Positions 1-58,249 are shown, numbered from the whole stretch's first letter. The stretch: 58,249 nt of DNA, filler included, from Sphacelaria rigidula (GCA_964200075.2; 3 parts of 3 records of this genome joined end to end with filler, not necessarily neighbours in it), one strand, 5' to 3'. The notes: generated by a model not told the origin, from the sequence alone. Translations and numbers: made by a program.

Positions 1-43
1 AGGGTGCCTGGGGTTTTTGTTTTTTGTTCTTGAGTTGAACCCC

Positions 44-374
44 TAACATGGTGGCCATACTACTCTCCTTGTGTCACCTGTCTTTTCCTGTTTTGACCTT
101 TATTATCTTCTCTCTTCATTTCTTTCGGTGTACACTTTTGACAGATTTGGCGTTTGTTTGTTTGTTTTTCGTTCTTTTCTCCCCCCGTTGAACTCGGGGG
201 AGCTACTTCTCACCGGTTTTCGTGGCGTTTCTCTTCTTATCCTTCTTTATTTTGGTAATGTGTCTGGTAAGGAATAGAAGAGACGGTATTGGAAAGGCGA
301 GCCCACGTCTGTGATCACGGGTTCGCGAGATCGGACTAATGGGCGGAAATAATAATAATGATAATAATGATAAT
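44..374 (+). mobile_element. SINE/LINE-like 3' end with (AAT/GAT)n tail
   Basis: Colinear with the reverse complement of about 53733-53980 (TAACATGGTGG..TACTCTCCT..GGTGTACACTTTT..GACGGTATTGGAAAG.CGAGCC..CACGGGTTCGCGAGATC); ends in an AAT microsatellite. Confidence 0.7.
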
Positions 375-600
375 TCGGGAACCGATCGGATCATGAGCTA
401 CCACCGCATTTGGCCCCTTACTCCATAATTCTTCGGTGCAGCGCTGGGCGCCGAGCACGGGAAGTAGCACAAAGGTAGCGCTTTGACTTCTCGGACCCTG
501 CGGTCACATAACTTGTGTTTTTGGACAAGTGATCTGAGAGTTCTCCTCGATGAGCTATTTTGGGCAGCTCATGAGCTGTCCGATGTGCGCCATTTTCCGT
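375..600. mobile_element. MITE-like dispersed repeat, copy A
   Basis: Reverse complement matches about 13800-14005 (CAGGGTCCGAGAAGTCAAAGCG.TACCTTT); inverted TCATGAGCT motifs near both ends. Confidence 0.6.
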
Positions 601-2434
601 CTTGTCTAGCATCTTAGAAGCCCAGAAAAAAGAGAATACAAAATCAAGCGAAAGCGCATTGATCTTGGAATCGAACAGTCAGAAACACGCAAGAGGGCGG
701 ACATAGTACTTACTGTCCCTAGTACACGGAGTCATCCGTATATATATTTTTCTTGTCTAAACCCATTAGCGACACCCATAGCTAAGAAAAGATAAGACAA
801 ACAAGAGGGGAAAGAGGCAGCAAAAAGTGATGTCGGAAATCAAGCAGTCAGAAGCGCTAAGCGGAGTGCTGTCTCAAGTATACACGCAGTCAAAATGATT
901 CCTTTAATCTTCCGTCTGCCAAGCTCTAGGGGACAGATACGTACCACAAAAAAAAAAGAAGGCATGCTTCGGGGTCACGGGGGTGATTGCCGTCACTGCG
1001 GTAAAATATATAACGCGGTCTGTCCCGACTGACCCACGTCGGCCGCTGTGCTGAGGTACAGTTAGACTTCAGTCAAGGCTCGAAGTGCTATTCCAAGTGG
1101 TGACGCACACACAACGACCGCTCACAAGTTCTACAGCCAGCATACAGCATACCCCATCAGACATGACGTCCACGTGACAACACAACAGGGGATACTGAAC
1201 AAAAGACTGACGCATTCTTGAATTCCTACTGACGCGCACTTTTAATATGTCAATGGAAACGTGTTGATTTCGAGGTGCTGTTTTTTAACGACATTTGGTT
1301 GATTGTTTGCAGCTTCCACGCAGCACTATTTTGCCCAAGGCGTGTTTCTCGGACCCGCGACCGCTTCTAACTGGCGGTGATTCGCGTAAAACTGTGTCGC
1401 ACCTCAACCCTTTTAGGTGTGGTGAGGGGGTTTCTGTGAGCTCGGCCATACTACTTTGTTTCTGTGATATGGCCAAGCACGTTTGCAAAGTGTTAGGCGG
1501 GTACGACCTCCGGACTGCAGCACAACAGTACTCTGATGGGGTACATTACGTGTATAGATGTGTGTCCCAGTGCCACACGGGACTCAGTGTATAGCAAATA
1601 TACAGGTGGTGCTGATTTTTTTGTATGCATTTCAGAGGCCGCGATGCTGGTTTTTCCTGTGTGCACAAAGTTCAACACACTTGACCCGCTGCGTCCCCTC
1701 ATCTGATGAAATTAATCCGACCGCACTTGGGCGAAATTTTTGGTGTGAGCATGACGTATGTCGATCGATTCTTCTGCGTCCTCCCGCCTTACAAGTGGTT
1801 GTTGTCGGTATTTCCTTTCTCTGTATCTTCTTCTTTGTCAGAGCTTGAAATGATGAGAAGTCTGGGCCCGCTGCCTCATCGTGGGTCGCAGAATGGATTA
1901 TCTAGGGTGATGACTGTTACTATGACCTACCTCTGTATGACCCGACCCGCTCACAAATAACCCCGGGCTAATCAACCCGAAGCGTACCCCCGGGCCTGTC
2001 ACCTTGGGACTGTCATCCTCCAATCCCCAGTCCGGGCTCGTCATATTCTCGTCCTGGAGGCTCCCTGTCCGGAGCCTTCCCTACCGGCCCACTCTGTGTC
2101 TCAACCAAAAACCTGACTTGCAAAGTCTGTCCTGTTCAAGTACACGTCGCGGCTCCGCACACTCCGTACCCTTTTCACCGAGTGAGGAGCTACAACCTAC
2201 TCACACACACCGTCCGGGTAGGATAAGTCGCACTCACTGTCCGACTGTCTTATGTGACAAATAATCGAAATACATATTTTTTTCTCGTAAATATAGGTGG
2301 CAGTACCGCCTAGGAAGGAGCAGGAGGAATATATTGTTATGTCCCAGCATCTCGCCATCGTGAACATATCGAGCTCCACATGCCCTCTCGGCCCGGCTGG
2401 GGATGCTGCGAAAACCTAGCGTACTAATGCTCAC

Positions 2435-5400
2435 CCCCATCTCGATGTCATCTTCCAGCTTAGCATCAGCTCCCTGCGAACCCTTCTTCTGTCTGGCCTT
2501 TCGCTTGTGCTTCATTTTCCTTACCCCACTGCGAACCCGTACCCAGTAGCGCCGTGCTCTGCATCCTCCTCGACGTTGAAACGTGGCCCCTGGGTCCGGC
2601 ATCGTGTCATCTTCCACCACCTTGTAGTTGGAAATTTACAAGGAATTTTTCAATTCGCAACCGTACAGTGAATGAATGTGCTTGTTAGCTGGCTTGTTGG
2701 CTAGCGATTTTAACGGGGAGAAAAAAACACAACAACATTGATCTTTCAGAAACAGGAGTTCGTGTTCGTGCTCGTGTTTGCATGTGCGTTCATGTGTGTC
2801 GTATACGCGAGAACTTCTCACGTGCTGTTTTTGTTGTGTTCACACTAAAAAGCTGTCCGGATATCTCCGCAGTACTGTTGGGCGTGAATTTTGTCGCTAC
2901 AGTGTTACTACTGTTGTTACTGTTGTCACTGTAATACACATGCATGATGCTTCACGCAACGGAAGCTTAGAAAGGATCGTTTACATTTCGGGGGGTTTGG
3001 GGTGTTAAAACGTACGAGTAGTGTTTTTTTAGTAAAATAATAGCACTTTCGTCCTGATTATTTAGGGAAAACACGAATAAAAAACATAGTTGATGTGCGG
3101 ATTTTCTGTCGGACATTTGACTCTTCCATCATGATCGCAGGTCGTGGTCACAAGATAGGTCGCTGACTACTTGGTCCAGTGATAAATCTCCCTCTCCCGT
3201 AAAAGTGGACCCGAGTTCAATTCTCGGTGCGATCGCTCCTTCATTCTCATGAGTAGAGGAAAGATATTTTCCACTGTCGTGAAAAGACGTGAGGGGAACT
3301 GGATTTTGTTCCAGCGTTTGCGAGGAGCAACCCGGAGGATCGGGTCGAGATGGCTTTCGAGCATAAAACACACTCCTCTGGTTCGTTAGAGAGGTTTTCA
3401 CCACTAGACCAAGCGGTCAGCGCTGCCTACTTGGTCTAGTGGTGAAAACCCCTCTAAAGAACCATCTACGACGAACCCAGGTCGTGGTCAAAAGATAGGG
3501 AGCACGTATGCAATATATAAAAAAACGGAAACAAAAACACTCGCCGAAGGAAACGCGAGAACACCAAGGGAAGCAAGCGATGCACAAGAAATCGACCGTG
3601 TTCGACGTCCTCTGGAGAGCATATGGGAGCAATCCACCATCGACAAACACCAAATTCGGTCAAGGTTTGCAGCAAGTGCCCTTCCATCACGAAGAGACGC
3701 TACTACCCTGAACTATTTTGTTCTTCTGATGACGCCATCGTATCGGAGTAGGCGCGTCCGACCTTAGCTCGTCCAGGACGCCTCGGTTTAGCAGGAAACC
3801 TCCTTTTGAAATGAGGAGAAGACAACAAGGAAAAGGCTGTGACTTTCTCTTGTCGATCTCGTCCTTCGACAGCGACCCGCCGGGTCTGTACTGTAACAGC
3901 GACGCCCTCACGATAAGGAACATGGCTCGTATAAAAATCATCGCTTCACTTGCCATTCGGTTGTTTCAATATAGTGGGCCCAAATTGCCCATTTTACGCC
4001 GACATACATCATGTTATGATAATGAAACCAGTTATGTGCGCGCCCCGATTATGCCAGATGGTGAATATCACATTGTCAGCCCGAATGCATGGCGTGAGAA
4101 TCACGTCACGGGTAAGGATCGCGAAGGCGGGGACCCAAGTGCCGTTTTGTGGCAAACTCCACCGCGTTTGTGTTTGGGGATTGTCAAGAGAGTAACGAAC
4201 GCGGGTACGCGTAGACCGACGGAGAGGCTCAGCTCACGCCGGCGTGATAAGCCTCTCCCATGAGTATGGCGATGTACGAAGCGTCGGCAGGATGGACAAC
4301 AACATCTGGTGACGGTATGTATCGGGTCGTGAGGGAATCTTCATCACTCGACACAAGAGGGGTCACTCGAGGTTGTGTTGATTCCACCCTTCGCCGCAGG
4401 GTGTGCGGGTTTTCAGGATCCTCTGATGAAGTGCCGCGAGGTATTTTTTTTGTACGGGTGCGTTGGAGCTATACTCACGGAAAATGACAAATTCATGCGG
4501 ACGAAGGTACGAGTAGTGTTCCACGAAGTTGTTACTACTGCGTGGGGCAATCCAGGTAACCCTACAATTCCACCCCTAGGTATACCCGGCGTCTCATCCG
4601 TACAGTCCTGGAGTACCGGGTACTGAACTGGAAGGTACTTTGAATATCCGAAAACACCCCCCCTGAAAAAATAATCGAGCCCTATTCCTACTCCTCCAGA
4701 AACACACATGATCGATGTGATCGTAATTTTCACCCCGACGTTGTCTGCGCTAAAATTTTGGCGCAAATTCCGGCATTTAATCGCTTTCAGGCGATTTCGG
4801 GTGCTTGCCATGTGCTGCTGTGGTGGCGGCGAGGGGTCGAGCCACCCTCTCGTGCTGTCACATGTTTTCCACAAGAATTGGAGTACGATTCGACCGCCTC
4901 ATATACTGCAAGCAACAGACGGGAAATGCACGATGACGACGCGGAACCATCAACAGACGGGGGATGATGGTGCCCAGCACGAGTCAAGGATCGAAAGCTA
5001 TACCCGCAGTCTTCTCGCCGATCATATTTGGCATCCAGCCCATTGTGGAGATCACGATAAATATGAGAAAACGCCTCGCATTTTGTTGTTCCGAGACATG
5101 CAGTGAACTTGCTTCAAAACAGAGTTGGACCACGAGGAAAAACTGAAGAAAGGAGAAGGATATACGAGTACTGAAGATAGAGCATACTGTCTTTAGTGTC
5201 CCGGAAGTGTTCAAGTTTTCGGCGTACCATAAACTGACAGTACGAGTAGCGTCACAGCACTGGTCTGCCCTGACAAGACATCCCCACTGTGAGTTGAGAG
5301 TGTTGTGCAACGCCAAACAGTCCCGTGCAGTACCGTCGGCGTACAACAAAGGGACAGCACAGACAGTAAATGCAACAGTGCTTCCTACACCCACTCAACA

Positions 5401-6270
5401 GGGCATGTGCTACAGGCGTAGTTGGTACAAGTAGGGTGGTAAACTACGTACATGAGAAGATGATCTCTCTGTAAGCAGAGCATGAGACCGGACGATAAGG
5501 AGAAGCACATCAACATTTTCTCCCACAGGGGTTTCGATTGATCATCGCACCACAATTGATCCCTCGATCCCCCAGGGATCCAGCCGCGGCCATATGATAG
5601 AAGTACCCGAGATGTAGACAAGAAGGCAACACTCGCTGAAGAGAAGTGAAGCACAGTCGGTGAAGTAGAAAAGTGGAAGGTTAAACAGATAGCGTAGACC
5701 CCAAGAAGAAAAGATACATATATATATATATCCCCCACATCACCAGTCAGTCACCTGCACAAGAACGAACGTACTGACCGCACCGTGCTGGAGGTTAGGG
5801 TGCACCTCTCAGGAGAGAGTGGTCGGTTGCGCACGTTTATGCAGCCAAAGATAGGATTCCATCAGGGTTTCATATACGTGCATAGAGGGCTCAAAATGTC
5901 CGACGGAAGTCCCCTAAGTCGGACAAGGAACAGGAACAGAAAACTTTCGAAAAGAAGCAGTAGTTGCTGTCGCTGCGCTCAGCGAGCGACAACGAACCTG
6001 CACTGCGCATATGACCTCCAGGTACCTGAAATGTCTCCCTCTCTGTTGCATGATAGTGTTGCGGGAAACAAAACGGAATATCGTGTACACTGCCATTTGT
6101 GAGCACGTAGAGACACCGACATTCGTCCCCCTACCCATCCTCGACTTCCTCCCTTGTGTGCACACCTGCTCTTCTTGGCGCCATTGCGCGAAGAGCGCTC
6201 CACTTCCAAGCACTGCCAAATGCACCAAAGTCGTCGTCAACACTAGAACCATCGGAGCGCCCGCGCGCAT
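2435..6270 (-). CDS. Tentative membrane protein of unknown family; candidate exons 6270-6166, 6025-5998, 5635-5448, 5142-5004, ... 2620-2435
   Basis: ATG plus hydrophobic segment (MRAGAPMVLVLTTTLVHLAVLGSGALF). The first four exons chain in phase with GT-AG sites, two with strong pyrimidine-rich acceptors, and there are further hydrophobic stretches. No recognisable domain. Confidence 0.35.
3379..3464. repeat. Near-perfect inverted repeat (35-bp arms, 16-nt spacer)
   Basis: TGGTTCGTTAGAGAGGTTTTCACCACTAGACCAAG versus CTTGGTCTAGTGGTGAAAACCCCTCTAAAGAACCA, 2 mismatches. Confidence 0.9.
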
Positions 6271-6914
6271 GAGCTGCGTTGAGTCGTCAGGTTCTCGCCT
6301 TTTATCCCTCCACCTGCAACCAATGACTCGTCCCTCTTCCGTGTTGCTGTTGCTGTTGCTACTACTCCTGTCTACGCTCGACGCGTGGAGCAGATTCCGG
6401 GGCAACAACGTATGAACGTGGACGAGATGGATTCAAAAGGGCGACGAGTGACCAACGTGTGCGTGTGTTTTCGACTTTCGTTCCCCGTTTTTGTTCCCGT
6501 CTCCTGCCGTGTGGACAGCGCAAACGAGACTAGAACTCAGCAAAGACGCCCTTATCCCTCTTTTTCAAGAGGAGGGCGTTGTTGCCGACGCGATTGCGCG
6601 CTAGTGGTGCTCCGCTGAGGGCAGAGTAAACATGCTATTCAACAACAAATAAGTACGTGTACAGCTATGAGAACGGGAGGCAGGTACAAGGAAGGATTCA
6701 TAACAGTTCAGTTTTTTAAGTTCAGGTGTCACTGCAATATGACTATAGTATACAGCTATTCCGGAGAAATTATTCTCTACCGTGGTTTGGAGTTACTCTT
6801 TTACCTCTAGAGCTTTGTAGATACTCACGGGGTCTTTTTTTCATCTCATGCACATGAATGTACATAACACTTGATTAAGTTGTTGTTTTTCATATTTCGT
6901 GGAGAGTATGCGGA

Positions 6915-7093
6915 AATAATAATAATAAATAACAATAACAATAATAACAATAACAATAATAATAACAATAATAATAATAACAATAATAATAACAATAATA
7001 ATAACAATAATAATAACAATAATAATAACAATAATAATAATAATAATGATAATAATGATAATAATGATAATAATGATAATGATAATAATGATA
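6915..7093. repeat. Compound (AAT/AAC/GAT)n microsatellite
   Basis: Read directly; about 60 trinucleotide units. Confidence 0.97.
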
Positions 7094-8248
7094 CTGTACG
7101 ACGTAGTACAATTCAACGAACGGGACTTGAAACAAGACATCGAAAAAAAGCAAAAGTGATGGTGAATAACTAAGTACAAGGACGAAGATAACGCCATGCC
7201 GCGAAACTCAGCAGCACACTCCGTCCCCCACACAACACCTCGTTGTCTTCGCTTGGGAACTGCAGGTGAGAATTATGAACAACACCAGGCTGCCGTATAC
7301 TCGACATAATCCATGGATCCTTCGACGGTCGTTTATTTTAATTCGTTCTTCATCACCTCTTGTGTTCTGACATTCAAATAACAAACGCGTATTGCCTCGT
7401 CCCTCACCACGCACGCGTGTATTTTCTTCTAGTTTCTTGTATGGGGGAAAGATCGATGGTGCACAATTGGTGCCGCGTTTTGTACTGCTTGTCTACAAAA
7501 TGGTGTACACGCGAATACTACTCTCACGAAGCCGTCCCCGCAAACACTGATTGCACGGGGCATCCGTTGAACTTGAAGCAAGTCAGACGTCATGCTGTAA
7601 TCCGATCCTCGTCTCCAGGTCGCCCAAATCTGCAGCCGCGCTGCTGCTCTAGTTTAGTGGACTTCGTTTTTCTTTGATGTTCTGCTGTCGTCGGATTTTT
7701 TATTTCTGGAGTAACACGGGGTGTTGTGCCATTTACTATTTTCCAGTGTCCGAGAGGGCTGTGGCGGCACGTGTGCCGAGACGTCGGTATTGGAGAGTGG
7801 ATTCGGACTCTCGGGGTGTTGAGGTGTCTGATGTCACAACGAACATCACACCGCTAGTCTCCGTGAACAGCGTTGGGTGAAGGAAAAAGATTCGCGCCTG
7901 AAAAAACGATGGCCTTTGTTGACGGCGTATCGTCAGATACAGCCAAAACAACCGTACAGTCAGTTCTGAGTGAGGTAGTGGAGTGCGTCTGTCTCGGAAA
8001 TCCCTCTAGGTGGACGAATAAAACCAGGCTACTACTCTTTCGCCTAGTCCACGTACGCCGTTTCTCCAGCCCGATAAGTTGAAACCAAACGTTACAAACA
8101 CATTTCTCAAGCCTCAGGACGCCTCTCAAAATTCTTCCCGCCCCCTGTTTGCTGTACTTCGTGCCACCGTGGATCCCCAGATAAGCCAAGACTAGACGGC
8201 ACACCTCAGCCCCTTCGATCTCCATCAACCGATTTTTTTGCCTCAAAA

Positions 8249-16724
<8,476 letters not shown>

Positions 16725-19356
16725 AACATTGTTTTTTCGGGGGCAAGGGAGGGAAAGTTTTTCTGTCATCTCGAAGGGTAAAGGCTGTATAGTAATGAGG
16801 GCAGTTTTGAACGTTTTGGTAGTTGTTTTGGTTGGTCAAGGCATCATGGTGTCCGGTGTGATGAAATATATTGATGTCGCATCGCATGTTGGTACTCGAA
16901 GAAGCATAGAGACTGCTGACTTGCGTTGCTCCCATGTCGGGTACTTGATTTTCATGTACGTTTGCGCGTTCGATGCGGTACATCGTTTATATCTTCGTTC
17001 GCAAAGCCCCTGTTGGTTAGAATCAAGCTGATCTTTGATGTTGAGCTTTTTTTGTTACCGGTGAGAATCGTTTTGCGGCCAACCCGGCTGTCGTGCGACA
17101 GCACTTGGCATGTGAGATTCAGTACCCAACATCAATAGCCTATGATGTTTTGGGAGACGGGAGACAACGACGACATTTGAGCGGTAGGCGGAATGAAACG
17201 GACAGGGACTGTTGTGGGGGAAAATGACGTTTTTTTGTCCGGTGGCTCCGCTGCGTGAACTGTAGGGTACTTCCTGCGATGATATCAGCCGCATCACTTG
17301 TAGTACACATCGGGGCTTTTTGCTTTCGCAGCCCCTGCTTGCGGCGGTGTGAGTGAACCTATGTCCGAACTTTGTTTTTTTTTCAACAGACGCGTAGGAA
17401 GTTTTACTGGTACACGGAATTCGTGGATATGCATGGAATGAGTTGAGAACTGGTTGTGGTGGTGTGTATCGATATTCGCGTCCACCACCAAGGAACGAGT
17501 GGACGCGATCAGTGCTGGTGGTTTATTGTGTCACTGTGTTGCGAGACGAGAAAGCAAAGAAACAAGCTGTCCGGTCCGACAGCAGGGATGACAATTCCTG
17601 TTTCACGGTGTGCATATGAGATAGGTTGGTGTCCTTCAGGGTGAGTGTTGGCAATCCTGTTGGGGTAGAGTACTGCAAAGAACCACCGACGGACATTTTC
17701 CGTGAACAAGAACGTCGTGATACTGGTGTGCGGCAGAAATATAGTTTGTATCGTGTCACTCGGGCGTGCGTGTACAGTCATCAGACGTCCAGTGTTTTGT
17801 ATTGAAAAGGTTTCCATCACCAGGTACCTCCATGTTCCGCGGCATGTGCCTGTACCGACTAGTAATGTGACGTCCAGTGTCCGCCGAAGTAGACGGATAT
17901 CGAGCTATCACTTCACGTCAAGGCATGCATCCCTGGTTGCTTCGCCCCACCTCGGGGTGAAAATCAGTAGCCCATCACGAAAGACGAATACGTCGTAGCT
18001 CATTCTACTCTGGATCAGTTAGTTTTTCGGTGTGCCCCATCAAAGCTTTTCCCTACAGCAAAAAAAGATGAATGCAGTAATGAGTACACACATCACCATG
18101 TATATTGTTTGTTTCTAGACTTGATTTTTTATAATACCATACAGTACTCTTCGGCTTGGCCTGTGATTGAGGAAGATTTTCGCATGTCGGTATGATCGGA
18201 ACGGTTTTCAATGTACAGCCAACAAGAACTTGTAACGCCGAGAACGAACAAGTTGTCACTCTCAAAGGACGTATGCGAGACGGAGCCGGGCGAACACGTG
18301 ACGACACATTTTGAGAGGGTGGACATCGAGAGGAAAAACAGCAGCAAGAACGTATCCCTGTGAAGCAGGCCACACCTTCTCTCATCGCCTGCTTCCGCGG
18401 ACAGCTTAGTTGAGTACCATCCCCACGAGCTATCGTTGTACACAGTCACTTCCTGGACTCGAGCCCTCCTTCAGCCGTGAGTTGCGCGGCATGTGCCCCG
18501 TTGGCCGTAACACACCCATCTTTTCCCGTGGTACACACATGCTAGCATGAATAGGTAAAAACATGATGACTCTAAACCAACCCATGGTAAGGAGCTTGTA
18601 ATGTAAGTCCAGCGCTTCGAGCTGCCGTATCCCGAAAAGATGCGCGACGGGCCTTGACTTGTCTCGAGCCCCTCAACACAAGATGCGGGGGAACAGGGTG
18701 TAATATGAAGCCATATTGAGGTTTCCAGCGCTCCGCCTCTACTTAAAGTTGACAAGAGGGACTTTTCTTGGCTCGAAATCGTGCTTCCATTCCGTCTTGA
18801 GGGAGACGAGAGGATGAGGTCCTTACGAAAGTCTGTCATTCAAACCCGATTTCACCATCCCCAAACAGCCTCCATCCTCGACCGTTTTCGATCAATTAGA
18901 AGTGTGGCATCATACTCTGCGATCGTGTACATGTATATTTGAGGAACCGTATAGAGAGGCGTCAACGCGCGAACGAAAAGATGGAGGACTTAGTGGTCAC
19001 GGTCAGCCCCATTCCTAACCCGAACATGGATGGTATTAGCCCTTGGGTACAGGCTGAGATCCACCCTAGAGGTGGTGCATCCATTGCTGGAAGAGGAAAG
19101 TGTTGCTGCGGGCAGCGGGGGTCAGGTGCCGTTGTTTTGCGCCTGGATGGTGCTCCCACTAAGGACGAATCGCGGGTCATGATGCCAATGCACTGGTGGT
19201 CCTCTCGAACCACACGGCTGTACACCAGATCGATACATCCTTGCTCCTCTCGCACGTGCACCTGGAATCATCACACCAAATTTTCGCAACAAACAGCGGA
19301 TCATCTGTGTTGAGGATGGAGATTTTCATTTAGGATAAGAACCCGGAGGATTAAAA

Positions 19357-19456
19357 NNNNNNNNNNNNNNNNNNNNNNNNNNNNNNNNNNNNNNNNNNNN
19401 TTAATTAATTAANNNNNNNNNNNNNNNNNNNNNNNNNNNNNNNNNNNNNNNNNNNN
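19357..19456. other. Assembly gap linker N44-TTAATTAATTAA-N44
   Basis: Exactly 100 nt with a six-frame stop linker; identical to the second gap. Confidence 0.97.
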
Positions 19457-20129
19457 AAGTGTGGGGAAAGCACTGTTTTAGGCTTGAGCCTCATCTCGAA
19501 GTTAAACCTCAATTCTCACAATTTGTTGTTTTCTACTGTTTACCTTTGGTGATAACAGTGTGCTGGGCGAGCAAGGGAATGAAAAGTGAGAGTTACAAGA
19601 CATCAAGTCTTCGAGCTCCTTTTGTCTCTTTGATACTGTTAACCAACAGTCGCGTGAATCTGTGTGTGAAACACATATCTGCAGCTTGTTCTACTCGGAC
19701 ATATTGCACCTTGTGCATCTCACCAAGCTTGCAGTGCATTGATCTATCAAAGAAGGTGTGTGGAGTTCTGTCCATACTCATCCATATTACAGTAGCTTGA
19801 TTTATTTCTTCGTCTGCGCTTAGTTTTTGGAGTGAATGCAAATGTCTCCAAAGAAGTGCTATGGTCACGAAGGTCAGGATGTCGGAAGATTCGACGATGT
19901 CGACCCTTTTTGGCCTGAGATTTGGATGGAACAGACTTCCGCAACGGGGAGAGTGATATAGGACTGGGGGCGAAACGACCAGGAGGTACTCTATCCTGGA
20001 CAAACTGGGATTTTTACATGATATATTTGTGGAGTTTGAGCATGGCTGAAGACGTTTTTATTTTGTGTCAGACTGGTATTTTTCCTTTCCAGTTTTCAAC
20101 AGTATAGGTTTTCAGGTCACGACTGAGCC

Positions 20130-20620
20130 GTGGGCAGGGGGGCTGATCGAATATGCTCACCCTCAGTTATGAACGGGAACGATGTAAGATATCGTGCAGT
20201 ACAAGCAGCATCAACCGTGCTGACTGAGACTGCGGAGGATTTTCATAGCCAATCAGGCGAATAGTGTCTAATGACGAAGGTTATGCAAGTACAATACATT
20301 TGCGGTACAGGCAACTGACTCGCTCTCCGTCGGTCAGTCAGGTTTGGTGCCGCTGCCAACGTGCCCTGCTCTGGGGGTTTGCATGAGTGTGTGTGGTGAG
20401 TGTGTGTGACTTATTGATTGAGAGGGATTGAGTGTGTGCTATTGTGTGAGAGAGTGAGATTGGCTGAGAGACGCAGGGTTTGACCAGAGAAAATCGAAGC
20501 GTTATACAATATTGTTATCTACATTGACTGAACCAGGCTAATGGCCATTGTTCAAGATCACCTGAGTTGTGTGGACGACTACCTCCGCATCAGTGCGGCT
20601 TCCCACACTTTTGTATCGTC
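20130..20620 (+). mobile_element. Possible PPT plus LTR remnant
   Basis: Purine tract GGGCAGGGGGG followed closely by TGATCGAA..., then a GT/GA-rich LTR-like stretch. No partner LTR seen. Confidence 0.25.
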
Positions 20621-21353
20621 AAGGCAACTTCTGTCAAAATTCTATTACCCCAAGTAATACCGGCAAACCTGAGACGCCTAATTCAACTCAGCCTGTGGTA
20701 GTCGATAATAGATCGCAGCGCGATGGTCATCACCTCTGAATATGGCTTCGCTTGACGCCCCAAGTCCACTTGGAGGCAACGTACCAAAGCGAGGAAAAAA
20801 GTATTGTTTTTTTTTTCTACACATGTATCGCAGCTTCCACCATATGTCTACCGAGAAAGAGGACACAAGCAGGAGAGTACTGGTAGGGGAAAACAAGTTG
20901 ACGCACGAGGGAAGCCTGCGTGCGCCCAGAAAGCCGCCTGCAAGCTTGCCAAACACCATAGAACCACAGCGTCGTACTGTCCACCTCCCATATGTACCCT
21001 ACCACACATCCCGATGTTACAAGCCCAATCCTTGGCACCCGCGTTTCCACGGCCAGGTACATACCACAAAGAGGTGTTCAGACTGCCGGTTGCTACGAAT
21101 ATACCGGTTCTTTATTTAGGGTCAGCCCTAGATCTTACTAAAATCTGTCGTGATTCCCGCATCTCGATACTATACACTATGCGGCAGCTTTACTGACGAC
21201 GCTTGCTTTTCCTCCTGGCTATGCCTAGCTTATCGTTCGGAAGCTAACTCGGAGCCACGGACAAGAGGACGCTTTGTCATCAGATCTAGATGTCGACAAA
21301 ATGGTTGTGCAACAGTGCCACGCTCATTTGGAATAGCTTAGGTTGGTAATCAC

Positions 21354-24300
21354 TTCTTGCACGTCACGCGAGTTCCGAGCGTCTAGACTGTTGTCTGCCC
21401 GCACTTCTTCCCCTATTCGCCACGTTATTGTTCTCATGAACGCCGTATGAATTTCGGTCGGCAATGTAGGCACGTCTCCACAGTGGGAAAACTCACCAAG
21501 TTCCAACATGTGACCGAACTCCGCTGCAGGGTCGGGATCATCCTGAGATTTTTCTTCCTCGTCGGAATCTGAAAGATCATTCGCTTTGCTGTGTTCTTGC
21601 GAGCGAAGTTGCAAAAATCGTCGCCTCTTGGTCAGGGTCACCGACGTAGGTGGAGTGTTGACCATCCGCAACAAAGCCGGAAATACGAATGCGGTTGGCA
21701 ACATGAACAGCGCCGTTGCAGCCGCCAAACGAGCCTGACCATCGTGGAGGTGTAAGAGCGTCGGAAGCGAGCGTTGTGGCACCGTGGAAAAACGTAGGGG
21801 AGGGCAACGAGAGCGCTGCTTGCGAGCGTTCGCCACGTGACTGAGCCTGATAGTGCACGGATTTGAAGACAGGACAGAGACCGAACATATCATACCTTTT
21901 GAACAATATCGAACTGCCTTTTGCCGTAAAACACCGACTGCAGCGTGGCGGCGCTCATCCAATCAGCCAGTAGAATCATTAGATGCTGGGGCCTGTAGTG
22001 AGGCAAACAGAGGACAGAAACAATGGTGTGCGACTTGTCTCATTAGGAGTATCGTACTGCAGCCTCTTGCAAGCAATCCTTTGTCCTTTAGAAGGCATGG
22101 GCCGGTTTCACCACTTGAGACAGGAAAGTGCCCCGGGGCACATAGTACCAACACGAGCTGCACGTCGCACAACAACTGGAACCCCTCCAATGATACGAGT
22201 ACCGCGGTATGGGCCGCGCACTCTGGGTAGTCATTTGCGCATCCCGAGGGCTCTTATCAAGGCGATCAAAAAAATCGATGGTTTAGCTCTCGAACTATAT
22301 GCAAAGTAATTTTCGCCTATTTTCTTGACCCGGCCATCAGAGCGTGCACTGTACCTTCCACGAGCTGCGATATAGGGGCGGCACGTGAAGCGGCTCATCA
22401 AACCGTATGACCATGGCTGGCCGTATACCCTTCCAGCCCATCGATAAAGTCATGGATGAGTTGCCCCAGCATTAAAAAAATCGAAATCCACCACAGTGTA
22501 CAACTCTTGCCGAGACGAATCAGGGTTGACCCTGCAGTACGGCGCCCACCGGCGGCTGCGTGCTGTGACGAAGCTCACATAGATATGCTTCTTGCAGGAG
22601 AGGTGGTCACAGACGGTGGGCGACGCAGGCTTGCTGCTTGTTCATACGATGTGTCCAGCTCGAGGTAACTACTAAAATGAGCATTCCTCGCTCGCTTGTT
22701 GATTGTACATAGATTGATTGACTTATTGTCGCACATTAACCGATGTCCTAGGGGCCCAACCGCGGCCACAAGATGGGCATACTCACAGTAAACAAAGTGA
22801 AGGCGCTCGCCAAAGAAAAATGTAACAACTGGCCAAAACAAAATGAAGTGTGGAACAATCACACGGACTATATCGAGAAGCAAAAGCCCCAGGCAAACAG
22901 AAGCAGATGAAACAAACGAAACAAGAACAAAAAAAGCATAAGAGGAAAGCAATGGGATGGAGAAGAAGTAGGCAAAGTGAAACGAGGCCACTCCTTATGG
23001 CAGACAAAAATGAAAGTCTGGAACAGTGCCGTTTGGGAGCGTATACCTCTTTGTACTGCCTAAAAGAGAGCTAGGGGGATTTGACACCTTGGAGTGCTGT
23101 ACTCGTTGAGACAGTTCCAACACACCTGTGCGCTTTCCCTGTGGCTGCAGTTTTTTCTTGCCCAAACTTGCATTTTTCTCGGAGACGGGTAATTTCTTTC
23201 GGAGACCGATCCAGTCCAGAGCAATTTCCGAGATTTGTCTCGAAAAGTCCAGAAAAGTATGAAACAAATAACAGAAGAAAGTAAATGAAACAAAGTCAAC
23301 TATACCTAGAAATTACCCCCGCAGCATGCTTTAATGCGAAAAAAAGACGCGCGAGAGAGGCACATAAACCCGCACACAAAACAAAACGTCCGTGGGGGCA
23401 AATTGTGGCTCAGCTATTTTAGACCATAGCATTCGGGTATGAGCTTTCACCCATGAGCCCTATGGAAGCTCAGCACCAAATTGTTACTGTATAAGACAGA
23501 GAAAGCGGCAATATCGAGATGTAGAAAGGGAGAGAGAGAGAGACGGGGGAAGAAAGAGAGAATGAAGAAGAAGGAAACTAAGGAAGCCATAAAACCCGAT
23601 GACACAAGGCAGCAGCATGTACTTAAGCTCAACCAGGGAACACCGCAGGACCACGAGCCAACGGAAACGTCGACGGCAAATAGAGAGGACAGGGATGGGT
23701 CAGTTTACGCTTTATCCCAGCCTCCCCCCTTCATTCCTTGTCAGTTACCAAGCGGGAGACTCGTTCGCCTATTTCCACCCTAGATTCCCAACGCGCTGTT
23801 AATAACACGCAACAGGGCCGGCCCTCCGATCGGCGGCTCTCGATGCAGAAGTCTTTCGCTCGTGGCGAACGTCTTATCGGGTTTTGTTTTTGTGTCGTCA
23901 CTCCTTCTCGAACTCTTCCGCCCGTGGGCGACTCCAAGGTACCGTATGACCACGGTCTCCGCCGCAGTGATTCATTTGTGTGCGACGTTTGACCTCTACT
24001 CGAGTGATTCCACGGTAGGGGCCAACTGTTAGGTCAAACGTTGTCTGAGGTTACACAAGTGCCCCAAGATTGTTCTCGTTGAAATTCCCCCTGACTGAGG
24101 AGCCTTGGAAAATATGTGTGCACCCCTACCGTGGAACCACTAACTCCGTAAACGATCCATTTTCGTCGTGCTCCAATACGTGGAACAGCCTGAAGTGCAC
24201 AGCAGTTCTTCTAGAAACGGTTGCCCCAGTATTTAGGAGACCGGTAAGCCTCCTGGGGCCCTTGTGCGGTCGACCGTCTAAAACTAATGTGCTCAGGAGG

Positions 24301-27300
24301 ACGCGTTTTGTCTTGCCGGACAAGGGCTCCCGCGCACCAGAGTTGACGCTTTGAAGATGGTCGCCTCATGCCCTCGCAGCTGGTTGTTTCGAGCACATTT
24401 CTGTACGAAAGCGTTTTGCAGCCAGTTCGCTCTTCCCTCCGGAATCCAACCACTCGCAGCAAATGCGTGTGGAGGGCAACACTGACCCTTGAAATCCTCG
24501 GGACACAGTGTTCATGTCACACATCCGCACAGCATCTTCCCCCAGCTGCGCATCAAACACCCGGAGTTTCAGAGGTAACTGATCGTTGGGACGATCATAG
24601 AGTTGGAAATATACATTCGGAGGCGTGCCCACGAGGCGCTGATGAGGTGGTTGATTCCGATGGAATTAGTCACATTCGCGCTGACAGCACCACCAATGTA
24701 GACAAGTTTGGCAGTCCGCTGGCGCCGTTAATCCAGCCGCCGTGATATACAACGCAGTCGCACGAAGCTGGGTGCTAACCACAGGCCCTCGGGCTCTGTC
24801 TTGCTCATCGATACTATCAATCTGAACTCCTGACAGGTCACCGCTGTCATGACCATCATTCTAGCAACCAACCTCATCTGTGGACCTGAAGACTATGGTT
24901 GCATCGACCGCAAAAAGCGTTCCCCACACCGCGCTCTGCATCTTCCCCAGCGGCGTCTCTTCCAGAGGTGCACCATCGCCACCCTTTGGCGCAGCATTAA
25001 AAAATACCAAGTCTGAGGCGATGGCTGGATTTACGACAAAGCACGGTAGGATCATGTTGACCAAGGCTACGCTGAAGATGATGAAGGGAGGTGGGGACGA
25101 AACGCACCCTTGCCTGAGTCCCCGGCAGACGTGGAACCATGCTGATAGTTCGGCATCATCCAGCTGTGCCCGAGCTCGCGTTCCATCGTAAAGCATACGG
25201 ATAACCTTGATCATCCGCGGCGGGACTCACAATGGTGACATCCCAATTAGAATGAGGTAGTGTCTCGATAAGAAGAAGTCCATGCTATATCGTCGCTTCC
25301 CATGATTTGGAACTTTTCGTTAAATTTGCACCGAGTCTGCTTGCCAGCCTTCATCCTGAATTTTGCCCAAATTGCCCAAATTGAACACATTTTTTTAATT
25401 TATCGCTCAATAACTCGAGTGGGGAATCCAATGTTTGAAGCTAGCCACGCATTCGACAAAAAGTATCATCATTGCAATGTTCCCGTTTTTGATGGTTTTT
25501 GCGATCTATCGGGAACGCGTGGCCGCCGTCTTGCACTATCAAGGGACATCCATCTGGGACATGGATATCCATCTGGGACATGGATATTTATCTGCGCTAC
25601 TTTTTCCATCTGGGATATTCATCAAGCATATCCATCAGGGATATTCATGCGTGATGTTCATCCGGGATGCTCTACGTTTACATGAGATATTCATCTTGGA
25701 TGGCCATCCGTGATATATTGGTCCACAGGATATCCATCTGAGATACCAACACCCGCGTGAGATCGTTCTGGGATCTCACTTCTGGAGGGTCTATCTTGGA
25801 TGCCAGCCTCATGTATCACATCAATTTGGGACATTCTGTTTCAAGGTTAGGGATCAAGATTAGGAACAGGGTAAGGTTTAGGTGCCCCACGTGGATATTG
25901 GTTTCCATCTGGAATACACAAATTTAGATAGACGTCCCAGATAAATGTTCCATTCCATGTGGGCATCCAATGTGGATTTTTACATCCCGGCTGGATATTT
26001 CCACAAAAACAGTCTAAATGACACATCAGATCGAGATTGCAGATGCATAACCATACCCGAGATCCTTATCCCGGATAGACATAATATCTCATATAGAGAT
26101 CCATATCCCAGATGGACGTCCACATTCCAGATGGACACGGTATGCCAGGAGGAGATTGCAACATAATGTAGGGCTCCCCGTATCACCTTGCGAATAGTCT
26201 ACCTCAAACTCCCACAATCGCCCAAGTCGACACGGGATCTAGATTTCTCGCTCGTGTTTGAGAGCCAAGCCTACTAACTTGTTATGTTCCAGCGCCTCGG
26301 ATATACGCAGGCGTTTTCAAACAATTAATGGACAGAAAAAGACCGTAAACATTCTTCGGCATGCGAGTTATGGGGTCGACATAGCCCCAAACGGACAAAA
26401 CCACTAAAAATGATGTCCTTGTTTGAGGTCAAGTCGTTGAAACATGCCATCCGTGGGCAAAGTTTTAAACCGACAATTCCAACACCAGCACTATTGATGT
26501 GTTTTTGTTTCCCATTCCGGAAATAAGGGCGCATCTTTTTACAGGGGTGTAGTCAAGTGGACCCACCTCACCCAATCAAAACGTCCTTGAAATAGTGTTA
26601 GCATGCAAAATGGTCGATTCGCACCTCTCATCGACGTTTCAGATCTTAACGCTAAAACTCTGAGCGAGATATCGCCGGAGACCCCATTTTGTCGCGAACA
26701 GCGAGACCACTTTTTATCGTATGCCGCGAAAGCCCATCAATCCTGGGAACAATTTGATCGTTACGCCTCCTAACTTGTCCCGCCAAGACGCAGCTCTACG
26801 GAGACTGCTGCTCGGTCGGCTCGAACAAGATTCGAACAAGGCGAAGCCAGGTCGCCCCTTTACATATACGTGACGCAAGGACCAAGGTCCCGTCAGTATG
26901 TTCGAGTAGACCGACAAACATGCCACGCACCTTTGAATTTCCCGCTCGGAATGGGCACTGCACGCACATCTCACAGCCTAGTGTTTTGTTTCACCGAATT
27001 ATAGCAGGGCAAATGGAAAATCTCACCTTGTGAGTAACGTTTCACCAAAGTGGTCCGCTGGACTACGGCTCAGATGTCGCCAGGCATGGTTTAGCATCAC
27101 GCTCTCTGCCACAACCTGTCGCATCCCAAACACGTGGTTGCAACGGGCGAGGAGCTCGAAGTAGAGCCATACACAGGGGCAAGCAATGCGCCAAGTGGGT
27201 ACCCCGTCGCAATGGACGTACCGCTGTTAATCACTGAGACAGCGGCATCAGCGCAAGACAGAGTGCTGACTAGCCCTGCGCCGTTGTCAAGAGCCTGACA

Positions 27301-30300
27301 GTTGCACGCGTTTTTGCACAGCACGTGCAGATTTTAAACGTAAGCGTGTTCGTTGTGGGCGGCGATGTTTCGCTCGGGGGAGTGGAACATGAGTGCAGTC
27401 CCACTTGTCACGAATGCAGCAACTACCTCTCATAACCCGCGCCATCTTGTGGTACAGTGTAACTCAGCAATAGCCACAAGTGGCTTTCGAGGCTGGGCAA
27501 CACTAACCTTCCCAATGTTTTCCCTTCGTGGCTGGATGGTGACGGAGTGAAAATGACGGTCGATGTCGTCGAGGTTTTTGCGATTTTCCTCCAAAACTGC
27601 GCGGGCGCGGTGTGCCTCTTGCTTCACCTGGCAACACGGGACCCCAGACGTTCGGGAGACGAAATCGCCCCCAAAACGTATCGCCGATTAATCAAGGAAA
27701 ACCATCAGCCTTTGAGTTCACTACGAACCCTAATTCCCCATCAGTGCGCGTGTACATTCACGCTCCGATGAACATGAAAATGAAACTTGGACGTTACGCA
27801 GAAGGCACACACATACATACAGAACATGTTGACGGAAGCACAGGTTGCTCTGGTATGTAGGATATCATCGGACACGAGCCAACAAAAGCCTACTTCGGCT
27901 CTCACTCGCTGCTTCCACGGCTGATCACCCCGTCGACATCTCCCGTGCGCCAAATATGTGGTCCGTGAAGCGTCAGTAAATGCGCGTAAAGCAGCGGTTG
28001 TGTTGTCCTGTCCACGCAAGCACGATCACAATGTTGTAATGTGTGAGAAGACCGCGTGCTTAGAGGACCGCGCCGTAGTTCAAAATACGTCAGGATCGAC
28101 GTTTTCCAAAATCAATCGGGTCAGTCCCTGCAAGTATCACGCCCCTGACCCGAACCCCAACACTAACCCTAACCCTAACCCTAACCAAAGGGGTGTTTAA
28201 ATCCCGATGCGGTCCTCTAAGCATGCGGTCCTCTCACGCATTACAATGTGTTACGCATACACAAGTGGGAGTGTGTCGTGGATGTATACCAAGAACGTAT
28301 GAGAATCTCGTGGGCACATGAAAACCATCAACATATGCAGTCCATTGGTTCTGCTGTATTTTTTCCCTGGCTTGCTGCAATCGATGGGCTAGAGAGTGAG
28401 AAAACCCTGATCGGAGTGCAGCTGATGGGTGAGAAGCTTCATTCTCAGACGGGATAGTCACGCAGATGTGCCACTAACCAGTGCCGAAGAGCGGTGTACA
28501 AACCCATCCTGCTCACCTTGCTGTAAAAATATATGGCTGGAAAAAGGAAGAGCGCCAGCACGGAGCACAGGAACAACAAGGCAGGCCAGCTGTCTGCCCC
28601 ATACTACGTGCCACACGCGCACATGTCAGAGAGGTGAGTCAGCCGTATTTCCTTGCGTTGGGGTGCTTTTGTTCTCAGTAAATGTCGCTCGCCAACAGAG
28701 GCGACGGAATACAGCGTGGGAGAGGGGAGCAAAGATGCGCTGGATACTACGCGCTTATCGTGAATGTTCAACAATGGTAGAGTACACTCATTGCGAGTAA
28801 CCACCAAACCCCATTGATGGTGACTCGATGGAAATCGATTTGCTGACGCAAAGACCCCCTGAGGAAGCGCAAATTCGCAGGCCTCGTGCCGCACAAAGAG
28901 GACATTGGAGACTCATGCCGAGATAGCCACCCCACAAAAAGTGCACAGTGGACCGTCCGACAAACCGGCTGCGATACCACTATTGGGCTCATTTGCAGCA
29001 ATGCCGTCCACATGAAAGGCTTGTAGCAGTCCGAAATCAGCTATAACGCCCAAATAAGTCGCGTCGTGGAACACGAAACCACCTCTCACGGCATTAATGA
29101 TCATCGCCTCCGTGCACATTTTTGGCTGGTTTTGGGGGTTGGCTATCTCGGCAGCAGTCTGGAGTGCTGTTGCATTGACAAAACCCGCCAAATGCCGGCA
29201 GACCCTAAACCGAACTACACCGTACCTACCTCCACGAGCAGGTAATGATCGTTGAAGATGTCAATCGTATTCCAGCTGGATGACGAAAACTCATCCGTGC
29301 TCCCGAAAGCGCTCAAGTGATACGTTGCGCAAGTTATCACCAGCTGTTCTTCTGCAGCTGAGAAGGTGACGTCGCGAAGAACAATTCCATCGCTCTTCCA
29401 TTCCCCGCCGTTGTCTTCCGACCAATAGTAGCATACAGGATACTTCTTCTCACGAACCCATTCGTCCGAAGAGTCCTGCTCATATGAAGGGTGGCCGAGT
29501 AAGTCTGGCGGTGAGGCTGTTGCTTGTCGCACAACAGTTTGGCGCGAATTTTGTCGCTTGCAGGGTGCCGTCGAGGCCGCTTAGTGATTTGATATCCATC
29601 TACCATAATTTACACATGAACAACGTAGCCAGATGACAACAGGGGAAACGTGTCCTGCCGCGGCCGAGGGGCGCACATCAGCTTGGACACGTCTGCTACA
29701 ATATCAATCCACGCATTTTTCGTGGAGCAAATACAGTTTGATTGGGCCTGCGGGTTCCATCCAAAACTTCTGTAGCGCACACGTGCTCGGCGTCCGCATT
29801 TCTTGTGTGTTCAGGTCGGTAAGCTACTGTGAATGTGTATGGTGTACATGAACTTTCTATCCAGGCCAGTTTGGTCGCTCTAATTTACGCTAAACCATTC
29901 TCTAATGTAGCTTGAACTACCACCTAGGAACGAAAAGGCATTATCAGGTAAACGACATACCGCAGTTGACATGGAAATATCCAAAGGCGCGGCGAGCGCT
30001 TGAATGGCCTCGCCCCCCGAATCCCACGCGTTCACGGTCATTATTCCGTTCAGCACTACCGCATAACAAAAAAAGCATCGTCAGCGGTTGAAAGAGGGGT
30101 GCAGGAGATGATTTTCCCGTTTATTTGGGTGAACAAGATACAGCGAACGTATGTACGGGGAGGGTTTGAAGTGGGCGTATCACCAGCAGAGTGGGACACG
30201 TGTAGCTATGTCAGTCAGGTAGCATTTTGGCGGCTGCTATGGAAAGCGTTCCCGTAAGAATATGCACACAACCTCTCTGATGCAGCGAACTTCCTACGAA

Positions 30301-33300
30301 GCAAACTATACGGTTAGGCTAGTAAGGTCACCATGCTACACCGTGAGCAATAGCAAGCTTCCCTTCGATCCTTGTAGCAAGCCAAGCCGAAGTGTTGCAC
30401 ATGCCTGATTCGGGTGAGGAGACCGCTGCCACAGTGAAGATTACCGTTGAAGATTCGTTGCCTCCGGTGATGGGCGTATCAGGGTTGTTCGTGACTAATA
30501 TTCGTGTGGCGTTTTGGCCGACAAAGAGCGTCGTTTGTGCCGGGGATGCCCTCCCAAGTTTGGCTGCCTGCAGGTGACAGAGGTGAGAAGACGCCGCGGG
30601 GTCATTATATCATCGCTGGTTCACTCTACATCTGGGTTGGGTCGCATGGAGCGCCAAGAAGTTTCGGACCGACACAGCCAATAGCACACAGCGGGTCAAG
30701 TGGCTACTACGTGTCTTCACCGTCCACCGAGATGCCCATGTGTGTCCTTTAAGCCTTCACGGTGTTCGATTCTTGCCGGCGACGGTCAAAAAGGGAGGTC
30801 GACACATATAAATCCGTGCGGCGATGTACGTTCCATTCCTGCAGCACTATTCAATCCATTCAAATATCATGTTGATGCAATCACGGTGAAGCAACAACAG
30901 CCCCGTGCTGTGTGCTCGGGCAAGATACTTCTCGATTTCAGTGTGTCTCGAGAGGATGAAGATGGCGTGTTTCAAGTCCCATTACGATTCATATCCACAA
31001 GGAGGAAATTGGGGGGAGGGAGGAATAGAGAAGGAGCAAAACAGTCGTGCAGCACTACGCAATCACGACTGCCCACGAACCATATCCTCCAGCCGACTTA
31101 CGAGCCACAATCAGTGATCCACTCTCGATTCACCCATCAACAGTTCTTAATTCTAGGAACAGGAACAGTTTTCCGTACTCTAACTTCCGACTAATAAATT
31201 GCTGTATATCTCGTAATTCTCCGCTCACAAATGCTGGCTCATGTTCGTAGATGAGGTTTGAGAAATACCCTCCCTAGGTGTATCGACCAAAATGGGTTCC
31301 TAAGCATTGGTGTGATTGTTACCGAAGAAAGTACAGTAGATCGCAATCCCTACTGTCATCGCCTACCCCGGAATGATGGTGTCCACTGCAAAAAAGAAAA
31401 GTTGAACCTAAGCCCTACCGAAGATGAAATCACCGTGTATTTCCAAACCCTCCCTACCCATAGCTTTCGTGAGAGTACCCGCTTGCTGATCTGCTGATCT
31501 GAAATGCCTTACAGAGGTGTCACCGCTGCAGCCAAGCCCCTGAGAAAATGACATCGTGAGTCCATGTGCTTGATCTTGGACGCGCTCAAGGGGTTTTAGA
31601 TAAGTCTGACACACCCTTGTTATCCTCGAACACGCCCATGTTCATCGGTTCCAAACTGGGCATTGCAAATGCAAGTATCCCCCTCACGTACAGGGCCTCC
31701 TTGACTCTGTCTCCCATTGCTACATACTATGCCTCGGTGGTAGATGCGGTGGCGCACTCCTGCGTCCTAAGGAACCAAGACGCTCATGTACCTCCGCGGC
31801 AAACAGCTACATCAGAAACGGAACGTCAGTCCACCTTATGGGCGTAGTCTGCGTCCACGTATCCAAGTCAAACTCCCAACTAAAGCTAGATAGACCAGAC
31901 GTAGCATTTAGGTACTCAAGTATCTTCTGTGCCATATTATGGTGAGCAACTTGGGCTCATGCGAAAGCTGTACGATTGCTTCAACTAAATCGTGATATCG
32001 GGCTCCCAACAATCTCACGGAAAACCGCATCCACCGTGTTCTCCTCGCTTCTGTACCTGACGTCTAAAAACGGGGTGGCGGGCATGGGACCGGCCTTCGA
32101 GACGTCAAAACAATTTAGAACTCTTCGAATGAAATGGATTTGTGTAATACCCAAAGTACCTCTCTTCCGGTCCCTCTTTTACTCATTCCTCCCCAAGATG
32201 TGAGTACGCCCAAGATGTTTGGTGAGAAATCTGAGATGAAGGGCGCCAACTGTACCACTTGAGTCACCTCCTCAGCAGCTGCAATCTTGATGTCGTCCAC
32301 ATGAAAGACCATCATCACCACAACGTCACCAGCAACCCTCACTCGAAACACGCAGGAACCTACCAAGCATTGGTCGAAACCACACTCTATTAGGATTGGC
32401 AACGAGACTTGATTCCATGCACGACTACGTTGCTTTAATCCGTAGAAAGCCTTGTTGGGACGCACTCCCTTACTAGGTACCAATCCGCACCTCGGTGTCC
32501 AACTCCGACTGAATGAAAGTCAGGTCTGCATTCAGGTGCCTCAAATCCCAGCCTAGTTTACAGGACAAAGCCGCCACCAACCTGTTTGACGTAGCAGAGG
32601 CCGTAGGGGCAAATGCATCCTCGAAATAGTCGACTCCTTCTACCTGACTGTACCCCATAGCTACCATACGGGCAGTCGCCCGGTCAACCATATCATGTAA
32701 ATCACACTTCCACCTACACAACCACTTAGCGTCTACGATGTCGCACCCCTCAAAACTGCCAGCCGCCTCTTCAAACGTTCCGGTAGCCAGGAACCCATCA
32801 AACTCTATATCCATTGCCTCCATCAACACATTGGAGTTCTGTGACGAGATGCCGCAGGATACGACACTCTCTCCGGCCAATTAGGTAGTTTGCCCTGCTT
32901 ACGGGTAACCTTCGGTGACACTTCCTACGATAGCCTCGCCCAAAACCAGCTCAAAAGTGTCACGAAAAAAATGCCATACAGCACCTGATGTCTGAGTTCA
33001 GGCTGGATGAAGCGTCTCATATTGGCGACATTGGCTAGAGCGAACCCAAGCATGGGAATTCCCAGCTTCTCGTTATGCTCGGTTTTTCCCATTTCGGTTT
33101 ACGTGAAGAGTTTACCCCCCAAAACCATGCACTGTTTTGGGGGGGGCTATCGTAGAAAGTGTCCGGTACCGCCAGCAGTCCACGGATTATTTTGCCGCCT
33201 TCATCGAGCCCAAACGTAGTCACGAGGTCAGCTGCTTCTTGATTGAGCGCCCGCGTCTGCGCTCGGGTCCCAAAGTCGTCGCCACTTTTAGATCATTCCA

Positions 33301-36300
33301 GATGCGGCTCGAGTCGGCGTTCCGCAGTCCGCACCACCGTCGCAACCGCTCGTTCGATGGAGATGATTAACATTCCTTGACTGAAAGGTCGCCATCGGCA
33401 GTCGGCTTGCTGCTCACTGATGACAAATGAACATCTGATAGGGCGGTCGTGGTGTTGGGGGTCGGATGAGTGCCATCGCCTACAGAACCCTGCTCACCGT
33501 TACGACCATAACCTACTCCCTTCGTCGGAGATATCACTCGATGCTGATTGGGCATTCCTCTCCCCAGCAGCGGTAATGGAGGCGGTGGTACAGACTTGAG
33601 AGTATCCAACCCTCCCGGCTCTGAGGTTTCTCCCAACTCTTATGCTCTTCCCGACTGTGATATCCTTCTCAGCTCCAGCGCACCTGCCAGGTGCGGTGAT
33701 GCCGACTGCAGAAGTTTCGCCGTGTTTTCGCCGGACCAGGCTCGCACTCAATCATCAAGCGCGAAGCGCTGTGGTGTTTTTGGCGAGGCGCATGAAGGGT
33801 AAGCTGCATCGTACTAAACCTTTTCGGCCCGAAGCGTACTGATTATCTTGTATTTGGATGGCAGCCTCCAATGCGTTGCTTCATTTTTTGTTATCGCCAC
33901 TATCAGAGACAGCCACGGTTCATTCACTGCCTCACGGGTGTCCCACCATTGATACACTACGTGGTACCATCATCACCTATGTGCAGAGTTGAGATTCTTC
34001 TACTCCGCACAATATGATCTAGCTCGGCCACCATCACGGTTACCGTAAAAAAACACAGGCGGGCAATAAGAATGGTTGCCTATAGCATACGCAGTGAAAG
34101 GCGTGTTTTACAGTGCCATCGTGAGCCGACACCAACCCCATAAGGGGTAACGTAGGACAGGGGGGGCGCACCAATGCAGGTCGCTCTCGTGAATGATTTT
34201 ACATTTCGTACTTCTTACTTTTCCCATGAATTGCGCTAGAGTCAAAAAGAAATGTGCTTTGGACAAAAAACAGCCGGCAAGACCCCCTCGCAATTTTTAC
34301 CGCGAATCTTTCACTATTGTGCTCAGTCGTGACTTTTGCTTCGGAATGTGGAGCGGATGCCTAGTATCTTCCGATTCCCATGGGTCGGGACCAATCTTCA
34401 CTAGGATGAGCGGTGGCACGCGAAAACCTATTAAGCACCGCCGACCAAGGAAAGATGTTCAAAAATCCCTAATTCACTTGGAAACTACCATGGGGAATCC
34501 GGTGTCAAGCGTCTTCCTTAGCAATTCGCAATCCATGATGCTCTCCGTTAGATATGTCTAGGGAAAACGTGATCGTCTTATGCTTGCCTCACTGAAACCT
34601 CATTCAAGCAACAATTGGAAAGCGATGGAGAGGTCGCCCACTGGCATGCCGGCTACCGTAGTAGCCCGCATACAATCGTTCGATAGGGCAAAACCCTCAA
34701 AGCGTCACTTCCACGACGGAAAATCGATACTTCTCCCAACGTTGGAATCAACAGTGTTGATGCTGCCTATTTCCCGAGATCCTATGATGGGACTATTGCC
34801 ACTTGAAATCTCAACCTCACCGACAGCTTCCAGCAGGTTATCGATGATGAACTCACCCCTGTGACCGGAAGCAGACCTTACCCGTTCACCCGTCCCAGCA
34901 CCTCCAGAATATGTAGGGCAATATTTTGCGTCATACAGGACGCTTCACAGGGTTTCAGGGAAACGCGCAATGTTTCTCGCGGGGTTTGGCTGTAGGGTAT
35001 TGTTTTGCGCCACACAGGACGCTTCACAGGTTTTCAGGAAAATTGTGGAGTGTTTCTCGCGGGGCTTCGGCTGTAGGGCATTATTTTGCGCCACACAGGA
35101 CGCTTAAGGGGGTTTCGCCACCCCGTGTAGTGTTCATTGCTGTTAATATGTTGTACAGTCTGTTTACGCACATACAATATACTCCACCTTACAGCGCGGG
35201 CACGGTACTGACGGAAACAAACGGCTGAGATATGTCAGGGGTGGGTGTTGAACTCGCGCTTTGTGGTCGGCAGGATAACGCACTGAGCATTGAACCCGTA
35301 CGATTTGTAGTTGACCCGAGATGTATTTTCGTGCTTCAAATGAATATCAAGCAATAACTTCATACATGATGCAACAGGTAAAAACATTATTTCCTTGAGC
35401 ACATAATTTTACTGAGGGTGCCTCCGGAGAATTTTGGGGGGAAAATACGCTCCAAGTTGTGAATATACCTCTGGAGTTTGACCTTTGGGACGCCAGCAAC
35501 CTTGTATATTAGAGTATAGACCACCACCCAAGATACATATCACCCGCTGTTCACGGATCGAACCATGCAAACCCCACAACACTGGTTCCCAGCTACCACC
35601 ATAACCCTGCAGCAAAATGTACGAGTTGGGCACAGGGATATAGATACATTGTGCCGTGGTTGGGCATGATGTCTTTCTTGTCGGTGGAAACTCGAGCACC
35701 TTCTTTCATGGTCGCGGCATCGCGCGGCGACGGAACTACGCGGGGTATAGGGTGGGGAATAACAGCGGCTTATTGCGTACACACTCATCATGGACAGTGC
35801 AGGCAGTACAAAGCTGCACGTTGTTCAAGTCCTTTTCACGTCGCACTGTAGGTTGAGAAGAGATAGTCCTGCGCTGTCTGTACTGTACTTTCCCCGCTTT
35901 CCTTTGACGCCCTACCTGCGGTGCTGCAGATACTGTTGTGCGCATACAGTTTATGCTGCAAGGCTTGGTATGTGCAGCACGTCCTACAGGGTGCTGTCTG
36001 TTCACGTGTGTATATTGAGCACCTTAATGCTAATCAAGATTAGTGCATGTCGCAGGCAATTTGCTTTGCATTGACGAGCATGATACTCTAGCAGGCACGT
36101 GCAGGCACGTGCGAAATACAAGTGACAGGATTTTACAATGTCGAAAGAACTTCTTCATGGGGTCTGCACACAGCAAGAAACCCCGAGCACGACTAGTGTG
36201 TAAGCTCCTGCTACGATCGTAAGGACCACTGGTGCAACCATGCCCACCGATACCATGAGATCACAGGGATTTTTCCTGTCCTTTGTTCACTATTTCTTGA

Positions 36301-37684
36301 GGTCTCCTAGTTTGCACCGATATTTACAGCCCATCGGGGGAGGAAGGTGTACACTTGAACAACTCAGAATCCTTGGTTTGCACTAGTCTGCATAACCTGC
36401 CCCCAAAATATAGCCGTCAAAACTGGCCCTCAATAGATTTCATTACTCTTCTAACCATCAGTGTGAGTAATCTGGGTCCTAGTTCATCATGTAAGTGATA
36501 ATGCTGCAGACTCAACAGATGATCCACCCTAGCGGTCCAAGGATTAACCCTTTCACCGCCAGGGAGTGTAACCCTTTGACCACCAGGGGGGGTAGCCCTT
36601 TGGCCACCAGGGAGTGTCATCGTGTTCATTTCAAAGTTGCCGAAGGACTCGGACGACTTACCCTCGCGGTCAGAGGGCCAACTGCTTACTCTTTACAAGA
36701 CGACATCTTTCTTTCGGTGCTTGTAGATTCGTGTGTGAACTCGAGAAAATATGCACTAGGATTCACTGGTGCACGTATAGCGCATCCCGAACGCAATGAC
36801 ACTGTCCTCGGCGCGTACCCATAATCTCATTGCTCAGGAATCCGAATAAACAAGACTTCACCCGCACGAAGTTGACGTCAATACTGTCAAGGGTCGGCTG
36901 TGGAACCTGCGGAAGACACAAACGCCGCAGCGCTCTTGCGTTGAAGTACAGTGAACATGACAAGCACGACCGCTCGAGTTACCTTCAATGAAATGTGGCC
37001 GACGCTTATTTCGGCCAGCTCTTCGCTATCTTCTGCTCCCACTGCAAGTGCCTTCCCAACGTCGGCGAGAAGAGGTAGGTAGACGTCTTTCCCAGCCAGC
37101 GATGTTGTCTCTCGCGATTCAGGGACCGACGTCGACGATCCATTCAAGAGGGTCCATATTATCTACAGACGCATTGAACGAAAAAAACGGTATCTCGCAC
37201 AAGTATCGAAGCTAAGTGAGTCGTTCGTGTATAGGGTACTTAGAAAACGCCGAGGTTTATCCTTGTCACGATATAATTTTTGCGGGACGGTGCTCTGAGC
37301 GCGTGAGAACAGACGCCCACAAGCACCACATCGCACGTCATTATCTTGTTCTCGCCGTTCGATCAACGCAACGCTTGCTTGTAACCATTGATGTCTACAG
37401 CTGGCGCCGGTCACTTGTGTGCATTGGCGGGACGTACACGTTTCACAAACTACCACCAGCAGTAGCGCTTCGGATGATAGCCGGCAGGGGAGGGCCAGGA
37501 TTTCTGGTGAAAAACAGACGAGACGCCGAACGAACTCACTTATTGCTTTCCGACCACAGACCTGCAATACGGACACCGCCGGGGCCGGCTCCATGCTCTC
37601 CTCTCCCGCAGTGGACGTGCTTAGCATGTCCCAAACAATCTCGCTTGCTTCTTGCAAGGTAGACTCGGGCAACTGACTCATCGC
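21354..37684 (-). CDS. Polycystin/PKD-REJ-like GAIN(GPS)-domain membrane protein, partial; exons 37684-37562, 37162-36983, 30567-30405, 30055-29961, ~29476-29230, 28603-28517, 28007-27894, 27627-27508, 27115-27027, ... 21734-21354
   Basis: GPS motif CYYW..GGEWKSDG..ITCATYHLSAF, then a TM exon (WPALLFLCSVLALFLFPAIYFYSK), a polycystin-like NHAW..LLTR motif and a later TM exon (AATALFMLPTAFVFPALLR). Splice phases chain through nine exons. The exon(s) after 27027 and both gene ends are unresolved; further exons may lie at 18100-21100. Confidence 0.75.
22710..25230 (-). mobile_element. Degenerate 5'-truncated RTE-like LINE
   Basis: RT motifs IKVIRMLYDGTRAR, GLRQGCVSSP and LFAVDA (YADD-like) at 24861-25214; frameshifted downstream LINE residues; pyrimidine-rich 3' UTR ending in TCAATCAATC near 22710. 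The 3' boundary is approximate. Confidence 0.8.
25529..26163. mobile_element. Degenerate MITE with subterminal GATATCCATCTGG repeats
   Basis: Many copies of ATATCCATCTGGGA on the left, inverted (CCAGATGGA) on the right. Ends TCTTGCACTATC ... GAGATTGCAACA; internal degenerate TTAGG repeats. Confidence 0.6.
28035..28245. mobile_element. MITE with TGT...ACA termini, 37-bp TIRs, ATGT TSD and internal (CCCTAA)n; Ginger-like
   Basis: TIR TGTAATG(T/C)GTGAGA(A/G)GACCGC(G/A)TGCTTAGAGGACCGC with 3 mismatches; ATGT at 28031-28034 and 28246-28249. Confidence 0.88.
28910..29159. mobile_element. 250-bp MITE, GAC...GTC termini, TGGA TSD
   Basis: TIR GACT(CA/GC)TGCCGAGATAGCCA.CCC; TGGA on both flanks; inverted homolog at 54045-54299. 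Confidence 0.85.
31400..34900 (-). mobile_element. Degenerate Ty1/copia LTR retrotransposon inside an intron of the polycystin-like gene
   Basis: gag-like remnant at 34350-34900; RT (ARMVAMGYSQVEGVDY, KAFYGLKQ..RAW, FHVDD) at 32115-32880; RNase H (STTEA*YVA, VFEDNKG, DQQAGTLTKAM) at 31410-31900. Multiple stops and frameshifts. Confidence 0.9.
32917..33163. mobile_element. 247-bp MITE nested in copia, GAC...GTC termini, CGGT TSD
   Basis: TIR GACACTT(C/T)CTACGATAGCC.C.CCCAAAAC; CGGT at 32913-32916 and 33164-33167. Confidence 0.85.
34912..35110. repeat. About 80-bp minisatellite, about 2.4 copies
   Basis: TGTAGGG...TTTTGCG.CA.ACAGGACGCTT units start at 34912, 34991 and 35072. Confidence 0.85.
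36545..36616. repeat. 24-bp tandem repeat, 3 copies
   Basis: TA(A/G)CCCTTT..CC.CCAGGG.G.G at 36545, 36569 and 36593. Confidence 0.85.
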
Positions 37685-38744
37685 CTGTCGTCCGGCACAA
37701 ACGAGGGTGGAAATCATCAGGCGTCTTGAGCGCTGCCAAATATCAACGTCCAAATATTTTGAACTTCGATTGTCTAGGTATCGAAGTGGTGGAGGGCATA
37801 TATTTTGCACGTCAATGTTGGCGACTGTGTGGCTCTGTATGGCGAACTCTACGTCTCTGCAGCGGAGTGCGGCGTTTTCAATATAGTTCATCTACCAACA
37901 TAAGCTAGTACGTGTGAGCAGAAAAACACGGGATATGCGGCAGTTCAGTAACACTATTCGGAAGGCCCCTTCCTTGTCGTTCGAGCGCCGGAAGCTGCTC
38001 CTGCTCCCATGATTGAGAACTGCTGTATTTTATGGATCGTCAATGGATCATGGTAGCTGCTTGTGAGGCAACTGGAGATTATGGTTCGTAGGCAGTCCTG
38101 ATAGGGTGGTGCTCCATGCGCACGCCTATCACTCTCTCTTTTCCTACCTCTTTCTCCGCCCGATTTCCTCGATGTGGACAGTAAAAATAAACAATACCCC
38201 AAACAATGGATAGTAATAACGATGAATCATTCGGAAAAATCATTTTCGTCTTCTTGAGACCTACTACACGAGAGCAGCATTTTTCCCGGCCACAACGCAC
38301 GGGGCTATCATTACTACACTGTCATCTGATCATGATCATTTGAACATAGCAGTGTGGAGGGTCAGCCTCGGAGGATTGTCAACCAGTAGTCAGCCGAATA
38401 TATGTTTGGGCGGAATTTCAACGTCAGGAGTAACTTCAGACTTGACGTCAGGGCGTTTTGTTCGTAAATTTGTAGCCCCACGTATCAGTGCGGCGCACAC
38501 TATAGGAATCGTCGATGGAAGGATGGGGCTGATGGTCGATCACAGTTGAGCGCAAGGTATATCATAGGTGAAAACTCATCAAAGCAAGAAGAAGAGTTAG
38601 GGCATGACACACGGAGACAGATTATCAAACACACAGAATGTGACGTACGGAAAACATTCTTGGAATAGGCACAATCCGCGGAGAGAGTAGCCGACAGTAT
38701 CCGGGAGGGCGTGTACCATATATCATACGATATCACCCTCCGTG

Positions 38745-38810
38745 AGTGTTGTCGTCCCATTTATTCTGGGCGCCAGTCTACACCTTTCGGTGTATGTGGG
38801 CGCATCAGCC
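38745..38810 (-). mobile_element. 3' end of the same (CA)n-tailed SINE family, cut by the gap
   Basis: Reverse complement closely matches 14655-14715 (GGCTGAT.CGCCCACATA.ACCGAAAGGTGT.GACTGG.GCCCA.AAT). Confidence 0.7.
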
Positions 38811-38910
38811 NNNNNNNNNNNNNNNNNNNNNNNNNNNNNNNNNNNNNNNNNNNNTTAATTAATTAANNNNNNNNNNNNNNNNNNNNNNNNNNNNNNNNNN
38901 NNNNNNNNNN
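38811..38910. other. Assembly gap linker N44-TTAATTAATTAA-N44
   Basis: Same 100-nt linker as at 19357-19456. Confidence 0.97.
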
Positions 38911-38919
38911 AGGGCGCGA

Positions 38920-39184
38920 TCCCACTCTTCCCGGCCTCCCCCCCCCCCCCCCCCCCCCCCCAAAGAAAAAACTAGCTAGAAGTGTCACGAAAAAGGTGGC
39001 AATAAAGCGCCTGATGTTGGGTTCAGGCTGCATAAGGGGCCTCATATTGGCGACATTGACTAGACCGAACCTGAGCGTGGAAATACCCAGCTTGTTGTGC
39101 TCGGCATACCCTAATTCGATTACGTGGAGATTTTGCGTCTCAAAACCATTCACTTTTTGGAAAAGGGCCATCGTGGAAAGTGTT
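38920..39184. mobile_element. Second copy of the 32917-33163 MITE, left TIR disrupted by poly-C
   Basis: Shared AAGTGTCACGAAAAA..CTCATATTGGCGACATTG.CTAGA.CGAACC..CCCAGCTT..AAAACCAT.CACT..ATCGT.GAAAGTGT. Confidence 0.75.
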
Positions 39185-39407
39185 CCTAGTGTGGAAAAAT
39201 GAACTATGTTTCGTTTGTCAAATAAACGATGTTTCGTTTGTTAGTTCCCCCGTGCACGTGTGCAACGGCTGACGTAGTCATGCCGTCTGGGACGTGGGCT
39301 CAAAAAATACATATTTTTCGTCGACGCTAACCCATCTCTTTGGGGGGATGTAGCTCATGCCAAGCATCATGTTACCTCATCGTGGCTCGTTGTGACTAAC
39401 TGTGCAG

Positions 39408-42400
39408 AGATATCTCACGTCAAAACTGTTCATCGTCCCAACTCCAATATTACTCACGTGCGCAGCGATCAGCACGGATGTCCATCCCGCGATGTTGCGG
39501 AGGCTGCAGGACGTGGCCCCTCAGGTTGTCCTTGCAGTCACGGACAACAGAGACACTTTTTCGAAGGTTTTATTGGCGGGCGCACTGTCCTCGCCATCCG
39601 CGCATGACTCACCATCCGCCCGCGACTCGCGCTGTGACAACATGTTCAACTCCATCTCTGACGCGGCTACACGCTGGCTGGCGGCGTTGTCCCACCCACG
39701 CCCCAACTACCCCGTGGCCGATGTCAGCAAATCGCTGGTGGGACTGCTCCACCTCGCTTCCGACGCTGCACTGGCGATCATTGACGAGCCGCGAATGTGC
39801 CAGGCGCCAGACCCGACGGAAGCGTTCATGGATGTAGCCAGCGGCTCATGCAAGCCGAGACGCAACATTTTGTTCCGTTTATTGGGCGTCATCCTCGAGT
39901 GCTTGCCGGGGCCTCACACGAACGCTAGAGCCAAGTGCGCGTCAGTTACGCGGGGTGAATCAACAGCCGTAGCAAAGGCAGATAGGAAGGACGCGAAGAA
40001 AATTCGTAAAAAAGCTCTCCGGAGTGTCGCACGTATGGCCATGGAGTCGTTGCAAAAGCTTGCTGGACACGTGAATGGTGCTCCGGCTTTGAAGCACGTT
40101 ATTGAGGTGATCGACAAGAAATGTGACGGACGGGGCGCGGCACGGCATGGGAGAGGTGAAAGGAGCGCTGCGTCGGATGATGGAGGTGACGAGATGCAAG
40201 AGAAGTCCAAGACGTTGACCGGAATGGGGCAGGATGTGTGCGATGCATTCGCCACGGCTTTTGCTTCCGGGATAACTGTCGGTTTGCAGGTGAATGTCGA
40301 CAAGAGTTTCTTGTCATGATTGTGTGACGGTGCCGTTTCCTCGTCGCTGAATGCCATCGCAACAATTTTGGGTAACCTGAAAATGTCGAGAGCGACTCAC
40401 GCGAGTCTTCATATCAACTGAGAACGAAGTGGCTTTGGTGAGCGGTGATGAAGCTTTATCCCGACACGAATGTGTCCCTTATGCCCCGTGAAGGCATTTT
40501 TTTTAACTGCAGTCTGAGCTCACCAAAAGCACTATCCCTCGATGAAGTGAACATTTTGTACACAGCTGAAAAGCAGTTGGCCCTTGAGCTTGACATGCGA
40601 CCGACCGTTAGTGTCATGTGGTCATGGTTACATTTAACATCATTGCACGACCCGTCATTGATCGCTCTCTCGGCGTGACCGGCTCGCTCGTTTCCTTCAG
40701 GAGCTGGCAGGATATTCCAGCTCGGGCGGCGCCTGGCTTCTCATGGAGGCCATTTCTCAGGCTATTCCGAAGGCTACCGATTCCGCGGACACTGGCGAGT
40801 CTTTCTCCTGCAGGACGCAACTATCGTGTATTCTTGCGACCCTGGCGATCCGGGAGCTGAAGAGAACTACAACCTCATCAGCAAAGAAGCGTGGAGGGCA
40901 AAGACCAGAAATTGCAGCAGAATTTGTGCACGTCCTCGCGTACTTACCGGTTTGTGCGCCGTTTCTTCCGTGCACCGATCGCGCCATGTCCCTCTTTGCC
41001 AATGATCACTTGTCGACTGGGGGCCATACCGAAATTGTGGAGAAGGGCTGTGCTTCCGAAATAGCGTATGCTCTTGACGCAACTGGCGGTCTTCCTCCTG
41101 TCACGCTCGGAGACACTCTTCACACTGTGCTCACGTTGGTGTCGTGGGAAGTTGTCGGTACCCCGTCGGTGCAAAACACAGGTGGCACCCAGCCTGGAAA
41201 AAACATCGAGATGAGGAAAATGCCTGGGGGGGATGCTTCATCAGTTGTGTCGGGAGCTGTCGCCTCAATTTTGCTCGCGCGAGGTGATGCCGCCAGTGAG
41301 TGTCCCGCCGGCAACAAGGCGAAAATGTCCCCGCTCCTAATTCTGGGCGCCATGGCAATCTCGGCTGCGTCCACTCTGTCGGACCCATCAATACAACTTT
41401 GCGATGATGCGCTAGTCAAAGTGAGCGCTGGAGTTCGGGCGTTGTGCGTCGCTGCAACGATGGTTACGGCTGCGGCTCAAGGCGGCGCTGGTGAGGATGA
41501 GACGCAGGAGGACCGGCCAGGCGTGGAGTTGATTTGCGCACCTGATGTCGTGGCGGTTTTTCCTGCGGCGATTCTGGCGGCTTGCTGTGAACACAGGGTG
41601 CGTATGTCCGTTAAAGTCATCACTACATTTGGATTCGCTGATGTGGGCAACGTGTGGTCAAGTACTGAAAGCGGTAAACACTTGAGCGCATTGTAGCCTT
41701 GATGCTGCGCGTCATTTGTGCAGATTGCGGATGACCGCACCATGCATCCCTTTTTGTGTTGGAACATGTGTATCCGGGTGGATGATTTAAAACTCTCCTG
41801 GGATGATAACCGCCGCCTCGTCGGATGCTACTCTGGTGGCACTCCGGCACAACCCGTGAGGCTGAACAGCGGTACTGAAGCCCAGGAATAGCAAGCGCCG
41901 ATGCCGGCTGCTGCTCTCGGAGTAGCTCTGTCTTCGTGCGATGGTGCCGATGGCTTGAAGGGATCAGTACCCACGGGTGGAGATATTTCGAAATAGGTTA
42001 TCCTGCAAATTTCTCCACCAGCTCGACCCTTAATCCTGGCCGCGCTACATTTTGTTGCAGAAACCGTCGATGCACGGAATCAACGCATCATTTTCCCTCC
42101 TTGATGGTTCCAGCAGTGGGTCTTGAGATGAACGATGTTTTTTTCGACAGTGTGTCGACCGATACAACCAGCAGTATTTTTTTTCCCGACGTTGTCTTGG
42201 ACCAAGGGATGTGAGATTCGAGCTGTCGGCTCTCTCCGTCCCGTTGCTTGTACAGGGTTGCACCCCAATCTCATCCTATTTTCCCCCTTGCTCCTCTGGT
42301 CACCACTCAATCGATACGCCCGCGGAACAGGCGCTGCGAGACGCTGGCGTTTTATTTATCTCCACTGTTGCCACACATGGGTATTCGCTGCGCGAGACCC

Positions 42401-45400
42401 CCTCGGCGGAACGGACTCCGTCACCAAAGAGTACGGCTGGGGGGAAAAAAAGGAATGCCACATCAAAGACGACTAGTCTTGATTACCACGACGACAACCA
42501 CATTATGCCCGTTGGAGGGGAGGACGCTGTTGTGGCTGAGTTGCCCGCGCCTGTACCGGTTGCGTTGTCACCTCCAGATTTGCATTCGATTGTAAAACTT
42601 GCTGGCATCTACGCTGGGAAGAAGAGCGAGTGGGGAGTGGGCGACGTGAAGAGACATCTTGCGGGTGCCTTGGTAAGTGTCGTGACCGTCGAAAAACTCT
42701 TCCCTTGACCAGTGGAGGTGAAGTCCGTTTCGGAACGAAGATTGAACGACTTATGGAGCGGAGAAAAATTCAACCCCAAGACCGTAAGATGAGTCTATCT
42801 GGATCATGCACACGTTTTTTCACTCGAAATTGAAGCCGATTCAACAGAAGTAGACTGACCTTGCCGTCTACGGGTTGATCTTTGTGTCGGACATGTCAAC
42901 TCGTACCCATCCAACATTTTCGGTGACTTTTTCTGCAGGACAATATTTCGGGAGCCAACATGAAGTCACCTCAACGGACGTTGATCGACCGGGAATCGAG
43001 GGAAAAGTTGGTACACTATTTAGTGAGCTGGGCGGCTAGACTGGGATGGCGTGAGCCAGCAGCCGCGAACGTCCTCCTGGAATGCGTGGAGTGGGGAGGG
43101 TCCTCAAGGTGAACATGGTGGCTTCACGGGGTACCCCATATACCGTGTTGCTCCCCGGCACAACACTATCCGTCTGAATATCACCTCATCCCAACTCGAG
43201 GCAGGTCAAAAACGTCAATATTTCTTAACATCGAAAAGCCCAATGAACAAAACACCCAATACAACACATCCGCGGGAATTGACCGCTCAAACCTGTTCCC
43301 ATCGACTGTGTGTCCCCTCCCCTCTGGGAAATGTACCAGAGAAACATGCATGCCGCTTCTACGACACTGCCTCAACTCTCCAAACGCGGGCGACCAAGCT
43401 GGGCTTCTGAAGTCTCTCCTGCGGATGGCAGCATCACTACCCTGCGACAAAAGCAGCTCAACCACGACAGCACCGGAACTGCCTGATACGATCGACACGC
43501 CTGGGAATTCCAAAAAGAAGCGGCGCAAATCCGGCGGAAAAACAGAACCAGAGACCGGCGCGCAACTCGACCAAGAGGCACCCTCCGACACGGCTGAATC
43601 ACTGTTGCACCTAGCTCTCCACTCACCTGGAGTACCCCAGGATGTGGCTCTTGATGTGCTATCGACCCGCTCTTATGTGGCCCTCGAGTCGGGAGGTATA
43701 GTTGACAGGCAACGTAAGGATCTGCTGAGGTTGCTGGTAGAGGTCAACTTACAGGGTCCCGATGGCAACGCGGTAGCAGCGGCTGCTGCGGCCTTACGAA
43801 TGGTGCCGTCGGATGTAGCGGCGTTCATCGTGGAGCTCGTTCCGGATGTTGGTGAGGGCGGGGCTGCCGGCGCTGATGACACCGAGGTATGTGAGGGATT
43901 TCAGTTGTTGCGATCGTCCATCAATGACAAAACTCGTGCGATAGTGGCGATGTCTGGCTGGCGGGCAGCAGTAACGTCCGGGCAAACTCCGTCACTCTAA
44001 AAAGGTTCTTTTCGGCACGAGCTAAATTGCTGATCCGCAACATGTTCAGCTTCCCGCAGTTTGTATAGTGAACCCAAGAAGAGTTTAGCAAAAGTTGATG
44101 AAAGAAAGGGTTCACGCAAAGGATGGCCGACCGCGCTCCCCTTTGCCTCTCGGCGTGGACTGAACCCATCTACGACCGAGTCTTGCATTATGGCAGCGCA
44201 AGATTACCGTTTGACAGCGGGGAGCTTCTGGGCAGTCATGATCTCGTAGTTCCCACTGATACCCCCGACAACCAGAGCCCGACCATTCAATTCCCCGATA
44301 TGTCGGTGTATGGATACTTCACTTCGTCAGCCGTCCGCGAGGAGTCACTCGGACGCGCGTATTCAAATGCTCCCTGAAATCGCGTTGTCTGTGTGATAAC
44401 GGTCGATTGACTCGGTAACTTTGTGCCCCACATCTTTTTTTCTTCACACCACGCCGCTTCCCGTGCTCCGACTGTCGCGAACGAAAATAGGCATCAGGGA
44501 CATCGGCTACGAGCACATTGCAGCCGAACTGGATCTCTAGGCTGAGTAGCCTCATCGAACTTTCCCAAATTCTTCTCGGCCCAAATACAACGTCGTCTGC
44601 GATAGCTACCGGTAACGGTGCTCATGTTCAACGGTCACGTTCCGCAGATCTTCAACAGCGTTCGACATCGACATCGTCAAGCAAGGGATGGGGTGGCGCT
44701 GCATCCCGTGCGATCGCACGTCCGCTTTTCGACACTATACCCGCGCTCGTCTCTATCATCCGCAGGAATGGCCATGCAACGGTGTCCGGTCGACCCGTTC
44801 CCAGCGGAGATGGTACCGATGTGGACAAGCGCACGATAAGTAACTTGGGCGACGCGGAATCGACGATGGGAAGCGATGTTGACGTTGCTGAATATGCCTT
44901 GTGGTTGACGATGGATATGCTGACGATGGTGCTGCGGAAAAATAAGGGGAGAGGCGGTTACGACGAGCACATGGCTAGCAATGACGCCAAGAAAGTGCTG
45001 GCGTGTGTGGAGGATGACCCGAGCCCGCAAACGAGGCGAGTATTGCGAATCGATACGCGGAAAAATATTCTGGTGCGCGAGTCACGGATGGGGGTGAATC
45101 AAACAGCGCAGATCGTTATCTGAAAAAACGTACACTCCACGAGCGCAATGACGATGTTAACATTTTGGAGATCTTCGATACGAAGAAATGCTCGACATTT
45201 CCATGCTAATGCTGAGCGCTCGTCGAGACCAAAGCCTTGTGTCGAACTCGTACGTGTCGACTATGAGAAGACCGCGAAAAATAATCCCGACCGCGCTATG
45301 ACGATATCTCATCTAGAAGTGAGATCTTGTTTTGAGATATGCTCGATTTTTCCATGCTAATGCTGAGCGCTGGAGGTGGGGCAGTTGCGGATTTGACGTC

Positions 45401-48400
45401 TAGACGTTCCAGTGTGAATTTCGTTGAAATTAGATGACTTCGATAGCGAGTGTATAGACGTTCGTGATTCGACGCCGCAAATACATCCTTTAGGTGAAAA
45501 CAAAAGGTGGTGAGGGGGGGATGTAAAAAGTAACGAGACAGCGGTTGAATATTTGTTGGAAAAACAGGACGAGACGTGAAATATCCACGACGTGTCGTGG
45601 CCCTCAGCCATGAGCAGCGCCCAGTGCTGAAGTTTACCTCGAGTTCTATGATGCTCATTCCAACTGTCCCTGCCACAAATTTAACTCTTGGACCTTTGTT
45701 GGACCGTCGTACCTTGCACCACACAGGAACAGCGCCTTGGGCCTCCTCTCCGCCATGGCGGTTCTTTACCCATCTGCCATGGCTGCGAGACTTCGCTCGC
45801 TTTTGTGCGCTGTCAGTGATGCTGCCGTAGCAGGAATGGAGAGCACTGGTCACGAAGGCGGTAAGGTCGCTCTTCTCCAGACCCAAGCCGCCGTACAAAG
45901 CATGGTGCCCGCACTACGTTCGTACGGTGCGCAGGTTGGCGTTGGAGCGCACTTTGTCGTCCAGGTAATACATGCTGTGCGTCGGCTGTATTACGAAATT
46001 CATTTTTTACTGTATTCATTTTTGGACATCGGTACTTGAGCTTAGTCTGCCGTTGGAGCACTACCTCTTGTGCTGTTGTTCTCGAGCGCGATTCGGCCTA
46101 GACTTGCCCGGTTTTTGTCGCGATCAATGCCGTCATGTAACCGAGCTGTTACAGCCGATCATATAGCTCATGTTGTCAGTTCTCCCATATTGAATTATCT
46201 ACTGTCATGCAGACCTTCGTGGATGCTTTGGGAGATGCGCCCGTTCACACGCGACGCGCGTTGTTCGGGACCTTGGTCGACGCCCTTGGTGAAGACTCCC
46301 TTGCTGTCATAGCCTCGGTGTTGTTGCGCCGCTCCTCGTTCATGATGGGAGCAACAAAAAAGGAGAGACATCTCGTTCTAACCCGTGACGAAGAGCCGGC
46401 GTCGAACCTGGTGGAGTTCGTGCATCAAACCTGCCATTTCGCCAGCGCGCGATCTCAGGTAGGCGGGGGTCCACAAGACACTCTGTCGTGCCTGTGCGAC
46501 AGGATAGACGGACTATGTCCTCTTTGTTGCCGTCGTCAAACACCCTGAATATTCCAGTATGTATACGAACCGCCTGACGCCTTTTCGAAATATCGCGGGT
46601 TGTCCCAACCCAATGACAAAAATGTCATGGACTCTTCACTATGTTCGTCTTGCGGCCTCTCATGCGCTTGGATCTCATCTCGCAAGCAGTCACGAACAAG
46701 CCGGGATATTTGTCCTTCCCATTTTCTCCTCTCTCACCACATTGCCGACCATAATGAAGGTGGCGATGCTGTTCAGGCTGGTGCAAGCCTGCCACGGTCT
46801 CACCGCTGAGGCTGGGCTACGTTCTGGGGACCTTTCGGGGAGCGCAGTTGATGACGCCGTCGGCTGTCTACCTATAATCTCACGCGGCGCCGATAACATG
46901 AGCATGATACTGTCCCTCGATCCCGAGGCGGAAGTAGGCCAACCCTTTTCCCAGTCATCCTCTCCCACTTTCATGGCGTTGGATCTTCATGCTCTATATG
47001 AGATCACCGACAAACCGACGGAGAAGAAAATCAAGAGCGGGAGTCGAGACCGAGACGAAAATAGTAATGACACAGGCTCCCGTCCCTCAACCCTCGGACC
47101 CTTCCTCGAGAACATCCTCGTCTTTGTGCGAGAACACTTGCTGTCGAAGCCCTTGTTGATGGCCGTGGCGACAGTGGAAGAGAATCGGGACGGGAGTGAG
47201 GGGTGTAACGTGGTTGGTGATCCGGAGAAGATCCAAGAAGGCTTTCTGATGCTGTGTGAGGTGCGCATGTATACCTGCGGATCGAATGAAGTCAACTTGA
47301 TTTCCCCTTCTCTGTTCACTCGTACGAAGTGGAGGGAAGGGGGGAGGGGGTGACAGAGAGAGTGAGGACACGCGGCTCCCGTCACGGTGCACGTGAAGCA
47401 AGCGTCTCTTTTTTGTTACCCCACATTGATGAGAACAATTAGCAAACCGCGCTCCTCTTTGCCTCTCGGCGTGGACTGAACCCATCCACGACTGAGTCTT
47501 CCATTACGGCAGCGCAAGATTACCGTTTGACAGCGGGGGGTATCTGGGCAGTCCTGGCTTGTAGTTTCCACCGAGATCCTGGACAATCAGAGCCCGCGCA
47601 TTTTACTGGTAGCACGAGTCGGATAGACGATGACATCTGGTAGGAGCTGTCTTGGCAGTGTCTCTTCCCACAGTCGAGGACTTCGACCGCCATCGTCTGG
47701 TTGCACACCGGGTTGTGTCATGGCGGGATTCAGACCGTGGATTCACGATAGTGGGAGAATTTGTTGACGAACGTGATTGTTCGTATCACTTCTCCGTGTT
47801 GATCATTGAGGAGAACAAGATTAGAGCAACAATTATCCGCAATGCGATGTTTTCCTCGCTGTGATGAAAAGGATCCTACTGGTCAACACCTCGTGTGGGC
47901 GTCAGATTAGAACTGACCTTGTATGACACGTCCCTCTTCCGTCTTTTTGACCACCTGGTCGCGATGACAAATGCGGAAACAGGAGCTGTTGCAGCTTTTG
48001 CGAACGCTTGATGTATGCCAGCACCAGAGCTCGGAATCACGTCCACCCACGACGAAGAAGATGAAGTCGGGAGGGTTTTCGCCAGAGTGGCGCACTCTTC
48101 AAACCCTGACGTACTCGGTGTTGGAGACCGTGCAGTCTCTCTTGTCTTTGCCGTCGTTTGTTGCGGTCATACAGGAGCTTCTACAGAGCCCGGTGAGTGA
48201 AATTTTGAACCGATGTTGGTCGTTTTTCCCAGATGGGGAGGAACGAGATACGTTTCAAGACAAGTTCCATACGTTCTCTTCTCGGTAGGAGTGGAGTTGA
48301 GGGGAGTAGGGGTTGCCTTGAATCCGTTTTTATTTCGCGATTACGATCACGGTCAAAAGTCCTCTCCCTCGGCAGTCGAATTAGTTGGCCTTTGCACTTT

Positions 48401-51400
48401 TGCACAGATTGTGGTCGCTGGGGATGAATTTCCTTGTAAGAGTCGATTCGACGGCGAGTGAGATCGATCCTCAAAGGTTATCGAATGACGAGCGTGGACC
48501 TCGGGCATTCATGCGTCCCTGTACCTTTTACCCGTTGGGGTTGAAGGCAGATTGCCTTGTCTGTGGCACTAGTTGTCGACGTCAAAATGCGCAGGAGATA
48601 TACTTATTGCGGCGGGGTAACTACCCCACCTGCCCTGATTTGTCCAATCCTGCAAAAGGAAATTCGAGCCAACTTTCCCGCCCGCGACCTGTCCCGTTCG
48701 CTACGCGGATATACAGACCCGAAACATTCCCATCATCGCTGCATAGGCCTTGACGTGGGAGAGCGTTCCGCGCTTCGTTTCTGTTTCTCAACTGAGCCGC
48801 TGCGTGTATCCACGCACGTGATATTGTCGAGTGCACTAACCCGATACTGTCGTGCCGTCTACCATACGTTTTCCCGGCCTCATGTCCTAATTCTGTGTGG
48901 TGCCCATCAGCATTTCGAATGTACCACACCACTTTTTTTTACGATATTAGACGGGAGAAGCCCATGCTGTTGTTTATGCTGCTGCTGCAATCACCATTTC
49001 GATTTGCCGTGAGCTTCCCACAAGTAGTGTGAACTGTCATCAGTGCGAAAGGTTCGATTTCCCACTAGCCTCCCGACAACAGTTTTGGGTTGTCATGTGC
49101 CCCTCACGAGTAATTCGTGTCATTGGCCTCGATGCAGACATATCCTTGAGAAAGCTCATGTTCATCCCGTTTTTCCGTCGCTGGGGTGCGTGTCCGAGAG
49201 GCCAGGATCCCCACCTGCGCCGCAATGCCCTGCGAATGTTCACAGCTCGACTTGACCCAGACGGGAGATCGAAGTCACGTTTTTCCTCCGGAGAAGAAGC
49301 GCTTCTCATCGATATGCTTCCCCCTCTCAGTCGAGTGGCGATCGGCCGTAGTCGTGCTCGGTCTGATGAAGATGCCATGGACGAGGATGACGATGAATCC
49401 GGAAACGGTAAGGAAAATACTCTAATCCGGCAGACGGCCATGCTGAGCTTGGACGTACTGGCGCGCGTATTGGGGAGGCGGTACCAGTCGGCGTTCATGA
49501 GCGTGCTCGACGACATGACGGAGGTTATTGTGGCCGGTGAGCCGGGCTCCCCTTCGGGTGCGTTCTTTGATATTGGTGAACATGACACGGGGTGGACGAT
49601 GGTCCCACACCCCGTAAGTATTGTCATATAATCATGCATGTCGTAGTCATGAGACCATCGACAGTTGAGGGGGGAAGGAAATATGCTGCTAAGTAAACAT
49701 ACACGATAGTGGCTGGAAAAGGAAGCTCTCCAATTTTCATTCATGTGTCATGAAAATGATGGTACATGTGGATGACGGTACTGAACAAATTTCGGTCTTC
49801 GAATACACGAACCGTGTACAAATATGTGACAGCGACCGTCATCAATTTGTTCATTCCCCCTCGACCGTCGCCACTGCCCTTGAACGTTTGCTCTCCTCCT
49901 CGTGGGTTGATAACATCCGCAACAGCACCGGGACGGCACATGGATGACGCACATTCCTCATCCAGCGACGCTAGTCTCTCTCTTCGTTCAACTGCCTTCC
50001 TTCTACTGGCAACTCTTTGTGCCGTTCTCGGCGTACGAGCCTTCCCGCATTTCCCCCGCTTCTTCCCGCCGATGCTGAAAGCTTTGGAAGAACGCTCCCC
50101 TCAAAACCAACAAGGCGCTCCACGATGGTCGTCGAGCGCCTCATCCCCTGGAATTGAGACGGACATCGTTGTGGGCGCTAACGAAAGTGAGGGAGGAAGC
50201 GGAAGCCGCTACGGTGGGTTGCTGTGGACAAGCGTTCTTTCCGCGATGGCCACGGTTGCCGCTAGTCTACCCTCTTTCCTAAGCCCCCACTTGCCGAGAA
50301 TTATGGCCATAGCCCTGCACCCCGTCGCCGAAGGTGATGACCCTGGAGGAGCCGCAAGTAGGCGTGCCGCCGATCGGGTCTTATCGTTGCTCGCAGCGGG
50401 TGTGGAGCCTCGTTTGCTCGTTCCTGCTGTGTGTGGCGCATACAATCAATGTGTCATGGGTCAAGATGGGGAACGTGCAACACGCGTCGCACGCCTTCTT
50501 GCGTACCTTCAGGAGGTGAGAGACCGGGAGTCATCGTGGGTACATATTACGGTCATACTGTGTAACATGCTCTGAAAAGCGAAGGCGACAGTTGCCGAGA
50601 TGTCTGTTTACACTACCCGTCCTGCGTGTATCTGATGTACCTGCATGGCATGTTTCGTTTCTCGTGGCTGACAGATCACTGCATCCCTGGACAGAGAAGC
50701 AGTCGTTGCGTCTCTTCCTCAGTTTACTCGTCTGCTGACACAAGCTATGGACTTCCGACGGCTTCATGCTTGCGGGCTAGAGGCGGAGGTGGGTGTCGTC
50801 TCGTGGCCGAGTCGTACCCTCGTGATCGCTGGTGATCAGTCGTCCGAGTTCATTCCCACTACGAGCAGGGCCAGCGTAGACCCGAATTTCAGATCTCGAG
50901 GAAAATGTCGGCGACACGCTCGAGTTGGGCCGTGGTCCGAATGTTTGAATCCTATATCTACCTATACTTGAGGGAAATTGCACCTATACTGCAATTTCTA
51001 CATAACCCCCGATCGAATCATTCAGCGGATAACGACGAATTTTGATACGGACATACCCTTACCTGCACCCAAATAATCTATTTCGTCATATGGCGCACAC
51101 CAGTTTCCATACTAGAATAGGTATATTGGAGCGAATGCGCTAGATCAACTAAACCTGGATATCACACATGAATTTTGAGTGTAAACGCGCTACTCATGAA
51201 CTCTTCCTCCTCCAGGTCCGTACGAGAGCAAGTTCGGTCGAAGGAGAAACATCTGCCGCTACAGTAGCCATAGTAATGAAACTCAGTGAGATGGAGCTTC
51301 GCCCGTTATTCCTTCACCTGTGCGAGTGGAAAACAGCGGGTGAGGGGGACGGAACCAAGACCACCGCAGGGGCATTGGATCGACGGCTATCGTTTTACAC

Positions 51401-53075
51401 AGTATTCGACGGGCTAGCTGCTGCGTTGAAGGTGAAATACAAAATTGCGACTCTGCGCGATGATACTTCACGTTGTGGAGGGCTGTGGCTGTACGTTAAA
51501 CCATGACCCTCACGGCACCGAGGTGCGAAGGCGATTGCTTGTCTACCTTCACGACGGATTTGAACACTCCTTGCATGAAAACGTTCAAAATGCAAAACAG
51601 AGTCGGCTGGGAGGGGAAAACGTGGAGAGAGTACTGTCGGTGTGCCAATGTAGCCTACGCCGAAAACCATAAGGGAAGACTCTCTTGTCATTTCACCTCA
51701 CCGTCCTGTTGCCCTCCTGTAAACACTCGGATATGAAACGCCTATGTGATACAGCGCATATTCCGACCCAAGGAGTAGAGAAAACTGGAAAACCATTGCA
51801 GTCGTGCCGCACGCGTCGATCAGTTCTTGCATATACCGCGTGGCGTCGGCAGTACCTCACAAGTGCGAAAGAGGGTGCATGTTTCATCTCGACATGTCCA
51901 AACAGCGTGATCTTGACTTGTCGTGTCCTGAAACAAGTTTTTTTCAAGCCTTCCGTGACCCGACCGTCCCAATAATCTCTCACGGAAACGCAGAGTATTT
52001 TTACACCGTACCTGGCGCACGTTTTGTCGGACTGCTGTCAAGACCTCCTGGCCGCTAGCGAAGTCGCCCAACATGCCGGCGATGAAAGGTCGAGCAGTTC
52101 AACAAGCGAACGCAAGAATCGGGCGACTGCGGATACGTCAACATCTGTTTCTCCGGAGTTCAGATGGCGACGCTCCGCCGTCGCCCGTGTCATCTTATCG
52201 GCATTGCGCCGATGTTTCCAATCGGATCGCAATGACTTTGTGAACAAAGTGCGATTTGACCTCATCATGCCGGCGGTCGTATCTCAGTTGGAATGTGGCA
52301 CCGACTATGTCGAGGCATCAACAGACCGTTCATCCACTTCGACCGTCTCCGAAGCCGGTAAAACGGACACTTTGACATCGGCTGTAGGGGATCGAGGTGT
52401 CGCTGCCTGTCGGCGTTATGCCGAGGAGCTGGTGGGGCCCTGTCTGGCGCAACTTGCGTCTGTGTCTGCCAAGGATGCTCTTTGGAAGGCGCTTGTGAAT
52501 GCGGTGCTATTGAAGACTAGATCGAATAGATCTGCTGTCAGGGTTGCGGCGTTGGTGTCTCTGCGGCAGTGTTTCGAAGTGGTGGGTGAGGAGTTCTTGG
52601 CGCTCCTGCCTGAGTGTTTACCGTTCTTGAGCGAGCTGCTTGAGGTGAGACGCGTTCATCTCGTGCTAAATGTAGTATGTCACAAGAAATGTAACTGGCT
52701 CCGAAGGAATAATCGCACGTTGGAGTATAGTTTGGTCATTCCCACCGGGTCAGCACCCTTCGCGAAAGCATGGTATTGACGTTATACAGGAGCATATTAT
52801 GTAATACCCGAAAGTGACGCTCGCCAGGGTGCACAAATCGACACTTTCAATTACCTCGATACGTGACGTTTCATAATTTCTCACTGGCATGGCCGGTGCT
52901 TCAGTCGTTTTTTCAACCGTCAACATTATTTCCTCCACATGCGATGTGTCCGTGTTGCTGCTTGTAACCTTCTTCACGACAGGATGAGCATCCAGAGGTG
53001 GAGAAAGAGGGCCGCCGCCTGGTGAAATACATCGAGGAGAGTCTTGGAGAGTCGATTGAAAGCTACCTGAGCTAG
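39408..53075 (+). CDS. UTP10: UTP10/HEATR1 (SSU processome HEAT-repeat protein), 5'-partial; exons ~39408-40289, 40701-41597, 42331-42672, 42939-43108, 43340-43886, 44491-45035, 45727-45964, 46213-46458, 46760-47260, 47983-48192, 49206-49557, 49926-50515, 50675-50788, 51216-51431, 51994-52644, 52983-53075
   Basis: C-terminal HEATR1/BP28CT motifs: VMKLSEMELRPLFLHLCEW, LWKALVNAVLLKTRS..SAVRVAAL, GEEFLALLPECLPFLSELLE|DEHPEVE..IEESLGESIESYLS*. Also TFVDALGDAPVHTRRALF and PQTRNSALGLL. Exon phases are consistent. The first acceptor is uncertain and the N-terminal exons are missing behind the gap. Confidence 0.9.
40434..40527 (+). ncRNA. Box C/D snoRNA in a UTP10 intron, with an 18S rRNA guide
   Basis: 10-bp terminal stem TTTGGTGAGC/GCTCACCAAA; box C GTGATGA at 40445-40451; box D CTGA at 40514-40517. 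Guide TTTTTAACTGCAG is complementary to conserved 18S YUGCAGUUAAAAA. Confidence 0.85.
44130..44281. repeat. About 150-bp dispersed repeat, copy 1 (UTP10 intron)
   Basis: ACCGCGCTCC..TTTGCCTCTCGGCGTGGACTGAACCCATC..GGCAGCGCAAGATTACCGTTTGACAGCGGGG..CAGAGCCCG, shared with 47447-47596. Confidence 0.85.
45139..45223 (+). ncRNA. Box C/D snoRNA, snR53/snoR53Y-like (18S Am796-equivalent), copy 1
   Basis: 8-bp stem ACGAGCGC/GCGCTCGT; box C ATGACGA at 45148-45154; box D CTGA at 45212-45215. Guide TTCCATGCTAATG is antisense to 18S (C)AUUAGCAUGGAA. Confidence 0.88.
45291..45373 (+). ncRNA. Box C/D snoRNA, snR53-like, copy 2 (tandem paralog)
   Basis: Box C ATGACGA at 45298-45304; identical guide TTCCATGCTAATG; box D CTGA at 45363-45366; shorter stem (CC)GCGC/GCGC(T)GG. 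Confidence 0.82.
47447..47596. repeat. About 150-bp dispersed repeat, copy 2 (a different UTP10 intron)
   Basis: Direct repeat of 44130-44281. Confidence 0.85.
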
Positions 53076-53719
53076 AATGTACGAAAATCGGCGCGCAGAC
53101 GAGCTGATCTTGAAAAAAAGTGTATAGTGAGGCTTCAGCTATTATGGAGTGCGCTTGCAACGATGATGTAAAAATGCATGTGCAAGATGTCAAGTAGCAG
53201 CAGAATCTGATGCCTTCATTTTATCAGTTCTGTCAAGTTGTGTGAAGTATCGCCTTTTTGTATTGTAGCTGATTTCTGTTGAAATAGTCTGTTACTATAA
53301 ATCCTTCCAATGAAGTTGGCTGCAAGATCGCGCCGTACTTTTTTGCTTGGAGTTTGCGGGAATATTGTTACGGGGCGAAGTGAAGATTTATAGCCTTTAG
53401 AAGCGAAGGGTATCCAAGTGTATGTGGCACACTTTCAAAATCTCTACAGCAAAGGCGAGCATGAATTCGTCTTCGTGGGTGATACAATTTAGGTATTGCG
53501 TATCGTGTACGTGATCAGGAACCGTCGCGAACGGATTTTTTTTGTAGGAGTTCGGATTGGCAACGCGTGACCGACGGAGGCTCCGTGTGAACCAAGCAGG
53601 TCGAAGCCGGTGACTGAGTTCGGCATTTTCCCTCCCTGCACGTCCGACTGTTGAGGACACATTGGGGTGCGCATGTTATTTCAGGTTTATGCTGGACGAG
53701 GCAAATGGTTCATGCTTGA

Positions 53720-54044
53720 ACGTCGATTCAGATCTCGCGAACCCGTGTTCACAGACGGTGGCTCGTCTTTCCAATACCGTCCCTGCTAATCCTCAACGGA
53801 CGCATTACCAAAATTAGAGAGAACAATGAAGAGTGTCGCCACAAGTGGCGAGGAATAGTCCCCCGAGTTAACGGGGACAAATCTGTGAAAAGTGTACACC
53901 GAGAGAAAACAAGAGAAAGGGCGATCAGTACCAGGAAAAAAATAGGTGACGCGAGGAGAGTAGCACGACCACCATGTTACAGCTGTCCGAACGAACTCCG
54001 TACCTTCGGGCTTCGAACCATGCTGTCGCATACGAACGAGCCAC
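53720..54044 (-). mobile_element. Second copy of the same SINE-like family, with a Pol III B box
   Basis: Matches 44-335 inverted. Minus-strand GGTTCGAAGCCC at 54019-54008; the head abuts a MITE at 54045. Confidence 0.65.
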
Positions 54045-54299
54045 GACTGCTGCCGAGATAGCCTCCCCCCCCCCCGAACCGGCCAAGTAAGTACACGGAG
54101 ATGATCATGCCATAAATGCTGTTGGAGCTGGTTTCGTGTTGCACAACGCGACCCACATCGGCGTCATGGCTGGTTTTGGACTTCTACACAGCTGTAGCGC
54201 GGGCGAAATTGCTGCGAACGAGCCCATTGGTGAGACCGTAGCCGGTTTGTCGGACGGTTGTCGGTGCACTTTCGTGGGGTGGCCATCTCGGCCTGAGTC
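54045..54299. mobile_element. Second copy of the 28910-29159 MITE
   Basis: Colinear reverse-complement similarity over the whole length; TSD not preserved. Confidence 0.8.
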
Positions 54300-55904
54300 T
54301 CCCCTCCTCTACGACTCTAGATCATATCGGCGGATGCGACCAATGTCGTGTACATACCTTGGTGGGGATATGGGGACCTGTAAAGGTGGTGAAAGACGCA
54401 ACAATAGCACACTCTCCGTTGTCCTGTTTTGTGTCCAGTTCTTGAAAATGAATCAGCAGTTCGGGTATATTTGACGAGGCGTGATATTTTGATATGTCGT
54501 CTACAGGCGGTCGCTACCGTGCGCTCGTGTACATAACGTGAGGGTGTCGCCGACATGAGCTCTGAGGGACCGGGGGACCACGAGCACTGTAGATGAGGAA
54601 GATACCCCGGTGTCGGTACTCGAAACATCTGCAGTTAAGGCAAATCAACACGACCTAGAATCTCCAAGTTGACGATGTCTTCTGCCTGATTGCCCGAAAG
54701 GGAGGAAAAAGTTGACCGCTGGTCGGAGGGTGTCCCACCCAACTTGTGCGCCTTTTAACGTGAGAACGTTTTCGTGAGACTGAGAGGAGATAATCCGATT
54801 GAAAGTGGCTTTGATCATTCGCTCCAGTAGTCAATTTTTCATTCCACGTGTGTTGCATCTCCATCACTCGTGTGTGCTTACAGCTACACGTCAATATCCT
54901 ACCTAGGGATATCAAGGGCCTCAGTGGCGAGCAATCGCAGAACGCCTGTTGCGCCTCGTGGAAGGGCATCTCGGAACCGGAACATTTCATTCACTGATTG
55001 ACCGCTTTTCACTCTCAATCACACAATATACTCTCATTCTCACGAAAACACTGTTGTGTGTGGGCTGCGTGTACCTGGGTTGTAACGCTGAAATGAGTCA
55101 TGGGGATTCATTCATCACGTGTCCATTTATTGTACTAAAACCAAGTAATTTCCTGAGTCATTATATGCCTTGACCGGGGAAACATATCATGCCCTACCGC
55201 AACCGGTTTAACCCAGTATTCCCAAAATTGATCGTATGATGCACAAAATGTGTGTGTTCACGTCCCAACTATCCGCAGTCGCCTCTCGGGATATGTGGGC
55301 GCTTTAGTGGGGGTCACACAGTAGAAAAGTATACACACAACCTTTTTGTTATCCTCAAACCTCATACTTACAATACGAGGGTAATTTGACACTGCAATAC
55401 CTACTCTACCGCCCTAATCCAATACTTTCAAAACTAATTCCTACGATATTTAAGCAAAATGAAGGATTATATTTTTATTGTGGATGAGGACGTAGGAGAA
55501 ATAAAATCTTCGTATCGAAACCAAATCTTCGAAGTATGGATCCATTTCTTCACCTATTAATAGCTATTGACAATCGCTACACAGCACGGAAATATCGATT
55601 GCGATCATCGGATTGGTGGGGTCCCAGGTGTAGAACCACTTTTGTGGAAATCCGGATGTCCGAACGGACGCCGAAGTGGTTCCAAATTGTAATGCGTGTA
55701 GCAGTTGTCAAAAGCCGTCAGTTGGGGACGACATGCAATCGTATTTTTGAAAAATTGATGTGGATACGAAGTTTCAAATTCTCCGGGTTTCTCATCCCCA
55801 ATAAAAGATTCACCCCCAATTTGAAAGATACCGTGTTCGTACTCTTTTTTCCCAGGCAACGAAACAAGAAAAAAAACTCTTTTCGGCCAATTCGTTTTGG
55901 ATAG

Positions 55905-57500
55905 AGACGATTGCGTCTTGTCCTGCCACCTGTCCTGCTACCGCCATGATCATCTCCACTATTGAGCATTTGTCGTCGACCATCTCCGCTTCCTTTCTGC
56001 TCTCCTCCACTCCGCTAGCCACCAGAGATTCGCCATGTGTTTGTGCAGATCCGATGTCCTCCCACGTTTGGCGCTCGTACGCCCCTCCCCGGTTTTGCGA
56101 GGGTTCCGTGGAAGAGGGTGACAGTGTGGGCCACGACGGAGTGTTCTGCCGACGTGAGCGTCGGTGTCGGTGTCGGCGTCGGTGTAGGTTTCGGCATCTG
56201 TGCTGGTGTCGGCGTTGGCGCTGATGTTGGCATTGATGCAGATGAAGATGATTCCATCTCCTCTTCACCCCCTCCGTTGACAAATCTGCAACGGGAACAT
56301 CGGGTATCACCCCACCTTCTCCCCCCCCTCGCGGGGACGTGGAGGCACTTCTCCCCCTCCACCACTGATAGGGATCTGCGGTTCTGCTCCGCCCCCCCCA
56401 CCAACGGAACTCATCCTTTCCTCGCCCACTTCCTGGCCTGCATCGACATTGGAACCCTTCGCCTCTGAGCAACCGCGGCAGGGCTGCAGCTCCCCAGCCA
56501 GCTGCTTCCCCAGCTGCTTCGCGGTCTTTCGCAGTAAATCTTCGTGGACGTGGGTACAGTGGAAATCGTTCATGTCAGCGATGTGGAAGCAAGACGGAGC
56601 CCCCGGGTCAATAACAGCATATGCCGAAGCACACTTGTCACAACCACTTTGATCGAGGCAGTTGGCGAACATTTCCAGTCAACGTGTTTGTCCGGGTATT
56701 TTCAGTATATTGCCTGAAATGAGATTTCCCCTGAAACCTGCACGAAAACCAGTGTAGGTGCCTCCATGTTTTGGATTCTCGTGAGTGACAAGAGGTCACG
56801 ACGGACATCAGGTACATGGTCAACATCCATTAATTCGAGCATCACATCCTGTCCGTCAGATCTGAAGGCAAGAGACACATTTCCTCTTCCTAGAATCGGG
56901 TAAGTTCTACCACCCGCGCACGGTAATTCGTCACTCTGACTCTCTGTACTCCGTCATCCCACGTGAATGGGGTCAGAAGTGCTGGGTAGCCCCCGTGTCA
57001 AATACCCTCGGTTCGCCCTCACCCTGCTGTTTATCAACCCCCTGCCCAACACACAATAATGCGTACTCGCCTGTTTCGCCGTTGATGGTGGTGTCAAAAG
57101 AGATCAAGCCTCTCCGTCTGCGTCCGAGCAAACGGAGGAGTCGTCGCTGTCGTCGGCCGCATCCATCGTCCTCGGCACATCTTCCTTCCTCGCTGTCGAT
57201 CTCGGACAGTCCCAGAACTCATACCCCTGTTGGCCACACCTCCCGCAGTATCTCTTCGGGCAGTCCCTGGCGCGGTGCGTCGCGTCCTCTTTGAAAACGT
57301 GGCAGCGGAGCAGCCTCACAGTCGCCGGTGTGCCGTCCGACGATGTCGACCCAGAGCTACTCGAACTCTGCCTCCCGCCATTTCTCTGACCAGAGCCCTG
57401 GGGTTTTCCCGATTTTCTTTTGCGGTGTGCACCGCTCGGCTTTCCGGTCCCACCCCCGGCGACGAGAGCCTGGTCGCCCGGGGATGACTTCTTTTCCCGG
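55905..57500 (-). mobile_element. Internally deleted Ty1/copia remnant (gag zinc knuckles, protease, pre-integrase)
   Basis: CCHC-like YCGRCGQQGYEFWDC; protease DTGATQH near 57000; GAG-pre-integrase FHCTHVHEDLLRKTAKQLG..PCRGCSEAKG; no integrase core or RT follows. Confidence 0.85.
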
Positions 57501-58156
57501 GCAAGTTCCTATTTCAAAGAAGTCGACTCGTGCGTGTGAAAGGACAAAAGGGTGAAATGCGAGCAGGATGCGATCGAGTATCGACGCAAGTCCCGCCGAA
57601 CTTCACTTCTTCTCCTATTTCGTCTCACCCACAGACTTTGTTTTGCGGTTCTAGACCCTTTTTCGGTTCTATCTTCGTTTATAGATTGACTGTGTGTATT
57701 TATTGTGTGTTGTTGCCGCACAACCGTCCTTCCTGGCATGCGTGTGACAGAAAACAGTAGCGGTGACGGGAATATCTTCCTGTTTTTCAGCGACATGTTC
57801 TGCAGCGCACAGAAGCGCGTCCTGTCCAAAAAGAGAAGCAGAGAGGAAGCGATCTTCGCATTGGTGAGCTCCACAGACGAGGAGAGACACCCCTCTCCAC
57901 CTCGATGTTCTTCGGGGGGCTGTGCAGCAATATAACATGCCTACCGGCACATGAGAAATTGGGTACATGCTGGAAATATGCATGGTGCCAGTCTCTGGAG
58001 CGATTGGCAATCGCCGAGCGAGGACACACAAAGGACACCGGCGAGGATCTTCCTCTTTGCCGTTGCTTCTCTCTCTGGTGATATCGTCATCGACACCCGT
58101 GTACGCCGCATTCGTTCGGTGCACCTGGCCACAACTGCTAAACTGCTGCAGACATT

Positions 58157-58183
58157 TGGGGGGGGGGGGGGGGGGGGGGGGGG
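58157..58183. repeat. Poly-G tract
   Basis: Read directly. Confidence 0.9.
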
Positions 58184-58249
58184 TGGTGTGGTGTGTAGGG
58201 TGGTGTTGTGGTGTCACCCCCAAGCAAAAAAAACCAACGCCCTCTACAC

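Follow-up and report, generated by a model that had tools for sequence, protein, structure and literature searches.

A putative intronic box C/D snoRNA of the brown alga Sphacelaria rigidula with a predicted 18S rRNA cytidine target 5 nt before the U36 adenosine

The snoRNAs of the U36 family are often encoded in introns. The D guide of SNORD36/U36/snR47 (RF00049) pairs with the 18S rRNA segment GUUAAAAAGCUC, and the family consensus GAGCUUUUUAAC-c-CUGA places the first A of UUAAAAAG at position +5. The fifth base upstream of box D is the established methylation ruler, as given in the available text of PMC6461891. The equivalent U36-site adenosines are Am619 in yeast (snR47), Am668 in human (U36) and Am612 in Dictyostelium (PMC8817022), and Am623 in Arabidopsis, Am622 in tomato and tobacco and Am604 in O. 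tauri (PMC11542601, PMC8053127). In plants, the same 18S stretch is also the target of SnoR13, at Arabidopsis Um615, which lies 8 nt upstream of Am623 (PMC8053127, PMC11542601).

A further described RNA that is relevant here is TtnuCD9 of Tetrahymena thermophila (RF02286), which was found experimentally by Andersen and Nielsen (PMC3273799); the available portion of the main text of that paper does not name it. It is 55 nt long, AT-rich and without a long terminal stem, and its D guide UUUAACUGCAA is separated by one base from CUGA. A RiboMeth-seq study of Tetrahymena is cited as unpublished in the available part of PMC6315972. For brown algae and diatoms, our searches found no rRNA methylation map and no curated snoRNA catalogue, and the snoRNAs of Ectocarpus are mentioned, in the accessible part of PMC4513859, as computational predictions that are not listed.

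In the present work, we examine a candidate snoRNA at positions 40434-40527 of a stretch of Sphacelaria rigidula DNA of 58,249 nt, filler included, which is called the window in the following. We compare it with the RNAs described above and with guides of the same kind in environmental contigs (labelled L below). It is likely, in our assessment, that the element is an intron-borne brown-alga box C/D snoRNA, predicted to guide the methylation of an 18S cytidine, that belongs to a widespread guide family and acts alongside U36. What is new here is a putative brown-alga snoRNA predicted to be directed to an 18S C that is absent from the methylation tables consulted for model organisms; what was already known is the same guide in Tetrahymena TtnuCD9.

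Both strands of the window were scanned for RTGATGA followed by CTGA 40-140 nt downstream, with a flanking stem. It picked out the element at 40434-40527, the stem of which has 10 bp, and, at a second place, a weak candidate with a 6-bp stem. The parts of the element are as follows.

40434-40527, + strand: putative box C/D snoRNA of 94 nt, with stem, boxes and guide read from the sequence.
40434-40443, + strand: 5' arm of the terminal stem, TTTGGTGAGC, a perfect 10-bp complement of 40518-40527.
40444, + strand: unpaired spacer G between the 5' arm and box C, from the sequence.
40445-40451, + strand: box C, GUGAUGA (GTGATGA), aligned with box C in every weak Rfam C/D match.
40452-40460, + strand: 9-nt spacer AGCUUUAUC just before the D'-like box, which may serve as a D' guide although it is short, from the sequence.
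40461-40464, + strand: D'-like box CCGA, inside UUAUCCCGA; the 9-mer TTATCCCGA is shared with the diatom contigs L031 and L027.
40463-40476, + strand: hairpin GACAC-GAAU-GUGUC, predicted by the minimum free energy (MFE) and centroid folds in the inner region that separates the D'-like box from the C'-like box.
40488-40494, + strand: C'-like box GUGAAGG, with similar elements in relatives (CGTGAGGGCAT in L027, CATGAGGGCAT in L031).
40499-40513, + strand: D guide, with the core at 40500-40512 (DNA TTTTTAACTGCAG, RNA UUUUUAACUGCAG), then T40513.
40514-40517, + strand: box D, CUGA (CTGA), from the sequence and the window scan.
40518-40527, + strand: 3' arm of the terminal stem, GCTCACCAAA, a perfect complement of the first ten bases.

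The element thus has the general form of a box C/D RNA, with RUGAUGA and CUGA near its ends and joined by a 10-bp stem, and the sequence is exactly that claimed in a preliminary description of the locus (a 10-bp stem, 1 nt, GTGATGA ... CTGA and a 13-nt guide). The internal C' and D' boxes, GUGAAGG and CCGA, are degenerate candidates only. When the window was block-shuffled 200 times, a stem of at least 9 bp was obtained in one shuffle and of at least 7 bp in six. The MFE fold of 40434-40527 retains the terminal stem at -30.5 kcal/mol (z = -3.39), a value equalled by 1 of 200 shuffles.

The guide has the form expected of C/D guides in general, that is, an antisense element of at least 10 nt that ends 1 nt before box D. 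Its core, UUUUUAACUGCAG at 40500-40512, is Watson-Crick complementary to 18S CUGCAGUUAAAAA, and U40499 can form a wobble pair with the next G, which gives 13 Watson-Crick pairs and one wobble at a universal 18S site. It should be stressed that the pairing is predicted from the universal conservation of this 18S site. The site coincides with that of the universal eukaryotic 18S primer EK-565F, GCAGTTAAAAAGCTCGTAGT (available text of bioRxiv 10.1101/2020.09.26.308536), the first 19 bases of which recur in the literature. Over the 14 bp formed with YUGCAGUUAAAAA(G), Duplexfold gives -17.1 kcal/mol for a CUGCAG target and -15.1 kcal/mol for a UUGCAG target, while the energies of 1000 shuffled guides averaged -4.2 kcal/mol and went no lower than -13.9 kcal/mol.

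The fifth base upstream of box D is G40509, which pairs with the bracketed C of YUG[C]AGUUAAAAA. This predicted target is the second base of the EK-565F site. It precedes the U36/snR47 adenosine by 5 nt, and counting back from the positions published for that adenosine places it at about C614 in yeast, C663 in human and C618 in Arabidopsis. By the same position arithmetic, the U targeted by SnoR13 is 3 nt further upstream. The difference from SNORD36 is one of spacing, as the window RNA reads UUUUUAACUGCAG-U-CUGA and so carries five more bases before box D; the U36 register would have AAC, one base and CUGA, whereas the window has AAC, UGCAGU and CUGA. The preliminary description had stated that the 13-nt guide is directed to a conserved 18S stretch, that G40509 pairs with the C five positions upstream of the snR47/U36 adenosine, and that this C is not among the known 2'-O-methylated 18S sites of yeast and human. 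The first statement agrees with the EK-565F site and the 14-bp duplex, and the second with the SNORD36 consensus, which puts the adenosine at +5. As to the third, the published tables consulted for yeast and human give no methylated C at this distance before the U36 adenosine, and neither do those for Arabidopsis, tomato, tobacco and Dictyostelium; such a C is also absent from the Neurospora methylation table, as far as the available part of that source goes. Literature searches for the guide sequence together with snoRNA gave nothing relevant by title or abstract, and those for C614, C663, C618, Cm614 or Cm663 with snoRNA gave no title or abstract on this 18S site.

The element had also been described as intronic, and spliced contigs from the sequencing runs X1, X5 and X6 indeed define a GT..AG intron around it. 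The features of the host are the following.

40290-40700, + strand: host intron of 411 nt, GT..AG; contigs of X1, X5 and X6 join 40286 to 40698 (cut +3).
44911-53069, + strand: HEATR1/UTP10-like exons, to which the Ectocarpus protein P0003 maps collinearly.
51976-52779, + strand: ORF with a BP28CT domain (HEATR1/UTP10), Pfam PF08146, E = 1e-07.

The spliced contigs demonstrate a real intron and expression of the host mRNA. X1 and X5 are of equal size with identical contigs and may represent one data set. The snoRNA is in sense orientation, with 144 nt between it and the 5' splice site and 173 nt between it and the 3' splice site. In run X2, a contig reads through 40290-40700 unspliced. The coverage of the intron interior, which consists of only two 151-nt contigs at depth 2 in X1 and X5 and of none in X6, is uninformative on a small RNA.

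The ORF at 51976-52779 is 54-57% identical to PF08146 proteins of Ectocarpales (Ectocarpus species and Hapterophycus). The spliced X1 contig continues for 4,818 nt past the stretch aligned around the intron; if it is collinear with the genome, it passes 44911, which would place the snoRNA intron in the upstream part of the HEATR1-like gene. On the basis of strand, collinearity and the length of this contig, the intron 40290-40700 thus probably lies in the upstream part of a HEATR1/UTP10-like ribosome-biogenesis gene, and the annotation gains one snoRNA gene in an intron of that probable host. For the exons that flank the snoRNA intron, Pfam recognised no domain, the protein Atlas gave weak solenoid-like leads with scores of at most 0.89, and a search of representative proteins with the host exons returned only fragments of 228-349 aa.

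We now compare the RNA with the families in Rfam. At the gathering score, no family was found in the whole window. With E up to 10, the window RNA gave only generic C/D matches, the best being SNORD33 with 24.8 bits against a gathering score of 44, and neither SNORD36 (RF00049) nor TtnuCD9, for which the gathering score is 70 bits, was among the matches. The RF02286 consensus, which was printed in the scan of L063, nevertheless ends in ...AUUACAUUUAACUGCAAgCUGAA (...UUUAACUGCAAgCUGAA). It has the same box D spacing as the window RNA and is identical to window 40502-40517 except for G40512, which is A in the consensus, and for the spacer base. From guide and register, TtnuCD9 and the window RNA are therefore predicted to address the same 18S cytidine, while differing in build, since the window RNA has 94 nt and a 10-bp stem as against the short and stemless Tetrahymena RNA.

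The guide is accordingly already present in the curated library, as a narrow single-genus family. The preliminary description had proposed an Rfam search as a check of novelty. No family reaches its gathering score at the locus, and the RF02286 consensus already contains the same guide in the same register. The suggestion of a lineage-specific guide, made in that description, is not supported, as guide and register are found both in TtnuCD9 and in at least 120 environmental contigs.

These contigs come from a metagenome scan with the pattern TGATGA, a gap of 35-65 nt and then TTTTAACTGCARNCTGA, which gave at least 120 contigs and at least 122 copies of box C and guide in the register of the window RNA. 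It is important to note that boxes and register are fixed by the pattern, so that only the abundance of the copies and the features not selected for count as evidence. Clustered on their inner part at 75% identity, the 122 copies listed form 28 groups. In common with the window RNA they have both boxes, C and D, and the guide placed in its register, and many have terminal stems that vary in sequence but are paired. At the position of G40512, an A is found in 112 of the 123 copies listed (window included).

A first feature that was not selected for is a second guide. The element ACGGGCGG stands upstream of the internal D'-like box in 75 of the 122 environmental copies listed, and TTGGAGCTG in 7 of the 122; the window RNA (40434-40527) has no ACGGGCGG. 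This element is a SNORD43/U43/snR70-type guide, complementary to the SSU decoding-centre strand, and in L063 the D' element reads CGGGCGGA-CUGA. We take its +5 position to be the C that is known as yeast Cm1639 (snR70) and human Cm1703 (U43). The two are equivalent sites (PMC8817022). SNORD43 was not among the Rfam matches to the relatives L024 and L063 at E up to 10. The universal SSU reverse primer 1392R also begins with the string ACGGGCGG, and primer string and primer name occur together in the literature.

The second unselected feature is the terminal stem. In the 28 unique copies without ACGGGCGG or TTGGAGCTG, the window included, the stem has a mean length of 4.93 bp, with stem sequences that differ while the pairing is kept; when the 5' flanks of those copies were combined with the 3' flanks of others in 300 permutations, the mean was 2.47 bp and the maximum 3.39. 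The 63 unique U43-like copies, on the other hand, have stems no better than those from permuted flanks (1.94 vs 1.62 bp). We used flank permutation and not column-based covariation because the alignments misaligned the inner parts. Second guides, paired variable stems and the diversity of clusters support, at the level of sequence, the environmental copies as real snoRNAs.

Outside boxes and guide, the similarity of the window RNA to these copies is not significant. L027, L031 and L045 share with it a D'-like box that reads CCCGA and a C'-like box in which GGG occurs (CGTGAGGGCAT in L027). In local alignments against 85 relatives, the best were the diatom copies in L031 and L027, with the shared 9-mer TTATCCCGA, at a level reached by 3 of 300 shuffles; two of 85 relatives reached by at most 3 of 300 shuffles is about what chance gives for 85 comparisons, and is not significant. 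Aligned globally, the window RNA and the copy in L031 reached z = 0.81, a score matched by 114 of 500 shuffles. These comparisons are compatible with common descent and with convergence on the same guide alike.

The diatom contigs allow the relation to U36 to be examined within one genome. L031 is assigned to a diatom by its coatomer gamma, which is 62% identical to that of Thalassiosira exigua, and it carries a copy of the guide at 7257-7336. This copy follows a PAM16-like ORF, whereas the window RNA is in a probable HEATR1-like intron. About 0.8 kb upstream, across the PAM16-like ORF, a second C/D RNA ends in GAGCTTTTTAAC-C-CTGA, and SNORD36 is the only Rfam family below E = 1 on it (28.0 and 24.9 bits, gathering score 30). 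Likewise, L027 and L040 hold both the window-type guide and the U36-type guide GAGCTTTTTAAC-C-CTGA. Since both kinds are present on one diatom contig, the C-guide RNA is distinct from U36 in that genome and does not replace it; U36-type and C-guide snoRNAs share there an overlapping binding site. The preliminary description had offered a register-shifted U36 relative as a second possibility; it does not hold in the sense of a replacement for U36, while an origin from U36 by duplication may be considered.

On the basis of established C/D snoRNP biology, the following course of events can be suggested for the window RNA. Once the intron 40290-40700 has been spliced out and debranched, exonucleases would trim it back to the 10-bp terminal stem, and the RNA so released would assemble with the core C/D proteins, including fibrillarin. 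The D guide at 40499-40513 would then pair with the conserved 18S YUGCAGUUAAAAA(G), and fibrillarin would 2'-O-methylate the C opposite G40509. The RNA would be a member of the guide family ...UUUUAACUGCA(A/G)-N-CUGA, together with Tetrahymena TtnuCD9, the diatom copies and those of many environmental eukaryotes, and would work beside U36 and not in its place.

Several other readings must be weighed against this one. The window RNA could be the alga's own U36/snR47 orthologue which, despite the spacing that is longer by 5 nt, methylates the first A of the A-run, or both sites. Its guide does cover the 18S segment of U36 including the whole A-run, the C'-like UGAAG resembles the SNORD36 consensus UGAaGu, and no other U36-type guide was found within the 58-kb window. 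In this arrangement, however, it is the tenth base before box D that would face the A, while the ruler is the fifth (PMC6461891, available text). Together with the lack of a SNORD36 match to the window RNA, and with the presence of a U36-type snoRNA in canonical register next to a copy of the C guide on L031, L027 and L040, this makes such an orthologue very unlikely. A different possibility is a real snoRNA that pairs with 18S yet deposits no methyl group, whether it serves as a chaperone in folding or processing or has the status of an orphan. Some C/D snoRNAs with good complementarity to rRNA are known not to methylate, for example TtnuCD32 of Tetrahymena (available part of PMC6315972), and for the C in question we found no methylation data in any organism. 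The guide, on the other hand, adjoins a canonical box D and is unbroken in Watson-Crick pairing across +5, which is the layout of a methylation guide, and the exact register recurs widely; a role of this kind is in our view unlikely.

It could also be argued that the element is a decaying or silent intronic copy that has lost its expression, given that no mature RNA is on record and that the C' and D' boxes inside it are degenerate. Neither boxes C and D nor the 10-bp stem nor the 13-nt guide shows a defect, however, and the sense orientation in a spliced and expressed gene also speaks against this reading, which we judge decidedly unlikely. Finally, a coincidence of motifs in the intron has nothing in its favour beyond the general frequency with which short motifs occur. 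Against it stand the single shuffle out of 200 in which a stem of at least 9 bp accompanied both boxes, and the placement of a 13-nt match to a universal 18S site exactly at box D, and the probability of such a coincidence is negligible.

Returning to the intronic methylation guide as the preferred reading, it leads to a precise prediction, namely that the 18S rRNA of brown algae and diatoms carries a 2'-O-methyl-C within a universally conserved stretch. It also connects a Tetrahymena family, so far isolated in Rfam, with a wide range of environmental eukaryotes, which suggests a protist methylation site that has been overlooked by the maps made for model organisms. A more far-reaching proposal, which we advance tentatively and with some doubt, is that the guide is an ancient module for a conserved 18S Cm 5 nt upstream of the U36 site, present in ciliates, diatoms, brown algae and many protists and absent from the maps consulted for yeast, human, plants and Dictyostelium. 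Its second guides would vary by lineage (U43-type, a guide to CAGCUCCAA, or none), and the module may have arisen from U36 when box D slid by 5 nt. If this were the case, the overlap of their targets would require that U36 and the C-guide snoRNA act in turn on the pre-rRNA.

Some minor observations were made on the surroundings of the environmental copies. An 18S gene was looked for in the 120 loci and was found in none of them, a scan of viral contigs for the 18S motif gave 0, and a tblastn search of the 120 environmental loci with the host exons and the Ectocarpus proteins gave no match. Rfam at the gathering threshold, applied to 40 of the 120 listed contigs, returned nothing for the guide RNA, the sole hit being a neighbouring U31b on L024, and the relative L063 scored 18.4 bits against TtnuCD9 (gathering score 70). 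The NAPRTase of the U43-like relative L011 has metagenomic relatives only, plus a 30% match to a ciliate; Pfam found no domain in the other ORFs that flank U43-like relatives. The guide is longer in L100 and L112, two of the relatives, where it reads AGCUUUUUAACUGCAA and matches 18S over a longer stretch.

The C-guide snoRNA, the intronic box C/D RNA of the window whose predicted target is a C of 18S rRNA five nucleotides upstream of the U36/snR47 A, recurs on environmental metagenome contigs (numbered with L), and many of its copies there carry a second guide. The D′ guide ACGGGCGG is joined to the box-D guide for the 18S C in 75 of the 122 environmental copies listed, for example:

L063 320-383, (+), C-guide copy with D′ guide ACGGGCGG
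L024 574-654, (+), C-guide copy with D′ guide ACGGGCGG

Since ACGGGCGG is the first part of the universal SSU primer 1392R, these copies resemble guides of the U43/snR70 type with an added second function. Another D′ element, TTGGAGCTG, is found in seven of the listed copies (three on L008 and one each on L040, L065, L066 and L094), those on L008 forming a tandem array with a spacing of about 155 nt. It is complementary to the 18S stretch CAGCUCCAA, which, going by the position of a standard 18S primer site, precedes the D-guide target by a few tens of bases.

The C-guide copies also have other snoRNAs as neighbours:

L024 1038-1108, (+), U31b snoRNA (Rfam RF01285; 38 bits, gathering score 37)
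L031 6372-6466 and 7250-7344, same strand, U36-type and C-guide snoRNAs of a diatom contig

U31b follows the C-guide copy of L024 at a distance of about 400 nt, and the two constitute a snoRNA cluster of plant or green-alga type. The L031 pair flanks a PAM16-like ORF (6643-7091), and both types also occur together on L027 and L040. The inner parts of the L031 pair are weakly alike (z = 1.93, with 21 of 500 shuffles equally good), which hints at an origin by duplication. On L006, L007, L044 and L069 the copies are AT-rich, measure only about 59 nt and end in ...TTACATTTTAACTGCAA-N-CTGA; because they resemble the consensus of the Tetrahymena snoRNA TtnuCD9, they may be of ciliate origin.

We now turn to the window itself, with its probable host gene and a further C/D-like element:

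44911-53069, (+), HEATR1/UTP10-like small-subunit processome gene in 10 or more exon blocks
20691-20733 (about 20677-20741 with flanks), (-), weak C/D-like candidate with GTGATGA, CTGA and a stem

The gene shares only 39-77% identity with its counterparts in Ectocarpus and, judged by this divergence, the source alga is not closely related to Ectocarpus. In the candidate, only 42 nt separate GTGATGA from CTGA, and the stem has 6 bp, one pair being G-U. It may be a chance occurrence, as stems of at least 5 bp appeared in 45 of 200 shuffles.

The window also contains four stretches of N, each exactly 44 long (176 N in total):

19357-19400 and 19413-19456, first pair
38811-38854 and 38867-38910, second pair

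Twelve bases separate the members of each pair. The runs are masked or gap sequence, coinciding in position with the fillers that join the records, and about 0.5 kb separates the second pair (38811-38910) from the host gene's first long ORF, which is downstream of it.
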